Source: a virus
Length of the DNA: 64,000 nt
IMG/VR virus record: IMGVR_UViG_3300010389_000013
Location: 9 to 64,008 of that record
Strand: one strand, 5' to 3'
The first letter of the stretch is position 1; each line of letters begins with the position of its first letter. Shown here one piece after another: positions 1 through 64,000 of this stretch. The notes beneath the pieces were generated by a model. The model saw nothing but the letters and a program-made list of their open reading frames with translations. It had not been told where the DNA came from and did no database searches. Both the position numbers and the translations under genes were made by a program.

Positions 1-10
1 AAAGTTTGTG

Positions 11-211
11 TTACTTAAGGACGTGATGGTAGTCTATACTTTTGATGCAGAATCCCGCTGCATTTGTTATCTCTTCTACGAGGTCATCACCATCATCTGC
101 TTCCCAAAATGTGCCAATGTAGTCATCATAAACGTCACCCATCTCTGCCTCAGTCAAAGGATAGAGATCGTTATCAAAATCAAACTCAATCGCTGTTACT
201 TGGTACTGCAT
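11..211 (-). CDS. hypothetical protein, small acidic early-region ORF
   Basis: 66-aa ORF on the coding strand, tightly packed with neighbours. Confidence 0.7.
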   Translation of the reverse strand: MQYQVTAIEFDFDNDLYPLTEAEMGDVYDDYIGTFWEADDGDDLVEEITNAAGFCIKSIDYHHVLK

Positions 212-224
212 CAGTTGTTGTTAC

Positions 225-428
225 TCACTCCTCCAACAGTTCGGGGTAGTATTCTTTGACTTCTTCAATCAACTCAGTGACAGTGTACTTGTCCAGATTC
301 TCGTCAAACTGATCATAAAGGATTCTCATCATGTCCTTGATGTCCATACCATCCAAGATGGTGTTGATATAGTTTGCTTGCAGTTCGTCGCGGTCAATGA
401 TGTTGTCTTGCACAGTCATTGTTGTCAT
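225..428 (-). CDS. hypothetical protein
   Basis: 67-aa acidic ORF co-oriented with neighbours. Confidence 0.7.
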   Translation of the reverse strand: MTTMTVQDNIIDRDELQANYINTILDGMDIKDMMRILYDQFDENLDKYTVTELIEEVKEYYPELLEE

Positions 429-1086
429 TTAGTGTGTGATCAGTTGTTGATGTCGGTCAGGTCAACTCCTACGTTCCCGTCCTCATCTTCAACGAGAACA
501 GTTTCAATATCTGGCACGTCAAAGATTTCGCCAGGCATGTCTTGAATCTCGTCCCACATAGGTCTCGTTTGTGTCAACAATGGTAGTATGGCAGACATCG
601 GGGTAACAATCAAGGGGGTGTGTGCCACTTGTCGGATTGTCACTGGGGCAATCATTGAAGTGGCACAGTACATCAACCACAACAGATTGTGATGCTGTAG
701 GATGACAATCTGTGCCATAAGTGACACAAACTAACTCTGAGTTGTGTAGTCTACCTCTAGTGGTAGACTGTGACAATCATCGTAGTAGTTAGTGTCACTA
801 ACTCCTAGAAGACTATCTTCTAGTAACTGTTCTTGCAGTTCTTGATACATTTCTTCTACAGTCATAGTAACACTTACTATAGGGTACTAATAGTTATACT
901 AGAGATAACCTATTTTGACAGTTTAGTGTAACACTTTTTACCGATTAACCACAAAAACCAGGGAAAGAGTTCATTATTACAACTGGTCGGTAAAATGTTA
1001 GACACAGTTAAAGGTTAATTTCCGAAAAGTACAAAAAACAGAAAACCCCAAGAATCTCAAAAGTTGAGAAACTTGGGTTTCGTCAA

Positions 1087-1413
1087 TTATGCAAATTCAG
1101 CGAAAGTGTAACCGTTGGTGAACTCGTGAACTACCTTGTTATCGCGAATGAACCACTCAAACTGTTGCTGAAACACACCGTCAGTGTATGCATTGCAGAA
1201 CTCGTTGATGATAGCGTTCAGACGAGATTTGGTGGTATTAGACTGCCAACCGCCATCGTAGACAGTAACGAAGTCATCACCAACCTCAGCAATCTTGTTG
1301 CCGTGAAGGTGAACAATAGAGACACCATCTGCAGTGGTGACAGTAGTGTTAGCGAGAGACCAGTTCTTGCCTGCCTTGATAGCAGCATTCATGAGAGACT
1401 CAATCTTACGCAT
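1087..1413 (-). CDS. hypothetical protein, cyanophage early-region type
   Basis: 108-aa ORF (GGWQSNTTKSRLNAI) followed by a hairpin at about 1043-1080. Confidence 0.75.
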   Translation of the reverse strand: MRKIESLMNAAIKAGKNWSLANTTVTTADGVSIVHLHGNKIAEVGDDFVTVYDGGWQSNTTKSRLNAIINEFCNAYTDGVFQQQFEWFIRDNKVVHEFTNGYTFAEFA

Positions 1414-1458
1414 GGTGTGGTTAGTGAAGTTTACGTGAGGGACTGGGGAGACTGCAGG

Positions 1459-1623
1459 TCAGGCGACCTTAGCAGCATCAGCAGCACCCTCAAGTTTGCC
1501 GAGCAACTGATTCAGCACGAGGTCGGTGCTGTTGTCGTCTTCCATGAAGGGGCAGTCAGCAGCACGCTCAAGTGCCTCGGTGAAGACTGCAATCTGCTCA
1601 GCGGTGAAAGTGACGGTGATCAT
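1459..1623 (-). CDS. hypothetical protein (MITVTFTAEQIAVF...)
   Basis: 54-aa ORF read by hand, just downstream of a -10-like element. Confidence 0.6.
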   Translation of the reverse strand: MITVTFTAEQIAVFTEALERAADCPFMEDDNSTDLVLNQLLGKLEGAADAAKVA

Positions 1624-1664
1624 GGTCGGTTGCGTTGATGAACTTAGTATAGGGCAGGGAGGGG

Positions 1665-1892
1665 TCAGCGGATGTCGCCGTGTACCACTACGTCAACTGG
1701 CACACGAGAGACAGTGTAGCGACTGATCTGATGCGAGAATTGACGCCAAGACTCTACAGTCTCATTCACGATGCGATTGTGCTGACGATCAGCACCCTTA
1801 GCAGTGCTGCACTTGCGACACTTGCGAAAATAGATGATCGGGTGCTCAGGTGACTCAAAGGTGTCAATCTCAACCTTGTAGAAGATGTTCAT
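1665..1892 (-). CDS. hypothetical protein
   Basis: 75-aa ORF with AGGAG RBS in the repeated leader. Confidence 0.7.
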   Translation of the reverse strand: MNIFYKVEIDTFESPEHPIIYFRKCRKCSTAKGADRQHNRIVNETVESWRQFSHQISRYTVSRVPVDVVVHGDIR

Positions 1893-1960
1893 GCGAACTC
1901 CTGACGACTTCTATACAATACACGAGATCGGGGGCATTACAACCCCCTGTGTGCCACTTC

Positions 1961-2227
1961 TCAGACCATCACAAGGGCAGGCGACTTCTTGACACTGAAG
2001 GACATAAAGTTGCCACACTCAATGGACATACCCTCTGTGCCGAACTCTTCAACAATCTCCCACGATTCATGGTCTTGTTTGATGATAACAGCACCAGTAC
2101 AGTTAGCATCTGCAACGTGTGCCTGATAGAAACCATAGGCAAAGTTGATGTTGCTGCTAACACTTTTCTCGTTGAAGAACCCATGCTCGCTGTCACCAAA
2201 CCCGATCACTTTGTAGAGGACAGACAT
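1961..2227 (-). CDS. hypothetical protein
   Basis: Start reassigned to MSVLYKV (2227), following the repeated promoter/leader cassette. Confidence 0.7.
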   Translation of the reverse strand: MSVLYKVIGFGDSEHGFFNEKSVSSNINFAYGFYQAHVADANCTGAVIIKQDHESWEIVEEFGTEGMSIECGNFMSFSVKKSPALVMV

Positions 2228-2293
2228 AACGAATTCCTGACGACTTCTATACAATACACGAGATGAGGTCGTCTGGGGGATTCAGTGGACAGT

Positions 2294-2455
2294 TCAAAAA
2301 CTGTCCTCATAGTAGTCGGTTTCGCGTTTGAACTTTGCTACCTTCTTCTTTGACTGTCTTCGGATGTTCTTCACTTCATACCCGAAGTCTTCAAATTCGT
2401 CTTCAAACTGATAGCGTGGGTTATCAGTATCACGGCGATAGTTCTTCTTACTCAT
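2294..2455 (-). CDS. hypothetical protein (MSKKNYRRD...)
   Basis: 53-aa charged ORF read by hand, GAGG RBS upstream. Confidence 0.6.
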   Translation of the reverse strand: MSKKNYRRDTDNPRYQFEDEFEDFGYEVKNIRRQSKKKVAKFKRETDYYEDSF

Positions 2456-2496
2456 TGTCTTGGATTACTTACCTCTAGTTTATCCTTAGGGTGAGA

Positions 2497-2739
2497 TTAT
2501 TTAGTTTCAACAAGGGCACCACTTTGGATCTGTTGGTGTAGAAACCGCCCAACAGATGCTTTAGAATCGTTTAGTTCAATACCAGTGAGTTCTTTACTCA
2601 AACTCTCAGTAAATTCAGTGGTATTTTGACATTCAAACGTATATTCTTTAGTAGTATTGCTATTATACACGATTTTGACAGTATTATCAAGGATTTCAAC
2701 AGATTTAACGGCAGAACTGTTGAAATTGTTGTAAATCAT
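2497..2739 (-). CDS. hypothetical protein, loosely KTSC-like
   Basis: SSAVKSVEILDNTVKIVYNSN..KEYTF resembles the KTSC pattern. Confidence 0.55.
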   Translation of the reverse strand: MIYNNFNSSAVKSVEILDNTVKIVYNSNTTKEYTFECQNTTEFTESLSKELTGIELNDSKASVGRFLHQQIQSGALVETK

Positions 2740-3286
2740 GGTGTGTTTGGCAGAAATGGTTAAAGTTTAACTCTGAAAGAATCTGAAAAACTCAAAATAC
2801 TTAAAAATTAAGATTCTCAATAAAATGAAAATATTGAAAATCTCAATAATCTAGTTTTTTGACTTTTTGAGATTTTGAGAAAAGCGGCAGGAAGACCCCT
2901 TTGCCTCATGACAGTAGTATAGGGTACTTCGGATGGTTTCTGAGGGTTTGTGGACGGTTTCAGAGGTGTCACAGTGCTTCTTGACTTTCGTTAGGTCGCG
3001 TGCTAAGCCAACATCTCCACCGCACCTTACCCCCATTTAATTAACCTTTTTTTATTATTGATTCTCATTAAGACTATCTTATTGAGAACCCTTGCTATGA
3101 CTAACGCGGAAGCACCTTGAAAACCTTATTGATTCTCATTAGCAACGTGTCTTGTCACTGCTAGTATATTTTGCCCTGGGTTGAGATCTTTTACAACTTG
3201 TGCTGCATCTTCATAGTCAATAGCATCTACTACAGTATGGTATCTTACCATGTGATATTCTTCATCCCATGTTTGTACTGAATACA

Positions 3287-3511
3287 TTATTTGAATCCTT
3301 TACTGTTAGTTTGCTTTGACTTGACATCAATGACTTCTACATGGGATAGCATGTTTAAATGATTAGATTGAAACCACACTACTCTGAGTTGTTCGTAGTC
3401 TTCAAATGTAATTGTTTGTTTATCCTTTGTGTGTAGTTGATAGTGATGTCTATCGTATGGTTTATGCGACGTTTGCGTGAACCAATTGTTTGTCTGTGAT
3501 GATGGTGTCAT
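3287..3511 (-). CDS. hypothetical protein
   Basis: 74-aa ORF within the operon. Confidence 0.6.
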   Translation of the reverse strand: MTPSSQTNNWFTQTSHKPYDRHHYQLHTKDKQTITFEDYEQLRVVWFQSNHLNMLSHVEVIDVKSKQTNSKGFK

Positions 3512-3737
3512 GATAGATTGACTCTCTATAACCTAGGTATTCTATTTGATTGTAGAACTGATTGTAAACCACGATGAGAACATGATGTTTCTTATGCATG
3601 GAAACTAGATCATCTGCTTTTGGTTTAGTTGCTACTTCTAGTGTGAAGTAATCATCAGTGATACAGTATACCCAACCTTCATGTTCTTGGTATCGCGATA
3701 CGTATCGTACTCTATCGTTAACCTTTGGTGAATACAT
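3462..3737 (-). CDS. hypothetical protein
   Basis: 91-aa ORF, start coupled to the upstream stop (TAATG). Confidence 0.7.
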   Translation of the reverse strand: MYSPKVNDRVRYVSRYQEHEGWVYCITDDYFTLEVATKPKADDLVSMHKKHHVLIVVYNQFYNQIEYLGYRESIYHDTIITDKQLVHANVA

Positions 3738-4192
3738 TATTTAAAATTAAAGTTAATGTTAGCACGGTATTGTTGATCAGAGCATGTAGTAGAATGATGT
3801 GGTATTTGTGGGTCAAATAAGAGAAGTCTATTTGCCACTGATTCTACTGGTGTGCCATTGACTACAGTGAACCCATTATTTGTGTTCAGGTATAGTATAG
3901 CACCTCTATGTGGGAAATCACCATCTACATGATCTTTGTGATGATAAACCTTGTGAGTACGTGGGTAAAGATTTGCTTTAATGCGATAGAAGATCTTTGA
4001 CTGTAGTATCTCACCTAGGGGGAAGAGTTCTTTGATTGTTACCTTGATGTTGTGTGTGAAGTAGCAATGATCTTCTATGCCCATACCAGATACATTCTCT
4101 TCTATGAACCATGGAAGAGAACGTTCTTTAAGGAATGCATTAACGATAGCGTCAAACTCATCCTGTGGTAGGACATTATCAATGATCTTCAT
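3737..4192 (-). CDS. 2OG-Fe(II) oxygenase-like protein
   Basis: HxD (HKDHVD), distal His (IPHHST) and R in RANINFNF. Confidence 0.75.
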   Translation of the reverse strand: MKIIDNVLPQDEFDAIVNAFLKERSLPWFIEENVSGMGIEDHCYFTHNIKVTIKELFPLGEILQSKIFYRIKANLYPRTHKVYHHKDHVDGDFPHRGAILYLNTNNGFTVVNGTPVESVANRLLLFDPQIPHHSTTCSDQQYRANINFNFK

Positions 4193-4367
4193 TATTGTGG
4201 TTCACATACAAGGTATTGATAATAGTTACCGTAAGTATCTTGTGCTTGACGGCAGAAATACATTGGGTTCTTTGGTTGTAATGATGCGATCTCATTAAGA
4301 GTGATCAATGCAATAGCAAATTGTATGAATGGGAGGACCTTTACGATTGTCTCACGGTAGTTGTTTT

Positions 4368-4592
4368 TCATTCAAATACAGGGATAATATTTGGATTCCA
4401 TTCTTCTCTGACTGCTTTCATGACATGAGTAGGGACGCCATAGTATCCCATATGCATCCACACACAGTCAACATATTCTAGATCTTCACGATCTACGAGT
4501 GGATTGAAAGCATCACAATAGTGGACAATCTCATATGGGACTTGAACTTGTTTCCATGTGATTGGTTCTTCAACATAGTATGGTACAGTCAT
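4368..4592 (-). CDS. hypothetical protein
   Basis: 74-aa ORF, ATGA-coupled to the upstream micro-ORF. Confidence 0.65.
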   Translation of the reverse strand: MTVPYYVEEPITWKQVQVPYEIVHYCDAFNPLVDREDLEYVDCVWMHMGYYGVPTHVMKAVREEWNPNIIPVFE

Positions 4593-4672
4593 TTAGGTTT
4601 TTTCACTCCCCAAGTCATTTCAAGTGCAATAGTAAGCAATATGATGAAAGCAAAGATGAATAGAGTCGTCAT
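4589..4672 (-). CDS. 27-aa single-TM micropeptide
   Basis: MTTLFIFAFIILLTIALEMTWGVKKPK, start and stop overlap both neighbours. Confidence 0.55.
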   Translation of the reverse strand: MTTLFIFAFIILLTIALEMTWGVKKPK

Positions 4673-4782
4673 GGGTTATGGTTCTTATTCTCTTTAATTT
4701 TATTATAGATGGTGAAACCTAGGGCACCGATACCAATGCCAACAATACAGCAAACAATCATGTGAATAAAGTGATGGGTCAT
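4669..4782 (-). CDS. 37-aa single-TM micropeptide
   Basis: MTHHFIHMIVCCIVGIGIGALGFTIYNKIKENKNHNP, coupled overlaps. Confidence 0.55.
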   Translation of the reverse strand: MTHHFIHMIVCCIVGIGIGALGFTIYNKIKENKNHNP

Positions 4783-4895
4783 TAGTTTGGAAAGTACATC
4801 ATAGTAAGAGTAAAGATCACAAAGATCATGACTGTGAAGATCATTAAACCTACACCTGCAGGTATGATCCAGTCAGGCATAGGTTCGTGCTTCAT
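4782..4895 (-). CDS. 37-aa single-TM micropeptide
   Basis: MKHEPMPDWIIPAGVGLMIFTVMIFVIFTLTMMYFPN, TAATG overlap. Confidence 0.55.
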   Translation of the reverse strand: MKHEPMPDWIIPAGVGLMIFTVMIFVIFTLTMMYFPN

Positions 4896-5064
4896 TCGTC
4901 TGTCAGATGATCAGCACACTCTAGTGGTGTGCAATGGGCAGGGTCATAAAGATGATCTAGAATCTCTCCTAGTTCATCATACCGCTTGGTATTCATATGT
5001 TGCAGTGCTTCTGTTTGTGCTTTACGCACAATTGCTTCTACTTCTTGCCATTGACGCTGATTCA

Positions 5065-5265
5065 TCAGACATCCCTCCGTAGTGTCTTAAGGTATTCTAG
5101 CACATAAGACCGAACATACATCAACTCATGATAGCATTTCTGATTATGAGCACATTGACGTAGTGCAGGATCTGGTTTGAGTACAGACTCAACAAACAGA
5201 TCTAATCCCCTATTGAATTTAATATCTTGTGCTTCATCATCAGTAATGCTATTCTGATCCTTCAT
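5065..5265 (-). CDS. hypothetical protein
   Basis: 66-aa ORF, ATGA-coupled. Confidence 0.7.
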   Translation of the reverse strand: MKDQNSITDDEAQDIKFNRGLDLFVESVLKPDPALRQCAHNQKCYHELMYVRSYVLEYLKTLRRDV

Positions 5266-5456
5266 CCGATCTTCCTCAGTATGATAGTATTATCTAGTTG
5301 CAAATCCCAATCTAACATATCACCTGTATTCCATTGTAATTGTTGCAACAATTCTTCAGGGATAGGGAGCAGGAGATCATCACCGTCCTGCTCCAGTGTA
5401 ACAGTATAACTTGTACTTGGGATTGTATCGCTCAATGTATTTTCGGGCATGGTCAT
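5262..5456 (-). CDS. AbrB/MazE-like DNA-binding domain protein
   Basis: VTLEQDGDDLLLPIPEELLQQLQWNTGDMLDW...IILRKI fits the SpoVT/AbrB swapped-hairpin pattern. Confidence 0.65.
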   Translation of the reverse strand: MTMPENTLSDTIPSTSYTVTLEQDGDDLLLPIPEELLQQLQWNTGDMLDWDLQLDNTIILRKIG

Positions 5457-5832
5457 GGCATGTAAACCAACACTTTTTCTTTTCAGTCTGATCCTCTAGG
5501 AAATAGGGGAACGTCTCAACATATGGGAACAGTTCAATCTTGCGACTGTTCGTTACCTTGATTTCCGTAGGTTTCTTCGTTGGTCGCTTGGATGTAGTCG
5601 TCTTGGACGAACTTTTCCGCGTTGGCGATGTCTTGCTGGAGTTCTTCTGCGGTTTGGTTGACTTGGATTCTTTGGTTGTTAACGTACTCAGATTCTGCGA
5701 GAGCTTTTTCTGCGTAGTCACTGATGAGTCGGATGAAGTCTTCCGCTGTCCACGTGTTGAAGATTGCTTCGTTGGGGTCGTTTTCGTCCCACGAGATTGT
5801 GAGCGTACCGTCTTCGTTTTCATTGACTTCAA
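5380..5832 (-). CDS. hypothetical protein, true start uncertain
   Basis: C-terminal FPYFLED...KCWF..H..KYIERY looks like a real domain; K/S/T-rich N-terminus overlaps ORF 5534-5839 in another frame. Confidence 0.5.
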   Translation of the reverse strand: MKSMKTKTVRSQSRGTKTTPTKQSSTRGQRKTSSDSSVTTQKKLSQNLSTLTTKESKSTKPQKNSSKTSPTRKSSSKTTTSKRPTKKPTEIKVTNSRKIELFPYVETFPYFLEDQTEKKKCWFTCHDHARKYIERYNPKYKLYCYTGAGR

Positions 5833-5839
5833 TTGCCAT
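5534..5839 (-). CDS. hypothetical protein
   Basis: 101-aa acidic ORF. Confidence 0.7.
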   Translation of the reverse strand: MAIEVNENEDGTLTISWDENDPNEAIFNTWTAEDFIRLISDYAEKALAESEYVNNQRIQVNQTAEELQQDIANAEKFVQDDYIQATNEETYGNQGNEQSQD

Positions 5840-6173
5840 CTTCTTTACTAATTAGTTCGTATGGTGTCAGTGCTTCATTCAATGCTTCAAATACATTCTC
5901 TTTGAATGAACGATATGGAATGAACAACTCATCATCATCAGTCTTGTATTCTGGGCGTGTTTCTTTGAACTGACGCTCACATTCATACACAAGATTGGAT
6001 ACAATGTCATTGATCACTTCAATGGACTTTGGTGTGATTGTTTCCCATTTGTATCCAGGGAACATATCATCTTTAACACGATCTAGCATTGCTTTCTTAC
6101 ATTGCCATTGATCATCAAAAATGTTGAGAAACTCTTGCCAATCGTCTTGGGATTTGAAATCTGGGATACTCAT
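5829..6173 (-). CDS. hypothetical protein
   Basis: 114-aa ORF. Confidence 0.7.
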   Translation of the reverse strand: MSIPDFKSQDDWQEFLNIFDDQWQCKKAMLDRVKDDMFPGYKWETITPKSIEVINDIVSNLVYECERQFKETRPEYKTDDDELFIPYRSFKENVFEALNEALTPYELISKEDGN

Positions 6174-6315
6174 AGTGCTTCTACCTTTGCTTTTACTGAT
6201 TCGGGGGTTGCTCTTACTTGATACGTTACTTCATCTCTACGGGACAGTTCTGAAAGAATCTCAGCAGCAATATCCCAGAGTTCAGTTGTGTGTCTATGAT
6301 TGTAGGGCCAGTTAG

Positions 6316-6549
6316 TCATTTGTTCTTCTCACAATAAAGGAAATACTTGTATTCAGCAACTTGGTGTGGTGCGTATCTTACTACATCACACTCTTTATAC
6401 TTATCAACCACTTCAAATGATGCTTCATTGATTGGTGTGTCATTCATTGATAAGGCTCCAACGATTAACATAGCAATACCAACAATACCAAGAGTAACTG
6501 CTACACCATTACGAAACTCTTTGAATGCTACTTTGTCATCTTCAGTCAT
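6316..6549 (-). CDS. hypothetical membrane-anchored protein
   Basis: N-terminal hydrophobic helix (GVAVTLGIVGIAMLIVGAL). Confidence 0.7.
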   Translation of the reverse strand: MTEDDKVAFKEFRNGVAVTLGIVGIAMLIVGALSMNDTPINEASFEVVDKYKECDVVRYAPHQVAEYKYFLYCEKNK

Positions 6550-6923
6550 TGCTTTACTCGTTCAAGATAATCTTTACCCTGTTGATACAGATTATCAATC
6601 AGATCATTAATGTCAGCAGTGGGAATACTATCAAACTCATGGTTAAAGTTCTCATACCTCAACGCATCAAGCATACACTCAAGCGTCATTGCCTGTTGAA
6701 ATTCTGGTGTGATAGGTGTGCCATGTGATAGACCAGAGCATTCTGTATTATAGAAACGATTGTAACGCTCAAGGATACGCTGACTTCTTTGTTCATGTTC
6801 CCACTGTTCCTTCTCAATCTCTGCAAGTTTCAGCATAGCATTACCATTCTCTTCATAGAGTTTATCAAGTGCTTCTAATGCTTTTGTTTCTTGTTCAGTC
6901 ATTTTTCTTTTCCCGTCGTTCAT
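6546..6923 (-). CDS. hypothetical protein
   Basis: 125-aa ORF. Confidence 0.7.
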   Translation of the reverse strand: MNDGKRKMTEQETKALEALDKLYEENGNAMLKLAEIEKEQWEHEQRSQRILERYNRFYNTECSGLSHGTPITPEFQQAMTLECMLDALRYENFNHEFDSIPTADINDLIDNLYQQGKDYLERVKQ

Positions 6924-7077
6924 CTGCCCTTTTCCTCATCATAGCATTTTCCTGAATAATCTCACCAAGTTTCATCAGTTCTTGTTTTAGTTCAGGTGTA
7001 GAAGTCTTTGCGACATCATCATAGAATACTGTGATAGCAGTTGTAAGAAGAATCAGTTGTCTGTATGTGAGATTCAT
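6895..7077 (-). CDS. hypothetical protein
   Basis: 60-aa ORF, TAATG-coupled. Confidence 0.65.
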   Translation of the reverse strand: MNLTYRQLILLTTAITVFYDDVAKTSTPELKQELMKLGEIIQENAMMRKRADERREKKND

Positions 7078-7367
7078 TAAAGTGCCCCTGGTCGGTAGTC
7101 TCCTGACTTATACCTACGATACTTTGCTAAATTGCATGGATTAAAGTCAAGCACATCAAAGCGAAGTTCAAACTTCCTCCACCTAAATGTGAAACCAATG
7201 TCACGAGGACCAATGCCAATGATCAAGAATGGCAACCATTCAGGAGCAGGAAATTCATCCCATTGAACTACCATATCAATGAGAGCAAAACGATTGGAGA
7301 TTGGGAGCAGTTGGAAATACCACTCATCACCAAAGTCTTCATAGTGGCAGTAATCAAAGAGTTTCAT
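7077..7367 (-). CDS. hypothetical protein
   Basis: 96-aa ORF, coupled overlaps. Confidence 0.7.
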   Translation of the reverse strand: MKLFDYCHYEDFGDEWYFQLLPISNRFALIDMVVQWDEFPAPEWLPFLIIGIGPRDIGFTFRWRKFELRFDVLDFNPCNLAKYRRYKSGDYRPGAL

Positions 7368-7798
7368 CAGGACACTCCATCAGCACTATCTACCCAATCA
7401 CCTTTGATCTTGGGTTCACTCACAACATTCTCTTTGTAGTGAGCGTTCATCTTCGCCCATTGTGCGTCACGCTCTTTCCACTCCTGGTATTTCTTCTCCA
7501 GGTCCTCATCCATCGTGATCTCATACTCTTTACAGACCTTACGCTGCTCTTCTTCATGCACACAGTCATTGAATACCAATGACATAGCACTGCTACGAAT
7601 AGTAGCAGGATCCATACCTACACAGAGGAGAAACTTTTCAAATAGTTTGAAATATTGCTTACAGTTAAGATCTGCTGCTGGTGCAGTGATGAGATAATGT
7701 TCTTCAGGGATAAAATCATCATCAGTCCAGGAGGATGTCCCATAGGTTGGTGTGAAGGTTGCATCAAACTTAAATTGAACTTCTGCTTCGTAGGTCAT
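7367..7798 (-). CDS. hypothetical protein
   Basis: 143-aa ORF, coupled overlaps. Confidence 0.75.
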   Translation of the reverse strand: MTYEAEVQFKFDATFTPTYGTSSWTDDDFIPEEHYLITAPAADLNCKQYFKLFEKFLLCVGMDPATIRSSAMSLVFNDCVHEEEQRKVCKEYEITMDEDLEKKYQEWKERDAQWAKMNAHYKENVVSEPKIKGDWVDSADGVS

Positions 7799-7998
7799 GA
7801 GTATGTTCGCATGAATTGATCAAGTGTGAAGATGTCGTCGGTCTGGGTCTCTTCTACCAGTTCATCATAGGATAGATCCTTGATAGCGTCAAGGTATTGT
7901 TCTGGTGTGCAGTCTTCCTCTGGGTCAAAATCATCGTGGCATAACCACTCATACTCTTTGACCAATGCATCAATCAGTTCTTGATTAGTGTAGGTCAT
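7795..7998 (-). CDS. hypothetical protein
   Basis: 67-aa acidic ORF. Confidence 0.7.
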   Translation of the reverse strand: MTYTNQELIDALVKEYEWLCHDDFDPEEDCTPEQYLDAIKDLSYDELVEETQTDDIFTLDQFMRTYS

Positions 7999-8200
7999 TG
8001 CTCGTAGTTGTAATAATAAAACAAGAAGGCACGAATGTTAGGAGACACACCAAGAGAGTAGCAACAGTCCAGATATGATGTAAACTCAGACTGTAGTTCC
8101 TTCGTCAGTGCTATCTCCACGATCCTTGGAGAGGTTTCTGATGTCATACAACAATTGCTCTGCTCGTGAGTATTCTTTGTTGGTGTATGCGGTCATGTAC

Positions 8201-8428
8201 TCAAGAATTAACTTCTTGGTCGTAGAGTTCGGCAAGTTCTTCTTCGTCATAGAACAGAGTGATTTCTGATTCGTGATTCTCTGGGTCCATCCACTCATAC
8301 CACTCATCAGCGAAGCAGATAGCATCATCGTGACGATCTTCAGCAATCAACTGACGGAAACGATCACAGACCCACTCACAAATACGGTCACGCTCTTGGG
8401 AGATACGAAGGGCATCAATGTTGTTCAT
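8201..8428 (-). CDS. hypothetical protein
   Basis: 75-aa acidic ORF. Confidence 0.7.
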   Translation of the reverse strand: MNNIDALRISQERDRICEWVCDRFRQLIAEDRHDDAICFADEWYEWMDPENHESEITLFYDEEELAELYDQEVNS

Positions 8429-8718
8429 AGTTTGATCAGGGTCAGTTTGTTGTTGAGGTGGTCGTAAGAGACGAATTCTACGTCCTTAGGCAGTGACTCA
8501 ATGATAGCACGAGTAAACTCAAGTGTAAAGCGACCATGGTAACGCCAGAAGCGGCGATACTCATCACTGTACTGCTCTGCTGTCGTGTTGATGGGAACAG
8601 TATACTCACCACGAGTGTAACGTGCTGGCAGTGGTGCTAACATCTTCTTGATGTCAGAGATGATCATTGGTGCAGCGTGTTGTGGTTTGGTCTTGGTGTA
8701 CTGTGAACGGTAAATCAT
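8425..8718 (-). CDS. hypothetical protein
   Basis: 97-aa ORF, ATGA-coupled. Confidence 0.7.
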   Translation of the reverse strand: MIYRSQYTKTKPQHAAPMIISDIKKMLAPLPARYTRGEYTVPINTTAEQYSDEYRRFWRYHGRFTLEFTRAIIESLPKDVEFVSYDHLNNKLTLIKL

Positions 8719-8942
8719 TTGACAAAGACCTCTTGAGTGTATTCAGTGTGCAGTTGTGCTGCTTGCTTCAGATAATAGCACATGTGTGCCACATAATCCA
8801 CGTCTTCTTCGTTTGGTTCAAAATCGTAAGCACAATCCCAGTCAACAGTGCCGTCAGCATTGACAGGAGCACCATAGAAATGATCACCATCAAGGGCAAA
8901 AGCGTGATCGTCAGCAACAAGATAGAACTGAGGAGCAGACAT
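8715..8942 (-). CDS. hypothetical protein
   Basis: 75-aa ORF downstream of the promoter at 8970-8998. Confidence 0.7.
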   Translation of the reverse strand: MSAPQFYLVADDHAFALDGDHFYGAPVNADGTVDWDCAYDFEPNEEDVDYVAHMCYYLKQAAQLHTEYTQEVFVK

Positions 8943-8969
8943 TGGAGGAGAAAGCGAGTGAACTAGAGT

Positions 8970-8998
8970 AATTTAGCAGAGAAAGGGCAGAATGTCAA
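8970..8998 (-). promoter_or_regulatory. sigma70-like early promoter
   Basis: TTGACA-17-TAAATT on the minus strand. Confidence 0.65.
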
Positions 8999-9432
8999 CG
9001 CTGGTACAGGTAACCACCTGCCCAATCGCAGTTCTTCAGCACGTCTTCACGCTGAGAGATGATGCGGAGATCAAAACGGACACCCTTGGCAGGTGCTTTG
9101 AAAGAGGCAGACTTGTACAGTTCACCAGTCTTCTTGTCAACAAATGCGTGGACAGAGCGAGAACCAGACTCAGTAACCATGATGATCTTGTGGTACTTGC
9201 GACCAGACTCTACAATGAACTTGTAGTGGTCACCATTCTTGATGTTCTCAATCTGCTGCTCATGAAACTCACGGTTGGAGGTAGCAGCGAAGAACTTCTG
9301 ACGCTTGATGCTGCTCTCAATGTAGTCCTGCTCCAGGGCATCACAGAGCATCAGGGACCACTTGCGGACATTCAGTTCAATGGTGTTGCGAGCATCAGCG
9401 GTGGCACAGAAGTCAGCGAAGGTGGCGGTCAT
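8995..9432 (-). CDS. conserved hypothetical phage protein
   Basis: Start reassigned to MTATFAD; contains SVHAFVDKKTGELYKSASFKAPAKGVRF, a motif I recall from T4-like phages. Confidence 0.75.
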   Translation of the reverse strand: MTATFADFCATADARNTIELNVRKWSLMLCDALEQDYIESSIKRQKFFAATSNREFHEQQIENIKNGDHYKFIVESGRKYHKIIMVTESGSRSVHAFVDKKTGELYKSASFKAPAKGVRFDLRIISQREDVLKNCDWAGGYLYQR

Positions 9433-9704
9433 GGGGTCCGTTGCGTTGATGTAACTAGTATAGGGTCTAGGAGAGCAGTTCAAGCACCTCGTGGGACAGT
9501 TCCTCAACTGGCATGTCCTTCTCAACCTCAATCACGTCGTATTCTTCGTCCAGTTGATCCAGGAGCCAGCGGTCAAGCATTACTTCATTCATGGTTCAAA
9601 AAAGGGTGAGTTGTTCAAAGTTAATGTGGTCACAGCAAGAGTCATCGTCTTGCAAATCTAGCATGTCGGTGTCAACATGCTTGAGGAGTTTGCCGAAGAG
9701 AAAG

Positions 9705-9977
9705 TCAACAAACTCCTGATTCTGTTGGTTGATCATCGGTCTTCCTGATGGTCTTGGAGAAATCTAGGTTAGCATGGTATACGATGTTGAACCTATCGCA
9801 TACCTCTTTGAGTGACGGATCTTGTTTTGGCACTGGTTTGTGACCAGCAGCACGTAGTTCACGCCAAGATAGCACGTCACCGTGAGGACGTTGTGCTTTG
9901 TAAAATGGTTCCAGGGCAGCATACTCACGTACAGTGAGTGTATGTCGTGGCGGCAAAGAACCTTGTTTCATCGGCAA
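9705..9977 (-). CDS. hypothetical protein
   Basis: 90-aa ORF. Confidence 0.6.
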   Translation of the reverse strand: MPMKQGSLPPRHTLTVREYAALEPFYKAQRPHGDVLSWRELRAAGHKPVPKQDPSLKEVCDRFNIVYHANLDFSKTIRKTDDQPTESGVC

Positions 9978-10112
9978 TCTGGGTGTGGTTGTGGTAGTGT
10001 AGCACAGATGCGGGAGATACGCTCCATCTGTTCAATGTTACTCTCTCCTTGATAGACCATCTTCATCATGGTCATGGAAGCAAGAACGAGAAATACTACA
10101 AAGAGAGGATTT

Positions 10113-10280
10113 TTAAAAGACATTAGTCCACTTGGTGTGGTTTGCTTTGGTGATACGTCCTTCTGCTAACATGTTATCACACACATTACAGAAGACTTGG
10201 AACTTCTCTTCACGGTTGAGCACATGCGGTTGAGCACATGTGGCAATCACCTTGAGCATTTGTGCTTTGGAAGTAATCAT
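10113..10280 (-). CDS. hypothetical protein (MITSKAQMLKVI...)
   Basis: 55-aa ORF read by hand, TGATG-coupled. Confidence 0.6.
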   Translation of the reverse strand: MITSKAQMLKVIATCAQPHVLNREEKFQVFCNVCDNMLAEGRITKANHTKWTNVF

Positions 10281-10438
10281 CAGAAGTTCAGGTAAGTGTT
10301 GTCAGGATAGATGCCCATTTCTTCACAACGGCACTCGTAAGCAATACGCTTAAGCATCTCAATGTCCATCTCTTCAATGCTCTGGAGAATGGTGCGACGG
10401 AGTTGAAGGTCAATGGTGTCGTCAGTGATCATGGGCAT
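10280..10438 (-). CDS. hypothetical protein (MPMITDDTIDLQL...)
   Basis: 52-aa ORF read by hand, downstream of a TATACT -10. Confidence 0.6.
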   Translation of the reverse strand: MPMITDDTIDLQLRRTILQSIEEMDIEMLKRIAYECRCEEMGIYPDNTYLNF

Positions 10439-10860
10439 GGGGTTGTTCCCTTGACTACCTTAGTAGTATAGAGTCAATCCATCTCACATGCGAGGTAGCC
10501 TAGACACTTCACCAAGTGTCCCTCAACCTCAGAATCTGACAGACCATGGCGGGATGCTGTCTCACGCACAGTGGCGATGGGAGCACCCCACATCAGGTCA
10601 ATCAGAAACTTCAGTTCAGGGGCAGTCAGGGGGACTTCAGCGGTCTTCATAGGGCAGAGGGGTCACAGGGGCATTACAGGCGATCCTAGAGGGGTCTCAG
10701 CGTCATTCTCCCATGATGGGGATCACGTCAACCGTGCTAACGTCGGGATCTTGTTGGATATTCTTTACGAAATGCAGTACATCTTCATCATTAAACATGA
10801 CAACAGACTGACGCTTACTGTGCATACGGTCTTGACGTTGCCACCACTCAATGCGATACT

Positions 10861-11232
10861 TCATAGATGAGAACCTTTTTGGAATTTGTGAATGTCACCA
10901 AGAGTGACGTGGGCAGCATACTCATAGGAGGTGGTGCCGTCATCATTATACACTGGATTCTGCTGTGCGGGAAGATTCTTTACAAAGTCATTGAGATCAA
11001 CTTCACGATGTCCCATCATAAGAGACCTGAGAGCAACTGCCTTGTCCATTTCTTTTTTGTGATAATCTATCACATCCTGCACACAAGATAGCATCTCTTC
11101 ATATGTCTGTCGTGCAGATACTTTGTCATCTTGGAGGTAATCATCAATCGCATCTTGCATACGATTTTTACGCTGCTTTGCATACTCAGCGTTCCAATCA
11201 ACGTTCAATTCAGGGCGTCCTTCAATAGTCAT
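10861..11232 (-). CDS. hypothetical protein
   Basis: 123-aa ORF. Confidence 0.7.
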   Translation of the reverse strand: MTIEGRPELNVDWNAEYAKQRKNRMQDAIDDYLQDDKVSARQTYEEMLSCVQDVIDYHKKEMDKAVALRSLMMGHREVDLNDFVKNLPAQQNPVYNDDGTTSYEYAAHVTLGDIHKFQKGSHL

Positions 11233-11498
11233 AATCAGAATTTAATGGATCTCCATTCTAGTTGGTATACTGCATCAATGTCAACTAAATTGCGGGAAAC
11301 GTAATCTTTCATTTCCTTACGATTGTACATCAGAATCGCTGGTCTCTCGTCCAGAAACTCTATCCTCCACACTTCGGGTTTCGCTTTCATTTTGTTTTAC
11401 CACAGTGTCGTTATTATGTAGACCTAGTTGGCGTCTTTTTTCATATAAGTCAGGGTGGGGTGCATAGAGCGGACCCTGATAATCTTTCTTCTCCATAG

Positions 11499-12098
11499 TT
11501 ACCTCCATACTGGACCAGTGAACCACCCAACTAGTGCATGTCTGACACCACGTGTGATTGGTGATACTTTATGAGACTGTCTTGAATCAAACAAAACTAG
11601 TGTACCTCGCTCTCTTGATTGTTTGGTGTTCTTTTCTGACTCACTGACGCGGAACATTAGATCTCCACCATCATAGTCATCACTATCTGATAGTTGTAGA
11701 GAGAACGATAACTTACGCACCGTCTCTTTCTTCTGTGTCACATAGTAAAGATTGCGTGACTCATCATTGTGCCAATCATAATGTCCTCCTTCAGTATACA
11801 CTGAGTATTGAAAGTGACCACCACTGATGCCAGAAATATCATAGCGAAAGTGTTGATCATTAAGGTGATTCACATAGTATGATACCATCCCAGCAACCCA
11901 CTCAGTCTCGGGAATCCAGTGAATGTCAGTCTTTCTCTGTATATCATCAGTTTCATATTTGAACTGCTGATCCTCTAGATTCCTGACGTGTGCCTCATGT
12001 GTCTCTCTGCTACCATACTGATTGACAATAGCATCACACACATCTTTAGGCAGACGTGTTTGTACTGATATGACTACGCTGTTGATGGTTACATCCAT
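11499..12098 (-). CDS. 2OG-Fe(II) oxygenase (prolyl-hydroxylase-like)
   Basis: YDWHND, RKLSFSLQLS, YDGGDL, HKVSPITRGVRHALVGW. Confidence 0.9.
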   Translation of the reverse strand: MDVTINSVVISVQTRLPKDVCDAIVNQYGSRETHEAHVRNLEDQQFKYETDDIQRKTDIHWIPETEWVAGMVSYYVNHLNDQHFRYDISGISGGHFQYSVYTEGGHYDWHNDESRNLYYVTQKKETVRKLSFSLQLSDSDDYDGGDLMFRVSESEKNTKQSRERGTLVLFDSRQSHKVSPITRGVRHALVGWFTGPVWR

Positions 12099-12379
12099 TA
12101 CATGAAATTTAGTACAGTTGGTGTCAGTGGTTTGAGAATCTGCATCGCACTATATGGTGTGGTTTTATCAATGTCAACCACAGATCCTACTTGTTTTGAG
12201 TTGATTGGAGCGTGATATTGTTTTGTCTTTGGTTTGTAAAATCCCCATACTGATCTAACTTGCTCGGAAGTGTAGCTAAATTGATAGTGGTTAACACACC
12301 AAATACGAACAACACCACGCTTGGGAGTGTCAAATTCATAGGAATATCCTTGTGGTGGGACATGGGGAAACTCTATCAT
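12098..12379 (-). CDS. conserved cyanophage hypothetical protein
   Basis: MIEFPHVPPQGYSYEF...TTPYSAM. Confidence 0.75.
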   Translation of the reverse strand: MIEFPHVPPQGYSYEFDTPKRGVVRIWCVNHYQFSYTSEQVRSVWGFYKPKTKQYHAPINSKQVGSVVDIDKTTPYSAMQILKPLTPTVLNFM

Positions 12380-12621
12380 CAGCAGTACACGGGGGAGTAA
12401 TCAGAACCTTGGTATGCTTCAGTGTTGAAGTCAGAGACCTCAGCACCGTTGGCGAGATAGTTACGGATGTCGTAGAGAGCGTCAGACTTGACACGGGTGG
12501 AGAAGGAAGTCATCTGCTGAGAGATCTCTTCAGTGGGGTGCCAGATCACACGCTTGACGAAACGCTTGCCACCAGCGACAGGGAAGAAGTCAACCTGGGT
12601 GGCAGAGGTTTGGAGTTGCAT
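12379..12621 (-). CDS. hypothetical protein
   Basis: 80-aa ORF after a TATAAT promoter, coupled to the next gene. Confidence 0.75.
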   Translation of the reverse strand: MQLQTSATQVDFFPVAGGKRFVKRVIWHPTEEISQQMTSFSTRVKSDALYDIRNYLANGAEVSDFNTEAYQGSDYSPVYC

Positions 12622-12698
12622 GGGTGTCTCGTGATTACCTTGTAATTATAGGGGATGCGGGGACGACGCGGAAGGTCGGGTGGACAGTTCCACAACTG

Positions 12699-13235
12699 TC
12701 ACCACTCATCCACGCTCTTAACCCAAGGTTCTGCTAGAAGTGCTGCGACCTTGGTGCAGATGTAATCATCGTTACCAATCTTTCCGCCACCCTGCTGATG
12801 AGCAAACAGACCAGAGTCCAGGTTAGCAATGAAATCTTCCTTGCTGAACCACACCAGGCGAGCATCTTCCTCATCAGGATTGATGCCAAAGAAGATCAGA
12901 CGCTCCCAATCCTTATCACGAGAGATATGATTGATGATGAAAGAATCTTTCTTGACACCACCTTTCTTGTTACGAGTGGCAAGAGAGAATTTAATCTCAG
13001 TCAAGATACCATCAATCACACGGTCATGCCCTGCGGTAGATGTAGCGGCACGTTCAACAAGACACTGCTCTTCTTCCATATAGTGAGAGACAAATCGCTC
13101 ACCAAACTCACCCTTTTGTTTGGGTGACATGAACACATAACCTCGGAACATGGTATCATGCCAAGGATCTTGTGCGTTAGCGTCAATGTAGTCACGGAGA
13201 CCACTGTTTTCAATGAGAGTGTCAAACATAATCAA
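12699..13235 (-). CDS. PD-(D/E)xK restriction-endonuclease-like protein
   Basis: KGEFGERFV (helix Glu), GHDRVID, TEIKFS (D...ExK). Confidence 0.6.
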   Translation of the reverse strand: MIMFDTLIENSGLRDYIDANAQDPWHDTMFRGYVFMSPKQKGEFGERFVSHYMEEEQCLVERAATSTAGHDRVIDGILTEIKFSLATRNKKGGVKKDSFIINHISRDKDWERLIFFGINPDEEDARLVWFSKEDFIANLDSGLFAHQQGGGKIGNDDYICTKVAALLAEPWVKSVDEW

Positions 13236-13378
13236 TACTGTTCGCCGTCACGTGCTTTAGCGGGTACATGGGCAAGGTCAACAAATGCCATTGCTAGTTC
13301 AGAGAATGAGTTGGGCACTACCACAACACACAGACCAGCAAAAGCGATGCCTAGGCAAGTTCTCCAGAGATACTCCAT
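13232..13378 (-). CDS. small membrane protein (MEYLWRTCLGIAFAGL...)
   Basis: 48-aa ORF read by hand with a hydrophobic segment. Confidence 0.5.
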   Translation of the reverse strand: MEYLWRTCLGIAFAGLCVVVVPNSFSELAMAFVDLAHVPAKARDGEQY

Positions 13379-13448
13379 GAACTGGGGAAGCGTTTACCTT
13401 GTAAGTATAGCACAAAAAAAGGGCACCGCAGTGCCCCGTGACAGTTTT

Positions 13449-14030
13449 CTAACTGTCCTTCTTGTCTAGACGAATGTTATCTGGTGGTGTAACTATAAAA
13501 TTAAATGCAAAGATTGTCCGTGGTTTGTCGGATAGATTTGGTCTTGCAAAATGATCTGCATATGCAGGAAAAATAAACAATGATCCTTCCTTACAATTTG
13601 GTATCTCTATCTGTCTTTTGTTACCATCCCAGAAACTAGGAAGACTCTCATAGAATACAGTTGAGGTGTGAACTTCTGGATCAAAGTCCACATAACATGT
13701 TGCAGAGAACCCCTTGTATCCATGATTGTGTATTGCCTGCTCCATGTTTGTTCCAGATGTCTGTGACCATGCCATTGTAATATTATATCCAGCGGCACCA
13801 ATTTCTCTTCCAAACTGTTGAATTGACTCGCCAAATACTTCATTGGTAAATTCAGCAGCAGCACTTGTCCTCTCAGGATCAAACCTGATGGGATCGTAGT
13901 TGCTCAATGGTTGATAACTACCCTTGACATATGGATTCTTCTCCATAAATTCATAGATTCGTTCTTTCTTTTCTGCCCAATTATCCAACTGAATAAGAGA
14001 ACATGGCCACGGCATTAACTGTCTTATCAT
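13449..14030 (-). CDS. 2OG-Fe(II) oxygenase-like protein
   Basis: IHNH...FSATCYV, LFIFPAYADHFARPN...RTIFAFN. Confidence 0.8.
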   Translation of the reverse strand: MIRQLMPWPCSLIQLDNWAEKKERIYEFMEKNPYVKGSYQPLSNYDPIRFDPERTSAAAEFTNEVFGESIQQFGREIGAAGYNITMAWSQTSGTNMEQAIHNHGYKGFSATCYVDFDPEVHTSTVFYESLPSFWDGNKRQIEIPNCKEGSLFIFPAYADHFARPNLSDKPRTIFAFNFIVTPPDNIRLDKKDS

Positions 14031-14302
14031 TACTCCTCATCTACACGATCTACTGAGGCAATATCACAAACTGGCACCTCATGTTCACCACCAACAATAT
14101 ACCATGGCATCATCTGCCCATGATACTCAGGGTGTGCCTGATACTCTTCAGTATATTCAAAGTCACCGAGATACTTTAGTTCGCTTTCGGGAATATCGTG
14201 ATCGCGTAACATTGCTTGTAGCTGCAAGTGCAGTAGCTCGGGTTGCGTAGGTACTTTCATTAGATCTCCATTGTTTACGAAGTTGTTGGTATTTGGTATC
14301 AT
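14030..14302 (-). CDS. conserved cyanophage hypothetical protein
   Basis: HLQLQAMLRDHDIP motif; start uncertain. Confidence 0.65.
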   Translation of the reverse strand: MIPNTNNFVNNGDLMKVPTQPELLHLQLQAMLRDHDIPESELKYLGDFEYTEEYQAHPEYHGQMMPWYIVGGEHEVPVCDIASVDRVDEE

Positions 14303-14714
14303 ATGCTGCGAGATCTCTCACTCGCTTGAAGATTTGTGCTGCCCTTGCTTTTACATTCGTGAGGCAATCTTCCTCACAGGTAGATACACTCCCATTTTCT
14401 GCATATTTGCGTCCCGAAGAGTGATTGGCATACCGTCTGGCACGAGTGAATCCCATCTCAAGGAATTTCCTTGCCATGTCCATCCCAACGAAATCATTCC
14501 GTCGTTTATACTCACAGAACATCTCGTATATTTTATTAGAAGATGTAGTAGCCGTTTCTTCATCTACAAAACGCCAATGAGCACAAATGTCGTTAGTGTA
14601 AGGGCGAACCAATAGGACTCCTTGCTCTCCCCTTCCAATACGATAAAGTTTGCGAGTTTCTGTATCTGTAAAGTCAAGGTCCTCATAAGGAAGTTCATAA
14701 CAAAACTCAAGCAT
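14163..14714 (-). CDS. DUF4385-like protein
   Basis: YRIGRGEQGVLLVRPY...WRF...DMARKFLEMGFTRARRYANH. Confidence 0.85.
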   Translation of the reverse strand: MLEFCYELPYEDLDFTDTETRKLYRIGRGEQGVLLVRPYTNDICAHWRFVDEETATTSSNKIYEMFCEYKRRNDFVGMDMARKFLEMGFTRARRYANHSSGRKYAENGSVSTCEEDCLTNVKARAAQIFKRVRDLAAYDTKYQQLRKQWRSNESTYATRATALAATSNVTRSRYSRKRTKVSR

Positions 14715-14762
14715 GGTGTCCTACTGACGCTCTGCTACCCTAGCACAGGCGTCAGGGGGTTG

Positions 14763-15104
14763 TCAATAGTTCTGCCAGATAATATCTCCATATGGGTCAA
14801 CCACATATGCTTTGAAGAAGTGATCTGAGTCTGGACACTGAGACTCACGTGGGAACCAAGACCCAGCATTAAGAGATGCTACGGTTTCATCTTCAAATCT
14901 AATTGTGTTGAAAATACCCTGTTTAATGATATCCAAAACATAATCATCAACAAATTCCTCATACCATGCAGCAACAGTATCTTTAGTTGCCTGTGATAAT
15001 CTATTATAATCAGTGAGATCAAAATAAATTAGACAGCATTGATATCTCTGTGCATAAGATGCAACTAAATCATATAATTGCAATTCGTTTCCTTGAACAA
15101 TCAT
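14763..15104 (-). CDS. hypothetical protein at the end of the tail-fiber operon
   Basis: 113-aa ORF coupled to the upstream gene. Confidence 0.75.
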   Translation of the reverse strand: MIVQGNELQLYDLVASYAQRYQCCLIYFDLTDYNRLSQATKDTVAAWYEEFVDDYVLDIIKQGIFNTIRFEDETVASLNAGSWFPRESQCPDSDHFFKAYVVDPYGDIIWQNY

Positions 15105-16012
15105 GCTGCACCTCCATTTTGCTCATCAATCTGAGATTGTAAATGTGCGAGGAGCTCATCCAACCATATTTTTCTTTGATCTCTTTCTTCTTGTGTGAGA
15201 TCTTCTTCATCCATTGCTGGGGGTGGATTGGTTGCTTTCTCATATTCCAGGAGAAGAACACTGAAGTAATTGTTTTCAGTCAATGACTTCATGACAAGAT
15301 AGTTTGCAATCTTATCTCTGAATAGTTTCAGATAATGTCTACCAATAGGCAAGAACTGCTCATCAGTTGACAAATACTCAATGTCTGGGTTGTCAACAGC
15401 AAATACTTTTGTATAAAAATCGGGAGAAATGGGGAACTTAGTTCCCTCTGGGTTAGTTGAGAACTCAGTTGTATCTGTCAGATCTCTCAATTTAGATCTG
15501 TATAGCATATACATTTGCTTGCCAGCATCATCCAATGGACTATCTGCACCGATTGCCCAGTCAGTTTCTGACAACAGAAAGTTTCTAGCAAGACGCAGAG
15601 AGAATGGAGAAACTGCTTTCTGCTTTTGATACATTCTTGCCAGTTCTTGTTGGAACTCAGCATTTTCAATTGAATCAATTAAATAGAAACCTTCAACTAG
15701 TTTATTCTTGAGTTCTTCTGCTTCGGATACAGCAACCTGCTCCATTTCATAGTCAACCCACTGATATTCTCCTGTGGAGAAATTTTTCTTATACTTTCTA
15801 CGCTTAGCATAGAATGTATTGTTGGTGTACCAGTTAAACATAATGAGTTTATCCTTATCACTATCCCACAGAGGATAGAGGAAAGGCACTAGTTCATCAT
15901 TCCAGTAAGTTTCTGGAATAACTTTGATCGTTCCGTTGTAACTGATCTCTTGCTGAACTACATCAAGTTGCACCTGTAACACAGGCATATCAGCTGAATT
16001 AAAGGTTGACAT
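15101..16012 (-). CDS. tail fiber assembly chaperone-like protein
   Basis: RNFLLSETDW...YRSKLRDL resembles the tail-assembly-chaperone signature; follows the fiber genes. Confidence 0.65.
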   Translation of the reverse strand: MSTFNSADMPVLQVQLDVVQQEISYNGTIKVIPETYWNDELVPFLYPLWDSDKDKLIMFNWYTNNTFYAKRRKYKKNFSTGEYQWVDYEMEQVAVSEAEELKNKLVEGFYLIDSIENAEFQQELARMYQKQKAVSPFSLRLARNFLLSETDWAIGADSPLDDAGKQMYMLYRSKLRDLTDTTEFSTNPEGTKFPISPDFYTKVFAVDNPDIEYLSTDEQFLPIGRHYLKLFRDKIANYLVMKSLTENNYFSVLLLEYEKATNPPPAMDEEDLTQEERDQRKIWLDELLAHLQSQIDEQNGGAA

Positions 16013-16040
16013 ACTATCTAATATTAGTCTCCGAGTATAT

Positions 16041-19000
16041 TTAGAACGCTTTGATTAGGTACTTACAAAGTCTGTATGGGTGAATCAGAGGAATATCAAA
16101 ATCAGGATCCAATGTGGCTTGTGGTTCTACCTTGGTGGTTGACTTTAATGTAAGTCTTGCATCGGTAGCACCTACTCCAGAACTATATGTAATTGATGGT
16201 CCAGTCTCACCCTGAACAGTGTATGCTAGGGAGTCAACTGCTGGTTTGGAGATTGCACCAGCACTAGGAACAAATACCAACTCCGTTACTTTCTCTTTCC
16301 AGTAAATGATCTCCGCAATACCATAATGATCTGTTTCAGCATCATTATCATTTGCACCACTCACATTAGCACGTGGTTGCTCAATTTTAATTTTAGTATT
16401 ATTTTGCTTTGCTACTGCTGGTAATGCAACAGTATAAGTATACCACTTAGTATCACCAGAAGCACCATCCCATGATTCAGATACAGCAGGAACATCACCA
16501 ATGAGAGGATCTGTTCTAGTTGCATTTGGATTGATAATAGTATCAATTAGGTTCCAGGTTGTTGATCCTTCTAATTGATAATACATGCGAACAACTTCTT
16601 CTGGAGTATCACCACCATTGACTCCATTTCCTCTACATGCTTTGATAGAAATATAGTTTACATTTGATGTGTCAACTGGAACAATCTCAGCATATCTAGT
16701 TTTTGATGTTTGGTTGTTTAGACCACCAAATTTAAGATACTTTGTATATCTCTGAGAAGAATTACTTGCCAAAACAATCGCATCTACAGTTCCTGCTCCA
16801 ACATCAATTGTCGCCGTTGCAACAGTTTCCCCGCCAGCACCATTCAGAACATAAACATATGGTATCTCAGTATATCCACTACCACCAGAAGTTAAATTGA
16901 TTGCACCGACTGTACCATTACCTGTCAATACTGCTGTTGCTGTTGCACCAGATCCACCGCCACCAACGATTTTAACATCAGGAACTTGTGTTAGTGGTAG
17001 TTTGAAGTTGCCAGCAGTTCCAGTTCCTGCACCAGAACTATAGATATCAATATCCCAATCATCGGCGGTAGCAGAACCACGCTCTACAATATCACCGATT
17101 GATACTGTTGTATTACCACCCTCGTAACCAACAATCTTACCAAGACCAACTTTGACATATCCATTTCCACCATTAGCAGTAGATCCACTAGAACTACCAG
17201 ATGCAGATACACCAGCACCACCCTGTCCAACATAAATTTCTGCTGTTGATGGACTATCAAGATCGTTCCAGTTTACATTACCACTCCAAGCAGCAGCACC
17301 ACCGCCTCCACCACCACCAGGAGTCCAATAGTCGTTGTTATATGTAACAACCATTCTGACTTTTCCTGTTGTTCTCCCAGAAGTGGATAGATTTCCATTG
17401 GTAAAGTAGTCGGAACGATAAGAACTTACTCCAGTATTACCACATCCACCACCACCGTGACCACCATCACCAGCAGGACCACCACCAGGACCAGCAGAAC
17501 CACCACCGTTACCAGAACCACCGAAAGTTAGACCGTTGACGGCACAACCGCCTCCACCGCCGCCACCGCCGCCACCGACGCAACCATAGGCACCACCAGT
17601 ACCACCAGCACCAGCACCTAGAGGACTTGTAGTTGCCTGCAGTCCAACTGGTGCTCCACAACCGTTTGTACCAGCACCATTATCATATCCAGTAGCACCA
17701 GCACCGCCGCCGCCACCAGCACCAACGACAATTTGAGATCCTCTCAACAGAAGTGTTGATGCACCTCCAGCACCTCCATCAGCATCATTATGACCAGAAC
17801 CACCCGTTCCACCCCTTCCAGAGTGACTTGCAGTACCACCAGAAGGTTGACTATTGCTAGACTGTCCATCTCCACCATTATATCCAATTTGGACAGACCA
17901 CGTATTTTGTGCAAACGTGCTTAGTTGATCTGATCTCAGTTCAACATATACTCTTGAACCATAAGATCCAGACCATCCACCACGGGCATTACCGCCCTTT
18001 CCACCATGAACATAGAATGCAGCAGAAGTTGCATTAGTTACACCAGCAAGACTAAAACTACCATCACTGGTCCTTTCTGTATCTATAGTACCGCTCTGAC
18101 CACCAACGAATACGTTAACACCAGCACTACCAGCACCATAAAGAACTCCGTCTACACCACCACCAAGGAAACCCTGCAATCCACCAGTGTTTGGATTGTT
18201 GGGATAATCTGCATATGGATATCCATTTCCAGATACACCATTACCACCATCACTTCCATCTAAACCATCAGCACCGCCAGTTCCTTCTGAACCAGTTGAT
18301 GACTTAGTTCCACCATCCCCACCAAGTCCACCCTGTAATCCACTTGATCCATTACCTCTTTGTCCACCACCAGCAACGATATTAATAGCACTGCCATCAC
18401 CAATTTTTAAACTACTATTAGTTCCATTGTTTCCACTAATGGTTCCTGCAGCACCAGAACCACCGCCACCAACAACTTCATAGTTAAGAACCGATGGAGA
18501 TCCTGTAATATTACCTAGGTTGATATAATATGGACCACCAGGAGTTCCGAATGTCCACACATCAGAGTAGTCATAAATTGGCGTTCCACCAGTAACAACG
18601 TTTCTTCCACCAATGGTAGAATTAGACTGAAATCTCAAAAATTCTGGGTCTGGAATGAATGTCTGGAATTCATATGATCCAGCACCTTGAGCACCAGATG
18701 CCAGATAATACTGTTCAGATTCTGGTACTGTTGGGTCCTGAAGAGTTCCATTACCACCATCACCACCTTTATAATCAAAAACATCATATGTTGCAACCGT
18801 ATTGTCATCGTTTGGTAGTCTTAACAATCCATGTTTATGGGTGAAAACAGTACCAGTAGTTGGATACCATCTCGTAACTCTTCCACTGCCCAATCTATAA
18901 TCTTGAAGATATCTATCACCACTACTCTCTTTAATCCAACTCTCACCGCCAGGTATAGAGTGATACACACTATGACTATGCTGGAATACACCAGATAGTT

Positions 19001-19877
19001 TAGTTTCTCTCATAGTAACAGTGACAGTCTGACTTCCAATAATGTCGCAACCAGTCGTTTCAACTACCTGATCATATCCAGATGTAACAATTCTGCCGAG
19101 AGAGAAGAATTCATCTTGAGATTCTCTAGCAAAATACCACTGTCCTCCAGTGGTTCCAACGCCAAGAGATGAGTTACCTGCGTTTGGTGAGTTATTTCCA
19201 AATACTGGACTGTTTCCTACAATTTTTTTTGCTTTTGTATCTGGTACAGCAAATGTTCCAAGATATGGATCTCCCCACCATTCAAAAACATTTGCTTTAT
19301 TGATACCCCTAACACCACCAGTATCAGGATCAATTCTAACTACTGCCTGAGCACCAGAACCACCGCCACCAGAAAATGTAACGCTTGGTGGGTTTTGCCA
19401 ATCATATCCAGAACCAGATTGGATGATATTAACTGAAACAACCTCTCCAGATTGTATATCAATAACAGCAGATGCAGTTGCTTGAATTTCAATACCACTT
19501 ACAGGTGGTGGATCAACAGTAACAGTGGGATTTGATGTATATCCAGATCCCCCGTTTGTTACATCAATTCCACTACTAGATCTACCACCATAATCATTTC
19601 CAATGATAGAATATAGAGCAGGATAATCTGAAATATTATACTCAGATCCATCACAATACAGATATCCTTCATGTGTATATGCTGGATTATCACCAGTTAA
19701 ATAAGCATTTCCTGAAGTCTCATTTAATGCTGGGTAAGAACCACCTGCTTTGACAAAATTATGGTCAAGACTATTAGCAGTGGTTTTAAGATTAGGTACA
19801 ATGGATCCGATTGGTGTTGTGTCCACCAACATATCTGTTAAAAATCCTTGTCTGGCGTTTCTATAACTCTGAGTCAT
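16041..19877 (-). CDS. tail collar domain fiber protein, Gly-rich
   Basis: PIGSIV...GYLYCDGSEY..SDYPALYSIIG..YGG collar motif, NGGSGYT repeats, poly-Gly tracts; start MTQSYRN. Confidence 0.85.
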   Translation of the reverse strand: MTQSYRNARQGFLTDMLVDTTPIGSIVPNLKTTANSLDHNFVKAGGSYPALNETSGNAYLTGDNPAYTHEGYLYCDGSEYNISDYPALYSIIGNDYGGRSSSGIDVTNGGSGYTSNPTVTVDPPPVSGIEIQATASAVIDIQSGEVVSVNIIQSGSGYDWQNPPSVTFSGGGGSGAQAVVRIDPDTGGVRGINKANVFEWWGDPYLGTFAVPDTKAKKIVGNSPVFGNNSPNAGNSSLGVGTTGGQWYFARESQDEFFSLGRIVTSGYDQVVETTGCDIIGSQTVTVTMRETKLSGVFQHSHSVYHSIPGGESWIKESSGDRYLQDYRLGSGRVTRWYPTTGTVFTHKHGLLRLPNDDNTVATYDVFDYKGGDGGNGTLQDPTVPESEQYYLASGAQGAGSYEFQTFIPDPEFLRFQSNSTIGGRNVVTGGTPIYDYSDVWTFGTPGGPYYINLGNITGSPSVLNYEVVGGGGSGAAGTISGNNGTNSSLKIGDGSAINIVAGGGQRGNGSSGLQGGLGGDGGTKSSTGSEGTGGADGLDGSDGGNGVSGNGYPYADYPNNPNTGGLQGFLGGGVDGVLYGAGSAGVNVFVGGQSGTIDTERTSDGSFSLAGVTNATSAAFYVHGGKGGNARGGWSGSYGSRVYVELRSDQLSTFAQNTWSVQIGYNGGDGQSSNSQPSGGTASHSGRGGTGGSGHNDADGGAGGASTLLLRGSQIVVGAGGGGGAGATGYDNGAGTNGCGAPVGLQATTSPLGAGAGGTGGAYGCVGGGGGGGGGGCAVNGLTFGGSGNGGGSAGPGGGPAGDGGHGGGGCGNTGVSSYRSDYFTNGNLSTSGRTTGKVRMVVTYNNDYWTPGGGGGGGAAAWSGNVNWNDLDSPSTAEIYVGQGGAGVSASGSSSGSTANGGNGYVKVGLGKIVGYEGGNTTVSIGDIVERGSATADDWDIDIYSSGAGTGTAGNFKLPLTQVPDVKIVGGGGSGATATAVLTGNGTVGAINLTSGGSGYTEIPYVYVLNGAGGETVATATIDVGAGTVDAIVLASNSSQRYTKYLKFGGLNNQTSKTRYAEIVPVDTSNVNYISIKACRGNGVNGGDTPEEVVRMYYQLEGSTTWNLIDTIINPNATRTDPLIGDVPAVSESWDGASGDTKWYTYTVALPAVAKQNNTKIKIEQPRANVSGANDNDAETDHYGIAEIIYWKEKVTELVFVPSAGAISKPAVDSLAYTVQGETGPSITYSSGVGATDARLTLKSTTKVEPQATLDPDFDIPLIHPYRLCKYLIKAF

Positions 19878-19879
19878 AA

Positions 19880-21253
19880 TTAGATTTTGATTAGATATTC
19901 CATTACGATGAAGGGAGCACAAGCGGAATCAACAGAAACAGAAGAATCTGTTCCGATTGACATTGTTGTACTTAAATTTTCTGGCGGCACAACAATTGCT
20001 CTTGTTTTAATTGTATAATTATGTTCTCCTCTATCCAGATCAATACGGTGATTATGTAGAGTTGGGTCTGTTCCAGCGGCAATTGTTAAATCAACTGTAT
20101 CTGTAACAATATTCTCAACGTCTGTTGTAGCAGTGGCATCATTTACAGAATCGTTTGATTGTAAAGGAACAACATCATGTAAACTGTTGTTATCAAAATC
20201 TAGTGGAACTCCAGGATATCCCTGGGCATATGTGACTGGAACTTGATTTGTAAATGATGCGTCATCACCAGCACCAACACGAACACATATACCAAAAGCT
20301 GATTCTGCGTTTTTAAATCTGACAGTATTACTACCATCAGGAGAACCCTCCAACTCAGCACCATCCAAGTCGTATTGATCATTTGATATACAATTGTATG
20401 TATATTGTCCAGCACCAAAAATACAACCACCCCAGTAAACTGTTTCCTGTTCACCAACAACAAATTGCTGTCTGGAAGTTGGTCCACCACCTTCTCCAGG
20501 ACTCCACTTGCTCATTGCTCTGCATGGTTCCTGAGCACTTCCTGGCTCTCCACTACTATTTGTAGTAGCATCTAACCAGTCCTGAATTGCAATAGTAGAA
20601 GCGTTTCTATAACTAGTTCTACCTTCCGCAACTGGATTATTGCTAGAACTTTCTAGAACTGAGAGATTTCTTGCTCTTACAGCACTATGAAAGTGCGTAT
20701 GGGGATGAACTGCGTTTTCTTCAACTCCCTCAGAATCTGTGTAATGAGTATCACCAGCATAATTCCACCCAGGTCTACCACGAATTGGAATCTCCTGACT
20801 TGGGACAGTAATAGATCCAGAATATGTAATGTTTACATCTGTACCAATTGCTGATGCAACCTCAATGCCAATACCAGATCTACTAACTTCATTTCCTAGA
20901 GCATTATCCAATCGTATGTTATTATACAAACCAGCATTAGCACCAGAAGTTGGTTCTGGATATTTAGAACCAAGATCTGGAACCATAAACTGAGTATCAG
21001 CTAATTCATCAAAGAATGTTCCGTCTGCATTTCGTCTAGCAAACTTACATGCAGTTCCTACCCCTAAGACTGCTGCTAGTGCAGGATAATCGTCAGCAAG
21101 GTATTTCGTGCCATCACATTTTAAGTAACCTGCTGGCAAATTTTGTGCGTTTAATGCGTTTGTAGGGTCGCCTTCATATTGAACTGGCCAGATAATAACC
21201 TGACCAGTTAAGTTTCCATATTTTGCTCGTTCTTTTGCGTAAAATGCTGGCAT
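19880..21253 (-). CDS. tail collar domain protein
   Basis: GQVIIWP...PAGYLKCDG...YPALAAVLG...FMVPDL; ends MEYLIKI. Confidence 0.85.
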   Translation of the reverse strand: MPAFYAKERAKYGNLTGQVIIWPVQYEGDPTNALNAQNLPAGYLKCDGTKYLADDYPALAAVLGVGTACKFARRNADGTFFDELADTQFMVPDLGSKYPEPTSGANAGLYNNIRLDNALGNEVSRSGIGIEVASAIGTDVNITYSGSITVPSQEIPIRGRPGWNYAGDTHYTDSEGVEENAVHPHTHFHSAVRARNLSVLESSSNNPVAEGRTSYRNASTIAIQDWLDATTNSSGEPGSAQEPCRAMSKWSPGEGGGPTSRQQFVVGEQETVYWGGCIFGAGQYTYNCISNDQYDLDGAELEGSPDGSNTVRFKNAESAFGICVRVGAGDDASFTNQVPVTYAQGYPGVPLDFDNNSLHDVVPLQSNDSVNDATATTDVENIVTDTVDLTIAAGTDPTLHNHRIDLDRGEHNYTIKTRAIVVPPENLSTTMSIGTDSSVSVDSACAPFIVMEYLIKI

Positions 21254-22947
21254 CAGTATGCTTTGATAATGAACGTCATGGTAACATTTGGTTGTGAGGT
21301 ATCACATGTAATATTTAGAGCATTTTCTAGACTATCAGCGGTAAGTGAAGACCCATCTGCATCATTTGCTGTATGCGATGGAGGACTTGCCATAGATCCA
21401 ATTGTCTGATTAATTTCAAAACTTCCGTGGTTATGTGCTCTAAAAGACTGCTCTGTTGGATCTTTATTTTCCTTGGCAAGGTTAAGCGACATTGGCCAAG
21501 AACCATGCCTAAAAGTAAGATCAACTGTACCACTATTTCTTGCAGGAAGATTTATTCTAACTTCATACACTGGATTTGCTTCAGTTCCCGTATTTTCAAT
21601 ACTTTGAACCATACTTCCCTCACGCAAATAGTGGTACTTATTGTCCCTGTCTTGAGTATTCACGTACATTAGTGGTGTGATCTTATCATATTGATACCAA
21701 TTAATGGCACCAACACTATAACTTCTTCTGAGATCCGTTCCAGCAGGTAAAGTAAATGTATTAGACTCTGCCGTAAGAGTAACGCCAGACACAGTAAATA
21801 CTGGTGCTGTTTCTGGATCATCAATCAATCCATCTGCTCTAATTGGAGATCCAGTATTGTAACCAAAGAAATTGGGTCTAGACCTTTCTTCCATTGGTCT
21901 TGGGAAGTATCCAGTATGACAGGGAGTTTTGTGTGTATCTACTGGCACAGTGTCAATGATTTGATCTGTCTGCTGTCTAGCAAAAACAGTTTGTGTATAA
22001 GTCGTAGATGCCTGTCCAGATCCACCGCCTGCCTGAAGAATATCGGTTGTAGTCCAGTTGTCTTCACCAGCAGGAACAAATCCCCAATAATTTTTTCCCG
22101 TGCTGTCGTTAACAAACTCCATAAAAGTATCACACCTAGGAAGAGTGTTTTCCTTAGTTGGGTCACCATAAAATGTCAATCCTACAGCACCTTCTTGCCA
22201 TGTAGTTGGTTCAGATTCTGCAAGTTGACATGTGTTTGGACCTTCAGTTGGGTCACAAGGACCACCAGTGCTTGCTTCACCCGTCATATCAATACCCTGG
22301 TCAGTTCTGAATACCATCGGACCAGAAGCGTTCGGGTTAACTGAGCTCAAACTATCACTATGACCGTGAGATGGTGTATGATTGATTCCCAGTTTTCTGT
22401 TTAAAGTATAAACTGTTTCCAAAAAGTCTGGTGCTGTCAGGGTAATATTATCAAATTTAAAATATAGATTTCCTGCCAAGTTTAGTGAGAAATCAATATC
22501 ACAACTTGCTTCATATGTTGTGTTAATAATTTCTGTTTCGCCAAAATCAACGATTAAATCGCCAAGTGTGCTTCCCTGCGAATCGTAAACAGCGTCAGCT
22601 GGATTAGTCTGACCCATCTGATATGCAGGATCATCTAAGTAAGATCTTTCAAGATCCATCATTACGGTATTAGATAACTGAGGAAGTCTAAATGTTCCTT
22701 CTGTTCCGTAATATGGAAACTGATAATGATTTCCACCACTATCAGTCATATCACCACCGTAGGTGTCTCCTAACGCCGCTGCTAATAGTGGGTAATCAGC
22801 AGCGTTAAGTGTTTGTCCTGTACAGGTAATCCAACCTTTAGGGATATTAGACTCTAGGAATCCAGTACCCCCATCCCCTCCCCAGGGCATGATGGTGCCA
22901 ATCTTGGCAGCCCTCATGGTCTTTAGTGAATCGTATCTTACTGTCAT
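21253..22947 (-). CDS. tail collar domain protein
   Basis: IGTIMPWGG...IPKGWITCTGQ...YPLLAAALGDTYGG...FRLPQL; ends FIIKAY. Confidence 0.85.
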   Translation of the reverse strand: MTVRYDSLKTMRAAKIGTIMPWGGDGGTGFLESNIPKGWITCTGQTLNAADYPLLAAALGDTYGGDMTDSGGNHYQFPYYGTEGTFRLPQLSNTVMMDLERSYLDDPAYQMGQTNPADAVYDSQGSTLGDLIVDFGETEIINTTYEASCDIDFSLNLAGNLYFKFDNITLTAPDFLETVYTLNRKLGINHTPSHGHSDSLSSVNPNASGPMVFRTDQGIDMTGEASTGGPCDPTEGPNTCQLAESEPTTWQEGAVGLTFYGDPTKENTLPRCDTFMEFVNDSTGKNYWGFVPAGEDNWTTTDILQAGGGSGQASTTYTQTVFARQQTDQIIDTVPVDTHKTPCHTGYFPRPMEERSRPNFFGYNTGSPIRADGLIDDPETAPVFTVSGVTLTAESNTFTLPAGTDLRRSYSVGAINWYQYDKITPLMYVNTQDRDNKYHYLREGSMVQSIENTGTEANPVYEVRINLPARNSGTVDLTFRHGSWPMSLNLAKENKDPTEQSFRAHNHGSFEINQTIGSMASPPSHTANDADGSSLTADSLENALNITCDTSQPNVTMTFIIKAY

Positions 22948-22958
22948 CTTTTCTTAGA

Positions 22959-25900
22959 TCAGAGTTCCATCAACCACCAACCGCGTAGTGATGGTGGAAT
23001 TGTTCTTGCATCTGCAGATCCTTCAATGTCAACCGAACCAGCGTAAACTAGACCGAATGATGCATTTCTAGACTGAATGACAAGTTCGCCTGAATCCCAT
23101 GCTGTTGTTAGTGTTTGGTTAGCACCAGCGTCAATTCTTGATCCAGTTGTATCACCTTGAATTGCAGTAGCGATATTGTTAATCTTCTTCGCTCTGATGA
23201 TTAGACTTGTGTTGTATGTCAGGTTTCCACTGAGTTCAACAAATCTGATCATATCACCAGTTTGAGCATTATCTGGTAGATAAAGAACCATATTGCTACC
23301 GCTAGAAGCATTGACCATGTAGTTGTTATTAACTTGTAGTGGGTTGTCCTGTTGCTGACCAATGCCAGTTGTTGGATCAAACGCGACATAAGTGTGTCTT
23401 CTACCACCATTGCCAGTCCAATACTTCTCAATTCCGAAGGAGTCAATAGCGTTGTTCTGATAGATTCTAAAGTCTTTAGCACCCTCAGTTCCACCAACTC
23501 CCGTTCCACCAAGGTTGTCAATGTGGAACATGACTTCAGTTCCCTGCTCATCCTCATAGAGCTTACCTTTCTGGTAATAACGCTCACCAAGATAAACATC
23601 ACCTTCGCGGTTTGTAACTCTAAATGAAGTCTCAGTAGAGCAGATGCCATTCTGCTGACAATCATCATAGTAGACTTTCAGATCACCATAGAATGTAGCA
23701 GCACCCTTGAGGGTCATGCCATTAGTATTTTCAATGGGGTCTTCAATAGATCCGTCACCAGCGTGACCATCATCATTGGAGATAGAAAGAACTAGAGTCT
23801 GTCCATCAGAACCATACATCCTGAATGCACCACTGTATAGTGTGACATCATCATAGATCTTAGTATTACCACCACCAAATAGATCAACAATTGGTGTTGT
23901 AACTGCATTAGGATATCTGATGCTCTTAGGAAGTTTAATCGCAAAGAATGCATCAAGAGATCCATCAACACTATCTGGCAAGAAGAACTCATTACCAATT
24001 CTAACGAGAGTGATATAATCAAGTTTTGGTGAGATTAGATCAGCATCACGGAGTGTGATTTCTAGTCTTAGATCACTGGTGTTTGGTGTTCTTGCCTTGA
24101 GTGCAGTAGCACGTGCTCCTTGTGTTGCGGGAATATCATGTAGGAGTGTTGTTGTTCTGTCATACTTATCAAGTTTGACAACATTGACACCAGCAGCGAA
24201 GTTTTGTGCTGTTGTTCCTTCTTTTCCACGACCGCCAGTAGGATATCCAGCATTGCTGGAAGTTGGTAGGAAGAAATTACCACTCTGTTCGTATGGAGTG
24301 TCTGTAATTTGAATGATCTCAATCTGAGATCCATCAACATACATTGCACATAGATCACCGACGCTAAATGCATCAAGATTTGACTGAATTTGAATGTTGC
24401 TAGTAGCAGCAACGATAGAAGTTGCGAGAGTTGTGAATGGTCCACCACTAATTACAGACTGTGGATTGTGTCTATAAACATGTACTGCATCGGTGTCAGC
24501 GGTATAAGCTGCAGGTGAAGTTCCAAATGCCTCAGCAACCATGAATACAGTACCATGGACATTTCCAATGGTTGTATCACCCGTGCAGGTATCAACCTCA
24601 AAGGTTGTGATTGGAATTGTATTACCATTTGTGATGGTAAGTTTGTTGTTGGTTGGTGCGTTAGTAAATGGAGTTGTGCAGCTACCATTTATAGACAGTT
24701 GACCGTTAATGGTTGTGGTTTCTGAATTGAAAATTGTATCGCCAGTTGTTGTGTCAACCTCAAATACAGTCTCTTCATTTGCAGTATCACAACCATTCTT
24801 GATCTTGAACTTCTTGGCAATTTGATCAAGAAGTTCCTTGACCTTGAAGACTTCACCAATATCAAATACACTGTTGTTTGCACTTGATTCTCTACCGATG
24901 ATTACATAATCACCGATGGCAATAGAACCACCAAACTGTGCGAGATAAACGTTCTCATCATTACCAACATCATCAATTGCTTGCTCGGTCCAAGTAGCAT
25001 CAAACTGTACGATACACTTGTAGATAGCAGTTCTATCTGGATGTGCAGTGCTGACACCAGTGAAAGTACCGAATGGTTCTCTTTCAACAACAATGTAGTA
25101 AGGGGCAATGCTAATTCTTGGTAGAGAAACAACTCTTACAAATTCAACATTGCTTCCAACTGAGTTGGTATTGTATCTGAAATTGGTGATGCCATAGTTG
25201 TCATATTGATATCCACTGATGACCTGCTGATAAATCTGGAATGTAACACCAGCACCTTGTGACTGAATTGGAATGTCAAGTTGCAGAGTGGCATAATTCT
25301 TAGATTGATCAACCCATCTTACAAATGTTGGCCAAGTAGATGGATCATTATCAGTCAGATCTGTTGGTGCGATGAATCCCGCAGAAGTCCATGTTACACC
25401 ATTATCGGTGGAATAACGGATCTGTAGTCCTTCATTTTCAGCATCTGGTATTTCGCCACCATTGCTACCATTACCAACAAAAACATCAATCTCAACACTA
25501 GTGACAGATCCATTGTTGTTCAAGAATGAAGCATCAATTTCACTGAAAGTGACGTAACGTGGACCAGTTGTAGTTTCTTGGAAGATTGAACGGAATCCAA
25601 GATATCTCTGACCAGCGTCAAAACCACCATCGTTTCCTACACCAGTACCAGAATTAAAGACTCTAACACCGCCTCCAACGTCTGCAATAATGCCCTGTGG
25701 AGCATTGCCATCAAGGTAGGTGCCGAACTGTGCTTCTACAACAGATGCTGTTGCAGAGTCAGGAGAATCAATCAACAGGATGTCATTCTCTTGGAAGTAT
25801 GGATTGCCATTAGCATCCAGTGACTCTCTGAGAAGTGGTAGATAGTATTGGTTACCAGTTAGTGCTGGTAATGTCTGAGGTTCAATCTCTGGGTTGCCAC

Positions 25901-28900
25901 CGATGTTGGTGATTTCCTGCTGATAGTTAACACCACCCCAGTTGCCGCTACCAACCGTGTCAACCTCGTTATACTGAGAATCTCCACTGACATATCTCTG
26001 AACGTCAATTAGATCAACATTGCTATTGAACAAGTTGTTGCCAAGAATACCAGTTACATGAGCAATTCTGTTACTTCCTGCTTGTGCTCTAGTTGCAACA
26101 AATGAGTATGATGCAAATCCACCACATAGAGTCATATCAGAGTTGAATCTAGCAGTAGAATCAACGATCAGATTGTTTCTGATTGTGGTGCTACCACCCT
26201 GACCACCGATGGTGATCTGTGATGCGTTGGTAGCAAAGTCAAGGACAGAAGTTGCACTGTTTCCTGCGAAGAACTCAACAGTTCCTGCAGTAGATGACAA
26301 TCTAACAGTGTCAGTTAGACCTCTTCTGGTTCCTAACTGGAAGTCACCAGCAGTCTTGAATGACTTAGTACCAATCTGAGTGAATGATAGTGATTCGTTG
26401 TTGTTATATGCACCACCAATGGTGATCTTAGAGATGTTAGATTCGGTGTCTGGTGTATTGCCGATCCAGATGTTGCTATGCAGAGATGCATTGCCAACGT
26501 AGATGAACTGATCCTCAGTTGTGGTATTGAGTAAGTTTAGAGTTCCTACCTTGTTACCAACATTAAGTGTACCAACGAAAGGTGTATCAGTAAATAGGTT
26601 GACAGTTCCAGTTGTCTGTGAAGTTCTAACTTCAGCAACTGTACCGTCATCGCCATTGACTTCAATGTCATGCTCAAAGCGAGCATCATCAGTGAATCTT
26701 GATAGACCATCAACAACTAGTGCTCTGTCTAGTTCAGCGTTGGTTACGTTAATACCAACACGACCACCGTTTGTAGTAGCAACTCTTAGTGTTGCCTCAT
26801 TGTTTGGAGTTGCACTATCACCACCAACTAGAAGTGCATTGTCCTGTGCAACCTCAGTTCTGTTAGCATATACACTGTGATCAAGGAAGTCAGAGATAGT
26901 CTTACCACTGATGAATGCAGTACCAACAACGTCTAGGTTTGCACGTGGATCAGTGTTAACATCAGTCCATGCAGTTTGATAAGCATCATGCTCTGCTCTT
27001 GCTACAGTATTGATACCAAGCTTGAAGTCACCGATTGTTCCAGTTGTGGTTCTGATTGACTCAGCACCAAGAACACCAAACTCTTTCCAAGAAGAGTTGG
27101 AGAACTCCATTCTTACATTTGGATTCAGAGCATATTCAGCAGACCAAAGTCTTGGGTTATCGTTGGAAACATTACCTCTGTTCTCAACGATTGCAATCTG
27201 ACAAGATTGTGCGGTAGGATCAAATCCATTTGCAATGATCTGCCAGGTTCCATTGAATCCAGAATCACTGAAGTTACTGATTCTAATCTGTGATCCACTC
27301 GTAACACCAATCTGTTCGTTGGATAGGTTGTTACCCCAGTTGATTGTAATGACAGTGCTGCCATTCATCTGGAGGTTAGCAATGTTCGCAGTTGGAACAA
27401 TAGCGAAGAAGTTAGCGTAGATCCATCCAAGTGAACCAGTTCTGCCTACCTCATTGCCCTTGAGCAGCATATCGCCTGCCTTAGGACCACCAGCATTGCC
27501 GTACTGTACTGCCTGAAGTGAATCAAGTGATGTACCAAGACCAGTGCTATAGAGTGGCGTCTGGTTTGGTGCCATGTTGGATCCTTCAGAACCAACTACA
27601 TGGTTCTGGATCTTGTATCCTTGTGCTGCACCATTTGATCCGCGTGGGTTAAACTGGAAGACTGAAGCAGCAACTCTGTTTCTTGCGATAACAATATCGC
27701 CATTTGTATCCTGGTTAAGGAACTGATTTGTCTTGTCAAGTGATCCATCATCACCATCGCTAGGTGATACGTTAGAGATGACCTGCAGTGCATAGTCTCT
27801 AACTCTACCAAGAACGTTGATGACAACTGGTGAGTTGAATGTGCTTGGACGATCCTGTGCATCACCACCATTGACAGTGATGTACTCGTTGAAGGTTACA
27901 GGAGTATCAAACGTGGTAACGAGGTTACCGATATCTTCTGTATCATCATCCGAATCAACTAACTGTGCAGATTCTAGGAACTCTTCCTCACCAGTGATAG
28001 CGTCAATCTTACGGTTACCGATGTAGAGGTCACCGTTGGAGTTTAGACCAGTGTAGAAGACGAGACCACCATCTTGCTTCTTAGACTGTGCATAGAAGTC
28101 TTGAGTTGGGGTGAGAACAATCTCCTGTCTAGCAGGTAGACCAGTGGAGTAGTTACCAGGACCGAAACCAAGATATTCAAACGTGTGGTTACCAGCACGA
28201 GCAATAGATGGTCTACGAAGTTCAACGTAGAGTCTCTGATCAGAAACAACTGTGCTGTCACCAGCAATAGGAATACGACGATCTTCTGAACCAGAAGATG
28301 CATTACCCTTCTGTGCTCTAAGTCTGTTATCTACAGTAGAAGAGACCTGAGTGTAGGTGTTCTGTGACAGTGCAGGTTGCGAAGTGAAGTCAAGTGCCAT
28401 CTCACGGGTCATTGAACCCTTGAAGTCGTTGACTGTAACTAGACCGTGAGTGTAGTTATCTGCAGCAGAATATGTTGCAGGAGGATCAACCTCAGTTGCA
28501 TCCAACTGCTTGAACCAAAGAGGATCGTTCTTGTAGTTCAGTGGATATAGTTTGCTGATTGGCTGGGAGAACTTGAAGTTTCTGAAGTTACCCTGGTTAC
28601 CAGCACCAGTTGGGAATGGTGAGATGTTACCACGAACAGCGGTTAGATAGTAAATACCATCTTGCTGACCGAAGATACGACGCTGAATCTCTTCCGTGTC
28701 AAAGATGTAGAAGGTATCTTCTAGTTCACCAGCATCGGTTACAGACTCAACATAGTATTGGATGTTAGCATCGTCAGTGATGATATCACCAGGAGTTACA
28801 CTGTAGACTGCAGCACCATTCTGTCTGTAGTAGTATTCTGGATATCCCTTAGCGATAAGATCCTTGATGTACAGAGACTTACCAAAGTCTGCATCTGCAA

Positions 28901-31900
28901 GTAGATCAGCAAATACAGCACCCTGTGAGAATCTGATGTTATCAAACTGAGAGTAATCAATCTTACCAACAACACCCTTGAGGATGAGGTGCCACTCATT
29001 AGTTCCAGGAACGTTGAGTACAGCATGTAGATAACCGTAACCAGAAGAGTTACCGAACCACTCAATTCTGTTAGTAGCATCTAGTGACTGAGTTCTATCA
29101 GCAACGAATGTTCCTCCCTGAGGAGCAGTAATCTTGACCGTTGTGAATGTCTCATTTAGTAGACCGAGGTTTGTAATGCCCTGGTCAAAGACGGTCATTT
29201 CTAGATATTCATTGCCATCATTAGCGTCAATGAAATATCTACCAGACTGAATTGTCATGGAGACATAGTTTTGTGTCTCAATGATCTTGGCGTACTGAGT
29301 GCCACCTACGATGTCCTTCTTAAATGGATCGTATGCGTTCTCTTCATTGAGGCTGTTAGTGATAAAGTCTTGTGCGGTATAACCGATGACTTCATTTAAC
29401 TGCACTGGGTTGAAGAAACGTGCCTTGGTTACAGAACCAGCAACAGGTCTCAGTACAAGTTTTTGCGGGAGAAGTTTTCTGGTCTCGTCCTTACGCATCT
29501 TAATGGAGAAACCATTGATGGGATCACGGACTGCCTGCAGATACTTAGGAATGACATAACGTAGACGATAGATACGCTCATCTGCATCTCTTTCGTCCTT
29601 AATTCTTTCAAACCAGGAGTCATTGGTCTTATCTTGACCCGAGAGATCACTGTATGCAGTCTCATGGAATCTGGTGAGGATGCTGTAATCATACTCAGGA
29701 TCACTAGAATTCTCAGAGTGATTCTCTACCTGTAGATACCACTTACCATATACAGTTGGGGTTGTACCTGGGGTTGGATATGTTGGGTCAAATCGCATTG
29801 GCGATTCACGCTTATCAGCAAATGCCGAGAAGTCGTATGTACCAGGCTGGAATGTAATTGGGTTTACATCACCAATTGCATCTGCCTTGGTAGCGTGAAT
29901 AGTAAATACTTTCTCGTTCTGATAACGTGCCCAGAAGAATCTATCTTCCTTGATTCTACCATTACCATCAGCAACCGATGGATCAGCAGCATATGCAGCA
30001 CCAACTAAAGGTAGTGCTCCACCCTCGTTTGCACGGAAGAATACCTGATGACCAGTGATGTTATTGAATGGAACATCAAAGATGTGAGGAACATCAGTTC
30101 TGATACCAGAGTTGACAGCAGTATCAAGCACACAGGAATACTGGTGTAGATCATAGTTGTCATCTAGAACAAACTGATAAACATCAATCTCAATATCTGG
30201 ATCAATAGCTTCTACTTCAGCAGAGTGGATGTAGATACCAGCAGCAGCGTTCTCTTTGCTGCTTGCAAGCATCAACTTGGTTTGATCAGATCCATCAAAC
30301 GAACCAGCGGAAGAGTAATCTTCTGGTTTGGTAGTTCTACCAGGAGCGATGACATAATACTTCTCGTTGGTAGTGAAACCGTTTGGAAGTCTGATCTTTC
30401 TCTTGTCAACGTCAACGTACTGATTAGTTACTGTATCGTAGCGAGGACGTGGTACAAGGCGTATAGGAGTTCCAGTCTCTAGATCGTGTGGATTAGATCC
30501 CGAACCGTCTCTCAGGGTCCATACAGTCGCTCTAGAAGCGAGTTCTGTGGTGAGTTGGGTTGGTTCGTTTCTTGGAACAGTGTTGAGACCAGTCTGAATA
30601 ATCGTCGTGATGTTTGCAAAATACTGACGAATCGTGTTTGCCTGGTCAACACACTCAGGATATGTGGTGTGCTGAGTGATCGTCTCATCAACAGTAGGTG
30701 TATACTCGCTGGTGTAAGTTCCAGCGGTTAGAGTGAAGTATAGATAGGAGTTAGTGCTGTTAGCATTAGCATTAACAGAAGGACCGAATGCAAGTCCAAG
30801 TGGAGATGGTTGTCTCTCAATAGACTCTAGGTAACCAGGATTTGCAATGGTGTCGGTAATGATCTGGAACAGCGTTGTGATCGCAGATGCAACATTCTGA
30901 CAAGAACCATTAGAAACAGTTCTCTGGATGCTATTGAGTGAAGAAGGAGTAAGAACTGCGTTCTGTACAATACCGAATAGAGTATTGATTGTAGTTCTAG
31001 CATCCTCACAGGATCCGACAGAAACGCTTCTAGCAACACCAGCAAGAGATGCAGGGGTGGTTACTGCGTTAGTTACGATAAGAGTAAGATCGGTGATAGT
31101 TGAAGCAACGTCTGCACACTGAGTTGCAGCGTCAATAGTGATAGTATTATCAAACGTTTGAGTGAAACCATGAGATCCAGCGATCGTGATAGGATCGTTT
31201 CTCATTGCCTGAATCATCAGGTCACGTGCAAAGTTTAGAGACTCAACTGTCTGTGACTCTTCACCAGCAACATGAGCACCCTGTACATATAGGTTTGCCA
31301 TGTCCCAGGTACGATCATTACCACCATATGCAGTGTTGTAGGTTACTTCCTCAACAAAGTCCATGATGTCATCAATACAATCCTGTGCATTACCTGTTGG
31401 GGTTGTGAATCCAGGATTGTTTGCAAGCATCAAATCATATGCTTCATATGCAATCAGATTCTTATTAGCAATGATGAGATTACGTGCATCACCATTACGA
31501 TCAACTACAGGATCTGGTTCTTCGTAAGTGATGGTGTTGTCATAAGTTTGTGATAGACCATGTGAACCAACGACGAGAACCTTCTGGTTTCTCATTACCT
31601 GAGCAGCCATCTCTTTTGCCTGCTCAAAGACATAATTGGTCTCTGCCTCTTCTCCTGCTACATGAGCACCATGTACATAAGAATAGGATGCATCCCAAGT
31701 CTTATCGTTGCCACCATATGCTAGGTTATCAGCAACTGCTTCTAGGAGATCTACAACGTCATCAATACAGTTCTGATTGCCACCAGGGACAGAGAATGCA
31801 GGATAGACAGTGAGCATTCTCTCAACTGCCTCATTAGCGATGAGGTTCTTATTAGCGAGAATGAGATCTCTTGCATCACCATAGCGATCCTTAACTAGTT

Positions 31901-34775
31901 CAGGTGCCTCATAAGTGATGCTGGTGTCCTTAGTCTGAGTCAGACCATGTGTACCAAAGATAAAGACATCTTCATTGCGTTGTACCTGAATTGCCATGTC
32001 CTTGGCATACTCAAATACACGAATTGACTCTTGCTCTTCACCAGTGATATGACTACCAGTTTCATAGAGATATGCAGCATCCCATGTCTCTGCGTTACCG
32101 CCATATGCAGTGTTCTCAGCAACTGCTTCTAGAACGTCTACAACGTCATCAATACAGTTCTGGTCACCACCAGGAACAGAGAAACCAGGGAAGTCAAGAT
32201 GCATTCTAGCAACTGCTTCTGCTGCGATGAAGTTCTTGTTAGCAAGGATAAGATCCTTTGCATCACCATAACGATCAGTTACGAGTTTCTTCTCAGAGTA
32301 AATTGCCTTCTGACCAATCTCAATGGTTGTGCTGTCAATAACACGCTTAACATAGGTGTTATCTGGGATGACAGGAGATGCAGGGCGAGTAGCACCATTG
32401 TTTAGTTTGCCATCAGTAAACTGAGAAGGATCGTAGTCAGCAACCAGCATACCAGTGACAATACCAGAAGTATCGCCAACATTGACAATTGAGCTAGCAG
32501 CAGTTGTTGAACAACCCTGACGCTGATATGAGAAGTTTCTCATCGCAGCAATTGCTAGATCTCTAGCGTAGTTGTAACCCTCTAGAGTCTCTGTTAGTTC
32601 ACCAGTGATGTATGATAGGTTATTACCAACGTAGTATGCTTCTGCTGCTTGTATGGTGTTGATGTTGCCACCGAGTCTCAAGTCTTGTACAGTAGCATCA
32701 ATTAGATAACCAATGTCACGACGGCACTTGTCAATCGTGATGTTCTCTTTGATTGTGATTGCTGGATACTTACCAGTGATGTATCCATATGCTTCATATG
32801 CAATGAATTCTTTGTTTTCTTCAATTCTGTTTGCAGCGTCAAGGTTCTTGTGGTTGATTGTGACGCCACTGGGATTCAAGATGTCAGCAGTTGCAGTAAA
32901 CTTCTTGAAACCATTTGGGGTTAGAGTTGCATTGAAGATGTTGTCAGCACCAGCACTTCTAGGTGTCAGTTTGACATAGAGTTTTTCATCAGTTCTTGTA
33001 CCGATTCTAAAACCATCAATAGACGCTGCTGGACGTGATGTTGGATCAAATCCATCATCATTGCCTAGGTATAGTTTGGTATGGTTGTTGGGATCGTTGG
33101 ATGCCTTAACGTCAAGCGTATAGTAAGCATTCTTCTTCGTGTTGCCAGTAGTTTCTGGAACAATCTGAGGAGGAATAATATCAGTGATGTATCCACCCTT
33201 ATCCTGGTTGAACGCAAATCCTTTGAAACCAATTGCGTGGAGTGAGGTGTTACCGAAGTTGGAGTTAGAGTTGGTGATGGACATGTCACCACCACTTTCC
33301 ATTAGGAAGTGATCAGCGAAACCAACAGCGAAGATAGAAACGTTCTGGATGAATGCGTCTTCAGTTGCTCTAACGTGGAAGTTTCTCCAGTCATCCTTCC
33401 AGTATGCATCACCCTTGGTGTGATAAGGAACCGTAGCAAATGCATCAGTTAGAGATGCTTGGTTAAAGGTATTAGTAAACTCGTCGTAACGGATGAATGC
33501 TCTATCGTCTTTCTGTAGCGAAACACCCGTATACTGAGCGATAACCATTGACTTAAAGCCTGTTGCCTTAAGACCGTTTGCCCAGATACCGCAAATACCC
33601 CAGGTAGAACGAATGGAGCAGTTAAAGACATATGGTGATGCAGACTCAACGGAGTCAACCTCTGCCTTAACAACAGCGTTAGCACTCAGACCATTCTGTG
33701 CCGTATAAGTTGTGCCGCTAACGAGACTTACAGTCGTTCCAAGGGCAGCAACTGTACCAGCAATCTGATAACTAAACTTCCTTGCATCTACAAGGTCAAT
33801 AGATGAAATTGGGAACGTACCATTGAGTTGATCGTCAAGACCATTGTTCTCAATAGCGATAAACTGGTTTTTGAAGTAACCGTGGTTAACTTTTGTGGTG
33901 ACTTCAACAGTGATGGTTCCTGCTGGTGAGGAATCTGTACACTTGATGCTCTCAATAGAGCGAAGGTCAGATAGAGGACCAACAATTCTAGTCTCCTGAA
34001 TTCTATCAGAGAATTCGCCAGGATCATCAATAGTTGGTTGATACTCAGAGAATGCCTTTGCAATCTTTTGATAGTACAGACCTAATTCTTCTTTGTCTGC
34101 ATATTCAAAGACAGTCAGTTTGTGGTGCGAATAGTTAGGAATCGCGAGTTGATCCCACTGACCATTTTGATAGTAAACTTTACCTACACCTTCGTTTCTA
34201 TCATAAAGTGGCGAAGATGGTTCTAGGTCACCGTCTTTAATGGTGAACTGCCAGAAGTAACATGCACCAGTTACGTTAAAGATTGCTGAACGTCTTTCTA
34301 GTTTATCAGCAGGATCAGGAACGTATAGTGGGCGAACAACGGTTCTACGAAGGTCATAACCAACGAGGGATGAACCTCTAGGTAAGATAGCACCACCTTC
34401 GGTGTTGTTGAAGAGATATAGTTTGTTGTTTGGATCAGAAATGTCTAGGTTTGAACTATCAGTCCACTCGTTTAGTGCTTGATCAAACGAAAAAGCATCA
34501 ATACCATTAGTATCTACAAGACCTGGGCGGTTATCAATATAGTGATTACCAGGCATCAACATGATCGTGAACTGGTCAAAACGATCATTGTCAGGACCAG
34601 GAAGATACGAATACCTAGCGATTTCTAGGAATGCTCTCTGGATAGACTTGAATGGTCTAATTGGTGAATTACCTCTGTTATTCAGCTCATCCGACGCATT
34701 AAAATCGTCAGGGGAGACATACAAATACTTACCAGTTTTAGAGCTGATAAGGTTGTCAAGTCTAGTCAAAGCCAT
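22959..34775 (-). CDS. giant (about 3940 aa) tail fiber / virion structural protein
   Basis: Uninterrupted ORF; MALTRLDNL...YV N-terminus, beta-helix-like first 600 aa, internal tandem repeats; late promoter upstream. Confidence 0.9.
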   Translation of the reverse strand: MALTRLDNLISSKTGKYLYVSPDDFNASDELNNRGNSPIRPFKSIQRAFLEIARYSYLPGPDNDRFDQFTIMLMPGNHYIDNRPGLVDTNGIDAFSFDQALNEWTDSSNLDISDPNNKLYLFNNTEGGAILPRGSSLVGYDLRRTVVRPLYVPDPADKLERRSAIFNVTGACYFWQFTIKDGDLEPSSPLYDRNEGVGKVYYQNGQWDQLAIPNYSHHKLTVFEYADKEELGLYYQKIAKAFSEYQPTIDDPGEFSDRIQETRIVGPLSDLRSIESIKCTDSSPAGTITVEVTTKVNHGYFKNQFIAIENNGLDDQLNGTFPISSIDLVDARKFSYQIAGTVAALGTTVSLVSGTTYTAQNGLSANAVVKAEVDSVESASPYVFNCSIRSTWGICGIWANGLKATGFKSMVIAQYTGVSLQKDDRAFIRYDEFTNTFNQASLTDAFATVPYHTKGDAYWKDDWRNFHVRATEDAFIQNVSIFAVGFADHFLMESGGDMSITNSNSNFGNTSLHAIGFKGFAFNQDKGGYITDIIPPQIVPETTGNTKKNAYYTLDVKASNDPNNHTKLYLGNDDGFDPTSRPAASIDGFRIGTRTDEKLYVKLTPRSAGADNIFNATLTPNGFKKFTATADILNPSGVTINHKNLDAANRIEENKEFIAYEAYGYITGKYPAITIKENITIDKCRRDIGYLIDATVQDLRLGGNINTIQAAEAYYVGNNLSYITGELTETLEGYNYARDLAIAAMRNFSYQRQGCSTTAASSIVNVGDTSGIVTGMLVADYDPSQFTDGKLNNGATRPASPVIPDNTYVKRVIDSTTIEIGQKAIYSEKKLVTDRYGDAKDLILANKNFIAAEAVARMHLDFPGFSVPGGDQNCIDDVVDVLEAVAENTAYGGNAETWDAAYLYETGSHITGEEQESIRVFEYAKDMAIQVQRNEDVFIFGTHGLTQTKDTSITYEAPELVKDRYGDARDLILANKNLIANEAVERMLTVYPAFSVPGGNQNCIDDVVDLLEAVADNLAYGGNDKTWDASYSYVHGAHVAGEEAETNYVFEQAKEMAAQVMRNQKVLVVGSHGLSQTYDNTITYEEPDPVVDRNGDARNLIIANKNLIAYEAYDLMLANNPGFTTPTGNAQDCIDDIMDFVEEVTYNTAYGGNDRTWDMANLYVQGAHVAGEESQTVESLNFARDLMIQAMRNDPITIAGSHGFTQTFDNTITIDAATQCADVASTITDLTLIVTNAVTTPASLAGVARSVSVGSCEDARTTINTLFGIVQNAVLTPSSLNSIQRTVSNGSCQNVASAITTLFQIITDTIANPGYLESIERQPSPLGLAFGPSVNANANSTNSYLYFTLTAGTYTSEYTPTVDETITQHTTYPECVDQANTIRQYFANITTIIQTGLNTVPRNEPTQLTTELASRATVWTLRDGSGSNPHDLETGTPIRLVPRPRYDTVTNQYVDVDKRKIRLPNGFTTNEKYYVIAPGRTTKPEDYSSAGSFDGSDQTKLMLASSKENAAAGIYIHSAEVEAIDPDIEIDVYQFVLDDNYDLHQYSCVLDTAVNSGIRTDVPHIFDVPFNNITGHQVFFRANEGGALPLVGAAYAADPSVADGNGRIKEDRFFWARYQNEKVFTIHATKADAIGDVNPITFQPGTYDFSAFADKRESPMRFDPTYPTPGTTPTVYGKWYLQVENHSENSSDPEYDYSILTRFHETAYSDLSGQDKTNDSWFERIKDERDADERIYRLRYVIPKYLQAVRDPINGFSIKMRKDETRKLLPQKLVLRPVAGSVTKARFFNPVQLNEVIGYTAQDFITNSLNEENAYDPFKKDIVGGTQYAKIIETQNYVSMTIQSGRYFIDANDGNEYLEMTVFDQGITNLGLLNETFTTVKITAPQGGTFVADRTQSLDATNRIEWFGNSSGYGYLHAVLNVPGTNEWHLILKGVVGKIDYSQFDNIRFSQGAVFADLLADADFGKSLYIKDLIAKGYPEYYYRQNGAAVYSVTPGDIITDDANIQYYVESVTDAGELEDTFYIFDTEEIQRRIFGQQDGIYYLTAVRGNISPFPTGAGNQGNFRNFKFSQPISKLYPLNYKNDPLWFKQLDATEVDPPATYSAADNYTHGLVTVNDFKGSMTREMALDFTSQPALSQNTYTQVSSTVDNRLRAQKGNASSGSEDRRIPIAGDSTVVSDQRLYVELRRPSIARAGNHTFEYLGFGPGNYSTGLPARQEIVLTPTQDFYAQSKKQDGGLVFYTGLNSNGDLYIGNRKIDAITGEEEFLESAQLVDSDDDTEDIGNLVTTFDTPVTFNEYITVNGGDAQDRPSTFNSPVVINVLGRVRDYALQVISNVSPSDGDDGSLDKTNQFLNQDTNGDIVIARNRVAASVFQFNPRGSNGAAQGYKIQNHVVGSEGSNMAPNQTPLYSTGLGTSLDSLQAVQYGNAGGPKAGDMLLKGNEVGRTGSLGWIYANFFAIVPTANIANLQMNGSTVITINWGNNLSNEQIGVTSGSQIRISNFSDSGFNGTWQIIANGFDPTAQSCQIAIVENRGNVSNDNPRLWSAEYALNPNVRMEFSNSSWKEFGVLGAESIRTTTGTIGDFKLGINTVARAEHDAYQTAWTDVNTDPRANLDVVGTAFISGKTISDFLDHSVYANRTEVAQDNALLVGGDSATPNNEATLRVATTNGGRVGINVTNAELDRALVVDGLSRFTDDARFEHDIEVNGDDGTVAEVRTSQTTGTVNLFTDTPFVGTLNVGNKVGTLNLLNTTTEDQFIYVGNASLHSNIWIGNTPDTESNISKITIGGAYNNNESLSFTQIGTKSFKTAGDFQLGTRRGLTDTVRLSSTAGTVEFFAGNSATSVLDFATNASQITIGGQGGSTTIRNNLIVDSTARFNSDMTLCGGFASYSFVATRAQAGSNRIAHVTGILGNNLFNSNVDLIDVQRYVSGDSQYNEVDTVGSGNWGGVNYQQEITNIGGNPEIEPQTLPALTGNQYYLPLLRESLDANGNPYFQENDILLIDSPDSATASVVEAQFGTYLDGNAPQGIIADVGGGVRVFNSGTGVGNDGGFDAGQRYLGFRSIFQETTTGPRYVTFSEIDASFLNNNGSVTSVEIDVFVGNGSNGGEIPDAENEGLQIRYSTDNGVTWTSAGFIAPTDLTDNDPSTWPTFVRWVDQSKNYATLQLDIPIQSQGAGVTFQIYQQVISGYQYDNYGITNFRYNTNSVGSNVEFVRVVSLPRISIAPYYIVVEREPFGTFTGVSTAHPDRTAIYKCIVQFDATWTEQAIDDVGNDENVYLAQFGGSIAIGDYVIIGRESSANNSVFDIGEVFKVKELLDQIAKKFKIKNGCDTANEETVFEVDTTTGDTIFNSETTTINGQLSINGSCTTPFTNAPTNNKLTITNGNTIPITTFEVDTCTGDTTIGNVHGTVFMVAEAFGTSPAAYTADTDAVHVYRHNPQSVISGGPFTTLATSIVAATSNIQIQSNLDAFSVGDLCAMYVDGSQIEIIQITDTPYEQSGNFFLPTSSNAGYPTGGRGKEGTTAQNFAAGVNVVKLDKYDRTTTLLHDIPATQGARATALKARTPNTSDLRLEITLRDADLISPKLDYITLVRIGNEFFLPDSVDGSLDAFFAIKLPKSIRYPNAVTTPIVDLFGGGNTKIYDDVTLYSGAFRMYGSDGQTLVLSISNDDGHAGDGSIEDPIENTNGMTLKGAATFYGDLKVYYDDCQQNGICSTETSFRVTNREGDVYLGERYYQKGKLYEDEQGTEVMFHIDNLGGTGVGGTEGAKDFRIYQNNAIDSFGIEKYWTGNGGRRHTYVAFDPTTGIGQQQDNPLQVNNNYMVNASSGSNMVLYLPDNAQTGDMIRFVELSGNLTYNTSLIIRAKKINNIATAIQGDTTGSRIDAGANQTLTTAWDSGELVIQSRNASFGLVYAGSVDIEGSADARTIPPSLRGWWLMEL
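31116..32276 (-). repeat. three tandem about 129-aa (387-nt) coding repeats in the giant fiber gene
   Basis: DRYGDAKDL / DRYGDARDL / DRNGDARNL begin at 32276, 31889 and 31502; each unit has CIDD and YGGN..TWD. Confidence 0.9.
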
Positions 34776-34815
34776 ATTACTCAACCGCTGCGGTTACTAA
34801 GATCTGATCTCAGAT

Positions 34816-34823
34816 TATTTATA
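34816..34823 (-). promoter_or_regulatory. T4-type late promoter TATAAATA
   Basis: Perfect consensus about 40 nt upstream of the giant fiber gene. Confidence 0.85.
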
Positions 34824-34843
34824 CAACTCTAATGGGCGGTTTA

Positions 34844-34917
34844 CGGGACTGATGGGACTTGAACCCACGGCACCCTGCGTGACAGGCAGGTACTCTAACC
34901 AACTGAGCTACAGCCCC
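34844..34917 (-). tRNA. trnD: tRNA-Asp(GUC)
   Basis: GGGGCTGTAGCTCAGTTGG...CCTGC-CT-GTC-AC-GCAGG...GGTTCAAGTCCC; no encoded CCA. Confidence 0.95.
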
Positions 34918-34920
34918 AAA

Positions 34921-34992
34921 CTCCCAAGGCAGGATTTGAACCTGCGACCGAGCGATTAACAGTCGCCTGCTCTGCCGCTGAGCTACTTGGGA
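34921..34992 (-). tRNA. trnN: tRNA-Asn(GUU)
   Basis: TCCCAAG acceptor stem, anticodon arm GGCGA-CT-GTT-AA-TCGCT, T-loop GTTCAAAT. Confidence 0.95.
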
Positions 34993-35017
34993 ATGTTCGC
35001 TATTTGCGAATAGCGAA

Positions 35018-35089
35018 TGGAGAATAGGGGATTTGAACCCCTAACCCCCTGCTTGCAAAGCAGGTGCTCTACCGTTGAGCTAATTCCCC
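35018..35089 (-). tRNA. trnA: tRNA-Ala(UGC)
   Basis: GGGGAAT/ATTCTCC-A stem with G3:U70; anticodon TGC. Confidence 0.95.
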
Positions 35090-35093
35090 GAAA

Positions 35094-35368
35094 GGGGCAT
35101 TTCACCCCAAAGAGTCTGTTGGATTAGAAGGTAGACTTAACCCCCATCTCCCCTTATGGGTCAGGCAACAGCAGCTGCTTGACGGGAGAATGCAACGATG
35201 TTATTCGCTGCGGTGTCAGATGTGTTTGCATCTATTTGGTGCTTATCCAAGCAGGTTTCAGTCACGCTCCTTATACCCCGTCAAAACCATGGCACCCCCT
35301 CGCATGGAGGTGAGGGGAATTGAACCCCTGTCCGAAATGTAGGTGGCGTCACCTATTCTCTCAAAAGA
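35094..35368 (-). ncRNA. ssrA: circularly permuted (two-piece) tmRNA, cyanobacterial type
   Basis: T-arm GGGGTTCAATTCCCC and acceptor 3' strand CACCTCC-A (35312-35305); 5-nt spacer TGCGA; 5' strand GGGGGTG (35299-35293, G3:U70) then CCATGGTTTTGACGGGG; tag frame ending NNIVAFSRQAAAVA-stop (35161); terminal hairpin 35094-35108. Confidence 0.93.
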
Positions 35369-35373
35369 GAGAA

Positions 35374-35447
35374 AGCCACAAGTCGGACTTGAACCGACGA
35401 CCTACGGTTTACAAAACCGTTGCTCTATCCAGCTGAGCTATAGTGGC
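35374..35447 (-). tRNA. trnT: tRNA-Thr(UGU)
   Basis: GCCACTA acceptor stem, arm ACGGT-TT-TGT-AA-ACCGT, GGTTCAAGTCC. Confidence 0.95.
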
Positions 35448-35904
35448 GTATAAACTCTAGGTGTCCCCATTGAGAACCCCAGATTTTTTGGTTTGTCTTC
35501 GGGTCAATCCCCGAGTCCATAACCTTGTAACTATTGTAACCTAAGATGATGTCGTTTGTCAAGTACGTTGTGACGCCTTTCCAATTGACCCAGCAGTTAC
35601 AATCTGTATTGTGACCGTGGTACTCGTTTCCCACCGACTCAAATATTGTATCACATCCCTCTTTGTATGTCAAACCATCTAGAGTGAAATTTTTGACGCG
35701 AAATTTTTTCCCTTCTGGGCAAATACGCATCCGAAATTCCCTGTATGGATTGTTCTGGGAATGATAGTATGCTTGCTTACCATAGAACCAATCTTCATCA
35801 ATTCTCTGGTGGGTGATGATTATCCTAGCATATCGCGTAGGATGCTTCATTGCTTGTAAACGATTATCAAATGTGCCTTCTAGATAATCATGAAACTGAG
35901 TCAT
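35425..35904 (-). CDS. cpeT: CpcT/CpeT-like bilin lyase, copy A
   Basis: LEGTFDNRLQA..HP..YA.I...H...NPYR...DSG.D....IWGS. Confidence 0.85.
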   Translation of the reverse strand: MTQFHDYLEGTFDNRLQAMKHPTRYARIIITHQRIDEDWFYGKQAYYHSQNNPYREFRMRICPEGKKFRVKNFTLDGLTYKEGCDTIFESVGNEYHGHNTDCNCWVNWKGVTTYLTNDIILGYNSYKVMDSGIDPKTNQKIWGSQWGHLEFIRHYSSAG

Positions 35905-36169
35905 CAGGCATTAGGTCAGGATTACAAACTTCAACTTGAAACAAGAGTGGGTGACATTCTTCAGAGATTAGATAGTCAGATGCCCTATACATGTACTCCA
36001 TTGTGAATTCTGGATTCAAAGCACATTCGGACAAGATCCACTTATCTTGCTTTTGATCATCTTCAAGAGTATCAAAAGTAAATGGCATTCCTGCAATGAA
36101 GTACATTTTCACTGGAACGTTATCCACAAAGCAATGCATTGTTGAGATTTCGTATCCAGCAAACGCCAT
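35888..36169 (-). CDS. conserved cyanophage hypothetical protein
   Basis: 93-aa ORF in the pebS-cpeT operon; start uncertain. Confidence 0.7.
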   Translation of the reverse strand: MAFAGYEISTMHCFVDNVPVKMYFIAGMPFTFDTLEDDQKQDKWILSECALNPEFTMEYMYRASDYLISEECHPLLFQVEVCNPDLMPDDSVS

Positions 36170-36192
36170 CGGTTTATTGCAGGTTGTTGCAG

Positions 36193-36831
36193 TTATTTAT
36201 CAGCATATGAAAACAAAAAGTTGTTAACGTAATCTTCTGAAAAGTCTTTGCCAAACTTACTTGCCATATATCCAGCAACAGGGTCTAACTCCAGCATATA
36301 CTTGTCAAAATCAGCATAATAAGAGGTATCATGCTCGGTGGGTCTAGCAAATGCCAGCAACTCTTCATATGCTCTCACATATCGCTTGAAATTATTCAAG
36401 TGATTTGGGATCTCATCACGTGTACATTTGCGAACATAAATGTACCGAGAGAAGTGATTTCCTGCCTCAAAGAATCTGATATCTTTGTCAGTATTGTCAA
36501 TCATGTCACTCAGCAAGTATAGAATCACTGGATGATTGAAATCTTTATGTGGGGTAGGATGCTGGAAGTCAAAAACAAGAATAACTTTCTTCTCAAAGAA
36601 ACACATCAAGTCCATGCCGAAGCAAGGAAGATCTTCACCTGTCTTTGGATAGACAATATTGTTATAGATGTCTGTCTCTCCACATCTAATAATTGTCTCT
36701 CGTGACTTTAATACATGACTTCCAGTGTAGAGTTTTGACTCCAGCACTGCATCTTTAGACACTGAATGAGACGACTCATGCTCTTCCAGTTTCAGGTGAT
36801 CTACAAGAAAATCTCTATACTCTTTCCACAT
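36193..36831 (-). CDS. pebS: phycoerythrobilin synthase (ferredoxin-dependent bilin reductase)
   Basis: DIYN..YPKTG.DLPCFGMDL, VFDFQHP, RFFE.GNHFS, ELDPV.GYM..KFG; both catalytic-type Asp residues present; start MWKEY. Confidence 0.92.
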   Translation of the reverse strand: MWKEYRDFLVDHLKLEEHESSHSVSKDAVLESKLYTGSHVLKSRETIIRCGETDIYNNIVYPKTGEDLPCFGMDLMCFFEKKVILVFDFQHPTPHKDFNHPVILYLLSDMIDNTDKDIRFFEAGNHFSRYIYVRKCTRDEIPNHLNNFKRYVRAYEELLAFARPTEHDTSYYADFDKYMLELDPVAGYMASKFGKDFSEDYVNNFLFSYADK

Positions 36832-36846
36832 GTTTGTACTCAATAA

Positions 36847-36930
36847 TAGGAGTGGGGGGACTTGAACCCCCACGAGTTAATTCTCAGCGGATTTTAAGTC
36901 CGATACGTCTACCGATTCCGTCACACTCCC
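36847..36930 (-). tRNA. trnL: tRNA-Leu(UAA)
   Basis: GGGAGTGTGACGGAATCGGTAGAC...TCGGA-CT-TAA-AA-TCCGC, long variable arm, GGTTCAAGTCC. Confidence 0.95.
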
Positions 36931-37397
36931 AAGGGTTTGTCTGTTTTCTGGAATTCATATATGACATTGCTGCCCCATACTACTTTTCCATCTCGCCATC
37001 CTTGGTCTCTACTCTTATAGTAGGAACCGTTGAACTTCACGGTAGATTTTAGCATACCGCCGTTGATAATGCAAGCATCAGTTTTCACTCTGCCATCATA
37101 ATGATCTCCAGCATCAAAGAACATCATATCACAGCAGTGATTGTGTTCTTTCCAGTCTGGTTCCCAGTTCTGAACTATGATAACTCCTTGCTGCTCAAAG
37201 ACTTTATGCCATTTTTGCCTGTAAGGATTATCTTCACCTATGTAATGATACCACTGCTTTGATTTAAACAAATTGTCACCGATACGCTCCCACTTGAGTT
37301 TGATGTGGGCATATCTGGCAGGATCTCTTGCTGCTTGAAACCAATTGTCGTAGAACCCTTCAAGTTTATCACAAAATTCTTTTACCACAACCAACAA
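36921..37397 (-). CDS. cpeT: CpcT/CpeT-like bilin lyase, copy B
   Basis: LEGFYDNWFQAARDPARYAHI...NPYRQ...CDM.F...D.G...WGS. Confidence 0.8.
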   Translation of the reverse strand: MLVVVKEFCDKLEGFYDNWFQAARDPARYAHIKLKWERIGDNLFKSKQWYHYIGEDNPYRQKWHKVFEQQGVIIVQNWEPDWKEHNHCCDMMFFDAGDHYDGRVKTDACIINGGMLKSTVKFNGSYYKSRDQGWRDGKVVWGSNVIYEFQKTDKPLGV

Positions 37398-37963
37398 ACT
37401 CCAGAATAACGAATACCTGTTTGAACCTCGGTTACTCTATGTGGATACAGGTATATGGAAGGAAACATAATAATATCACCCTTACCTAGGGTTACAAAAT
37501 AATCATCCCAAAAAACGAGATCACCACCAGTATAATCATCATTAAAATTTATAATAACACTGGTAACGGGTATGCCTTTTGATTTACCATCAAATAATGA
37601 GTAAATATGATCAAAATGTGGTCGCATCATCTGACCAACTTCATACTTATTAAGTCTAAGATTAGAATATTGGTAGAAAGAAACTGAAGCATTAGCATTG
37701 TTTTCAAAAGATTCCGTTTCTTGATAATAATTAATGCTATCAAAAAGAAAAGGATGAATTATTTTTTGAATGTCTGGTTGAGGCATTAATACTGATAATT
37801 CTTTAGTATCTTCAGAATAAGATGAATCCGATCCTTTATCATACCAAGAGTGTTTTTCCCAAGAACGATCTTCTATATCAGAAACTATACCATCACATAT
37901 TTTAGGTGGTATTACACTTTTTCTATGTAGAATATGATCACTTAGTTTAGATGAAGATTGCAT
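37382..37963 (-). CDS. 2OG-Fe(II) oxygenase
   Basis: PHFDH, YTGGDL, IMFPS..LYPHRVTEV..G.RYS. Confidence 0.9.
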   Translation of the reverse strand: MQSSSKLSDHILHRKSVIPPKICDGIVSDIEDRSWEKHSWYDKGSDSSYSEDTKELSVLMPQPDIQKIIHPFLFDSINYYQETESFENNANASVSFYQYSNLRLNKYEVGQMMRPHFDHIYSLFDGKSKGIPVTSVIINFNDDYTGGDLVFWDDYFVTLGKGDIIMFPSIYLYPHRVTEVQTGIRYSGVCWLW

Positions 37964-38202
37964 TATGAAAACATTCCTTTATCACTCATGTATTTAAGAG
38001 TCTCCTTCAAATTGCCACGATGATCTAAACCAATAGCAATTTGTGGATACTCTGCTTCTGATCCAAATTCTGCTCTAAACTGTTTGTCACTGAAATCAGC
38101 ACCCAGTAAGAATTCTTTTACATCCTGACCACATGCCTCAAGAACCATAACTGCACGTTCAGATTCTTGACTACCGTTACCATAAACTAGTGCTTGAATC
38201 AT
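37963..38202 (-). CDS. glutaredoxin-like protein lacking CxxC
   Basis: Thioredoxin-fold pattern (F..EFG...YPQI...GNLKE). Confidence 0.65.
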   Translation of the reverse strand: MIQALVYGNGSQESERAVMVLEACGQDVKEFLLGADFSDKQFRAEFGSEAEYPQIAIGLDHRGNLKETLKYMSDKGMFS

Positions 38203-38343
38203 TTTTGTTCGTGGTTGTACTCAATTACAATTTTTTCGTGTTTGGTAGTTCTATCACAGCAAGTGTAATACTTTGCTTCACCACCTAATATCTTACAAAT
38301 ATTGTCTAGTTGCGTTTTAACAGCAAATTTTCTAAAATCTTCG

Positions 38344-38655
38344 TCAATCACGTTGTCGCCAATCATCAGGTTTGTCTTGTTTGAACCAGTCAACGATCTC
38401 ATCCGCACCTGAGAACCCTGTACGATGATTAGATGGGTCGGGATCTCCTAGTCCCATCTTATTCATAAAATCATCCATACTGCCCTCCTCAATCCCCTTG
38501 GACTGACGACGTGCTTTGTTTAACCATTCTCTAGCAGTTGTATGTGCCTTTGCTAGTTTTTCTGCCCAGATCATATCTGAGAGATCTACTGCTTCGTTGT
38601 TCGCGATCTTTTTACAAATGCCTTCTAAGCGAAGACGGTAGGCGGTAGAAAGCAT
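38344..38655 (-). CDS. conserved cyanophage hypothetical protein
   Basis: MLSTAYRLRLEGICKKI...WAEKLAK...LGDPDP. Confidence 0.8.
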   Translation of the reverse strand: MLSTAYRLRLEGICKKIANNEAVDLSDMIWAEKLAKAHTTAREWLNKARRQSKGIEEGSMDDFMNKMGLGDPDPSNHRTGFSGADEIVDWFKQDKPDDWRQRD

Positions 38656-38657
38656 AC

Positions 38658-38855
38658 TTATTCATCCGAAAGATAGTGCTCTAGTTGGTTGATCCTTTGA
38701 AACTCTTGGTACGCTGCCTCAGAGCGAATGTGAAGAACATCACGAATATCATCCATGATAAAAGTCGGATCTATACCATCATCTAGATATTTATCTATGG
38801 CTTCCTTAAGATATCGGTATCTATGCCACTCTTGGGAATAGGGTTTGTAGTGCAT
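38658..38855 (-). CDS. hypothetical protein
   Basis: Start reassigned to MHYKPYS, below the promoter at 38877-38905. Confidence 0.7.
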   Translation of the reverse strand: MHYKPYSQEWHRYRYLKEAIDKYLDDGIDPTFIMDDIRDVLHIRSEAAYQEFQRINQLEHYLSDE

Positions 38856-38876
38856 AATATAGTAGACATATGCAGA

Positions 38877-38915
38877 TAGTATAGTACAAAAAAAGAGGGG
38901 TGTCAAGCACCCCTC
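38877..38915 (-). terminator. intrinsic terminator overlapping a sigma70 promoter
   Basis: Stem GAGGGGTG/CACCCCTC plus U7; TTGACA starts in the loop with TATACT 17 nt downstream. Confidence 0.85.
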
Positions 38916-38938
38916 AATTTTATGTTATGGTGTCAGAA

Positions 38939-39310
38939 TCAGAAGGAATACTTCAGACCGACCTTAGTGCCGTATCCACGGTCAACGCTGGAAGAACCAG
39001 AACCGACAAACGAAACTTCACCGTAGAGACCGAGATTTTCGGTAGCAGTAACACCGATGCCTGCCTTACCAGAAGGAACGGTGTCAACGTCGCCGCCATC
39101 GGGACTCTTGACAGTAGCACCTGCTTGGACGTAGTAAGAAGCAGCATCACCGATAGGACCTTCGTAGCCAACGTGCAGGTCAGTAGCAGTGCCAGTGTAG
39201 TTAGAACCAGTGAAACCAGAGTTTGCCTCTACGTTAACGTAGGGTCCTGCAAGGGCAGCACCAGCGAAAAGGGGAGCAGCAGCTGCAGCTGCGATTACAG
39301 ATTTGATCAT
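38939..39310 (-). CDS. secreted / outer-membrane beta-barrel-like protein (DUF680-like), copy A
   Basis: Signal peptide ending ALA-GPYV, alternating beta strands, C-terminal KYSF. Confidence 0.75.
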   Translation of the reverse strand: MIKSVIAAAAAAPLFAGAALAGPYVNVEANSGFTGSNYTGTATDLHVGYEGPIGDAASYYVQAGATVKSPDGGDVDTVPSGKAGIGVTATENLGLYGEVSFVGSGSSSVDRGYGTKVGLKYSF

Positions 39311-39388
39311 TGAAATTACCTCGTTAAATTTACTTGCGGAATGGTTACCCGCAGATGATGGACTGAGTTGTCTCAGTCGCATGGATTG

Positions 39389-39418
39389 ATTATAGCACAT
39401 GATGCGGGTCGCGGTCAA
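39389..39418 (-). promoter_or_regulatory. sigma70-like promoter
   Basis: TTGACC-18-TATAAT with TG extension. Confidence 0.8.
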
Positions 39419-39552
39419 GGAGTTGGTGCGAGTAATTGAGGCACTTCTCTCATTTGCTACAGGAGTAATTTATCACGGCAAGTTGCCAAAAACAAGCCCC
39501 CTTGTGCCAGTTTTTGATACGGATAACCGATGGGTCTGATAAGGTCGGGTTA

Positions 39553-40659
39553 TCAGTTCAGGTATATCAAGGCACCTTGGATCTTCATGTCCGTTTTTGC
39601 TTTGAGGGAAACCGCACCTGCAAGTGACTCAACACTAACGTCCCCTAGAGCAGATGTGACATCAACTCCCTCACCAGCAGCAATATTGACCTTTGCCCCT
39701 GCTGCTGAAGTAAGTGCTAGTCCTGCAAACTGCGTAAGTGCTCCTGCTGTAGCAGTCTGTGTAATATTTCCAACAACTGAGGTGAAGTTCATGTTGCCCA
39801 GCAACGCATCCACAGTAAACGAATATACTCTATCAACAATTAAAGGGGTAGAGAGTACAGCACCAGCAACTTCTGTCTTAGATACACCACCAATAGTCTG
39901 CTGATAGTCACCAAGAATCTGCCAGTTGACGTGTCCTGGCGAGATGATATTTACAGATGCTCTTGGATCAAACTGAAGATCTGTCTTCTCTGCAACCGTT
40001 GTTGACTTCTGTCCAAGAACTTCCTCAACACTAGTATCACAAGTCTGTTTGATCTTACCAGCATTCAGTTGAATCTCACCGCCACCATTTGGACCTGCTT
40101 GAATAAGAACCTTAGATTTACCAATCAAAGAAAGAACATCAGCTGCTTCAATAACAACTTTAGTTGCTCTCAATCGCAACTCTCCATGACACTCAGTAAT
40201 AGCATCACCATAATAGAGATTTGAACATGCTAGTTTATCAGTTGCAGATGTCTCAGATGTATCAGATCCCTCACCCTCAGTGGGTGATTTTGTGCTAGCA
40301 GACGCCTGAGTAATAACTGGTCCCTCATACTTTGCCAGTTGCCCACCTTTTGCATTGATAATAAATCTACCACCACATGCCTTACCGTTGCCACCAGAAC
40401 CAGACAGCATCATGATATCTCCATTCTGCTGAATAGAGATACCCATGCCATTTAGTTTATTCCTGATTTCAAGATCTCCATCATCTAAGATGGCATACCT
40501 CTTGCCATTGATAAGAACTGTAATCTCACGTGTGACTTCAGTATCCTGAGTCTCATCTGGTGTTTTGGGTGGTTTTGAATCTTTATTAGCAAATTCGTTG
40601 GAACGATTGCGATTTACGCCCCTATCTGACAGAATTTTATCTTCAAATCTTTGTGCCAT
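39553..40659 (-). CDS. gp5-like C-terminal beta-helix spike protein
   Basis: Repetitive beta-helix-type sequence ending KIQGALIYLN; follows the gp5 N-terminal gene. Confidence 0.7.
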   Translation of the reverse strand: MAQRFEDKILSDRGVNRNRSNEFANKDSKPPKTPDETQDTEVTREITVLINGKRYAILDDGDLEIRNKLNGMGISIQQNGDIMMLSGSGGNGKACGGRFIINAKGGQLAKYEGPVITQASASTKSPTEGEGSDTSETSATDKLACSNLYYGDAITECHGELRLRATKVVIEAADVLSLIGKSKVLIQAGPNGGGEIQLNAGKIKQTCDTSVEEVLGQKSTTVAEKTDLQFDPRASVNIISPGHVNWQILGDYQQTIGGVSKTEVAGAVLSTPLIVDRVYSFTVDALLGNMNFTSVVGNITQTATAGALTQFAGLALTSAAGAKVNIAAGEGVDVTSALGDVSVESLAGAVSLKAKTDMKIQGALIYLN

Positions 40660-40670
40660 GATTACAACTC

Positions 40671-43538
40671 CTAGGGACAATCAATATATTTACCAGTTCC
40701 GATCTTCGCAGATCCAACTGTGACTCTTGCTTCTGGATCCAAGCAAGCAAACGATGGGATATATCTTGCACCATATCCACCACCACCTAAGATCTTCACC
40801 TCAGGATAGCGATCAAATACAATAGATCTATTCTTGACACGAACACTAATCACTTTACCATCTTGAATAACTGCCTCAGCAACATCAGGATCTCCATTGA
40901 TATAAACCGTAGGTTCTGAAGTATATTGTCTACCAGGACTTAGCATGGTAAATGAGTCAATGATACATTCTTTGCCAGCATTTTTAGGTGAGTTGAGTTT
41001 GTATCCAAATCCTGGATCAGTAACTCTAACTTCCTTAAGAAGTCCATTTTCATCCAGCAAAGGAATTGCAGATGCTCTATTACCTTCACCCGTGATGATA
41101 ATAACTGGTGGTTCAACATAAGGTGTGCCTGGATTATCAATTGGAATTTCAATAAATCCACCACCAGGATCTGTGATTGGTCTACCAAATGTTGGAGTTC
41201 TTCTTCCACCATCGGAACCAGGAATAGTTGATGAACTATCATCAGAAGCTGCCTGATCCTCATCACTAAATCCTTCAGTATCAGAAAGAATCAATACACT
41301 GGTTTGAGCACCAGTTCCGATGATTCCAAATATAATGGTTTCTGTATCCTCAATGGTGTCATCCTCTGCAATTCCAACAATAACTCTTGCCGAATTGTTT
41401 TCAATAACACAAGTTCCAGAAAGACTATTACTCACAATATCACTTGGAGTAATACCATTACCGAACAATCTATAATAGAGGGTGGTTCCTGTTGCAACAT
41501 TTGTAGTTCTGATTGTGTAGGTGATAAATTCACCTTCCTTTACAGTATTTCTATCTGCAGTAACACTATATGTTGGTGGAGCAGTGAGATCTTGATCATC
41601 ATCACCACCGTCACCACCATCGCCTGGGTCTGTGACTGCAGGAGGATCTGCTACGGGGACTGGATTGGTGGATGGTGGTGGTGGAGGACTTCCTGGGGTT
41701 ACAGGGGTTGTGGGGTCTCCTGTGGTAGGCGTAGGAGTTGTTGTGCGAGAGTCTCCAATCACACATCTAGCAACAGTCTGAGACGCTACTGCAGTGATAG
41801 TGCCAGGAGTATCTCTGGAAATTCTCATAAAGAAATCTTCATCAATCTCACTTTCACTATCAGCAAAAGTTCTTACAGAAATAGTCTTGCTGGTTTCACC
41901 AGGAGAGAATCCTAGGATTCCACTCTTCTGTTCATAATCCAAATCTTTTGTTGCAGATCCATCTCTCGTAGAGTATCTAACACTAGAAGAAACATCAAGA
42001 TATCCACTACGTGTAACCGTAAATACTGCTACATCTCCTTCTTCTACATTCAAATCAGAAATAGAATACTGGATAACCAGCGGTTCTACTGGATCTTGGA
42101 TTCCACCGATAGTGATGACTTCAGTATCTTCAAGTGTATTTCCTTCGTATGCTTCATCACAAGTATACTTAGACCAATCCTCACCTGTGGCAGGGAAGAG
42201 ATCATCAGTAATATTCTTCAATAGATCATCTAAGAAATCACCATCTCTCTCCTCTGTCTTACAATCGGTACAGATAGTAGTAGTCTTAGAACATTTTTTG
42301 CCAGGACCATCACAAGAAATGCCAAGCAAATCTAAGACATAGTTGATAGTGTCACCAATAATATTGATGGCAGATGCTACTGCACCAAGAATATCTTCAA
42401 TAGGACCAAGAACGTTTGCAAGAAGTTCTTCCATCAACGACTGAATTTTATTGATGAGACCCTCAACCAATTGATCAACAATACATGCTGCTGCTTTATA
42501 GATCTCAAACAGATATCCAAAGATAAGATCTTCCAAAAAGTTAGCAAGACGATCTCCAAGGTCTGCCATCTGACACCCAACATCATCAAGGATCTCATCA
42601 AAGAATGCAGTGACAGCACTCAATGAGTTTCCTGTTTTGTTTGGATAGATCAACAAATTAATAAGGTCTTTAACTGCGGCTTTTAACTTCTCAAGAATAA
42701 ACCCTTTTACTGCAGCAACAAAGGTTTCCATAACAAGAATACCTTTATTGACATACTTTCTGCCAATTTCAATAGCATCATATAATTCTCCAGATAGTTC
42801 ACCAACAAGATACGTTCCCAATTTACCGTCGTTTCTCTGAGTCTCATACAGCATCTCAGAGAGCAGTCTCTTAAATGTATTTGTAAGGTCAGTCTCTTTG
42901 CCACATTTGTCAGCGATCTCTACACAGAAGTTGATTCCTGCTGGATTTGTAGTTGTATTCTGTGCGTATTTTGCCTTTAGAAAATTAGTGCTACCACTAG
43001 ATATCGTTGTTCCTTCTTCTTCAACTGTTGCACCAGTATGTGCATGTCCAGCTTCAGTTACCGTAGGTTTTGCCGTGGCTTCATCGTCCTGATCAAAAGC
43101 AACCTTATTTACATCATCAACATATGTTGTAAATGATTTACATCCAGTTTGACCAGGAGTGGGATCTGTATCATCAGCATCTGTTTTTGAATTTGCAACT
43201 CTACCAATAGATCCCATGATCATTGGTTGCTGTTTATCATTATCTAAGAAGAATCCAACTACCCAGACGCCAGGTCCGAGTTGATCAGATACAGATGTTG
43301 CACCACCAGGGGTGTGTGGATTGGTCACAGGCATCATTACCATTGCCCATGGCAAATCCTGCGTGTCTACGACATCACAAGATTGAGGGTGATATCCAAC
43401 AATTCTGACTCTATACCTGCCAGACTGTTTGAAGTCACCCTTCTTATCAGATTCAATTTGACCAATCCACCAAGAGAATCCATCGGATCCAATTTGGTTT
43501 GTTGGGTAAAGACTACTCAACGCATCCATATCAATCAA
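40671..43538 (-). CDS. gp5: gp5-like baseplate hub protein (OB-fold N-terminus, Calx-beta/Ig-like modules)
   Basis: FSWWIGQIE...GRYRVRIVGYH...LPWA.V.MP...VWVVGFFLD...QQP.IMG; Calx-beta-like SVRYSTRDGSAT..LDY...GILGF.PGET. Confidence 0.85.
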   Translation of the reverse strand: MIDMDALSSLYPTNQIGSDGFSWWIGQIESDKKGDFKQSGRYRVRIVGYHPQSCDVVDTQDLPWAMVMMPVTNPHTPGGATSVSDQLGPGVWVVGFFLDNDKQQPMIMGSIGRVANSKTDADDTDPTPGQTGCKSFTTYVDDVNKVAFDQDDEATAKPTVTEAGHAHTGATVEEEGTTISSGSTNFLKAKYAQNTTTNPAGINFCVEIADKCGKETDLTNTFKRLLSEMLYETQRNDGKLGTYLVGELSGELYDAIEIGRKYVNKGILVMETFVAAVKGFILEKLKAAVKDLINLLIYPNKTGNSLSAVTAFFDEILDDVGCQMADLGDRLANFLEDLIFGYLFEIYKAAACIVDQLVEGLINKIQSLMEELLANVLGPIEDILGAVASAINIIGDTINYVLDLLGISCDGPGKKCSKTTTICTDCKTEERDGDFLDDLLKNITDDLFPATGEDWSKYTCDEAYEGNTLEDTEVITIGGIQDPVEPLVIQYSISDLNVEEGDVAVFTVTRSGYLDVSSSVRYSTRDGSATKDLDYEQKSGILGFSPGETSKTISVRTFADSESEIDEDFFMRISRDTPGTITAVASQTVARCVIGDSRTTTPTPTTGDPTTPVTPGSPPPPPSTNPVPVADPPAVTDPGDGGDGGDDDQDLTAPPTYSVTADRNTVKEGEFITYTIRTTNVATGTTLYYRLFGNGITPSDIVSNSLSGTCVIENNSARVIVGIAEDDTIEDTETIIFGIIGTGAQTSVLILSDTEGFSDEDQAASDDSSSTIPGSDGGRRTPTFGRPITDPGGGFIEIPIDNPGTPYVEPPVIIITGEGNRASAIPLLDENGLLKEVRVTDPGFGYKLNSPKNAGKECIIDSFTMLSPGRQYTSEPTVYINGDPDVAEAVIQDGKVISVRVKNRSIVFDRYPEVKILGGGGYGARYIPSFACLDPEARVTVGSAKIGTGKYIDCP

Positions 43539-43747
43539 TCATCGTAGACTTTACACTCAAGTGCAGATGGATTAGCATCACAATACAACTCAAGTGGAGT
43601 AGGATCATGATGCTCTTCTGGATGACGCTCTGCGTATGCTTTTAATTCTTCTAGTTCGCCTTCAATATGACGACGGCGTTGAGGTGAGAGTTGAGGATTA
43701 GCAAGTTCCTCTTTGTCTGCTTCAATATGCTTTTCAATACTATCCAT
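43535..43747 (-). CDS. cp12: CP12 Calvin-cycle inhibitor, phage type
   Basis: C-terminal LELYCDANPSALECKVYDD. Confidence 0.9.
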   Translation of the reverse strand: MDSIEKHIEADKEELANPQLSPQRRRHIEGELEELKAYAERHPEEHHDPTPLELYCDANPSALECKVYDD

Positions 43748-43756
43748 AAAACCTCC

Positions 43757-45157
43757 TTAGTTTACTTTACTTTCTTTGTCTTTGATACCGTAAGAATCAC
43801 GAATTAATTCTAGCACAGTATATACATTTTCACCTGGGATGTCAAACTGATGATTCAAATGTTTAATGAGATAGGTTCCACTATGTTCTGGATCCCACAC
43901 TTCTCCCTGTTCGCGTTGCTGCTCTGATTTTTGATCAGGAATTCTAACTTCAATTTTGTCACCAGCACAAAGTTCTAGGTGTCCCGTTATAGAAATTGTC
44001 AACACTTGATTGAACATTAAACCAAGTCTAGAGATACCCTGTGAAAGATAATCTTTTTGGCGGTCTAAATATTCAGACTTTTCTGTGGCAACTTCAGTTC
44101 CACTATACCAACACTCATTATTTACAAGTGTTGACATTACCCTAGATGGATATTCAGACAAAGTTGTCTGCCCAACTGGCAATTTTGTTTGACTGCCCAT
44201 ATGGACCATATCGTCCCATGCATCCTTTAAAGAATAAACAAACTCCTCATATTTTCCAGTATTTATGTCAAGGTAATGAATGATTGATGAATATGTTCCT
44301 TCTCTCAATTTCTTCATCATGTCAATTTCTTGACCATAGATAATTTCTTGAATCTTGTAAGTTGATTCATTTCCAGATGTCTTTCCAGGAGACCATGTGT
44401 AGTTACTTCCAACTGCTGGAGTTGAATCAATAGAACTCAATTCATCAATTGATTTATATACAAACCCCTTTCTGGTTTGAAAGAATAAGAATCCAGCTGT
44501 TCCTTTTGCTTTTTGAGCACCAGCACCCACATCGCTAGTTGTGGGTGATGATGATGTTGAAGCTCCTGGTTTGCTGGTCTTTTTAGATGGTGCTTTCTTT
44601 GCTACTGTTTTTGATTGCAACGATCTAATTACTGCAAATGGAGTCTTCTTTGCTGGTAGCATTTTAATTCTACCCTCAGACTCTTGTGCAAAAATTTGTC
44701 CAGGAGAAACTCCAAGTTTTTCTCTTAATAGTTTTGATGTAATTTCTGTTGGAGTTCCAGTCTGTATTGTATTGACTCTCATTCCCTCATTAATAAGACC
44801 CTCAACAGATATCAAACAAAGTGTATAAACTTGTTGTCTATCTGCACTAGAACGATTTGATACTTTCCAAACTCGGAATTCATATGAGTATTCATCTCCA
44901 TTAACATCTTCAACTTCAAAAACTACCTTTTCAAATCCTTGAATTGGCATTGAAGAAATTAGGTTTTCTTGATTATCAACAACTACAGCGGTTGCACCAA
45001 ATGCTGGGTAAAATAAATCTTCGTGGTATTGCACATGAGAACACATTGCCAGTAAGTTGGCATATGGTTTTTCATTTTCTTCTCCCGCTTTCCAAATAGA
45101 AATTTGTTTTGTTGTAAATGAAGAAGCGTAAGGTTTTGCTTTAGGATCCTGTGCCAT
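43757..45157 (-). CDS. baseplate hub protein, gp27/late-control-D-like
   Basis: FLFFQTRKGFVYKSI...ISITGHLELCAGDKI...SGTYLI..LNH; lies between the TMP-like genes and gp5. Confidence 0.65.
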   Translation of the reverse strand: MAQDPKAKPYASSFTTKQISIWKAGEENEKPYANLLAMCSHVQYHEDLFYPAFGATAVVVDNQENLISSMPIQGFEKVVFEVEDVNGDEYSYEFRVWKVSNRSSADRQQVYTLCLISVEGLINEGMRVNTIQTGTPTEITSKLLREKLGVSPGQIFAQESEGRIKMLPAKKTPFAVIRSLQSKTVAKKAPSKKTSKPGASTSSSPTTSDVGAGAQKAKGTAGFLFFQTRKGFVYKSIDELSSIDSTPAVGSNYTWSPGKTSGNESTYKIQEIIYGQEIDMMKKLREGTYSSIIHYLDINTGKYEEFVYSLKDAWDDMVHMGSQTKLPVGQTTLSEYPSRVMSTLVNNECWYSGTEVATEKSEYLDRQKDYLSQGISRLGLMFNQVLTISITGHLELCAGDKIEVRIPDQKSEQQREQGEVWDPEHSGTYLIKHLNHQFDIPGENVYTVLELIRDSYGIKDKESKVN

Positions 45158-45160
45158 ACA

Positions 45161-47527
45161 TCAATAAGGAGAGGGAAATAATGCACCGAATCCTGGGTCT
45201 CCCATATTTGAAATGTGAGACATTGGAGGGGCTTCACTACCGCTGCCTGCTGCGGTTTGATTATTTATGAAGATGGGATCAAGTTGCTGTACTTTGGCAC
45301 TCATCTTATTGAAAAAGGCATTCTTTGATCCAGACTCAACAATAGATGCATTTTGTTGCGGTCCTCTCTGAGTTGGTCCATGAACTGATTCATAGATCCG
45401 CAACCTCTGCATTTCAGACAATTTTGGATCATTATACATTGCATTTGGTCCCGTTACCTGATCATATGCAGCAGTTCCTTCAGGGAACAACATATCTGAA
45501 AGGAAAGGAACTCTAGACAATTTACCCAACAATCTACCAACAGGAGCTAATGCTCTCATAACAGCAGCACCTCTACCAAGTCCAGAAATATTAGACATAA
45601 CCTGAGTTCCTTGTCCGCTAGTTAACTGCTGTGCCAACCTCTGTCTAAGGGCACTAGTTCCTGCAGCTCCACCTGCATTAGAAATTGGTTTATTACTAAG
45701 AATTTTCTCTGCAAGAACTCTACCCTTATCAAAAGTTTTTGGTTGAACAACTCTCTGTGGTTCAATCATATCAATAAACATATTTCCCGTGGCACCACCA
45801 GGAGTGATAGATCTAATAATTCCACCTCCTGGTTTTACATACCTGTTAGCACCCCTCATAGTAGGAGCAACATATGCACCTCTCCCCAATAAAGGACGAG
45901 ATCCTCTTCCAAATAAAGTGGGTTTAGGAACTTGGAATGGTGCTCCACCAGAAATAGCATTAAATCCCTGAGCTCCCATACCAGTAAAACCAGCACGGAC
46001 ACCACCATATGACAACCCAGGACCACCTGCACCATATCTTCTTCCGCCACCTTCACCACGTCCAGTAAAGACGCCAAGAGGATCCCACCATGCTCTTTTC
46101 TTACTTGTTGTAAATCTCCTAGTTTTTTTCTGTCTTTCCTCCGTTTCTTTTTCTGCAGATTTTCCACGAATTAAAGAATTTGTAATCGTATTTGAAACTC
46201 CAAAAGCTGCAGCAAGAGGAGATGAAATCTCTTTTAATTGCTGTGCTACTCCACCAGCAAGACCGCCCATATTTGAAACTGCCTCTTGCATCACATTCAT
46301 GGTAATAATACCCGCTGCCTTAACAGGAAACTCCATTGCTTTCTGAAGATCTTCACCCATTTTGGTAAGATCAGGAATATTATTATCAACTGCCACAGAC
46401 TTTTCAAAAATCTTTGGACCCATAGATGGTAGTGGAGTATCACTAACTGCAGGAGATTTTGTTCCTGTTTCATATGCTTTTGCCATCATGGGTGGTTTTC
46501 TAATCTTCCCATCAACGGCACTTGGTTCCCCCTGAGTGTAATTATTATCCAGGGGAACAATCATTTCATCACCATGAAGTTTAGCAAGATATCCACTATC
46601 TGGACCAGATGCTATACCTCCCCTCTCAAATCCTTCAGATCCACCAGCAAAAGGAAGAGACAACTGCTCCTCTCTTTCCCTGGCAGAATCTTTGATATCT
46701 TCCAGAAGGTTTAACTGAACAATATTAGACTTTGTATCTTCTGGCTTTATGAGAGCTCTCGTATCAGATAAATCTCTTTCTATTTCTTGCTCAGATTCTC
46801 TCTCATTTATTTCAGATTTGTCTTCTTGTAATTTAGCAAGATTGTTCTGATTTCTCAATGCATCAATAATCGCATCAAGTTTAGTTTCAAGCAGATCGGA
46901 ATTTTGCTCAAGTTGTTTGACGGTTCCAAAGACACCCTCTTTTGCTTGGATTACGTCATTCTCAGCATCATCAAGTCTTTCGTTAATAGATGAAAGTGTA
47001 GCATTCAGTGATTTGATTACTTCAGCAAGATACTTACCGAGTTTCGCATCTTTTACCTTTACTGGTTTTTCACTAGTCGTTGGTTTTAATGGTGCTGTAG
47101 ATGATGATGGAACTGCAGGAGTTTGTGGTCTCACTTGAGCAGACAATGGAGCACCAACAGCGACATTCGGGAAAGGTTGTCCCGCTTTTGCAGCTTTCTG
47201 TACTGCCATTGGTAGTGGACTGCTCTGTCCACGATTAAAATAATCAGATGCTAAAGGTGATGCAAATGGTGTTGATTGTCCTCTTGAAATCAGATCCCTA
47301 GTGTTTGTTCTTGGTACAAAGCTATTTCCCAGTGTATTTCTGATGATATCATCACGTACAGACCTCCCCAAAAATTCACCACGTTTCAATTGAGGATCAA
47401 CACCATATTTTTCTGCCAATGCTTCTGCTTTAGCACGATTAGTCTTAGCGTCACTAATGATGTCAAAAATCTTCCCGACCATAAAAGACGAGAAGTCTCC
47501 ACTAAATGTAGGTGAAAAATTTGCCAT
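45161..47527 (-). CDS. virion hub / tape-measure-like protein, paralog B
   Basis: N-terminus FSGDFSSF..GK shared with the upstream gene; coiled coil; GG...GP..GY...LHGDE.IVP motif. Confidence 0.7.
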   Translation of the reverse strand: MANFSPTFSGDFSSFMVGKIFDIISDAKTNRAKAEALAEKYGVDPQLKRGEFLGRSVRDDIIRNTLGNSFVPRTNTRDLISRGQSTPFASPLASDYFNRGQSSPLPMAVQKAAKAGQPFPNVAVGAPLSAQVRPQTPAVPSSSTAPLKPTTSEKPVKVKDAKLGKYLAEVIKSLNATLSSINERLDDAENDVIQAKEGVFGTVKQLEQNSDLLETKLDAIIDALRNQNNLAKLQEDKSEINERESEQEIERDLSDTRALIKPEDTKSNIVQLNLLEDIKDSAREREEQLSLPFAGGSEGFERGGIASGPDSGYLAKLHGDEMIVPLDNNYTQGEPSAVDGKIRKPPMMAKAYETGTKSPAVSDTPLPSMGPKIFEKSVAVDNNIPDLTKMGEDLQKAMEFPVKAAGIITMNVMQEAVSNMGGLAGGVAQQLKEISSPLAAAFGVSNTITNSLIRGKSAEKETEERQKKTRRFTTSKKRAWWDPLGVFTGRGEGGGRRYGAGGPGLSYGGVRAGFTGMGAQGFNAISGGAPFQVPKPTLFGRGSRPLLGRGAYVAPTMRGANRYVKPGGGIIRSITPGGATGNMFIDMIEPQRVVQPKTFDKGRVLAEKILSNKPISNAGGAAGTSALRQRLAQQLTSGQGTQVMSNISGLGRGAAVMRALAPVGRLLGKLSRVPFLSDMLFPEGTAAYDQVTGPNAMYNDPKLSEMQRLRIYESVHGPTQRGPQQNASIVESGSKNAFFNKMSAKVQQLDPIFINNQTAAGSGSEAPPMSHISNMGDPGFGALFPSPY

Positions 47528-47530
47528 CTA

Positions 47531-50500
47531 CTATGCCCCTAGCACTGCCATGCGATATTGATCAACATAATTAATAGAAGATCCACCCCTACTACTTATA
47601 ACAGGAGAATCTGAATTTGATGCGACAACATTGTTTATAATGTAAATTTGCTGGACCATTGAATCCTCTTCCATGTCCTCCAGTAAACTACTATTAGATT
47701 GAAGTTGATTGACTCTATTATTTTTAGTGGGAATTAGTCCTTCATTAAAAGTTTCATTTGATCTGTTTAGTCCATCATCAACTCCCTTTTTAATTGCACC
47801 CCCAAGGGCATCAAAAAAGTTTTTAATCGTCAAATCTGGTAGTAACGGAATACCTGCACCAACTCTTCCTTCTCCAACGATTCCACGACCAACTTTCTTT
47901 GGTCCAACAATTTGCTGAGGACCACTCAATAATAATCTCTGTTCCGTTTCAATTCTAGTAGGAGCAGGACCACCACGCAACAATTCATCCGCTGCCTGTC
48001 TCATGTTCCCCTGTTCTAATGCCGCAGATAATTGGCGATATCCACCATATGCATTACCCATGCCAGCATTATATTCAAACATAATCAAAGCAGCTTTCTG
48101 TTGATCTGACATACTCTTCCAATGTTTGATATTTTTAGACAATCCCAGTTCAATTCTATCAATATCTTTTCGCAAAATTTGTTTTGCCTGACGAACAGTA
48201 ATAGGTTTGGTTCTCATGGTAACTCCACGCATACCAGCAGAACCATAACCAATTGTTGGTTGACCCACACTATCAAGATAAGGGTAAATCAATGTATCAT
48301 CGGTTATATCTCCCCATCTCTGATTGCTAACGACACTTCTTCCTCCAGGTTTGATGTAATCATTTACGCCTGGTGTTAATGAAGACAATGCCTCATCCTT
48401 AGATAATTCATGTAAAGCGATGCTCCTATGTCCACCACCGCCACCACCGCCAGATGAAGTGGGTGCTGTTCCACTTGCTAATCCATCAGCAAACCATCGC
48501 AAAACGCCATTATCTGCATTAAATCCAATTCCATTAACGTGCAAAGAAATGTGGGGGTAAATTCCATTATCTGCAGATACAGATCTACCAGAGGCACCCT
48601 GATAACCAATTAAAGTTCCTTTTGGAATTACTTGTCCCTCACTGCTACCTCTATATGGTAAATCTCTGAAGTGTCCCATAAGAACTTCATATTCTTTTCC
48701 ATCTTTTTCAAAATAATAAGAACCATAATATCCAAAACCAGATCCACTAGGACCCAATGCATCAGCAGTTCCTTGCAATCCAACAGATGGGTTTCCGTCA
48801 GTTCCCTTTGACCTGTAAATTAAATCAACTGGTGCATAAATTGGCGTTCCAATTCCACCAGGAAGATTCATGTTTAAACCCGTTTGCTCGCCATCTCTAT
48901 CTCCAGCAGGACCAATCCAAGTTCCAGATGCATAACTACCATTTCTTCCAGGATCACTTGCGGTAGTGGCAGGTCTTGAATTTCTAGCTATAATTCTCTT
49001 TGCTTCTTCTTCGGTGATTTCAGAATCCAATCCACCAAGATCATTTGTTTTATAATATGTTACGGTGTTACCGCTAGTCATTTTAACAGCAGAATTTGGT
49101 GCATTATATTCCAGATCATACTCAGGAACTACCGTGTTTAGAGGTGCTGGAGGACCGCTTGTAGGACTCTCATCATCATCTTCAGATTTCTTCTCCTCGT
49201 CTTCCGATTTGGGAAATATTTCTCTCTTAAAATCATTTTCCAATGAAGAAAGAATTGATAATTGACCCGTTTTGCCAATTTTGCTTGATATTGGCATTCT
49301 TACAATATCAAATGACAATCCAGATTTTTTCAATTCCGACTTCACTGCTTGACCCTGACCAGCACTATCAGCAAGAGATACAGCAGCAGATACTAAAGTA
49401 GAACCTACCGAATCAATTGATTGTTGATATGATTTCATCATATCTTCTCTATCTTTAGATCCTAAGATTGCTTCAGTTCCATGGAGAATTGCGGTTCCTG
49501 GTTTGGTAAGTTCAGTTCCCTGCTCATATTTTTGTTGTGGTAATGTATTAAGAGGATCAAATCCAAGATCTCTAGCAATATCAAACGCAGTAAATCCCCA
49601 CCCTAAAATAGGAATAGCAGATCCCAAACTCATAAGACCACCAACAGTATCCTTTTGAGAAAATCTATACGCTGCCTCAGCAACTGCAATTCCTGTTCCA
49701 ATGCCAGGAATAAATTTTCCTGCTTTTCCTAAACCTTTTGTTGCTGCAGTCTTTCCAGATTTTGATAGTGCTGACGCACCAGCTCTAGAAGAAAGTTCTT
49801 CAGTGACCTCCCTTCCCATCGTAGAAGTTACTTTTTTTGCCTTACCAGATGCCCTAAGATTTTCAGCAGATGATCTCAATCTTGCAACTTCTTTAGGATC
49901 CATCCCATCCGCAATCAAATCATCAAAAACTTCATCTGGAATTCCATTTTTCTTCAAAAATCTGGGAAGATCATCAACTCCCAAGATTTCATCTTCAAAT
50001 TTACCACCTTGTCTAGTAAGTTCATTAAACAAAGACTGAGCATCACTTGCTTTTCTTGTAGCTGTAACACCCTCATCAATTGAACTCATTGGTGGTCTTC
50101 CAATAAGATCATCCAAAATTTTAGCACCAGGACTTCTTCTAGCAGTTTGACCAAGAGCTTCTGCTAAAGTGTCCTTTCTCTTAGTGCTGTATCTTAATTC
50201 TTTATATCTCTTGAAAGCTCTAGCATCTAGACTCGCTCCAAATCCCCTCTGTGCAAGACCAGAAACAGCACGAAGAACACTACCAACCGTTCCTTTTTTT
50301 CCCCTAAGAGAATCAAGAAATTTTCTGAGAGCAGCACCACCCCTACCACGCAACATATCTGCTGCCACACCGAGAATGTCTCCAAGGACATCAGATTTTT
50401 TACTCTTACTATCAGTAATTGATTGTAATTTTCTGGTAGTAGATAGGTCTTTTTCCGCTTCTAGTTCATTTTCTCGCCTTTTTACTTCTGATTCATCGGC

Positions 50501-51085
50501 AATTTTTTTCTGATAATCTTGCTGTGCCGAAAAAATTTCTAAGATCTGATCAAATCTTGCACCAAGCATCTCATTTTGATCAAAAATGAGTTTTTGAGTA
50601 TCAATTAGAGTATTCTTTACTGAAGCAACATCGCTTGATAATTCTCTAACTCTAGAATCAGCAAGAGAGATCTTTTCATCAAGACCCCTCCCTAATAATT
50701 TTGATACTCCCCTTCTCGTATCAGTGTCTTTTACAGGAATAGAGTCGTCCTCCTTTAAGAGTTCTCTTTCTGCACCATCAAGATCAGATTTTGGAGTTTT
50801 TTTTAAATCATCAAATTGAGCCCTATATCTTGCTTCTTTATTTGATTTTCTATTTGTTTCTGCAGCCGATTTTCTTGGATCTAAGTTTCCAAGAGTTCTA
50901 TTGTAAAGATCACCGCCAAACTCGCTTTGAAGTGCTTTCGCGAATAAAGATCCTGGTCTTGCTTTTTCTAAATTTTCAGTCTCTCTTCTATCACTCTCAC
51001 CTTTTGCCATTCCAGCAGCATTCAACAGTTTTCCAGCAATGAAACTGGAAAAATCGCCACTGTATGTTTTAGTGATATTTGACAC
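47531..51085 (-). CDS. virion hub / tape-measure-like protein with M23-like and GH24 lysozyme-like domains, paralog A
   Basis: GTG start; coiled coils; M23-like GTPIYAP...MGHF...IGYQGASG...PH; lysozyme-like YLDSVGQPTIGYG...QQKAALIMFEYNAG. Confidence 0.8.
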   Translation of the reverse strand: MSNITKTYSGDFSSFIAGKLLNAAGMAKGESDRRETENLEKARPGSLFAKALQSEFGGDLYNRTLGNLDPRKSAAETNRKSNKEARYRAQFDDLKKTPKSDLDGAERELLKEDDSIPVKDTDTRRGVSKLLGRGLDEKISLADSRVRELSSDVASVKNTLIDTQKLIFDQNEMLGARFDQILEIFSAQQDYQKKIADESEVKRRENELEAEKDLSTTRKLQSITDSKSKKSDVLGDILGVAADMLRGRGGAALRKFLDSLRGKKGTVGSVLRAVSGLAQRGFGASLDARAFKRYKELRYSTKRKDTLAEALGQTARRSPGAKILDDLIGRPPMSSIDEGVTATRKASDAQSLFNELTRQGGKFEDEILGVDDLPRFLKKNGIPDEVFDDLIADGMDPKEVARLRSSAENLRASGKAKKVTSTMGREVTEELSSRAGASALSKSGKTAATKGLGKAGKFIPGIGTGIAVAEAAYRFSQKDTVGGLMSLGSAIPILGWGFTAFDIARDLGFDPLNTLPQQKYEQGTELTKPGTAILHGTEAILGSKDREDMMKSYQQSIDSVGSTLVSAAVSLADSAGQGQAVKSELKKSGLSFDIVRMPISSKIGKTGQLSILSSLENDFKREIFPKSEDEEKKSEDDDESPTSGPPAPLNTVVPEYDLEYNAPNSAVKMTSGNTVTYYKTNDLGGLDSEITEEEAKRIIARNSRPATTASDPGRNGSYASGTWIGPAGDRDGEQTGLNMNLPGGIGTPIYAPVDLIYRSKGTDGNPSVGLQGTADALGPSGSGFGYYGSYYFEKDGKEYEVLMGHFRDLPYRGSSEGQVIPKGTLIGYQGASGRSVSADNGIYPHISLHVNGIGFNADNGVLRWFADGLASGTAPTSSGGGGGGGHRSIALHELSKDEALSSLTPGVNDYIKPGGRSVVSNQRWGDITDDTLIYPYLDSVGQPTIGYGSAGMRGVTMRTKPITVRQAKQILRKDIDRIELGLSKNIKHWKSMSDQQKAALIMFEYNAGMGNAYGGYRQLSAALEQGNMRQAADELLRGGPAPTRIETEQRLLLSGPQQIVGPKKVGRGIVGEGRVGAGIPLLPDLTIKNFFDALGGAIKKGVDDGLNRSNETFNEGLIPTKNNRVNQLQSNSSLLEDMEEDSMVQQIYIINNVVASNSDSPVISSRGGSSINYVDQYRMAVLGA

Positions 51086-51231
51086 TATCTATTCTTTGCT
51101 GCTTCTTGTTTTTGTTTGACCTCTTCAAGGTATTGCATGAGGAAGGTCGTGTAAACTTCCCTCTCCCACGGAATCCAATTTTCAATCTCAGTCAAAGAAT
51201 ATTTATGGTACTGCATCAAAGCAAAGTTCAT
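51085..51231 (-). CDS. gp51: gp51-like hub assembly catalyst (short ORF, possibly a frameshift extension of gp26)
   Basis: NFALMQYHKYSLTEIENWIPWEREVY; not in the ORF track, read by hand. Confidence 0.8.
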   Translation of the reverse strand: MNFALMQYHKYSLTEIENWIPWEREVYTTFLMQYLEEVKQKQEAAKNR

Positions 51232-51266
51232 TTTATAGTACCCTTCCAGGTTATTCTGAAAGAGTG

Positions 51267-51980
51267 CTATGCGAAAAAACTCTGAAGACCCTCAATAGTG
51301 TAATCAGACGAAACTCCAGTATTTGGATTTACGACAGAAAACTTATGACTGAGTTTTGGTGAAGTTGCGTAGAATTGTTGAATCTTCTCAAATTGTTTTG
51401 TAGTCAGACTATCAACGAATTCACGAAATTCTTTCTTCGTTGTGGTAGAAGAATCGTAAACATCTTCACCTTGGAAAATCTGATCAATGCTATCAGCAAT
51501 AAAAGTATAAACTTGCTCAGTTTCCATATCTTTCTGCAAAAACTCGCGATCTACGAATTGCTGCATACTAGGGTAATTCATGATAATGCCAAACTCATCA
51601 TCAAACATGATTTTTTTATCATGTCCTTCTGGTTTGAAAACCTCAACTTCGTTAATATTGATATTTGCCTCAACTTGCGTTTCGTTGTCGTCAAGACAAG
51701 TAACAGTCAATGTGATCATTTCACCAATAGACGCTGCTCTGATCTTAAGAAACAAATACTCAAGATCAAAGCTAGGGAGAGATTCTACTTTAATTCTTGA
51801 AATAACGCAATTTTTGATTAGATCCTTAACCGCACTAGTAATCTGCTTTTCGTCTTGTGACTCCAATGCGAGTAAAAGAACTTTTTCCTCTTTTACCAAA
51901 AATGGACGATATCTAACAGTTTTTCCATTGGAAGGTAATTCCAACTCATAAGTTGGATACCCAGGGGTTGGCAAAGCCAT
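51267..51980 (-). CDS. gp26: baseplate hub subunit gp26
   Basis: P.YELELPSNGK.V.YRPFLVKEEK.LL...FDLEYLFLKIRA.S.GE...IEGLQSFF. Confidence 0.9.
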   Translation of the reverse strand: MALPTPGYPTYELELPSNGKTVRYRPFLVKEEKVLLLALESQDEKQITSAVKDLIKNCVISRIKVESLPSFDLEYLFLKIRAASIGEMITLTVTCLDDNETQVEANININEVEVFKPEGHDKKIMFDDEFGIIMNYPSMQQFVDREFLQKDMETEQVYTFIADSIDQIFQGEDVYDSSTTTKKEFREFVDSLTTKQFEKIQQFYATSPKLSHKFSVVNPNTGVSSDYTIEGLQSFFA

Positions 51981-52000
51981 AATATGTACCTCAGGTCGTA

Positions 52001-52008
52001 TATTTATT
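52001..52008 (-). promoter_or_regulatory. late promoter AATAAATA
   Basis: NATAAATA about 20 nt upstream of gp26, GAGG RBS between. Confidence 0.7.
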
Positions 52009-52012
52009 TATC

Positions 52013-52054
52013 GCGACTTTTTGACCAAAAAATTGGCGGAAAAAATTTTCCCAG
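52013..52054. repeat. A/T-tract direct repeat, copy 1
   Basis: 36 of 42 nt identical to 55798-55839; intergenic. Confidence 0.8.
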
Positions 52055-52083
52055 TTTCATGGAATCAAAAAATTGATTTTGCC

Positions 52084-52821
52084 TCAGGGATTTTCGGGTG
52101 TTACTGGTGCAAATGGATCATCCCTACCAATCGGAATTCCGTTCACTGTTTTTGGTTGTGTTGTGATATTTTCTGTCTGATTTGCATACGAGACTGTATG
52201 CCTTGTATAGTAGAAATTAGCGGTGCATCTGGTAACCTGAGATGATCCATAGGAGAGAGGAACCGCATCAATAGAATATGGATAACAATTCTCCAGAATG
52301 TATGCCATTGGTGCTCTACCATTAGAAGCAGTACCATTTGGTTCTGTTTTAACGATTCTAAGTTTACAAGTATAATCATCCATATACCTAAGACGATTCA
52401 CTCTCTGGGTGTTTTGTTCTTTTGCTCCAAGAGCTCCCTCTAAATTACCATTGCTGTATCCAGTGATTGGTTCGCTAAAGATATAGTCATACCAAGCAGA
52501 AAGGAATTTTAATGCAGTAAGATCTGCATCTAGCAGAAACCCCAGACTCAAATCAGTAAAAATTCTAGTATGTGGATATGAGATCGGTCCTTCTCCCAAA
52601 TATCTCCCCGTGATTTGTGCAGTGCCAGATTGAACGTTTGGTAGTTGTGCTTCATCACAAAGCATTGTCACAACATCTTTACTATCACCCGAATAAAATT
52701 TACTAACAAAATCTAAATTTTTGCCACCAAAATCAAAGATAACATCAAATCCAGTAGTCATGGACATTCCGCCCTTGACTCCCATTTTTTTCATGAACTC
52801 GTTGATCTTTGTTACTGCCAC
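52084..52821 (-). CDS. tail tube / gp54-like tube initiator (gp19 fold)
   Basis: LCDEAQLP...YP..R.F.DL.L.F..D...KF...W...I...E..P..I..V.L. Confidence 0.75.
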   Translation of the reverse strand: MAVTKINEFMKKMGVKGGMSMTTGFDVIFDFGGKNLDFVSKFYSGDSKDVVTMLCDEAQLPNVQSGTAQITGRYLGEGPISYPHTRIFTDLSLGFLLDADLTALKFLSAWYDYIFSEPITGYSNGNLEGALGAKEQNTQRVNRLRYMDDYTCKLRIVKTEPNGTASNGRAPMAYILENCYPYSIDAVPLSYGSSQVTRCTANFYYTRHTVSYANQTENITTQPKTVNGIPIGRDDPFAPVTPENP

Positions 52822-52853
52822 CGCTAAATAAAATCGTGGGACTTTATATATTT

Positions 52854-53288
52854 ATGGCGTACTCTGGACTGTATAAACCAATCAATCCAAAGAAGTACCG
52901 TGGCAACCCATCTCGCATCATCTATAGATCACTATGGGAACGTAAGTTCATGGTGTTCTGTGATAATAATCCCTCAATTTTAGAGTGGGGTAGCGAAGAA
53001 GTTATTATACCATATCGCTGCCCAACCGATGGTAGATTACATCGTTACTACCCAGACTTCTACATCAAAGTTCGCGAAAAGTCTGGACAGATTACGAAAT
53101 ATATCATTGAAGTAAAACCCAAGAAACAAACAACACCACCGAATGACAAAAACAAAAGGACTGCTGCCTATAAGCGGGCTGCCCTGACGTTCATGAAGAA
53201 CCGTGCCAAATGGGACGCTGCTCAGGACTTCTGTGAGGATAGGCAGATGAATTTTTTAATCCTAACAGAAGACCACCTAGGAGTATAG
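52854..53288 (+). CDS. gp4: head completion nuclease gp4
   Basis: YSG.YKP.NP.KY.G....I.YRSLWER.FM..CD...W.SEE..IPY...RYYPDF...EVKP. Confidence 0.93.
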   Translation: MAYSGLYKPINPKKYRGNPSRIIYRSLWERKFMVFCDNNPSILEWGSEEVIIPYRCPTDGRLHRYYPDFYIKVREKSGQITKYIIEVKPKKQTTPPNDKNKRTAAYKRAALTFMKNRAKWDAAQDFCEDRQMNFLILTEDHLGV

Positions 53289-53292
53289 ACCA

Positions 53293-53985
53293 ATGGCACA
53301 AGGATTTGCAACCATCCAGCGTAACTCTACAAAAGAGAACACTGGATACACAACTCTGTTTGAAAAGATAACAGAAATGACAGGAGGATCAAAGCAATCT
53401 TTCTCGTGGTACAAAAACGCTGTTAAGAAAGCAGCATCGGATTACAAAAAAGATCCGAAGAAACTAATCAGAGAAGAACGAGTTGACAGTAGAGGAAACG
53501 AAGAAGAACCAGATGAAAACTTACTAAGGCGTTATGCTGTTTCTGGTCACCTTTATATGTTTGAATATGAAGCAAAGATGAGACATCTTCCATACTATGA
53601 TACATTTCCACTCGTTTATGTAATAAAAGCGACTCCAACAGAATTCTGGGGTGCGAACCTACACTATATGTCACCAAAGAAAAGAGTTATAGTGGTGCAA
53701 AGATTATTAGAGGGAAGGATTGACATTCCTCGCCTATGCTTCCATAAATACTTAATTGAAAAAGTTGATGGGTTCATGTTGGACCTAGCATCTGCTGAAT
53801 GGGACACTGCTATTCTATTGCCAATAGAAAACTTTGTTAGAACTGTGAAGGGTTCCAATAAAACTTTACCATACACGAAAGAACTTGTATGGGAAGATGT
53901 GGATGAGAGTTACTATGACCGAATCAAAACAAGAAGGGTCATTCGTGGTTATGGAAAACCAAGAGACACAAAGATGGTAAAATAA
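53293..53985 (+). CDS. gp2: DNA end protector gp2
   Basis: GHLYMFEY.AK...LPYYD.FPLVY...F.G.NLHY..P..R. Confidence 0.9.
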   Translation: MAQGFATIQRNSTKENTGYTTLFEKITEMTGGSKQSFSWYKNAVKKAASDYKKDPKKLIREERVDSRGNEEEPDENLLRRYAVSGHLYMFEYEAKMRHLPYYDTFPLVYVIKATPTEFWGANLHYMSPKKRVIVVQRLLEGRIDIPRLCFHKYLIEKVDGFMLDLASAEWDTAILLPIENFVRTVKGSNKTLPYTKELVWEDVDESYYDRIKTRRVIRGYGKPRDTKMVK

Positions 53986-55143
53986 ATGGCAGCATACCAA
54001 CCAAAACAGGGTGACTATTATAAGGAAACAAACGACGTTTATTGGTATTGGAACGTTGGTGCGTTTGGTGCTGGATCGTGGACAAATACTAATGTTAGAG
54101 GAAAAGCAAAGCCATCGTACTTAACTGGACAAGAAGTTGACAGGGTTACAAAGGAACCAGTTTTACCAATTAGTCTAAACTTAGCAACATCCACACTCAG
54201 TGGTGCTATAGAAACCCCAGCAGTTTCCTCAACCGTAAGATATCCAGCAAATATTCAGTTTGATTCGGATACTGACTATGTGGTATTTCAATTTGGTAAA
54301 TATAAACCTCCATTTAGCCAAGAAAGTGACGCTGGAATAAATGTAAACTCATACGAAGCATACAACAATTCTATCAGAGACTTAGAAATCCAAACAATAT
54401 CGGTAAAAAAAATAGATGGGTCTGGAGATCTGAGAGAAATTAAGAGTATCATGTTACCTATGCCTCAAGATCTAAGTAATGAACTGAAAAATGACTGGCA
54501 AGGAAAATCATTTACAAGAATGGGCAAGGCATCTATTTCCGCTGCCGCTGGTGGTGCGTTTTCAACACCTATTAAAGCAGCTCAAGATCTATCTGGAAAT
54601 ATGAATGCTTTAAGGGAAGCGTTGACAACAACAGTCCTCAATAAAATTCCAGGTGTTGGTGGAAACCTTACAGCAAATGATATCTCTGGATCTACCAGAG
54701 GAGTCGTTCTAAATCCAAACGCAGAAGTCTTGTATGACTCTCCAAACCTAAGAGAAATTGGAATGACTTTTAAAATGGTTCCAAGAAACAGTGATGAAGC
54801 GGCAGATATTAAATCAATCTGCGATGCTTTTAGAATGGCATCATCTCCAATCTATGGTGGTGCTGGACAACTACTTACAGCTGGAGGAGAAGCTGAACAA
54901 ATCAGTCAAGATAACTTCATCAGAGTTCCATTTCTATGTAAATTTACTTTTAGAAAAGGTTCATTGGATCACCCCTGGATACCACAATTTAAACCCTGTG
55001 CCATCACAAGAGTTCAAGTAAACTACACTCCCGATGGAACTTATGCTACATACAGTGACGGTAGTTCCGTGGCAACAGAGTTAAGCATCAACTTCCTAGA
55101 GAGCAAACTCATTTACCAATCAGAAATTAACAACGGTTTCTAA
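53986..55143 (+). CDS. gp48: baseplate tail tube cap gp48
   Basis: RYP...I.LPMP...G...NPN.E.LY..P.LR...F...P....E...I..I...F...KPC....V.VNYTPDG.Y. Confidence 0.85.
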   Translation: MAAYQPKQGDYYKETNDVYWYWNVGAFGAGSWTNTNVRGKAKPSYLTGQEVDRVTKEPVLPISLNLATSTLSGAIETPAVSSTVRYPANIQFDSDTDYVVFQFGKYKPPFSQESDAGINVNSYEAYNNSIRDLEIQTISVKKIDGSGDLREIKSIMLPMPQDLSNELKNDWQGKSFTRMGKASISAAAGGAFSTPIKAAQDLSGNMNALREALTTTVLNKIPGVGGNLTANDISGSTRGVVLNPNAEVLYDSPNLREIGMTFKMVPRNSDEAADIKSICDAFRMASSPIYGGAGQLLTAGGEAEQISQDNFIRVPFLCKFTFRKGSLDHPWIPQFKPCAITRVQVNYTPDGTYATYSDGSSVATELSINFLESKLIYQSEINNGF

Positions 55144-55796
55144 TGTATTTTTCACTCATCCCAGACATCAAATATGATTTGAAACCAATCAGTTATCCGT
55201 TCTCGGAATCTGATTATATTACTGCAAAAAATTTCTTCAGAAGATATCAAGTCAATCCAGACATCTTTGACTATGCTATCTTTTATAAAAAATATTCAAT
55301 AAAAAATGGTGAGAGAATTGAAAATATCTCTGAAAAATACTATGGCAATTCTTTTTATGATTGGGTTATTATTCTAACAAACAACTTTATAAATCCACAG
55401 TTTGCTTTACCACTTGATTCAGAGACCCTAAGAAAAAGTGTGGAGTATAAGTATGGTGAACTAGAAGCATATTCTAACATCCACCACTATGTCACCAGTG
55501 AAGTAAAGAATGGTGATTTGATTGCACTGCAAGCAGGATTAATTGTTGATCAGAATTTCTATAGTTCTCCATTCACTTACTGGAATGGATCTCAAACCGT
55601 AACGGTTCCTGGAAATACTGTGAGTTCCCCTGTGACTAATTACGAGTATGAAGTAGAGGAAAACGAAAAGAAAAGAGAAATCTTCATCCTCAAAGAAACT
55701 TACTTCAGAAGATTTGTAGAGGAATTCAAAACTAAAAACCTCTACCAAGAATCATCTGACTTCATCTCCAAGAGATTAAAAAAGGTCGCAGTTTAG
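55143..55796 (+). CDS. gp53: baseplate wedge subunit gp53
   Basis: YF..IP...Y...GER.E.IS.KYYG...YDWVI...N...IHHY. Confidence 0.9.
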   Translation: MYFSLIPDIKYDLKPISYPFSESDYITAKNFFRRYQVNPDIFDYAIFYKKYSIKNGERIENISEKYYGNSFYDWVIILTNNFINPQFALPLDSETLRKSVEYKYGELEAYSNIHHYVTSEVKNGDLIALQAGLIVDQNFYSSPFTYWNGSQTVTVPGNTVSSPVTNYEYEVEENEKKREIFILKETYFRRFVEEFKTKNLYQESSDFISKRLKKVAV

Positions 55797-55797
55797 T

Positions 55798-55839
55798 GCG
55801 ACCTTTTGAGCGAAAAATTTACGGAAAAAATTTTTCCAG
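55798..55839. repeat. A/T-tract direct repeat, copy 2
   Basis: 36 of 42 nt identical to 52013-52054; lies between convergent genes. Confidence 0.8.
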
Positions 55840-55852
55840 ATTTATGTAATCG

Positions 55853-56056
55853 TTAATCAAAATTTGAAATGATACGCTTACACTCTTTCAAGTTTTTCTT
55901 ACAGAAGGCATGAACATAACTGTTCGCATCTGTACTCATAGTATAGTGAGCGTGAGTGTGTGCTAGTTCAATCACCGCCAAGAACCCAACACACAGGGCT
56001 ACGAAGTGGCATATAGGACTTGTGGCACAGCATGTTAGGTTCTTTTTGAAGTCCAT
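55853..56056 (-). CDS. small membrane protein
   Basis: 67-aa ORF with a TM segment, TGATG-coupled. Confidence 0.7.
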   Translation of the reverse strand: MDFKKNLTCCATSPICHFVALCVGFLAVIELAHTHAHYTMSTDANSYVHAFCKKNLKECKRIISNFD

Positions 56057-56412
56057 CAGAAGCGATACTTAGTGCCGACTTCAACTTTCCAGTCAGTCTT
56101 AGTGTCAAAACTGAGTGCCTCAAACTTTGCCTTAGCAGAGAGTTTGTCGGTCAGTTTGATGCCAGCACCAACTTCAGCGGCAACGAAACCATCAACACTA
56201 GCACCATCGGGTGCTTTAGCACCGCCACCCAATTCTACATAGGGGGCGACTTTACCAAGTTTCCAGTCGTAACCAAGACGTGCTTGATTTACAGTTTCCT
56301 TATATGTGCTGTCAGATCCTTTGAATTCCGATTTGGTGGAAACGTAGGGTCCTGCAAGGGCAGGTGCTGCGATCATGGGCAGTGCCAGAGCAGCAAGAGC
56401 GATTGCTTTCAT
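56056..56412 (-). CDS. secreted / outer-membrane beta-barrel-like protein, copy B
   Basis: Signal peptide ending ALA-GPYV, C-terminal GTKYRF. Confidence 0.75.
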   Translation of the reverse strand: MKAIALAALALPMIAAPALAGPYVSTKSEFKGSDSTYKETVNQARLGYDWKLGKVAPYVELGGGAKAPDGASVDGFVAAEVGAGIKLTDKLSAKAKFEALSFDTKTDWKVEVGTKYRF

Positions 56413-56445
56413 TTGTTTTTCCTTTAGAGTAGGGTTTGTGTCATT

Positions 56446-56475
56446 AAAAAAGACCTCTGTATTCTAGCAGAGGTC
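56446..56475 (-). terminator. intrinsic terminator downstream of gp32
   Basis: GACCTCTG/CAGAGGTC stem followed by a U tract. Confidence 0.75.
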
Positions 56476-56520
56476 CGTATATTTAGAGTTAAGGATCAGT
56501 TAATGTTTGATCCCTGACAA

Positions 56521-57423
56521 TCACTCTTCAGCAAGACGAGCAAAGTAGGACAGAGCATCGTCATCATCAACGACTGCCTCTTCCTTTACAGGAGAGGGAG
56601 CAGCAGTCACACGACTACGGAACGACGAGGGTTCAGGAGCAGCGACAGGTTCATACTCTTCGTCATCCACAGAGGGGACGGAAGCAGGACGTGAACCAAT
56701 GCCAAGCACCATGTTCAGACGACGCTCAAGATCCTCGTAGGACTTGAACTGGTCTTTGTTAGTGAACGCTTCCAGAGAGTGCTCGGACTTCCAGATGCCT
56801 TCCAGTTCATCATCGTCTGCACTGAGAGCAGAGACACTATCAAACTCAGAAGAATCATAGTTCCAGTAACCAGCAACTTTCTTGATCTTCAGTTTGAAGT
56901 TAGCACCTTCCCAAAGGTCAAAGACATTGACGGGGGTCTCGTCTTGGAACTCGGGTTGCATAGCAGCAAGGATCTTGTCATGGATCTTCTTGCCATACTT
57001 GTAGAGGAACACCTTGCCCTCGTTCTCAGGGTGCTTAGGATCCTTCACGACAAGGATGTTACTGTAATACTGGAGCTTACGCTTCTGCTTACGAGCAGTC
57101 TCTTTGTCTTCATCACTACCGCTGTTCCAGAGACGGCGGTTGACTTCACCAACGGGATCCTTCTCGTTGAGAGTGGTCAGGGAGTTCTCAATGTACCAAC
57201 CACCAGGACCTTGGAAGGCATGGGAGTACAGTTTTGCCCAGGGGATAGTCTCACCTTCAGGGGCGGGGAGGAAACGGATAACAGCGTACCCGTTGCCAGA
57301 AGCGTCAACCTCTGGTTTCCAGAAACGGTCATCAACGTTCTTACCGCTGGATGACTTTTCAAGTTCCTTCTGGAGGAAGTCAAAGTTGTTCTGGGATTTA
57401 CGCTTCAGATCTGCGAATGACAT
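56521..57423 (-). CDS. gp32: single-stranded DNA binding protein gp32
   Basis: DDRFWK...GNGYAVIRFLP...HAFQGPGGWYIENS...YKYGKKI.DKI...FDLWEGANFKLK; acidic tail. Confidence 0.97.
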   Translation of the reverse strand: MSFADLKRKSQNNFDFLQKELEKSSSGKNVDDRFWKPEVDASGNGYAVIRFLPAPEGETIPWAKLYSHAFQGPGGWYIENSLTTLNEKDPVGEVNRRLWNSGSDEDKETARKQKRKLQYYSNILVVKDPKHPENEGKVFLYKYGKKIHDKILAAMQPEFQDETPVNVFDLWEGANFKLKIKKVAGYWNYDSSEFDSVSALSADDDELEGIWKSEHSLEAFTNKDQFKSYEDLERRLNMVLGIGSRPASVPSVDDEEYEPVAAPEPSSFRSRVTAAPSPVKEEAVVDDDDALSYFARLAEE

Positions 57424-57477
57424 TCGGATTACCTCGGATTAGTTTGGATTTGGTTTGTGATGCCCTATCACTCAATC

Positions 57478-57518
57478 ATTATACATGGGCACAGGGTAGG
57501 GCGTCAATCCCCTGTGCC
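57478..57518 (-). promoter_or_regulatory. sigma70-like gp32 promoter inside a stem-loop
   Basis: TTGACG-18-TATAAT; 9-bp GGCACAGGG/CCCTGTGCC stem encloses the -35. Confidence 0.8.
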
Positions 57519-57848
57519 ACTTTTCAAGATGTCCTGAAACTCACGGACCTTGCCCAGGAGTTCGTCAAACATATCATTAGGGCTGAGATTATTATTCCCA
57601 CCCAACAAAACAACTGCTTGCTTGATGCTTTCAGCAACAGACTTTGCTTCTGGGTCATCACTCAAACAGATGCGAGCATGAAAGATCTTTTGTTTTTCAA
57701 TTAACTTTTCCAGTGCCTCAAAGTATTCCAACTTTCTCTCTTTATCTAAGAGAGTAAGGTTCATGGCACAACGAAAACAAAACTCTTGTAACACGGTCAT
57801 CTCTTGGATCTCACCGCGTACTAATTCAGACTGGAAAAAACTACTCAT
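57504..57848 (-). CDS. conserved cyanophage protein (DUF1825-like)
   Basis: FFQSE.VR.E...LIEKQK.F..R..LSDDPEA. Confidence 0.8.
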   Translation of the reverse strand: MSSFFQSELVRGEIQEMTVLQEFCFRCAMNLTLLDKERKLEYFEALEKLIEKQKIFHARICLSDDPEAKSVAESIKQAVVLLGGNNNLSPNDMFDELLGKVREFQDILKSGTGD

Positions 57849-58102
57849 TACACCAACATCAACTTTGCTCTGGACGTTTTCTTGATGAAGTTTAACTTCT
57901 GTGCTTCATATTTAAGCTTCTCTTTCAATGGTTTTGAGATCAACTTGGGTACGGATTCCACTTCAATCTCATTTAGTTCACAAAGATGCAGCACCGCATC
58001 AATGTAGTTCATGTCTTGATTACTGAGAGCTATTTTTTCAACTTCTTGAGAGAACTTCGCACTTGTCATAAATTTATCTTCCAATAAGTTCTTTTTTTCC
58101 AT
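57848..58102 (-). CDS. gp33: late transcription co-activator gp33
   Basis: FS.EVE...NYIDAV...C..NEIEVESV.KLISKPLKEKLK.EA..LNF. Confidence 0.9.
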   Translation of the reverse strand: MEKKNLLEDKFMTSAKFSQEVEKIALSNQDMNYIDAVLHLCELNEIEVESVPKLISKPLKEKLKYEAQKLNFIKKTSRAKLMLV

Positions 58103-58772
58103 ATCGTGTCTTGTATTCGTCTATGTACTGGATTAATTGCAAAAGATATTCCTTCTTAGGCGGAACAACCTTGACCTGTGTCTCTCCGTTTTCACAGGCA
58201 ACGATAGTAACGAGTTGCTTAACACTCAATCCATAGATCTCTTGAAGACAACAAGCGTATGCTGTTTCCTGAACAAAGTAATCGTATAAGTAACTATCTT
58301 TCTTTGGTTCAGCAGCAGTCTTGAAGTCAATGATAGATAATACTCCATCAAATTCAGCGATGCAATCAACGCGACCAGCAACTTCTAGATGGTCGGAATA
58401 AAGTGCTGCCTCTTGTAGGTAAATATTATTTATGCGGTCTAGGACATCCCTAGAATGATGAAACATAAGTACAGGAAGAGGATGCTGCTTGTACTCCTTC
58501 AGTTGTAGGCGATTGTTTAGATAATCTTCCGTGATGCTGTGGTATTTTGTACCACGACCTGCGGAACGTGCAGAGATATTCGCTGCTTTTTCTTTACCGA
58601 CACGTGCTCTCCACTTAGCAAGACCTGCTTGCTTCTTAGAATTATTGCTAATCACAGTGGTGATTGACGGATATTGATTGCCAGATGGTGTTAGATAGAC
58701 ACGTTTTCCATCTACCATTTCTGCGGTCATCTCAACAGGAGTCAGATCACCAACATGATTAAACAATTGCAT
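58074..58772 (-). CDS. PD-(D/E)xK exonuclease (Cas4/RecB-like)
   Basis: YPSITTV...RGT.YH...E..LYS...AGRVDCIAEFDG.LSIIDFKT...Q..AYA. Confidence 0.9.
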   Translation of the reverse strand: MQLFNHVGDLTPVEMTAEMVDGKRVYLTPSGNQYPSITTVISNNSKKQAGLAKWRARVGKEKAANISARSAGRGTKYHSITEDYLNNRLQLKEYKQHPLPVLMFHHSRDVLDRINNIYLQEAALYSDHLEVAGRVDCIAEFDGVLSIIDFKTAAEPKKDSYLYDYFVQETAYACCLQEIYGLSVKQLVTIVACENGETQVKVVPPKKEYLLQLIQYIDEYKTRYGKKELIGR

Positions 58773-59521
58773 TACAAACCAAGCGTCAATTTACTAATTA
58801 GATAAGACTTCACAAGTCCAGAGCGAACAATATCATTCACTCCAAATTCTACCATAGAAAACTCTTCCATGTTCTCTAGGATGCGTTGGAAGTCAAGGAT
58901 ACCAGTGCGTTCATTTGTTTTCTGTAGGTCAGACTGATTGACATCACCACAGAAACAAATCTTACTGTCCTGTCCAATACGAGTCATGATTGAATCAAGT
59001 TCGTGGAAGTTCAGGTTCTGACACTCGTCAACAATAACGATAGCATTGTCTAGTGTAGTGCCACGAAGGAAAGATGTAGACCAGAAAGAGATAGTCTCCT
59101 GATGCTTAAGATTCTCATAGAGCATCTCAAAACTATTGTCATCAGGCATCTCAAACATGTGCTTCACCATATTCTTGTAAGGAATCTGATAGAGCGATGC
59201 TTTATCTTCGTGTGTGCCAGGGAGGAATCCAATCTCTCTGGTTGCTACAAGTGAACGGACAATGTAGAGTTTCTCATAAGGAGATTCTTCATTCAGGATA
59301 TCCTGCAGTGCTAAGTACAAAGCAATGAATGTTTTACCTGTACCTGCCGCACCATAGGCAAAGATGTTTTTGCCTTCACCCCATTGATCAAAGAACAACT
59401 CTTGGTTGTCTGTCAGTGGTGTGATATCTAGAAGGTAAGACTCATTGATTGGTTTCTTACGCTTCAATTGCTTCCGTGACATTCCTTGTCCAGGTGCTTT
59501 GTTGCCTCTACCTCTTGCCAT
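58772..59521 (-). CDS. phoH: PhoH family ATPase
   Basis: GAAGTGKT, IGFLPG, FLRGTTL, DECQN, GD..QSDL, DIVRSG. Confidence 0.95.
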   Translation of the reverse strand: MARGRGNKAPGQGMSRKQLKRKKPINESYLLDITPLTDNQELFFDQWGEGKNIFAYGAAGTGKTFIALYLALQDILNEESPYEKLYIVRSLVATREIGFLPGTHEDKASLYQIPYKNMVKHMFEMPDDNSFEMLYENLKHQETISFWSTSFLRGTTLDNAIVIVDECQNLNFHELDSIMTRIGQDSKICFCGDVNQSDLQKTNERTGILDFQRILENMEEFSMVEFGVNDIVRSGLVKSYLISKLTLGL

Positions 59522-59524
59522 AAT

Positions 59525-59788
59525 TTACCACTGATAACTATCTTTGTGTCGTGTTGAGTTCCCGTAACCAGGAACTTGTTTTACCTTGGCCATCACATCC
59601 TTCCAACCAGGATGTGTCTTGGACATTTTATCACGCCAGTCACCGACTTCGCCAGCACTAGCACAACCTTGAGACCAATCTTTGTCCCAGTCAGGATTTT
59701 CTTCTTTCCACTGGACGTACTCTGCCATGGGCATGTAGAGTTCTTTTGTTTCTCCAGTCTTTAAATTTTTAACAGGATAAGTAGGCAT
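59525..59788 (-). CDS. conserved cyanophage hypothetical protein
   Basis: MPTYPVKNLKTGE...W...NPDW. Confidence 0.8.
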   Translation of the reverse strand: MPTYPVKNLKTGETKELYMPMAEYVQWKEENPDWDKDWSQGCASAGEVGDWRDKMSKTHPGWKDVMAKVKQVPGYGNSTRHKDSYQW

Positions 59789-60438
59789 CAATTCCACTCC
59801 AAAGCTTCAGCACAAACAGGAAATTGTTCCACAAAGATTTGCTTACAGGCGTTAGCAATATCCATGTGTTCTTTCTGAGTACCATGGGCACTCCGTAGAT
59901 CTATATAGTGGATCCAAGAACGAACAGATCCTGTCATGTAGATACGGGTGGGTGTTGCCAATGGCAATACAAAACGAGCACACTCCTTTGCGATTCCCAT
60001 CTCTAGCATGTGCTTGTAGATGTCCATACCACTCTGGAAGTGTCGCTTGATAGTGATCTCAAGTTCTTGTTGAACGAAAGGATCAACATCATCAATAGAG
60101 TTCTGACGGTTCTTAGTATCCTGACGGCGAAGATCAAACATAGGGATCTCATCTGCCAAGAGAGAACTGTCAGCATACCGCTGAGAAAACTCTTGATATG
60201 TGAAGGATCTATGACGCAAAATTTGAGCTGCGATACCCCTGGTGGTATTGATCTCAAGGGTCATGTGTGCCTGCTCAAAGACGCTCCAGTGCCCATGCTT
60301 GATGCAGTAGGACAGGAGACCAGCAACCTTAGGATTGTCCTGGTTGTTCGGGTTGCTGACTCTCGCCACGTACCCCATCATCTTCTCCGCTTCGGGAGTC
60401 ACTGACACTAGATTGACCAACCCATGTTGTTGCTTCAT
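59788..60438 (-). CDS. thyX: FAD-dependent thymidylate synthase
   Basis: RHRSFTYQEFSQRY (RHRx7S), H.S.FE, KECAR.VLP, LRS..GTQ.EH. Confidence 0.96.
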   Translation of the reverse strand: MKQQHGLVNLVSVTPEAEKMMGYVARVSNPNNQDNPKVAGLLSYCIKHGHWSVFEQAHMTLEINTTRGIAAQILRHRSFTYQEFSQRYADSSLLADEIPMFDLRRQDTKNRQNSIDDVDPFVQQELEITIKRHFQSGMDIYKHMLEMGIAKECARFVLPLATPTRIYMTGSVRSWIHYIDLRSAHGTQKEHMDIANACKQIFVEQFPVCAEALEWN

Positions 60439-60607
60439 TCTTAAATCCTTTACTCAGTCGTTCACGTTTTGCAGCGAGATCTCTCTTGGCAGTGAAGAGT
60501 GCTTTCTTCATGTACAAGATCTCTTCATTACTATACAGCATCGGGTTCTTTTCCGCAAGCTTGATCGCTTTCTTTGCTGCTTTGATTGTATCCTTGTATC
60601 TCATTAA
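60329..60607 (-). CDS. hypothetical protein (MRYKDTIKAAKKAIK...)
   Basis: Basic helical ORF; its tail overlaps the thyX start by about 110 nt. Confidence 0.65.
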   Translation of the reverse strand, partial: LMRYKDTIKAAKKAIKLAEKNPMLYSNEEILYMKKALFTAKRDLAAKRERLSKGFKNEATTWVGQSSVSDSRSGEDDGVRGESQQPEQPGQS

Positions 60608-60623
60608 GGGATTTCCTCCATGT

Positions 60624-60788
60624 TTAATCCGCATACCCGTCGTCGTCATCACGACCCTGATAGAACCCAAGCTTGGGGTTTCCTATCTCGCTTTTGTAAG
60701 CGTTAACATCGGAATAAACCTCGCTCTCAAGTGCATTAGTCAGAGACTTGAGGTTCTTTACGATGAGTTTTAGTCTCTCTTTATCCAT
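60624..60788 (-). CDS. conserved cyanophage hypothetical protein
   Basis: MDKERLKLIVKNLKSLTNALESEVYSD, read by hand. Confidence 0.75.
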   Translation of the reverse strand: MDKERLKLIVKNLKSLTNALESEVYSDVNAYKSEIGNPKLGFYQGRDDDDGYAD

Positions 60789-60812
60789 GTATTTATTCTA
60801 ACATGTGTCAGG

Positions 60813-60850
60813 ATTATAGCATAAAAAAAGGAGGGGCGTCAACCCCTCCT
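60813..60850 (-). terminator. intrinsic terminator overlapping a sigma70 promoter
   Basis: AGGAGGGG/CCCCTCCT stem plus U tract; TTGACG in the loop and TATAAT 18 nt downstream. Confidence 0.85.
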
Positions 60851-61006
60851 GTTACTTGCTTCAACTTCAAGCAGACGCTCAAAGTATTCATGCAAGTGCA
60901 TATTATAGCAGGACCAGTATGTTACTCCTCTATATTTGAGTTGATAACAACTGGGTGGTCTGCTATCTTTATCCATGTCATCATGATGATAGACATAGTT
61001 TTCCAT
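60839..61006 (-). CDS. DUF4278-like small protein
   Basis: Start MENYVY; LKYRGVTY motif. Confidence 0.7.
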   Translation of the reverse strand: MENYVYHHDDMDKDSRPPSCYQLKYRGVTYWSCYNMHLHEYFERLLEVEASNRRG

Positions 61007-61007
61007 A

Positions 61008-61172
61008 TCACTTGTTATAAGTGTGACCGCGATAGCAGAATGTTCCATGAACTTCTTCAGCACCTTGCTGGCACTCATAGCGAACACCACGATAAGTGGT
61101 CATCGCAATCTGAGCATCGTGAAGTGCTGCTTGCTTCTGGATCTGCTTCTTGATAAGGGTTAGTGTGTTCAT
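61008..61172 (-). CDS. DUF4278-like small protein with two YRG motifs
   Basis: AGGAG RBS; MNTLT...TTYRGVRY...FCYRGHTY. Confidence 0.8.
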   Translation of the reverse strand: MNTLTLIKKQIQKQAALHDAQIAMTTYRGVRYECQQGAEEVHGTFCYRGHTYNK

Positions 61173-61206
61173 TGTAGGTACTCCTAAAGAAATGAGATAA
61201 TTAAAT

Positions 61207-61467
61207 CCCGTTCCTTCAGTCGTGTGCGTCCTTGCTATCAAAACAATGAGGATCTGTATGATTCATCCAGTGGATGAGAAGATCAGATTTCTCAAAGGGA
61301 GTGAAAAGAGTTGTCTCTTCCAATCCTTGCTTCAACCATTCATAGTCTTCACAGCGAAGATAATTCTCCACTGGGACATGACTAAAGAAAATCAAAGCGA
61401 GTGATAACATAGGATGAACGCTCCGTTCCGCGACTTACTTGCGTCCCACCCGAGAGCGGGATGAACG
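61207..61467 (-). ncRNA. glutamine-riboswitch-like (glnA / Downstream-peptide family) double aptamer region
   Basis: Two copies each of CGUUCA-UCC, GGA-CGCA and GGAACGG; AGUA/GAA E-loop strands; complementary AGUCG/CGACU. Confidence 0.75.
61216..61410 (-). CDS. 64-aa ORF nested within the riboswitch-like RNA
   Basis: GGAG 9 nt upstream of the ATG; hydrophobic N-terminus; C...C pair. Confidence 0.65.
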   Translation of the reverse strand: MLSLALIFFSHVPVENYLRCEDYEWLKQGLEETTLFTPFEKSDLLIHWMNHTDPHCFDSKDAHD

Positions 61468-61474
61468 TATGGTT

Positions 61475-61503
61475 ATTATACCATACTATGTATGCTTTGA
61501 CAA
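61475..61503 (-). promoter_or_regulatory. sigma70-like promoter of the riboswitch locus
   Basis: TTGTCA-17-TATAAT with TG extension; predicted start near 61468-61469, at the aptamer 5' end. Confidence 0.85.
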
Positions 61504-61522
61504 TTGTATTGGTTAATACAGT

Positions 61523-61942
61523 TTATGGTTCGTAATGCCTAACCATATACCGCTCCAGTGCTCTGACACCAGCAAGAGTGTCACCTGCCCTAGAAATACT
61601 GACATTACAATCATCACAAATGTATCCACGGAACTCCCCTGTGATATGGCAATGATCTAATTGTAGTGACTTGCGGTAAGGTCCACTAGGAACTTTACCA
61701 CAACAATCACAAGGAGTACCGTCTGGTGGTTTGGGATAGAGTTTTTTAAGATCTCGGATTACTTTCGCTTCTTTACGGATGCAATCTTTACAATCAATAT
61801 TGATGCGTTTCTTTATTTTACCTTCACCACGACGACTAAAGCAGTCAATTGGTTTTACAATACCACATTTCCTACAGGGTTTAGTCTTTGGTAGAAAGGA
61901 ATCGGAAAGATTTACTTCTTCTTTTTTCTTGGATCTTGCCAT
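61523..61942 (-). CDS. endonuclease VII-family (His-Me) free-standing endonuclease
   Basis: CxxC pairs plus LDHCH.TG.FRG.IC..CN. Confidence 0.85.
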   Translation of the reverse strand: MARSKKKEEVNLSDSFLPKTKPCRKCGIVKPIDCFSRRGEGKIKKRINIDCKDCIRKEAKVIRDLKKLYPKPPDGTPCDCCGKVPSGPYRKSLQLDHCHITGEFRGYICDDCNVSISRAGDTLAGVRALERYMVRHYEP

Positions 61943-62166
61943 AATTTAGGATTGGTTCTTCCCTCAGTTTGTCTCATGCTAATTACATTGCGATACTTGT
62001 CCCAATAGTAATCAAAGATTTCTACCCTCTTTCCAGCAGTAACGATGTCATAAACAACACCGTTACCATCATCAAACTCTATCAAATATGCCGTATGTGG
62101 TAGAGATCTATCTTGTGCTAATTCAGGATCACAGTTAGCATGAATGATATTTACTCCACTCGCCAT
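61912..62166 (-). CDS. conserved cyanophage hypothetical protein
   Basis: Start MASGV; CDPELAQDRSLP.TAYL...YD...IFD.Y.D. Confidence 0.75.
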   Translation of the reverse strand: MASGVNIIHANCDPELAQDRSLPHTAYLIEFDDGNGVVYDIVTAGKRVEIFDYYWDKYRNVISMRQTEGRTNPKLWQDPRKKKK

Positions 62167-62167
62167 A

Positions 62168-62599
62168 TCAAGACCTACCACCCCATTTAATTTGTGGGAA
62201 TGCCTCTTCCACACATGCCTTTGTAATCTTCCAACGTTTACCGATCTGCTTGTCCTTTGCAAGACAGAGAACTTCTGCCTCGCCAGAATGAAGACCTTCA
62301 AGCATCTGGATAAACATCATCTCACGCTTCGCTTGCTTGACGCTAGAACCACCCTTAAAGAAGTGGTGGAGCAGTCTGACCTGCTGCTCCAGTCGCGTGT
62401 GTTCTGTGCCCTCTGGTGCCTCGTTAGCGTTGTAAGGAGGGGTTCCTGGTGGGAGCAAACTAACTAGAGACTCATCAAAATTTACAATTAGAACAGACCT
62501 CAATGCCTGGGAGTTGTACTCCTGCAGCAGTGTGATCTTTTCTTTTTTAGTCTTAGCGTTGGATACTTTCTGGAGCACCTCATGCATCAAAAGTTTCAT
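62168..62599 (-). CDS. conserved cyanophage hypothetical protein
   Basis: MKLLMHEVLQKVSNAKTK...LPPG..P...REMMFIQMLEGLH..EAE. Confidence 0.85.
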   Translation of the reverse strand: MKLLMHEVLQKVSNAKTKKEKITLLQEYNSQALRSVLIVNFDESLVSLLPPGTPPYNANEAPEGTEHTRLEQQVRLLHHFFKGGSSVKQAKREMMFIQMLEGLHSGEAEVLCLAKDKQIGKRWKITKACVEEAFPQIKWGGRS

Positions 62600-62813
62600 C
62601 GTCATCGTCCTCAATAAATCTCACTGATAATAGTTCTTCGTTAATAACAAGTCCTTCGTCATCATACATCTCGGGATGCATGTTCTGGAACTCTTCTCTG
62701 GTATAGAAATAGTCATGCATAAAGTCTTTAACTGTCCACCCTGCTACAACCCCGACACATAAAAATATGAAAGATGATGTTGCCGAGAAAAATAGGATTG
62801 TTGCCGTTTCCAT
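62580..62813 (-). CDS. conserved membrane-anchored hypothetical protein
   Basis: N-terminal TM helix, HPEMYD..G motif, acidic tail. Confidence 0.75.
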   Translation of the reverse strand: METATILFFSATSSFIFLCVGVVAGWTVKDFMHDYFYTREEFQNMHPEMYDDEGLVINEELLSVRFIEDDDDETFDA

Positions 62814-62832
62814 ATTCCAACTCCTGTTGTGG

Positions 62833-63006
62833 TTACTGCCTGCCCCACCTCAGTTCCAAGTTAAATTCAACTTTACGTTTGAGGAGGGAGAATGTTTGCT
62901 TGAACCCAAAACCTCTCATGGGTTTTGGTGCCTTGTCTTCTTTAGCCCTCCTTAGCATGAGCTCTATGCCCTTATTTATGTTGATATCCTTATCATTTTT
63001 TGGCAC
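62833..63006 (-). CDS. hypothetical protein (..INKGIELMLRR..)
   Basis: 57-aa GTG-start ORF read by hand, fills the gap between neighbours. Confidence 0.6.
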   Translation of the reverse strand: MPKNDKDININKGIELMLRRAKEDKAPKPMRGFGFKQTFSLLKRKVEFNLELRWGRQ

Positions 63007-63238
63007 TTACAAAACCCTCTTTCACTAAGAGTTGTGCTACTTCAACCAGACTAGTGTAATGTTTTTCGTCAATTACAGTAAAAGGAAATCCAACTGCATC
63101 GGGAAAATTTTTTCTGAAATTTGATTTGTTGCTTGAGTCAATTAGTTCTTCCTGATACTCCAAATTTGCTCGTTTAAACAGTTCTTTTATTTGTGTACAA
63201 TAAAAGCACCCAGGGGTTGTATAAACTTTAATCTCCAT
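62993..63238 (-). CDS. nrdC: glutaredoxin
   Basis: YTTPGCFYC...FP...ID. Confidence 0.85.
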   Translation of the reverse strand: MEIKVYTTPGCFYCTQIKELFKRANLEYQEELIDSSNKSNFRKNFPDAVGFPFTVIDEKHYTSLVEVAQLLVKEGFVSAKK

Positions 63239-63265
63239 AAAAAAAGAGGGTCTGTAACGACCCCC
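63239..63265 (-). terminator. intrinsic terminator after psbD
   Basis: GGGGGTC/GACCCTC stem plus U tract. Confidence 0.75.
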
Positions 63266-63271
63266 AGTATA

Positions 63272-64000
63272 TCACAGAGCGTTGCCTCTTGGCAACACTT
63301 CTTCAGGAAATACAAAGTTTTCGTGTGGTTGGTCTACTGGAGCCATCCAGGCACGGAGTCCTTCATTGAGGAGGATGTTTTTCGTATAGAACGTTTCAAA
63401 CTCTGGATCCTCTGCTGCTCTAACTTCCTGAGACACAAAGTCATAAGCACGAAGATTGAGTGCGAGACCAATGATACCAATAGAACTTGTCCAAAGTCCC
63501 ATGACAGGAACGAAAAGCATAAAGAAGTGCAACCAACGCTTATTGCTGAAAGCAATACCAAAAATCTGAGACCAGAATCGGTTAGCAGTGACCATGGAAT
63601 AAGTTTCCTCTTCCTGAGTCGTATCAAATGCCTTGAAAGTGTTTGCTTGTTCACCATCTTCATACAAAGTATTCTCTACTGTAACACCGTGGATTGCAGA
63701 AAGCAATGCACCACCCAGGATACCTGCCACACCCATCATATGAAATGGATTCAGTGTCCAGTTGTGAAATCCTTGGAGGAAAAGAAGGAATCTAAAGATT
63801 GCTGCCACCCCGAAGGATGGAGCAAAGAACCACGAGGACTGACCCAGTGGGTAGATAAGGAATACGCTGACAAAGACAGCAATAGGACCAGAGAACGCAA
63901 TAGCATTGTAAGGACGAATACCGACGAGACGTGAGATTTCAAACTGCCGAAGCATAAAACCTATGAGAGCAAAGGCTCCGTGGAGCGCCACAAAAGTCCA
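63272..64000 (-). CDS. psbD: photosystem II D2 protein, 5' end outside the window
   Basis: [49 protein letters not shown]. Confidence 0.98.

Follow-up and report, generated by a model that had tools for sequence, protein, structure and literature searches.

The locus examined here raises the question of whether a T4-like cyanophage carries a working tmRNA (ssrA) gene of its own and, if so, how this gene relates to the tmRNA of the cyanobacterial hosts. The window, by which we mean the whole stretch of DNA that was analysed, is a 64-kb IMG/VR virus record estimated to represent one third of a genome, and its sequence matches exclusively T4-like Synechococcus/Prochlorococcus myoviruses. A two-piece tmRNA has reportedly been described in marine Synechococcus, Prochlorococcus and Cyanobium, by Gaudin and colleagues in 2002 and by Sharkady and Williams in 2004, the second of these works being cited in PMC9004378. 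An earlier reading made from the letters alone (the sequence-only reading) had placed a circularly permuted tmRNA, host-derived but diverged, at 35094-35368 on the minus strand of the window, and had named the Rfam cyano_tmRNA covariance model and the permuted mode of ARAGORN as checks.

A permuted tmRNA gene in a phage tRNA block

We found that the minus strand carries, from 35373 to 35094, a permuted tmRNA (ssrA) gene that is complete at both ends. The Rfam cyano_tmRNA model (RF01851) matched 35390..35094 (-) with 165.8 bits (E 6.5e-46) against a gathering score of 70, over its full length (model positions 1-288 of 288), and the tmRNA_permuted model (RF04321, gathering score 47) gave 86 bits on the same gene. 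ARAGORN called a permuted tmRNA at 35070-35394 (-) with the tag ANTSDTAANNIVAFSRQAAAVA*. Both proposed checks detected the gene and the two detectors agree on the permuted form, with a support far above chance. The first ~17 nt of the RF01851 match are the 3' end of a tRNA-Thr, which sets the start of the tmRNA gene at ~35373. The sequence-only reading had found the gene at its place, but the 5' hairpin (35373..35356) is truncated by its boundary at 35368. A second ARAGORN call, a non-permuted tmRNA at 35018-35279 made up of the coding piece and the neighbouring tRNA-Ala, was rejected as an artefact of adjacency, because the covariance model and the relatives favour the permuted form and a tRNA-Arg is found at that position in S-CAM1 and S-CAM3. 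The features of the locus, all on the minus strand, are as follows.

35645..35673 (-): second promoter candidate, TTGACA-17-TACAAT, TG-extended (consensus scan, 11/12)
35533..35562 (-): sigma-70-like promoter candidate, TTGACA-18-TACAAT, ~85 nt upstream of tRNA-Thr (consensus scan, 11/12)
35374..35447 (-): tRNA-Thr(UGU), directly upstream of the tmRNA (ARAGORN)
35094..35373 (-): permuted tmRNA precursor, from the end of tRNA-Thr to the 3' terminal hairpin (RF01851 and ARAGORN)
35356..35373 (-): 5' hairpin UUCUCUC-UUUU-GAGAGAA, opening the acceptor piece (first helix of RF01851)
35305..35353 (-): core of the acceptor piece, including a P2 strand (sequence, covariance-model alignment, covariation)
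35329..35313 (-): T-arm AGGGG-UUCAAUU-CCCCU (sequence)
35312..35306 (-): acceptor 3' strand CACCUCC (sequence)
35305 (-): discriminator A73 (sequence)
35300..35304 (-): intervening segment UGCGA, 5 nt, predicted to be removed during two-piece maturation (sequence)
35094..35299 (-): coding piece, with acceptor 5' strand, D-loop analogue, P2 strand, tag frame, downstream helices and 3' hairpin (sequence, covariance model, covariation)
35299..35293 (-): acceptor 5' strand GGGGGUG (sequence)
35161..35229 (-): tag reading frame ANTSDTAANNIVAFSRQAAAVA, resume GCA 35229..35227, stop UGA 35163..35161 (ARAGORN)
35209..35229 (-): 21-nt insertion at the resume site, specific to the phage lineage (comparison with host and phage copies)
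35094..35108 (-): 3' terminal hairpin GGGG-UGAAAUG-CCCC, followed by UUUC and tRNA-Ala (last helix of RF01851, covariation)
35018..35089 (-): tRNA-Ala(UGC), 4 nt downstream of the tmRNA (ARAGORN, Rfam)
34920-34993 (-): tRNA-Asn(GUU) (ARAGORN, Rfam)
34843-34918 (-): tRNA-Asp(GUC) (ARAGORN, Rfam)

The T-arm and the acceptor 3' strand lie upstream of the acceptor 5' strand and the tag frame, which is the permuted order, and every detail of this layout that can be read from the letters (acceptor stem, T-arm, 5-nt spacer, GGGGGUG, tag frame) agrees with the earlier proposal. The 7-bp acceptor stem contains the alanine identity pair, G3 (35297) with U70 (35308), that had been pointed out there, together with A73 (35305), and no CCA is encoded at the acceptor 3' end. 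The stem of the 5' hairpin differs in sequence among the other phage copies in the alignment, while its pairing is kept (CCAC/GUGG, CACUC/GAGUG, CCUC/GAGG).

According to ARAGORN, the RNA block runs on one strand in the order tRNA-Thr, tmRNA, tRNA-Ala, tRNA-Asn and tRNA-Asp, with a tRNA-Leu further upstream. The promoter scan returned a total number of sites no higher than in shuffled sequences, so that both promoters listed above are mere candidates. The genes around the block are two CpeT-like genes, a bilin reductase, a 2OG-Fe(II) oxygenase and, downstream, an ORF of 3,941 codons. This ORF (22959-34784, -) occupies the position of the giant tail-fibre gene of the relatives, and its residues 1100-1159, within the N-terminal third, match the Pfam Phycobilisome family (PF00502, 38.8 bits), which is odd for a tail-fibre-like protein. 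The CpeT-like ORFs (35425-35904 and 36921-37397, -) flank the ferredoxin-dependent bilin reductase (36193-36873) and the tRNA-Leu. Their best Pfam stretches fall in different halves of the CpeT profile (103-181 and 3-81), so that they may be paralogues or one gene interrupted by an insertion, and the ORF at 35425-35904 overlaps the tRNA-Thr by ~23 nt.

Phage relatives and their separation from host tmRNAs

With the tmRNA alone as the blastn query, 16 phage records were matched at 70-79% identity, the phages being Sf-FS3, S-CAM1, S-CAM3, S-SSM7/S-SSM6a and Marine virus AG-345-P14. The copies of S-CAM1, S-CAM3, S-SSM7 and AG-345-P14 showed 76-79% identity to that of the window, and S-CRM01 and S-CBWM1 gave no blastn match to it. 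Five representative phage homologues yielded full-length cyano_tmRNA matches of 109-143 bits and permuted calls by ARAGORN. In all 16 records, the matching region is annotated as 'hypothetical protein' or not at all; the GenBank 'hypothetical protein' CDSs that cover the tmRNA, namely C421010_205 of S-CAM3 (L003:2455-2595), SSSM7_025 of S-SSM7 (L005:2504-2722) and those in the KU68619x records of S-CAM1, are probably spurious. The earlier remark that scanners commonly miss such genes is borne out by the GenBank annotation of these relatives, but not by ARAGORN, which finds the gene. S-CAM1 also carries, ~2.3 kb downstream of its tmRNA, a match to the wcaG RNA motif (RF01761, 83.5 bits, L004:5066-5162), a known cyanophage-associated motif that is not present in the window.

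In the complete isolate genome of Sf-FS3, the tmRNA directly follows a tRNA-Thr, with further tRNAs and the giant tail-fibre gene downstream, as in the window, and in S-SSM7 it lies between 2OG oxygenase genes and the giant tail-fibre gene. S-CAM1 and S-CAM3 have it at another locus, before tRNA-Arg and tRNA-Val. Given the matches to cyanomyoviruses only, the IMG/VR virus record and the homologues at a syntenic locus in complete isolate genomes, the tmRNA of the window sits on a bona fide phage genome and not on host DNA. The window is a metagenome-derived virus record, for which an assembly chimera or a contamination by host DNA might be suspected, but the placements in Sf-FS3 and S-SSM7 and the position of the sequence in the phage clade, not in the host clade (see below), leave this explanation with almost no probability. 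Just as hard to credit is the view that the gene is the attachment-site remnant of a temperate element integrated into ssrA, a site often used for integration (PMC4131195, PMC4383910): the gene has both its ends and is not a 3' fragment, a search of the window for an integrase (PF00589) found none, its relatives belong to lytic T4-like myoviruses, and in the phages it is found inside a tRNA block at two separate loci.

To the reference phages, a scan of IMG/VR with a tag-core pattern, in which no phage-specific feature was required, added 30 more contigs with permuted tmRNAs. A tag-core pattern scan of one genome per prokaryote species returned ~100 permuted tmRNAs from Synechococcus, Prochlorococcus, Cyanobium and relatives, a sample that, being picked by the pattern, covers hosts with that core only. 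The window tmRNA shared 71-76% identity with the best-matching host copies and 83-91% with copies from other phages, the nearest relative being the IMG/VR locus L178 (91%). A maximum-likelihood tree built from 98 host and 30 phage rows separated hosts and phages on a single branch with an SH-aLRT of 100. The split was retained at 100/100, and in all bootstrap trees, when the alignment was trimmed of the flanks, of the insertion specific to the phages, of the nested tRNA described below and of the three longest rows. Because the tree has no root and the phage sequences evolve faster, it does not date the capture. These data support the expectation that the window tmRNA would be host-derived but diverged. 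They fit a single origin of the phage tmRNAs with later spread among cyanomyoviruses, and do not fit repeated recent captures.

Two IMG/VR copies (L133:1690-1989 and L235:2387-2686) are without the 21-nt insertion, have the tag ANNIVAFSRSKSTALV and stand on a very long branch on the phage side; they could be an early-branching form or a case of secondary loss. Cyanobacterial-type tmRNAs were also found on three contigs (L013, L052 and L056) of MAGs labelled Chitinophaga pinensis and Sphingobacterium thalpophilum. These contigs are most likely mis-binned, because their tmRNAs nest among the Cyanobium/Synechococcus copies in the tree.

Selection, probable transcripts and the resume site

RNAalifold predicted 48 pairs from 24 phage copies (an alignment that left out L143 and L226), and 20 of the 48 showed double-sided compensatory changes, which fall in P2, the T-arm, the acceptor stem and one downstream helix. 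The G3:U70 pair was invariant in all 24 copies. Across tag codons 8-16 (ANNIVAFSR), the 22 unique phage copies differed at third positions only, with the exception of one A-to-V change, the rest being synonymous. The compensatory changes, the invariant G3:U70 and the synonymous core codons indicate purifying selection in the phages on the RNA fold as well as on the encoded peptide, which rules out a decaying relic.

Parts of the stretch were present in 14 metatranscriptome runs. When four runs from four studies were mapped to the 4 kb around the gene, contigs at 98-100% identity covered the tmRNA in all of them. In one run (X1), a 413-nt contig (34999-35411) comprised tRNA-Ala, the tmRNA and part of tRNA-Thr, with the flanking protein genes uncovered, a pattern that argues against simple DNA carry-over. 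Contigs of two runs (X2 and X3) end exactly at 35094; being assembled, such contigs cannot show ends, strand or abundance, and some DNA may be among them. From these assembled contigs, the phage tmRNA is likely to be expressed.

A gene that is host-like and missing from most cyanomyoviruses might also be decaying, non-functional host DNA, that is, a pseudogene or hitchhiker. Full-length covariance-model matches were, however, obtained in all lineages, compensatory changes are abundant around an invariant alanine identity pair, the variation of the core tag is synonymous, the phage copies form a single deep clade and not repeated recent captures, and the tmRNA is present in RNA libraries. We regard this explanation as very improbable. 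Taken together, these results indicate that the cyanophage tmRNAs are one old, selected, phage-borne lineage rather than sporadic pick-ups from hosts, and that the circularly permuted tmRNA (ssrA) gene which the phage encodes, cyanobacterial in type, is probably functional.

The feature that sets the phage copies apart is found at the resume site. Directly upstream of the host-equivalent resume codon (GCG, 35208..35206 in the window), 21 extra bases were present in 6/6 reference copies and in 28/30 IMG/VR copies, and in none of the ~100 host tmRNAs compared. Where present, the insertion is always 21 nt long and its frame is always open; ARAGORN reads it as a 7-residue extension, A-[NK]-x-x-x-x-A, and it probably adds seven residues to the tag. 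Among the 22 unique phage resume regions, the upstream GCA has A at -4 in all and U or C at -5. The resume context of E. coli is AAUAGUC followed by GCA, in which A-4 and U-5 matter, and by analogy the context of the upstream phage GCA resembles it. The host-equivalent GCG of the phages, in contrast, is without the U-5 and A-4 found in host copies (GUAACA followed by GCG). Judging from these contexts and from the constant length and open frame of the insertion, we consider it probable that translation resumes at the upstream GCA and not at the host-equivalent GCG.

The insertion may, on the other hand, be selected as an RNA structure. It forms a hairpin, AGAUG-CAAACA-CAUCU (35233..35218), and the residues encoded by extension codons 3-6 show little conservation; in AG-345-P14, the hairpin is kept by two compensatory changes at the cost of one amino-acid change. 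The poor peptide conservation and this compensation both point to such a role, although the hairpin is not part of the RNAalifold consensus and its support, by eye and from one compensatory lineage (L006), is weak. A second hairpin, GC(A/U)GCGA-AUAACA-UCGU(U/A)GC, spans the host-equivalent codon; its covariation (UA in 17 copies, AU in 7) makes use of synonymous codons for Ala and Val.

The host tag is near-invariant in the ~100 species, ANNIV[RSA]FSRQ[ATPS]APVAA. Phage tags vary from 16 to 31 residues in length and end in AVA (window), ATA, VTA, VAA, VPA, VAV or ALV, every ending being small and apolar, as in degradation tags, although this diversity stands out beside the fixed tag of the hosts. 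In two IMG/VR copies (L132 and L197), the extension occurs together with QAAPVAA, the exact ending of the host tag, from which the ending of the window, QAAAVA, differs by the loss of one codon and a Pro-to-Ala change. Since the window ends in QAAAVA where hosts end in APVAA, and since the C-termini vary among phage copies, the proteolytic targeting by the window tag may differ from that by the host tag.

It is conceivable, though we think it unlikely, that the phages have re-engineered the resume site, such that resumption seven codons upstream yields a longer, phage-specific tag and gives the phage control over the fate of rescued proteins. If this were true, rescued chains would be distinguishable from host-tagged ones and would bear lineage-specific C-termini, and the phage tmRNA would do more than top up that of the host. 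We assign a still lower probability to an outright subversion of trans-translation, in which the phage tmRNA would compete for SmpB and stalled ribosomes and its phage-specific tag, with seven more residues at the N-terminus and a changed C-terminus, would impose a different fate, such as slower degradation or another protease or adaptor. The shared insertion and diverse C-termini of the phage tags beside an almost invariant host tag, and the resume context that is invariant at A-4, with U/C-5, at the upstream GCA and lost at the host-equivalent GCG, would be in accordance with it. Against it stand the small apolar ending of all phage tags, the retention of the exact host C-terminus in L132 and L197, and the poor conservation of extension codons 3-6, with the RNA hairpin and not the peptide being followed in L006, so that the insertion may be an RNA feature.

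Proposed mechanism, known systems and significance

For the functional tmRNA that we favour, processing into two pieces, charging, use of SmpB, the resume codon and the benefit to the phage are inferred as follows. The tmRNA would be transcribed along with the tRNAs around it, in the order Thr, tmRNA, Ala, Asn, Asp. Host RNase P would cut 5' of G35299, the 5-nt trailer after A35305 would be trimmed, and, because no CCA is encoded, the host CCA-adding enzyme would supply it. The two pieces would be held by base pairing in the acceptor stem and P2, and host AlaRS would charge the RNA with alanine by way of G3:U70 and A73. Host SmpB would then bring the phage tmRNA to ribosomes stalled on broken mRNAs, and translation would resume on the tag frame, giving the nascent chain the ANNIVAFSR core and a small apolar C-terminus that leads to proteolysis. 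The likely benefit is that rescue capacity and amino-acid recycling would stay high during infection, when host transcription is stopped and mRNAs are degrading.

A search with PF01668 found no smpB in the window (~1/3 of the genome), as the sequence-only reading had noted, nor in four complete relatives, Sf-FS3, S-CAM3, S-CAM1 and S-SSM7; the same search detected SmpB in Synechococcus elongatus. With no phage smpB found, host SmpB would be needed, and the earlier suggestion that the phage could run its own ribosome rescue does not hold for the phage alone: as far as the gene content suggests, its tmRNA must use the SmpB, AlaRS, RNase P and CCA-adding enzyme of the host. A further suggestion, that the phage tmRNA backs up host tmRNA cut by defence nucleases, is speculation. 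Only a minority of cyanomyoviruses (16 records among the phages searched) carries the gene, which makes it dispensable.

We also observed phage copies in which a complete tRNA-Tyr(GUA) lies inside the intervening segment of the tmRNA (L143:13569-13652 (-), also L139 and L175, and L226:1886-1968 (-)), in the layout ...CACCUCCA, UU, tRNA-Tyr, CUCCU, GGGGGUG... These copies represent two separate sublineages of the tmRNA and occupy two different loci in the phages, and their arrangement would fit maturation by tRNA-processing enzymes. A tRNA-Ala in the tmRNA intervening sequence of one nominally archaeal marine MAG has been called a 'unique feature' (PMC11915505), beside which the nested tRNA-Tyr of the phages are further examples.

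The window tmRNA resembles the two-piece tmRNA of the hosts (RF01851) in gene order, in all modelled helices, in G3:U70, A73 and the terminal hairpins, in the lack of an encoded CCA and in the tag core ANNIV-FSR. It differs from it in sequence, lying on the phage side of the 100%-supported branch with 71-76% identity, in the 21-nt insertion, in a shorter (5 nt) intervening segment, in a tag that ends in QAAAVA and not in Q-x-APVAA, and in its occurrence in a phage in which no smpB was found.

The sequence-only reading had left it undecided whether a tmRNA is reported for this phage group, and this is the case. Buchholz et al. (2022) ran ARAGORN on 18,146 phage genomes and obtained 133 unique tmRNAs, of which 53 were of the two-piece form and largely marine, and their Table S1 lists six cyanophages with permuted tmRNAs: S-CAM1, S-CAM3, S-SSM7, S-CRM01, S-CBWM1 and AG-345-P14 (PMC9004378). 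Those of S-CAM1, S-CAM3, S-SSM7 and AG-345-P14 are homologues of the window gene and have the resume-site insertion in common with it. That study tabulates the cyanophage tmRNAs only; the lineage, its separation from hosts, the insertion and the tag diversity are not described there, and we found no other paper that describes them. Apart from PMC9004378, tmRNA turned up in connection with cyanophages, cyanomyoviruses or S-SSM7 only in the reference lists of papers or in statements that none was found. The same work treats the OM43 phage Melnitz and pelagimyophages, which, like the phage of the window, are T4-like marine myophages with a permuted ssrA and no smpB, and proposes for their tmRNA a similar role, rescue and recycling early in infection (PMC9004378). 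Their tmRNA is, however, of the alphaproteobacterial type and linked to a glutamine riboswitch, whereas that of the window is of the cyanobacterial type and lies in a tRNA block; the Rfam scan reported no riboswitch in the window. Mycobacteriophages of the Bxz1 group and Bacillus phage G have, as here, a phage ssrA dependent on host SmpB, but their tmRNAs are one-piece, non-permuted and from unrelated host lineages (PMC4131195). A tmRNA survey of 2014 listed only mycobacteriophages and Bacillus phage G as ssrA phages (PMC4131195), and a tmRNA database of 2025 holds 79 unique bacteriophage tmRNAs (PMC11915505). Permuted tmRNAs in cyanomyoviruses are thus already tabulated, and the window copy is a new, distinct example; the lineage-level observations are, as far as we found, new, and are refinements rather than a new kind of system.

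The tmRNA genes of cyanophages in GenBank are unannotated or mis-annotated as hypothetical proteins, which calls for a simple annotation fix. The isolates S-CAM1, S-CAM3 and S-SSM7, on Synechococcus WH7803 or WH8109, offer a testable system that could show what makes ribosome rescue worth the investment for a lytic phage. In the carbon cycling of the ocean, a major part is played by marine picocyanobacteria and the T4-like phages that infect them, and translation factors imported by the phages bear on how the host is taken over.

Follow-up and report, generated by a model that had tools for sequence, protein, structure and literature searches.

What tag does a cyanophage tmRNA add to the proteins that it rescues? 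The gene described here offers two codons at which its tag could begin, and its tag does not end as host tags do. It lies in a 64-kb stretch of DNA (the window), which is nearly the entire IMG/VR virus record and has an estimated completeness of about 33%. The nearest relatives of its tRNA/tmRNA region are T4-like Synechococcus myoviruses, and the contig is a cyanomyovirus contig. ARAGORN found a minus-strand cluster of tRNA-Thr, a permuted tmRNA, tRNA-Ala, tRNA-Asn, and tRNA-Asp. The cluster contains the following:

35374 to 35447, minus strand: tRNA-Thr, in the same tRNA cluster, directly upstream of the tmRNA (ARAGORN).
35094 to 35390, minus strand: permuted (two-piece) cyanobacterial-type tmRNA gene, full Rfam match (RF01851, RF04321, and ARAGORN).
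34843 to 35089, minus strand: tRNA-Ala, tRNA-Asn, and tRNA-Asp, directly downstream of the tmRNA (ARAGORN and Rfam).

Upstream of the cluster lie genes for a 2OG-Fe(II) oxygenase and a bilin reductase, together with two cpeT genes (Pfam CpeT, 100.9 and 45.5 bits). These cpeT ORFs terminate within tRNA-Thr (35425-35447) and tRNA-Leu (36921-36931), respectively, so tRNA 5' processing of a joint transcript would strip their stop codons. S-RSM4 has no tmRNA match, and cpeT is listed among the features under its tRNA-cluster match. The adjacency of cpeT and tRNAs is thus not tied to possession of a tmRNA. A scan for the consensus only returned two putative near-consensus sigma-70-type promoters (TTGACA, 17 or 18 nt, TACAAT; 11/12 matches each) at 35673-35645 and 35562-35533 on the minus strand. 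Both lie inside a cpeT gene, just upstream of the tRNA-Thr/tmRNA/tRNA cluster and on the same strand. They would fit early expression of the tmRNA alongside the tRNAs. Directly downstream of the cluster is a 3,941-codon ORF (window 22959-34784, minus strand). The matching place in Sf-FS3 holds a large peptidase-S74-domain protein. In S-SSM7 it holds a tail fiber protein, with one gene in between.

The gene matched the Rfam models cyano_tmRNA (RF01851; 165.8 bits at 35094-35390, gathering score 70) and tmRNA_permuted (RF04321; 86 bits, gathering score 47). ARAGORN called a permuted tmRNA at 35070-35394 with an identical 22-residue tag. Both the sequence and ARAGORN confirm the circular permutation, in which the T-arm and acceptor 3' strand come before the acceptor 5' strand and the coding part. 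In the order of transcription, its parts are as follows:

35305 to 35353, minus strand: acceptor piece, with the 5' strand of helix P2, the T-arm, the acceptor 3' strand, and the discriminator (sequence and Rfam structure line).
35329-35325 and 35317-35313, minus strand: T-arm stem, with its loop at 35324-35318 (sequence and Rfam structure line).
35312-35306, minus strand: acceptor 3' strand CACCUCC, followed by discriminator A at 35305 (sequence and Rfam structure line).
35300 to 35304, minus strand: intervening sequence UGCGA, 5 nt, predicted to be removed when the precursor is cut in two (sequence).
35293 to 35299, minus strand: acceptor 5' strand GGGGGUG (sequence).
35238 to 35252, minus strand: pseudoknot 1 core, a hairpin GCUU-GGAU-AAGC with a downstream CC that can pair with the GG of the loop (sequence and Rfam structure line).
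35230 to 35234, minus strand: putative frame-setting pentanucleotide UAGAU, with A(-4) at 35233 (sequence and phage/host comparison).
35218 to 35233, minus strand: small hairpin over the resume codon (covariation and minimum-energy fold).
35227 to 35229, minus strand: inferred resume codon GCA (Ala) (ARAGORN and comparison).
35209 to 35229, minus strand: seven-codon phage-specific extension A N T S D T A (phage/host comparison).
35164 to 35208, minus strand: host-like tag part, the ANNIVAFSR core and QAAAVA, starting at GCG, the resume codon in hosts (comparison).
35161 to 35163, minus strand: stop UGA, within the closing helix of the tag frame, on its 3' strand (sequence and fold).
35094 to 35108, minus strand: 3'-terminal hairpin of the coding piece (Rfam structure).

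The acceptor stem is 7 bp (GGGGGUG/CACCUCC). Its G3 (35297) pairs with U70 (35308), the alanine identity pair. CCA is not encoded after the discriminator. All features required for charging are kept (paired acceptor stem, G3-U70, discriminator A). The 48 phage relatives that could be parsed all keep G3-U70 and a fully paired acceptor stem, with 8 compensatory variants. The pseudoknot 1 segment is conserved across the phages, and its second stem (CC/GG) was read by eye. The tRNA-Ala begins 4 nt past the 3'-terminal hairpin.

Two other calls at this locus were set aside. A one-piece tmRNA called by ARAGORN at 35018-35279 is an artefact that uses the adjacent tRNA-Ala (a 74.9-bit tRNA) as its 3' half. 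A 50-codon plus-strand ORF over the tmRNA (35190-35342) is not a credible gene, given the RNA evidence. The intervening sequence is 4 to 9 nt in most phages and 67 to 90 nt in others (L007, L008, L032, L052, and others, with a gene of about 412 nt). It spans 5 to 109 nt in hosts, and a very short intervening sequence was for that reason rejected as a phage-specific trait.

On the minus strand, AAAUAGAU is followed by GCA at 35229-35227, and the frame is open to TGA at 35163-35161. It begins GCA AAC ACA TCT GAC ACC GCA and continues from GCG (35208-35206) as AAT AAC ATC GTT GCA TTC TCC CGT CAA GCA GCT GCT GTT GCC. From GCA it encodes 22 residues, which are 7 extra codons, the ANNIVAFSR core, and QAAAVA. 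The original prediction had named this 22-residue frame, with GCA at 35229-35227 and GCG at 35208, and an end in VA, not AA. Sequence reading and the ARAGORN tag agree with it on the frame and on both codons, and the sequence confirms the VA end.

Host tmRNAs were retrieved by a pattern scan of species-representative genomes together with ARAGORN. The set contained 88 distinct two-piece tmRNAs from Synechococcus, Prochlorococcus, Cyanobium, and relatives. Their tags have 16 residues, ANNIV-(R/S/A)-FSRQ-x-APVAA, and PVAA ends 88 of the 88. The resume codon is GCG (GCU in a few) and follows UAAC(A/U). The statement that cyanobacterial tags start with ANNIV and end in two alanines holds for every two-piece picocyanobacterial tmRNA recovered. 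AVA or AIA ends do occur in a few one-piece tags of cellular cyanobacteria.

Phage tmRNAs were retrieved by three scans of IMG/VR and an isolate collection. The set contained 79 distinct cyanobacterial-type permuted tmRNA genes (107 instances) on viral contigs, and they come from several cyanophage genera. The cultured phages with a tmRNA are Sf-FS3, S-CAM1, S-CAM3, S-SSM7, and S-SSM6a; the single-cell virus AG-345-P14 has one as well. Before the AN(N/K)IV core, 67 of the distinct genes encode an extension of 7 codons, 5 encode one of 6 codons, and 7 encode none. There are 22 distinct extension peptides, including ANTSD(T/V/S)A, AKTSD(T/V)A, AKTDTPA, AKTSTPA, AKNIAP, AKDIDTA, and ANNIDTA. A pattern of 6 to 7 codons, A-(N/K/E)-x-x-x-(x)-(A/P), then AN(N/K)IV, preceded by A(G/U)(A/C)U with A at -4, fits 72/79 phage genes. 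The window tmRNA fits it too (UAGAU, ANTSDTA, ANNIV), and its tag neither starts at ANNIV nor ends in PVAA as host tags do. Comparison of these 79 phage and 88 host tmRNAs backs the prediction of an N-terminally extended tag with its best resume context at GCA. Judged from sequence, the extension is a lineage-wide feature of cyanophage tmRNAs.

In a maximum-likelihood tree (unrooted), a single branch with 100/100 support parts the host from the phage tmRNAs. This split argues that the phage genes are an old phage lineage and not recent captures. A separate group of viral contigs (L098, L112, L159, L290, L299, L309, and also L142) has no extension and has short tags ending in VAV. These tags read ANNIVSFRR or ANKIVSFRR and then TAVAV, and the group lies at the far end of the phage part from the hosts. 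Five loci with a six-codon extension (AKNIAP, AENIAP, or AKNIEA; L284, L294, L296, L311, and L322) branch beside the hosts. Their extension is followed by a tag that is identical or nearly identical to that of hosts, including Arg and PVAA. At L284 the internal GCG, too, is preceded by A at -4, which makes a second resume point conceivable in that gene.

The tail of the window tag, QAAAVA, is nearest to the phage QAAPVAA type (L006 and L016), with a Pro-to-Ala change and one Ala codon lost. Its closing residues, AAAVA, are small and hydrophobic, as expected of a tmRNA tag. The helix closing the frame is retained in this allele, and its loop goes from 7 to 4 nt (-17.2 versus -16.5 kcal/mol). 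In two independent DNA runs, contigs spanning 35044-35403 and 35076-35402 show zero differences from the window, and the identical tag is present on JGI metagenome contig L333. The identical allele in independent metagenomes means that the AVA end is real and not an assembly error. The exact QAAAVA-coding 21-mer had no match in IMG/VR beyond the record of the window itself. AVA is a rare local allele, found in 1 of the 107 phage instances; the other ends are ATA (37), VAA (36), VAV (17), ATV (11), VTA (4), and ALA (1). The shortest tails have 5 residues and the longest about 22.

One functional reading of the extension and the non-AA end is a weakened or re-routed degron, by which ribosomes would be freed while the products escaped proteolysis or went to a different protease or adaptor. 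Resumption at GCA would allow for this, but we consider it rather unlikely. The invariant VAA end of hosts is not kept by the phage tags at the family level. With PVAA in 88/88 host two-piece tags, diverse phage ends, and widely variable tail length, there is room for an altered fate of tagged proteins, and changed handling across the phage family is possible. In Synechocystis, tags ending in V (AAV and ASV) are weaker degrons than LVA (PMC2860132). The window tag ends in VA, however, and LVA is the most destabilizing ssrA variant tested in Synechocystis, as in E. coli (PMC2860132). The original prediction had suggested that a 7-residue insert and a VA end could redirect or weaken Clp proteolysis; weakening by the VA end is not favored, since LVA-type tags are strong degrons in Synechocystis. 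The AVA and AIA ends of some cellular one-piece tags also speak against a weakened degron. The phage ends are all small or aliphatic, and purifying selection on ANNIVAFSR would be expected if recognition still matters.

The start of the tag can be examined in the same gene sets. Resumption at the host-like GCG (35208) would give a 15-residue tag starting ANNIV. The 21-nt insert would then be an untranslated spacer or a structural hairpin between pseudoknot 1 and the frame. The GCG is the resume codon of hosts, and ARAGORN over-extends some host tags (e.g., VT + ANNIV), so its resume calls needed independent support. Over-extended cellular tags were called in L194, L220, L239, and L172 (VT + ANNIV or AQKQVT + ANNIV), starting within the UAAC(A/U) upstream element.

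Such support comes from the bases before each codon. The base at -4 of the GCN called by ARAGORN is A in 79/79 phage genes and in 88/88 hosts. The 72 extended phage genes have C (39), U (31), or rarely A (2) at this position before the internal GCG, so A(-4) is missing in 70/72. The original prediction had noted that the GCG of the window lacks the upstream UA, and the bases from -5 to -1 are indeed CCGCA. In E. coli, from which the rule of A at -4 is derived, A86 is the main frame determinant; a pyrimidine there destroys activity, and U85 to C is tolerated (PMC2481249). This tolerance fits the U/C variation at -5 in the phage tmRNAs. The window context also resembles E. coli UAGUC-GCA-AAC, as had been predicted: U(-5), A(-4), G(-3), and GCA AAC are common to both. 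Insert-free phage tmRNAs have a (C/U)AGAU-GCA-AA context immediately before ANNIV or ANKIV. Spacing gives the same result. The conserved CCUGCU motif lies 19 to 20 nt from the resume codon in phages and 21 to 23 nt in hosts; its distance to the internal GCG is 38 to 41 nt.

The insert also varies as a coding sequence. It is 18 or 21 nt only and stop-free across the 22 distinct peptides; a spacer would need neither this nor third-position variation. Codon 1 is GC(A/U/C) and codon 7 is GC(A/U), with only the wobble base varying among relatives. C(+2) of GCA is invariant despite its position in a hairpin loop. Among extension haplotypes, 14/19 one-step differences fall at third codon positions (binomial p = 4e-4), against 8/6/5 over the three positions in the 21 nt upstream and 24/25 at third positions in the ANNIVAFSR core; the counts come from related sequences that are not phylogenetically independent, and the contrast is nonetheless clear. 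Third-position variation in a stop-free insert of 18 or 21 nt indicates that the extension is translated, with weaker amino-acid constraint than in the core. The ANNIVAFSR core is, by these substitution counts, under strong purifying selection.

The resume codon is also covered by a small hairpin. Positions -4 to +1 (AGAUG) can pair with +8 to +12 (CAUCU), at 35218-35233 on the minus strand, and the hairpin is present in the minimum-energy fold of the window tmRNA. Across 48 distinct sequences, 80.8% of cells pair, versus 23 to 46% with a slid partner. The covariation score is 0.252 versus 0.071 for shuffled sequences, and 0/500 shuffles score as high. In two of the pairs, both bases change. 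From the AKTSTPA to the AKTDTPA allele, codon 4 changes from UCU to GAU and the non-coding upstream strand from AGAU to AUCU, which is exactly two compensating pairs (AGAUG/CAUCU versus AUCUG/CAGAU). These compensatory changes imply selection for the hairpin in phages. Conservation of the insert may therefore be partly at the RNA level, a point in favor of the structural spacer. Hosts have a different hairpin, GCGAAC with GUUCGY, which starts at +1, so that it begins at the resume codon; this too could favor GCG. In E. coli, a possible short helix at the resume codon is thought to block function when stabilized (PMC2481249); the phage helix differs in having compensatory changes. Because the hairpin pairs A(-4) and G(+1) and its E. 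coli analogue is regarded as inhibitory when stabilized, resumption in these phages might be modulated or depart from the simple picture.

Taking the base at -4, the spacing, and the coding pattern together, resumption is very likely at GCA 35229 and not at GCG 35208, and the untranslated spacer is very unlikely.

That the gene is a decaying or non-tagging copy, either functionless captured host DNA or an SmpB-titrating decoy like the tmRNA of mycobacteriophage DS6A, which has the tRNA-like domain (TLD) only, is highly improbable: phage tmRNA fragments and the TLD-only inhibitor are on record (PMC4131195), and no phage SmpB gene was found (window and five complete relatives), but the match to the models is full length, the acceptor stem has compensatory changes with G3-U70 kept, all 79 distinct genes, which span several cyanophage genera, have an intact frame, and the wobble-only variation of the core shows that the frame is read.

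Some alleles suggest how the extension arose. These encode ANNIDTA and then ANNIV, two copies that agree at 12 of their first 13 nt. Other alleles begin with AKNI, AENI, or AKDI. An in-frame tandem duplication of the first codons of the tag, or conversion between the copies, is probably the simplest account. The common A(N/K)TS form and the AKNI form have the nucleotide string AAAAACAUC in common, with a one-base shift. The A(N/K)TS form looks like the product of a frameshift and its compensation, with the nucleotides retained and the residues altered. Gain by duplication and loss in the insert-free phages are both compatible with the unrooted tree.

We favor the reading that the window tmRNA is a working phage copy of the picocyanobacterial two-piece tmRNA, which resumes at GCA, adds an extended tag, and uses host factors (probability of about 0.8). 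The identity, anatomy, conservation, and frame of the gene and the reality of its allele are shown; for its resumption point, processing, host-factor use, and degradation of tagged proteins, we infer the following course. The tmRNA would be transcribed together with the phage tRNA cluster. Host tRNA-processing enzymes (RNase P and others) would cut the precursor into an acceptor piece and a coding piece. The host CCA-adding enzyme and alanyl-tRNA synthetase would then complete and charge the acceptor (G3-U70). Host SmpB and EF-Tu would bring the phage tmRNA to ribosomes stalled on stop-less mRNAs in the infected cell. No SmpB gene was found in the 64-kb window or in five complete tmRNA-bearing cyanophage genomes, so the phage tmRNA would have to use that of the host. 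Resumption at GCA 35229-35227 would add the charged Ala and 22 encoded residues to the rescued chain. The first seven of these would be the phage-lineage-specific extension, which most probably arose by in-frame tandem duplication of the first tag codons and later drift. The tail would be variable among phages, with the window carrying a one-codon-shorter, Pro-to-Ala allele of the QAAPVAA type. The most likely role may be to keep ribosomes free as host transcription stops and mRNAs decay, with the stubs marked for proteolysis, as has been suggested for tmRNAs of other phages (PMC9004378).

The AVA-allele sequence was also present in contigs of two metatranscriptome libraries, where DNA carry-over is possible and contigs cannot show RNA ends. 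One metatranscriptome run contained a 144-nt contig (35094-35237) whose end coincides with the 3' end predicted for the coding piece (35094). Its word depth was above that of the gene part upstream of the tag (35246-35357). This depth and end are suggestive of an abundant stable RNA, although contig ends are weak evidence.

The window tmRNA shares most of its anatomy with the two-piece tmRNA (RF01851) of marine Synechococcus, Prochlorococcus, and Cyanobium. Both have the acceptor-3'-half-first order, the T-arm, the G3-U70 stem, P2, and the pseudoknot 1 hairpin. Both also have A at -4, the ANNIV-F-S-R core, a stop inside the closing helix, and a terminal hairpin. Unlike the host tmRNA, that of the window opens its frame with 7 extra codons, has Ala and not Arg after ANNIV, and ends its tag in AVA and not PVAA. 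It has UAGAU where hosts have UAACA, and its hairpin spans -4 to +12 whereas that of hosts starts at +1.

Homologous permuted tmRNAs, about 70 to 80% identical, are present in S-CAM1, S-CAM3, S-SSM7, S-SSM6a, Sf-FS3, and AG-345-P14. All of these encode 7-codon extensions before ANNIV (ANTSDSA, AKSSDTA, AKTSDVA, and AKTDTPA). Their tails differ from that of the window, being STVAA, a longer one ending in ELVTA, TRELATA, and IRQLATA, with AVA in none. Their GenBank records have no tmRNA annotation. Hypothetical-protein CDSs over the homologous tmRNAs at L003 1455-1595 (S-CAM3), L002 1836-2045 (Sf-FS3), and L330 1194-1412 (S-SSM7) are probably spurious, given the RNA evidence.

Phage-borne two-piece tmRNA is already known. 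S-CAM1 and S-CAM3 are listed as permuted-tmRNA carriers in Table S1 of Buchholz et al. 2022, who counted 53 two-piece tmRNAs in phage genomes (PMC9004378). Phage tmRNAs have been listed since the Bxz1 group (PMC4131195), and the 2025 tmRNA database processed RefSeq viruses too. OM43 phage Melnitz and the pelagimyophages (two-piece, alphaproteobacterial type), like the mycobacteriophage Bxz1 group and Bacillus phage G (one-piece), resemble the window phage: in each case a lytic phage has a complete tmRNA and depends on the SmpB of its host. Unlike theirs, the window tmRNA belongs to a different tmRNA lineage. The Rfam scan of the window reported no glutamine riboswitch within the tmRNA. We know of no conserved tag extension relative to the host described for the Melnitz, pelagimyophage, Bxz1, or phage G tmRNAs. 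These tmRNAs have been proposed to keep ribosomes available and to recycle amino acids (PMC9004378; PMC4131195). A literature search, with many journals outside its reach, found presence tabulations only and no published analysis of the tags, conserved extension, hairpin, or tail diversity of cyanophage tmRNAs. The lineage-wide tag extension is apparently undescribed.

For annotation, the gain is that cyanophage tmRNA genes are unannotated or overlaid by spurious protein calls in GenBank. For tmRNA biology, a resume region that occurs in natural duplicate lends itself to tests of how the frame is chosen.

A tmRNA carried by a phage is commonly regarded as a mere copy of the host gene. This abundant marine cyanophage lineage keeps a tag with defined differences from that of its hosts, namely, extra N-terminal residues, one fixed core substitution, and a free tail. 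A tentative further step, which we hold to be rather unlikely, is that cyanomyovirus tmRNAs are a phage-adapted trans-translation module. The conserved 6- to 7-residue extension and the freely varying tail would then mark phage-rescued proteins apart from host-tagged ones and alter the adaptor or protease used, or the speed. The selected hairpin would tune or protect the resumption site during infection. Several such phages are in culture with a host (S-CAM1, S-CAM3, S-SSM7, and Sf-FS3, with Synechococcus WH7803, WH8109, or WH8102), so the resumption point and tag stability are directly measurable. The tag differences are thus a testable handle on what the phage aims at in trans-translation, whether to recycle ribosomes and no more or to give the tagged proteins a particular fate.

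Follow-up and report, generated by a model that had tools for sequence, protein, structure and literature searches.

The two cpeT genes in a 64,000-nt stretch of DNA from a marine cyanophage (IMG/VR record IMGVR_UViG_3300010389_000013), here called the window, both end inside the tRNA gene that follows them. The two overlaps are likely to be a local expression of a general tendency of cyanomyovirus tRNA islands to compaction and not a dedicated regulatory device, because related phages pack these genes alike with or without a rescue RNA of their own. The layout is no chance coincidence, yet it is not special to this genome. On present evidence, it reveals no new regulatory mechanism.

Organization of the cpeT/tRNA region

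The features of the region are collected in Table 1. The PF06206 scores of the products of copy A (100.9 bits) and copy B (45.5 bits), both above the cut-off of 21, place them in the CpeT/CpcT family of T-type bilin lyases, and bilin binding and lyase activity are predicted for both. Copy A also matches the structures of CpcT (PDB 4o4o, E 4.2e-13) and of a phage CpeT (5hi8, E 8.2e-9). The two copies share only about 30% identity when aligned. The start codon of copy B is uncertain, being either TTG at 37397 or GTG at 37388, and its orthologues in related loci are 54-85% identical.

Table 1. Features of the cpeT/tRNA region of the window, in order of transcription
Feature	Coordinates	Strand	Evidence and remarks
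cpeT copy B (CpeT/CpcT family)	36921..37397	(-)	Pfam PF06206, E 1e-11; stop TGA at 36923-36921
tRNA-Leu(UAA)	36847..36930 (Rfam RF00005) or 36846-36931 (ARAGORN)	(-)	Rfam 55.7 bits
pebS-like ferredoxin-dependent bilin reductase	36193..36831	(-)	Pfam PF05996, E 1.6e-20
Conserved 93-aa ORF	35888..36169	(-)	ORF list; without Pfam match
cpeT copy A	35425..35904	(-)	Pfam PF06206, E 9.9e-29; stop TAG at 35427-35425
P1, second promoter-like site in cpeT-A	35645..35673	(-)	TTGACA, 17-nt spacer, TACAAT, extended-10 TG
P2, sigma-70-type promoter-like site in cpeT-A	35533..35562	(-)	TTGACA, 18-nt spacer, TACAAT
tRNA-Thr(UGU)	35374..35447	(-)	ARAGORN; Rfam 68.2 bits
Circularly permuted (two-piece) cyanobacterial-type tmRNA	35094..35390	(-)	RF01851 cyano_tmRNA 165.8 bits; RF04321 tmRNA_permuted 86 bits; ARAGORN tmRNA*
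tRNA-Ala(UGC)	35018-35089	(-)	ARAGORN; Rfam 68-75 bits (range of the three tRNAs)
tRNA-Asn(GUU)	34920-34993	(-)	ARAGORN; Rfam 68-75 bits (range of the three tRNAs)
tRNA-Asp(GUC)	34843-34918	(-)	ARAGORN; Rfam 68-75 bits (range of the three tRNAs)
T4-type late-promoter motif TATAAATA	34816..34823	(-)	Pattern search

The stop codon of cpeT-A lies 23 nt into tRNA-Thr by the ARAGORN, Rfam and ORF coordinates, and the tRNA sequence provides the final seven codons of the gene together with its stop. The stop of cpeT-B is formed by U8-G9-A10 of tRNA-Leu. Counted from the 5′ end given by Rfam it is 10 nt into that gene, and from the one given by ARAGORN 11 nt; these first 10 (or 11) nt are the last codons and the stop of cpeT-B. 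The position of both stops inside tRNAs, with which the original prediction began, is confirmed by the agreement of ARAGORN, Rfam, the ORFs and Pfam. According to Pfam, the alignment of the two copies and the PDB match, the conserved CpeT fold of copy A ends at about residue 153-156 of 159; the PF06206 domain reaches residue 153 and the match to 4o4o residue 156.

The tmRNA gene directly follows tRNA-Thr and ends 4 nt before tRNA-Ala. It is genuine, as had been predicted: its scores exceed the cut-offs of both families (70 for RF01851, matched over model positions 1-288, and 47 for RF04321), and its tag frame, ending in ANNIVAFSRQAAAVA and a stop, aligns to the family consensus. Homologues are found in Sf-FS3, S-CAM1, S-CAM3 and S-SSM7. 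The genes for tRNA-Ala, tRNA-Asn and tRNA-Asp form the remainder of the RNA array (34843..35089). Just after the array, 32 nt before the start of a 3,941-aa ORF, is the single copy of the late-promoter motif in the window. The ATG of the pebS-like gene is located 15 nt past the 3′ end of tRNA-Leu, and the 93-aa ORF overlaps the start of cpeT-A by 17 nt.

Distribution of the overlap and of the tmRNA

The cpeT loci were collected from IMG/VR by an alignment-based scan; a query with a single protein gave only two loci. The cpeT stop lies inside a tRNA in 52 of the 82 loci (28 at 6-11 nt, 12 at 23 nt and 12 at 37-39 nt) and 1-12 nt before a tRNA in a further 18, so that 70 of the 82 have the stop inside a tRNA or at most 12 nt from one. 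The overlap classes are those of the three frames of tRNA-Thr(UGU), which stops every incoming frame: at 10 nt through U8A9G10, at 23 nt through the D-loop UAG and at 39 nt through the anticodon-loop UAA. Overlap was seen at 56 of 80 cpeT-adjacent tRNAs, against 10 of 134 other leading tRNAs. Unrelated genes, encoding 2OG-Fe(II) oxygenases and HNH endonucleases, also end 9-11 nt inside tRNAs, and inserted genes take over the same tRNA stop. This type of junction recurs in the tRNA islands of cyanomyoviruses. A literature search for cpeT/tRNA overlaps or for a link between cyanophage tmRNA and cpeT returned nothing specific; as far as we found, the donation of stop codons to cpeT by tRNAs is apparently undescribed.

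The junction is labile. On the CpeT tree its class changes at least 22 times, and the stop moves between inside and outside the tRNA at least seven times. At two loci (L008 and L022) a 1-nt indel in the D-loop shifts the cpeT stop from 23 to 38 nt; since such a change in the tRNA relocates the stop, the CpeT tail follows the tRNA passively.

The tmRNA is limited to 15 of the 82 cpeT loci, which form a single clade on the CpeT tree. The cpeT-A stop is inside tRNA-Thr in all 15. That of copy B varies: it lies inside tRNA-Leu, 1-2 nt before a tRNA(CAT), or at a distance of 172 or 818 nt from the next tRNA downstream. The 93-aa ORF is kept in every member of the clade with 43-69% identity; the pebS-like gene is present in some members and missing in others. 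Overlap without tmRNA occurs in about 40 metagenomic loci and in the complete genomes of S-RSM4, S-H9-1 and Sf-CH1b, in which a search with RF01851 gave no match. Sf-FS3 and S-SSM7 carry the tmRNA without cpeT, and in Sf-FS3 it follows a tRNA-Thr as it does here; S-CAM3 has both genes about 33 kb apart. Co-occurrence of overlap and ssrA across cyanophages had been named beforehand as a test of the original prediction, which fails it. With overlap lacking tmRNA, tmRNA lacking cpeT and a labile junction, the overlap does not depend on the rescue RNA across lineages. This comparative pattern argues against a dedicated circuit of the arfA type.

Promoter-like sites in the cpeT genes

The -10 hexamer of P2 ends 85 nt before tRNA-Thr. 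The site is found at the same place in all 15 loci of the tmRNA clade, with 11-12 of 12 positions matching, and it was looked for and found absent in 55 other cpeT loci. Its conservation is also supported at the codon level. All 11 consensus sites with at least 11 of 12 matching positions lie on the coding strand, against 1.5 expected, and those other than the sites in cpeT-A precede genes. P2 is probably the own promoter of the array of tRNA-Thr, tmRNA and tRNAs, judging from its sequence and position. P2 and the tmRNA co-occur perfectly, but within a single clade, and the co-occurrence therefore amounts to one evolutionary event. Retention of the -35 hexamer of P1 is confined to the four closest relatives, so this site has weaker support than P2. 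It was set aside as a conserved promoter for that reason and because of the overlap between its -10 hexamer and the conserved GCDxIF codons. P1 and P2 may give rise to tRNA-Thr transcripts separate from that of cpeT-A. The original prediction was to fall if the tRNAs had separate promoters and the cpeT mRNAs kept their stops; the first half appears to apply to tRNA-Thr and the tmRNA, with a conserved promoter of their own in cpeT-A.

The interior of cpeT-B up to tRNA-Leu was scanned for promoter-like sites, and none was seen. A terminator is impossible between overlapping cpeT and tRNA genes. cpeT-B and tRNA-Leu, where no separate promoter is visible, may be carried on one transcript.

Proposed origin of the overlaps

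We propose that a protein gene lost its own stop codon together with the spacer that had set it apart from the next tRNA. Such a loss would be cheap, because conserved tRNA positions give stops a few codons in (U8-A9-G10, D-loop UAG and anticodon-loop UAA in the case of tRNA-Thr(UGU)), and the protein tail would gain only 3-12 junk residues beyond the last conserved strand. The junction between cpeT and tRNA-Thr is widespread and would be old, and the tmRNA would have joined the tRNA array of one clade later without being tied to cpeT. The array of this clade, from tRNA-Thr through the tmRNA to the remaining tRNAs, is most likely transcribed from an early promoter of its own within the 3′ part of cpeT-A. 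RNase P would cut read-through cpeT transcripts where the tRNAs begin, likeliest at the cpeT-B/tRNA-Leu junction, since no separate promoter is visible there. A cpeT mRNA keeps its stop only together with the 5′ part of the tRNA, so RNase P cleavage would remove the stop. The resulting stop-less fragments would be rescued by the host or the phage tmRNA. The predicted formation of stop-less cpeT mRNA by RNase P is sound as reasoning, and for bacteria it is already in print (PMC4131195). Such mRNAs are plausibly a tolerated by-product and not a designed timer. The tight junction itself could nevertheless be selected for something, because the overlap is so much more frequent at cpeT than at the other leading tRNAs and at bacterial t(m)RNA genes (about 0.2%; PMC4131195). 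The original prediction had named genome compaction as a fallback, and compaction fits the data better than coupling to the tmRNA.

Alternative explanations

The possibility that the tRNAs or ORF ends are mispredicted, and the overlaps unreal, has practically no probability left. ARAGORN and Rfam disagree by 1 nt on the 5′ end of tRNA-Leu, but the tRNA scores are 56-68 bits against a threshold of 29 bits, the tRNAs look functional, with compensatory changes among 11 relatives in the acceptor, anticodon and T stems of tRNA-Thr, and both ORFs are Pfam-positive CpeT genes without an earlier in-frame stop; the artefact was rejected on this basis. The presence of two cpeT genes on one strand, each followed by a tRNA, might suggest the duplication of a cpeT+tRNA unit, which the original prediction had also offered. 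This origin is highly improbable. The divergence of the copies, one followed by tRNA-Leu(UAA) and the other by tRNA-Thr(UGU), speaks against it, as do their different stop codons and overlap depths, and in relatives copy B adjoins a tRNA(CAT) or no tRNA. The duplication was therefore rejected from the divergence of the copies and the neighbours of copy B in relatives.

The main suggestion of the original prediction was an adaptive circuit: as RNase P matures tRNA-Thr and tRNA-Leu, the cpeT mRNAs would become non-stop, and the phage tmRNA would tag CpeT and so set its amount or timing. The location of both stops in tRNAs beside a tmRNA, and the retention of the cpeT-A overlap throughout the tmRNA clade, would agree with it. 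No promoter-like site separates cpeT-B from tRNA-Leu, and therefore maturation of this tRNA should cut the cpeT-B mRNA. The claim that the layout is tied to the phage tmRNA nevertheless did not hold and the circuit is very unlikely: the overlap is common without tmRNA, the tmRNA exists without cpeT or far from it, the copy-B overlap is lost in several members of the clade, the tmRNA goes with the tRNA array and not with cpeT, as Sf-FS3 demonstrates, and tRNA-Thr and the tmRNA are probably transcribed from a conserved promoter of their own. A tmRNA is in any case also supplied by the host. Selection of the tight junction throughout these phages, with tRNA processing limiting CpeT through non-stop decay and trans-translation, usually by the host tmRNA, is rather unlikely. 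The junction position is unusually conserved (70 of 82 loci), far above the other leading tRNAs and bacteria (PMC4131195), and arfA, as cited there, provides a precedent for the regulation of a gene by a built-in non-stop mRNA. In 18 of the 70 tight junctions, about a quarter, the stop is however kept just before the tRNA, and this, together with the at least seven swaps between inside and outside, is not expected if stop loss were the selected feature; inserted genes also simply adopt the same tRNA stop. It is likewise unlikely, and somewhat more so, that across cyanomyoviruses maturation of the stop-donating tRNA by RNase P routinely makes cpeT mRNA non-stop and trans-translation caps CpeT, the clade of the window having reinforced this with its own tmRNA and a dedicated promoter. 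If true, this would be a virus-wide, tRNA-punctuated control of the dose or timing of an auxiliary photosynthesis gene. Compaction of the tRNA islands remains the preferred explanation.

For annotation, the CDS/tRNA overlaps of these phages should be accepted as real and left untrimmed, and a promoter for this clade's tRNA/tmRNA array probably lies concealed within cpeT. Cyanophage cpeT is a convenient system for asking whether tRNA processing makes stop-less messages in vivo and what phage tmRNAs are for, with isolates available that carry the tmRNA (S-CAM3) or lack it (S-RSM4, Sf-CH1b).

Comparison with known systems

In T4-like phages the tRNA genes form compact arrays, and host RNase P matures the tRNAs from precursors that span several genes. 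In the tRNA cluster of phage T4, small protein genes are interleaved, among them homing-type nuclease genes such as segB. Unlike in this cluster, the interleaved genes in the window are the auxiliary metabolic genes cpeT and pebS and a tmRNA. The overlaps also resemble the mitochondrial tRNA punctuation model, reportedly put forward by Ojala, Montoya and Attardi in 1981: tRNAs abutting or overlapping coding regions serve as processing signals in a polycistronic transcript, and stops are incomplete or lost at the cut. In mitochondria the stop codon is completed by polyadenylation. No such repair is known in bacteria or phages, where ribosomes would stall and be rescued instead.

Other phages carry their own ssrA as well, including the mycobacteriophage Bxz1 group and Bacillus phage G (PMC4131195) and 133 isolate phage genomes, among them that of a Prochlorococcus phage (PMC9004378); the tmRNA of the window is of the two-piece cyanobacterial type (RF01851). 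These reports draw no link between phage tmRNAs and CDS/tRNA overlaps, and none is supported here either. For arfA of E. coli, an RNase III cut yields a non-stop mRNA whose product is tmRNA-tagged (Garza-Sanchez et al. 2011, cited in PMC4131195). Common to arfA and cpeT would be that an endonuclease cuts the mRNA ahead of its stop as a built-in step and so creates a substrate for trans-translation. A regulatory logic is demonstrated for arfA, whose product serves as a back-up rescue factor and is made only if tmRNA fails; for cpeT the comparative pattern speaks against a dedicated circuit.

The closest parallel is provided by bacteria, in which overlaps of a CDS with a t(m)RNA gene on the same strand were predicted to yield non-stop mRNAs (Hudson, Lau & Williams 2014, PMC4131195). 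Among them are smpB of Carsonella, which runs into ssrA, and ftsW-family genes of Helicobacter, which run into tRNA-Ile(CAT). The survey counted 250 cases with the CDS upstream among 115,660 t(m)RNA genes (about 0.2%), lineage-specific and read as consequences of genome reduction. The cpeT overlaps are of the kind defined there, with both genes on the same strand, the CDS upstream, the stop in the mature tRNA and a recognised protein family. As in the bacterial cases, a Pfam-positive CDS ends in the downstream t(m)RNA, whose maturation should strip the stop. Unlike those rare cases, the cyanophage cpeT junction is viral and its overlaps use all three frames; overlap is the majority state there (52 of 82 loci), and in one clade the junction stands beside a viral tmRNA. 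It is a clear and abundant natural case of protein genes borrowing tRNA stop codons, as the majority state at one conserved junction in a large group of ocean viruses.

Gene organization of the locus

The 64-kb window is a T4-like cyanomyovirus contig (64,151 bases in the whole record). Its minus strand carries, in order, nrdC, a 2OG-Fe(II) oxygenase gene, cpeT-B, tRNA-Leu, a pebS-like gene, a 93-aa ORF and cpeT-A, followed by tRNA-Thr, the tmRNA, tRNA-Ala, tRNA-Asn, tRNA-Asp, a late-promoter motif and a 3,941-aa ORF. The late-promoter motif is the sole copy in the window and separates the tRNA array from the 3,941-aa ORF. The pebS-like gene starts 15 nt past the 3′ end of tRNA-Leu, so that this tRNA punctuates the cpeT-B/pebS message on both sides; no Shine-Dalgarno match was noticed in the 15-nt spacer (36832-36846, minus). 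Both pebS and tRNA(CAT) are found in some members of the clade and are missing from others.

Features of the cpeT–tRNA–tmRNA region
Feature	Position	Strand	Remarks
cpeT-B	36921-37397	minus	Pfam CpeT match
tRNA-Leu(UAA)	36847-36930	minus	score well over threshold
pebS-like bilin reductase	36193-36831	minus	
conserved 93-aa ORF	35888-36169	minus	
cpeT-A	35425-35904	minus	Pfam CpeT match
tRNA-Thr(UGU)	35374-35447	minus	score well over threshold
permuted cyanobacterial-type tmRNA	35094-35390	minus	RF01851, full-length match, 165.8 bits
T4-type late-promoter motif TATAAATA	34823-34816	minus	
tail-fibre-like ORF, 3,941-aa	starts at 34784	minus	

The cpeT genes end inside tRNA genes

The ORF and tRNA coordinates confirm the original prediction that both cpeT stop codons lie inside tRNA genes. 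The TAG of cpeT-A (35427-35425) is located 23 nt into tRNA-Thr, and the TGA of cpeT-B (36923-36921) extends into tRNA-Leu by 10 nt (Rfam 5′ end) or 11 nt (ARAGORN 5′ end). Of the 159 residues of CpeT-A, the Pfam CpeT match extends to residue 153 and the alignment with the CpcT structure 4o4o to residue 156. In the CpeT alignment A1, WGxLxFxR is the last conserved block, and the 3-12 unconserved residues after it are translated tRNA. As judged from these matches, the end of the conserved CpeT fold coincides with the tRNA start.

tRNAs are well suited to donate stop codons. Whatever its frame, a gene running into tRNA-Thr of the window meets a stop, at 10 nt (U8-A9-G10), 23 nt (D-loop UAG) or 39 nt (anticodon-loop UAA); for tRNA-Leu the corresponding depths are 11, 48 and 55 nt. 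All three frames are closed by 47 of the 76 tRNA-Thr(UGU) genes in the collected loci, and the cpeT overlap depths of 6-11, 23 and 37-39 nt are the three frames of tRNA-Thr. In the related loci L008 and L022, a 1-nt D-loop deletion removes the in-frame UAG, so that cpeT stops at 38 nt instead of 23 nt. This shows that the CpeT tail follows the tRNA and not the reverse.

Distribution of the overlap and of the tmRNA

An alignment-based scan of IMG/VR and isolate genomes yielded a cpeT-A-type gene in 82 loci, with distinct proteins in 68. The stop lies inside a tRNA, mostly tRNA-Thr and sometimes tRNA-Asp, in 52 loci and 1-12 nt upstream of one in 18; in the other 12 it is more distant or the fetched stretch contains no tRNA. 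Among these loci, ARAGORN and an nhmmer profile agree in placing the tmRNA only in the CpeT clade of the window (15 distinct loci), a single clade on the CpeT tree. The proposed tie between overlap and phage tmRNA is contradicted by whole-genome Rfam searches of isolate phages: S-RSM4, S-H9-1 and Sf-CH1b have the overlap and no tmRNA, and Sf-FS3 and S-SSM7 have a tmRNA and no cpeT. In S-CAM3 the cpeT stop is 39 nt into tRNA-Thr and the tmRNA is ~33 kb away. Since Sf-FS3 carries tRNA-Thr followed by tmRNA, as in the window, without any cpeT, the tmRNA belongs to the tRNA array and not to cpeT.

In L008 and L022 the short spacer of the permuted tmRNA is precisely where a tRNA-Tyr(GUA) gene is found (L008:3603-3686, L022:4091-4173), flanked by the acceptor piece, whose 3′ end reads ..CACCTCCAT, and the coding piece, whose 5′ end reads GGGGGTGCC... 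This spacer measures ~5 nt in the window (about 35302-35298). Excision of the tRNA-Tyr would separate the two tmRNA pieces.

The junction is labile: the overlap class changes at least 22 times on the CpeT tree, and at least 7 times between inside and outside. Within the tmRNA clade, the copy-B stop lies inside tRNA-Leu (window, L009, L010, L013, L015-L017), 1-2 nt ahead of tRNA(CAT) (L008, L014, L023), or at a distance of 172 or 818 nt from the next downstream tRNA (L011, L019-L022). The two copies share ~30% identity and adjoin different tRNAs, so the layout was not copied as one unit, and the originally suggested shared duplication history is not supported.

Ending inside tRNAs is a habit that is not specific to cpeT. 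Ten other cluster-leading tRNAs contain the end of an ORF (≥80 aa), mostly 9-11 nt in; the genes include 2OG-Fe(II) oxygenases and HNH endonucleases. Other-family genes end 9-11 nt inside tRNA-Ala, tRNA-Asp, tRNA-Thr or tRNA-Pro at L013:4311-4850, L048:2905-3525, L035:4049-4459 and L005:3756-4115, and several such genes have been inserted between cpeT and tRNA-Thr and now terminate at the same U8A9G10 stop. The overlap rate is 56/80 for cpeT-adjacent tRNAs versus 10/134 for other leading tRNAs.

Predicted promoters

The window contains 11 sigma-70-like sites with 11/12 consensus matches, all on the minus (coding) strand, versus 1.5 expected in shuffled sequence on both strands together. Nine precede the next minus-strand ORF by 20-410 nt; the remaining two are inside cpeT-A, where more than 700 nt downstream hold only the RNA array. 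One of these, P2 (35562-35533, minus), has 11-12/12 matches in every one of the 15 tmRNA-clade loci, always with exactly 85 nt between the -10 hexamer and tRNA-Thr, and no comparable site was found in the 55 other cpeT loci. Its codons are fixed while nearby synonymous sites vary (Leu TTG in 11/11, Tyr TAT in 10/11 and Asn AAT in 11/11 sequences; Thr ACA in 9 and ACG in 2), which is suggestive of a promoter, although AT-rich codons are favoured anyway. We infer a putative early promoter inside cpeT-A for tRNA-Thr, the tmRNA and the following tRNAs. No promoter-like site is present inside cpeT-B, and tRNA-Leu is therefore probably matured from the mRNA carrying cpeT-B. Two circumstances together were named originally as speaking against the prediction, separate tRNA promoters and cpeT mRNAs that keep their stops; the predicted P2 ahead of tRNA-Thr points to the first of these.

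An in-frame AUG (Met129 of CpeT-A; 35518-35520, minus) lies ~6 nt past the start expected from P2, so P2 transcripts could carry a near-leaderless 31-codon ORF, also ending inside tRNA-Thr. Among eight aligned CpeT proteins, Met occupies this position only in window-clade copy A; the others have Leu or Val, and copy B Arg. Further upstream, a GC-rich hairpin (38895-38915) flanked by T-runs on either strand resembles a bidirectional terminator and shares sequence with the -35 hexamer of a strong promoter-like site (38906-38878). This site may start an early operon that includes nrdC and cpeT-B and extends to the RNA array.

Possible consequences of the overlap

The sequence data show directly how the genes are arranged, how the overlap is distributed, that the junction is labile and that the P2 sequence is conserved; the steps that follow are deduced from established RNase P and trans-translation biology. 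A full-length cpeT mRNA would necessarily include the 5′ part of the tRNA, and RNase P would remove the cpeT stop codon from any transcript that contains the entire tRNA. Ribosomes on the stop-less fragment would stall and be rescued by host or phage tmRNA; copy B is most likely to undergo this.

We propose that the overlaps are probably tolerated compaction, the fallback of the original prediction, given that the junction is labile and the overlap independent of tmRNA, and because the comparative data give no sign that the phage tmRNA serves this end or that stop loss is selected. The main rival, a phage-wide control by tRNA punctuation, appears unlikely, as there is no sign in these data that stop loss is a selected feature. 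The circuit proposed originally, coupling tRNA maturation to tagging of CpeT, is very improbable: nothing in the comparison indicates that the phage tmRNA serves cpeT stop loss.

Phage tmRNAs are already known (PMC4131195), and 133 isolate phage genomes encode one (PMC9004378). CDS/tRNA overlaps are likewise known as a source of non-stop mRNA, and in bacteria CDS/t(m)RNA overlap affects ~0.2% (250/115,660) of t(m)RNA genes (PMC4131195). The literature searched yielded no account of the cpeT/tRNA junction of cyanophages. The cpeT/tRNA overlap is real, ordinary in kind and unusually frequent at the cpeT junction.

Follow-up and report, generated by a model that had tools for sequence, protein, structure and literature searches.

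A probable -1 frameshift in gene 26 of T4-like phages as the source of a gp51-like hub assembly chaperone

How does a T4-like phage with a single gene of the gp26 family, and only a stub of gene 51 behind it, come by counterparts of both T4 proteins? In T4, gp26 (208 aa) and gp51 (249 aa) are classed as 'hub assembly chaperones' (Leiman et al. 2010, PMC3004832, Table 2). The gp51 of cyanophages and vibriophages was found to be without the first ~200 residues ('20% of the length'), and gp51 was listed as 'missing' in Aeh1, both without explanation (Sullivan et al. 2010, PMC3037559). We have analysed a stretch of 64,000 nucleotides (the window) from a T4-like cyanophage, IMG/VR virus record IMGVR_UViG_3300010389_000013, where gp26 is the only match to PF12322 in the 64-kb record and a separate full-length gene 51 is absent. 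The number of PF12322 genes is two in T4 and one in each of four complete genomes of cyanophages (S-PM2, S-WAM2 and two from IMG/VR). The answer proposed here, to which we give a probability of roughly 0.9 from sequence comparisons, is that the gp26 gene would make both a 237-aa form and a 298-aa fusion by a -1 slip at U_UUU_UUC. The stub-like gene 51 of many T4-like phages would thus be explained by frameshifting from gp26. No report of a slip at the gp26/gp51 locus was found in the literature searched or in the database records examined.

The features of the locus are collected in Table 1. gp26 lies between a gene of the tail-tube family and an 1184-aa gene, the latter occupying the place expected for a tape measure or hub gene. 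The 3' end of gp26 reads ...GGT CTT CAG AGT TTT TTC GCA TAG, and direct reading of the minus strand confirmed both the in-phase U_UUU_UUC (51279-51273) that the initial annotation had noticed there and its claim that the -1 frame is open from the heptamer, through the 48-codon ORF, to 51085. A TGA five codons ahead of the heptamer marks the opening of the -1 frame, whose translation is FFRIALFQNNLEGYYK, then MNFALMQYHK..., to the TAG. The fusion of gp26 and the -1 tail is calculated to have 298 aa and a mass of 34.9 kDa. An overlap of the tail ORF with the start of a tape-measure-like gene had also been claimed. The overlap is real, one base being shared between the stop of the tail ORF and the GTG start of the 1184-aa gene; the identity of that gene as the tape measure is presumptive, coming from position and size only. 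Comparison of the 1184-aa product with T4 gp29 gave no similarity, and the homologous region of HTVC008M carries the annotation 'putative tail tape measure'.

Table 1. Positions of the genes and putative recoding elements in the window
Feature	Coordinates	Strand	Remarks
Tail-tube-family gene, 245 aa	52084..52821	minus	PF23849 Phage_TTP_2, E 6e-55; phrog_45 'tail tube'; upstream of gp26
gp26, zero frame, 237 aa, 27.2 kDa	51267..51980	minus	PF12322 T4_baseplate, E 1.7e-71; phrog_150 positions 5-232/282; stop TAG 51269-51267
GAGGG, Shine-Dalgarno-like	51289..51293	minus	ends 9 nt ahead of heptamer; also codes for Glu-Gly
Slippery heptamer T_TTT_TTC (AGT TTT TTC), X_XXY_YYZ phase	51273..51279	minus	invariant in relatives
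-1 frame extension, Gp51_C-like tail, 62 residues after Phe236	51085..51279	minus	stop TAG 51087-51085
Predicted hairpin, 10-bp upper stem and 4-bp lower stem	51235..51270	minus	MFE -15.5 kcal/mol; upper stem pairs 51265-51256 with 51249-51240, lower stem 51270-51267 with 51238-51235
'gp51' ORF as usually annotated, 48 aa from ATG 51231	51085..51231	minus	within the -1 frame
1184-aa gene, lysozyme and M23-like domains	47531..51085	minus	downstream; GTG start

The relationship of the tail to T4 gp51 emerges only from profiles. With pairwise BLAST the match between the tail and T4 gp51 was not significant, so that profile methods were needed. The tail matched phrog_634 'baseplate hub assembly catalyst' (E 3e-25), as did T4 gp51 (1.2e-23). 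T4 gp51 had been described in the initial annotation as a gp26-like domain with a C-terminal tail, and it does consist of PF12322 over residues 1-201 followed by a homologous tail of about 48 aa. When the fused product was aligned to T4 gp51, as had been suggested, the single profile phrog_150 was covered collinearly (window gp26 at 5-232, -1 tail at 231-277), and hhalign placed the tail on residues 200-244 of T4 gp51 (E 1.8e-4). The tail domain Gp51_C is PF28602, and is present in the precomputed annotation of fused relatives. The window resembles T4 in its PF12322 family, in a tail homologous to Gp51_C, and in encoding both a short and a long form. However, T4 has separate, divergently transcribed paralogous genes and no slippery site, the Phe-Phe of its gp26 being coded GAG TTC TTT, whereas here one gene with the proposed recoding would serve for both forms. 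T4 gp51 is strongly diverged, scoring at most 33 bits against any other member of the family, T4 gp26 included.

A run of T near a stop codon, with a neighbouring frame open, might arise by chance in an A+T-rich genome. Of the 96 long open frames in the window, which is A+T-rich, 3 combine a heptamer in phase no more than 15 codons from the stop with a -1 extension reaching 40 codons or more; because of these comparable layouts the window alone does not exclude chance, and the weight of the case for frameshifting comes from conservation across relatives. The comparison set comprised 80 IMG/VR loci, 76 of them distinct, with gp26 identities of 47-81%. TTTTTTC occurs in phase, 9-12 nt ahead of the gp26 stop, in 79 of the 80, and the frame of the tail ORF relative to gp26 is always -1. 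Conservation of TTTTTTC among relatives, which the initial annotation had named as a check, proved to be complete in 75 distinct sequences: heptamer positions 0-6 are 100% invariant, and adjacent third-codon positions vary freely. The sole exception (locus L039) has another canonical heptamer, A_AAT_TTT. The codon ahead of the heptamer is always NNT (TCT 31, AGT 26, AAT 13, GAT 4, GCT 2), and the residue it specifies varies among Ser, Asn, Asp and Ala. The Phe-Phe codons are TTT TTC in 76 of 76 loci, as against a 75% share of TTT among Phe codons across the same genes. Some of the T-richness nevertheless reflects protein constraint, because Phe-Phe is kept even in T4 gp26. With a heptamer that is invariant down to 47% protein identity and recurs in distant phage families, and with a -1 product and a hairpin that are conserved as well, the comparative sequence data already refute chance, whose probability we take to be negligible.

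A more serious alternative is the annotation found in every GenBank record examined, namely, two independent genes. gp26 would stop normally and the small gp51 ORF would start at its own ATG, 51231 in the window; in relatives, ribosomes would terminate and reinitiate at an ATG just past the gp26 stop, and the T-run would be kept for the protein or as a U-rich landing site for ribosomes. T4 gp26 indeed keeps Phe-Phe as protein. In addition, in 43 of the 76 loci the -1 product has an ATG among its first 8 codons, the commonest position being 2 nt past the gp26 stop, so that coupled re-initiation could also, or instead, make the tail there. However, the -1 product is conserved starting at the heptamer (FFRxxxxxxxLExYYxxNF...PWER), and in 26 of the 76 loci, the window among them, conserved and selectively constrained tail residues precede any ATG (these are the loci with the first ATG at codon 14 or later). 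The window has the conserved L11 and Y14 upstream of ATG 51231, and ATG, GTG and TTG are all absent between its heptamer and codon 16; several of the 26 are without any of these three before the ATG. Codon differences 5' of the first ATG in the 26 loci number 1154 synonymous and 1600 non-synonymous in the -1 frame, as against 126/2715 and 323/2511 in the other two frames of the same stretch, a synonymous share of 42% vs 4% and 11%. By this measure the -1 frame is under coding selection from the heptamer on, including stretches before any start codon, and its conservation as protein upstream of the ATG, another point raised at the outset, is borne out.

Other observations also fit poorly with two genes. 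Start-less tails in Aeh1, AS-yj and ACP17 were overlooked by annotators. Protein constraint leaves unexplained the invariant T of the preceding codon and the use of TTT TTC throughout, as well as the replacement by A_AAT_TTT in L039, and a landing site needs neither a fixed phase nor a downstream hairpin. We consider two independent genes very unlikely; the 48-aa 'gp51' ORF is probably not a gene by itself. Frameshifting in the window would be marked by the trans-frame peptides ...TIEGLQSFFR and IALFQNNLEGYYK, of which IALFQNNLEGYYK is impossible from the annotated ATG.

Two candidate stimulators flank the heptamer. The upper stem of the hairpin begins 7 nt 3' of the heptamer in the window, and across loci the spacing is 5-8 nt. 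The mean 40-nt folding energy of 74 loci peaks at the hairpin (-8.3 to -9.1, against a region mean of -4.2, sd 1.4). RNAalifold over all loci returned no consensus structure. The hairpin registers differ slightly between clades, and two clades were therefore examined separately: 87% and 94% of stem cells are paired, vs at most 57% with slid partners, and compensatory changes of the types CG/GC and UA/AU are found. The hairpin may stimulate the slip. On the other side, the Glu codon within GAGG is GAG or GAA in a ratio of 59:10, although among all Glu codons of these genes GAG has a share of just 30%. That the Glu-Gly encoded by GAGG is itself conserved counts against reading it as a stimulator, and its action as an upstream stimulator is a possibility.

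The mechanism that we propose would run as follows. Most ribosomes on gp26 would terminate at its TAG; the 237-aa gp26 is the short chaperone form, the product of normal termination. A minority, held up by the hairpin and perhaps also by anti-Shine-Dalgarno pairing with GAGG, would pause while tRNA-Phe occupies the UUU and UUC codons of U_UUU_UUC. Both tRNAs would shift back by one base and pair again with UUU UUU, and decoding would continue in the -1 frame with Arg-Ile-Ala-Leu... for 62 further codons, yielding the 298-aa gp26-Gp51_C fusion. The two products would be the counterparts of the hub assembly chaperones gp26 and gp51 of T4. We infer the occurrence of the slip and its frequency from the sequence, and the binding partners of the short and long forms are presumptive as well.

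The same 298-aa fusion would be made if RNA polymerase inserted an extra U at the T6 run in some transcripts, and, because the protein would be identical, comparing sequences does not tell slippage of the polymerase from that of the ribosome at T6. Known transcriptional slippage uses homopolymer runs of about 8-9 or more, and a run of six is short for productive slippage. Six T's at the site were confirmed in independent DNA contigs. One contig from an RNA library spans the site, also with six T's and no indel, which is weak evidence since contigs drop rare variants. That a base is easily gained, at least in sequencing, is indicated by three fused database proteins with a 7-T run or one extra base. 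These natural in-frame fusions (P0003-P0005; 299-302 aa, PF12322 and Gp51_C in one frame) are singletons from pilon-polished long-read assemblies, one contig having other broken genes as well; they were read as likely indel errors and hence left out of the evidence for the fusion. The heptamer A_AAT_TTT of L039 is not a homopolymer, yet it is a canonical tandem-slippage site, and the hairpin is found 3' of the site, at the spacing expected for ribosomes, whereas slippage-prone transcripts have theirs on the 5' side. Slippage of the polymerase is, in our estimate, quite improbable, and ribosomal frameshifting is the reading retained.

Two known systems offer parallels. The -1 frameshift of E. 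coli dnaX takes place at A_AAA_AAG, with a Shine-Dalgarno-like element upstream and a hairpin downstream. The putative gp26 signal has the same three parts, with GAGG about 10 nt upstream, a heptamer suited to tandem slippage and a stable hairpin 5-8 nt downstream. However, while the dnaX shift terminates translation early and gives a shorter protein, the gp26 shift is predicted to bypass the stop and give a longer one. The other parallel is with tail assembly chaperone genes, in which a -1 frameshift is reportedly conserved, as for lambda gpG/gpGT; P2 E/E+E' is a further example. As in lambda G/GT, two overlapping frames are found 3' of a tube-family gene and 5' of a large putative tail-length or hub gene, the first frame has a canonical heptamer close to its 3' end, and an abundant short form would be accompanied by a rare C-terminally extended one. 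In contrast to lambda G/GT, gp26 has roughly double the length, at 237 aa, and an extra alpha/beta domain past ~90 chaperone-like residues, its heptamer is 3 codons from the stop, and the tape-measure identity of the 1184-aa gene behind it is presumptive.

Structure prediction has strengthened the G/GT parallel drawn in the initial annotation, by way of a predicted chaperone-like N-terminal fold whose matches are below significance marks. For a relative of fusion length, AlphaFold2 gave a model with a pLDDT of 89. Among 48,161 PDB chains, the best three for model residues 1-90 are 2ob9 of HK97 (Z 7.4), YqbN 3klu (7.2) and 3fgx (7.1), all of them tail assembly chaperones or prophage proteins and all under the significance mark of Z 8; the chain ranked next has Z 4.7. 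Foldseek with the domain alone put 2ob9 (probability 0.94) and 3fgx (0.92) at the top, with E of 0.05-0.12, again short of significance; with the full-length model it gave nothing useful. A sequence profile run against the PDB found no relative with a solved structure and, at the level of sequence, nothing similar to the known tail assembly chaperones. Complex prediction for the Gp51_C tail with the upstream tube-family protein scored 0.00, which amounts to no answer and is neutral on binding. The chaperone-like matches agree across two methods and two models. Since the best structural matches of the N-terminal domain are tail assembly chaperones, that of HK97 included, gp26 and the fusion are, going by these models, by position and by the logic of the frameshift, probably a pair of the lambda G/GT type.

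The layout extends well beyond the IMG/VR loci. The gp26 slippery signal and the -1 tail are also present in KVP40 and Vibrio phage K571, in Aeh1 and Aeromonas phage AS-yj (both with a start-less tail), and in Stenotrophomonas phage YB07 and Acidovorax phage ACP17, the tail of the latter being start-less too. Rhizobium phage RHph_N34 has the heptamer T_TTT_TTG, and Ochrobactrum phage OC and Pelagibacter phage HTVC008M have T_TTT_TTT. The tail is without annotation in Aeh1, AS-yj, ACP17 and S-WAM2.

We are somewhat inclined to go further and regard gp26/gp51 as the long-missing G/GT-type chaperones of the whole T4 superfamily. One gene with a -1 frameshift would be the widespread and probably ancestral state, and the T-even and pseudo-T-even lineage would have duplicated the gene in place of recoding, the long form becoming fixed in a single frame as gene 51; the comparison bearing on the direction of this change was limited to pairwise scores. 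If this is true, the locus would be a natural example of frameshifting and gene duplication as interchangeable solutions, and would offer a concrete account of how gp51 plays its 'catalytic' part in assembling the hub. The puzzle of 2010, a short gp51 in cyanophages and vibriophages and none in Aeh1, would be explained by the frameshift, and the 'gp51' annotation would need correcting in hundreds of T4-like phage genomes, including those of cyanophages, which are among the most abundant marine viruses. The poorly understood gp26 and gp51 of T4 hub assembly would be tied to the well-studied chaperone mechanism of G/GT, making the role of gp51, a question since the 1970s, accessible to simple experiments. 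The near-universal frameshift of tail chaperones would thereby extend to the one large group of long-tailed phages that was thought to be without it.

In the window, gp26 ends AGT TTT TTC GCA TAG, and the -1 frame, open from five codons 5' of the slippery heptamer, reads FFRIALFQNNLEGYYK and then enters the 48-codon ORF usually annotated as gp51, whose stop overlaps the GTG start of the 1184-aa gene. The initial annotation, which proposed a -1 programmed frameshift here, was right in each sequence detail it gave. The predicted fusion is 298 aa and 34.9 kDa, versus 27.2 kDa for gp26. T4 gp29 has no detectable similarity to the 1184-aa gene. Taken singly the window is unconvincing, because 3 of 96 long open frames in this A+T-rich sequence have an in-phase heptamer near the stop and a long -1 extension. 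The 93-aa ORF and the oxygenase gene, elsewhere in the window, are probably an ordinary gene overlap.

Features of the window
Feature	Position	Strand	Remarks
Tail-tube-family gene		-	PF23849; upstream of gp26
gp26 homologue, 237 aa	51980..51267	-	PF12322 T4_baseplate, E 1.7e-71 (Pfam)
Heptamer T_TTT_TTC	51279-51273	-	X_XXY_YYZ phase, as tandem -1 slippage needs
48-codon ORF ('gp51')	ATG 51231, stop 51087-51085	-	-1 frame
1184-aa gene	47531-51085	-	tape-measure position; phage lysozyme domain, E 7e-16; weak M23 peptidase match
First extra folding dip	about 51180-51130	-	
Second extra folding dip	about 51060-51005	-	just 3' of tail-ORF stop, first codons of 1184-aa gene
129-aa ORF	61912-62301	-	no known family; in-phase A_AAA_AAG 12 nt 5' of stop
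Endonuclease VII ORF	61523-61942	-	-1 frame of 129-aa ORF, overlapping; own ATG
93-aa ORF	12098-12379	-	in-phase A_AAT_TTC 9 nt 5' of stop
2OG-Fe(II) oxygenase gene	11499-12098	-	-1 frame of 93-aa ORF, next gene; own ATG

The heptamer, on whose conservation the proposal depended, was compared in 80 related IMG/VR loci with gp26 identities of 47-81%. TTTTTTC lies in phase 9-12 nt 5' of the stop in 79 of them. Only L039 departs from this, with a different canonical heptamer, A_AAT_TTT, that lies two codons further 5' and leads into the same tail. The tail ORF is in the -1 frame and open from the heptamer in all 79 loci where it could be located; in L032 the contig ends inside it. The seven bases are 100% invariant in 75 distinct sequences, and third-codon positions nearby vary freely. 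These comparative data exclude a chance coincidence of heptamer and open frame. T is the last base of the preceding codon throughout (TCT 31, AGT 26, AAT 13, GAT 4, GCT 2), whichever of Ser, Asn, Asp or Ala it specifies. Phe-Phe is spelled TTT TTC in 76/76 sequences, with a TTT share of Phe codons of 75% in these genes, a uniformity that, on codon usage, protein constraint cannot explain. A natural control comes from T4 gp26, in which Phe-Phe is retained but encoded as non-slippery GAG TTC TTT.

The -1 product is conserved from its first residue (FFRxxxxxxxLExYYxxNFxLMQxHKYSLTEIENMxPWER). In 26 of 76 distinct loci, the window among them, the earliest ATG is at or beyond codon 14, past conserved residues, and several of these have no ATG, GTG or TTG before it. 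Across the 26, codon differences 5' of the ATG are 1154 synonymous to 1600 non-synonymous in the -1 frame, against 126/2715 and 323/2511 in the remaining two frames, and entropy at third positions is double the value at positions 1 and 2. The expected conservation of this stretch among cyanophages is thus borne out, and its pattern indicates that translation proceeds in the -1 frame from the heptamer onward. Judged from the sequences, the residues 5' of the ATG in these loci cannot be reached by ordinary initiation. Where an early ATG is present, in 43 of 76 loci, independent initiation could supply some additional free tail, but the start-less lineages exclude it as the sole route.

Candidate stimulators flank the site. 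A predicted hairpin in the window (10-bp stem, -15.5 kcal/mol) begins 7 nt 3' of the heptamer. The 74-locus average of folding energy in 40-nt windows peaks most strongly there across a 660-nt span, at -8.3 to -9.1 against a regional mean of -4.2 (sd 1.4). In two clades tested separately, pairing holds in 87% and 94% of cells, versus at most 57% with partners slid, with compensatory CG/GC and UA/AU changes. A single consensus fold over all loci did not emerge; registers differ slightly between clades. Two more dips occur in the 74-locus mean, in windows starting +98 to +110 and +218 to +236 nt from the heptamer, at the same offsets in L001-L080, the IMG/VR relatives. Upstream by 10 nt is GAGG(G), resembling the Shine-Dalgarno-like stimulator of dnaX; its Glu codon is GAG rather than GAA in 59 versus 10 cases, the gene-wide GAG share being 30%. 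We infer that hairpin and GAGG stimulate slippage. Transcriptional slippage would give the identical fusion protein, but is disfavoured since the run is short, the L039 site is not a homopolymer, and the hairpin lies downstream of the site, not upstream; the RNA-library sequences examined for it were assembled contigs. A programmed -1 ribosomal frameshift yielding the gp26-tail fusion is the reading these comparisons support. The database records examined for this locus carry no slippage annotation, and a literature search found no report of a gp26/gp51 slip. In two ENA long-read, pilon-polished contigs (L099:2208-2214, L100:2203-2214), a 7-T run or a single added base at the heptamer joins gp26 and tail into one 299-302-aa ORF, probably through homopolymer indel errors. 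L100 has other split genes as well.

As the initial annotation stated, T4 gp51 (249 aa) combines a gp26-like domain, PF12322 at residues 1-201, with a C-terminal tail, which is some 48 aa long; T4 gp26 (208 aa) is PF12322 alone. Leiman et al. (2010; PMC3004832, Table 2) call both proteins hub assembly chaperones. A profile of cyanophage -1 tails aligns with T4 gp51 residues 200-244 (hhalign E 1.8e-4), and phrog_634, 'baseplate hub assembly catalyst', matches both tail (3e-25) and T4 gp51 (1.2e-23). Window gp26 and the tail align in order along one and the same profile, phrog_150, to positions 5-232 and 231-277 respectively, which puts their join at the slippery site. Pfam includes a Gp51_C family (PF28602), with precomputed matches on fused relatives. 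T4 has two PF12322 genes; S-PM2, S-WAM2 and two complete IMG/VR cyanophage genomes have one each. Domain order, tail homology and gene number together indicate that the fusion corresponds in architecture to T4 gp51, and the product made without a shift to T4 gp26. T4 gp26 is nearer to the single-gene forms (up to 62 bits, versus 33 for T4 gp51; unrooted comparison), which points to an old duplication and a diverged gp51.

The initial annotation also likened the locus to the G/GT tail-chaperone frameshift. A relative of fusion length was modelled with AlphaFold2 (pLDDT 89) and the model aligned against 48,161 PDB chains. Its best three matches, over residues 1-90, were 2ob9, the tail assembly chaperone of HK97 (Z 7.4), prophage protein YqbN 3klu (7.2) and 3fgx (7.1); the fourth reached 4.7. 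Foldseek, run on a second model built from the first 100 residues, kept this order (2ob9 probability 0.94, 3fgx 0.92; E 0.05-0.12). These scores fall under the tools' own significance marks, so the resemblance of the modelled N-terminal domain to the chaperone fold is suggestive; gene position and the frameshift logic of lambda G/GT agree with it. In one GenBank record, that of Acinetobacter phage Berthold, gp51 already bears the name 'tape measure protein assembly chaperone'.

The gp26-tail layout extends well beyond cyanophages. T_TTT_TTC is found in KVP40 and Vibrio K571 (tail annotated as a short gp51), Aeh1, Aeromonas AS-yj and Acidovorax ACP17 (tail start-less and unannotated), and Stenotrophomonas YB07; Rhizobium RHph_N34 has T_TTT_TTG, and Ochrobactrum OC and Pelagibacter HTVC008M have T_TTT_TTT, in the latter with TAA directly 3'. 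Full-length gene 51 occurs only in T-even and pseudo-T-even phages (Escherichia, Klebsiella, Acinetobacter, some Aeromonas, Cronobacter). In the Ackermannviridae-type phages KWBSE43-6 (E. coli; L097:3130-3345) and D494 (Vibrio; L098:3040-3265), a Gp51_C-like tail ORF follows the PF12322 gene in the -1 frame; their junctions (GAG ATT TTC ATT TAA and CTT TTC AAG TAA TG) have no X_XXY_YYZ heptamer. The D494 tail may be made by re-initiation at TAATG, and KWBSE43-6 has no start codon 5' of the conserved tail residues.

Cyanophage and vibriophage gp51 were described as missing the first ~200 residues, and Aeh1 as having no gp51 (Sullivan et al., 2010; PMC3037559). Aeh1 (L101:1950-2160) does have T_TTT_TTC, and its -1 frame holds a Gp51_C-like ORF that lacks a start codon and is unannotated. 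The proposed frameshift accounts for both points, the truncated gp51 and the Aeh1 genome without one.
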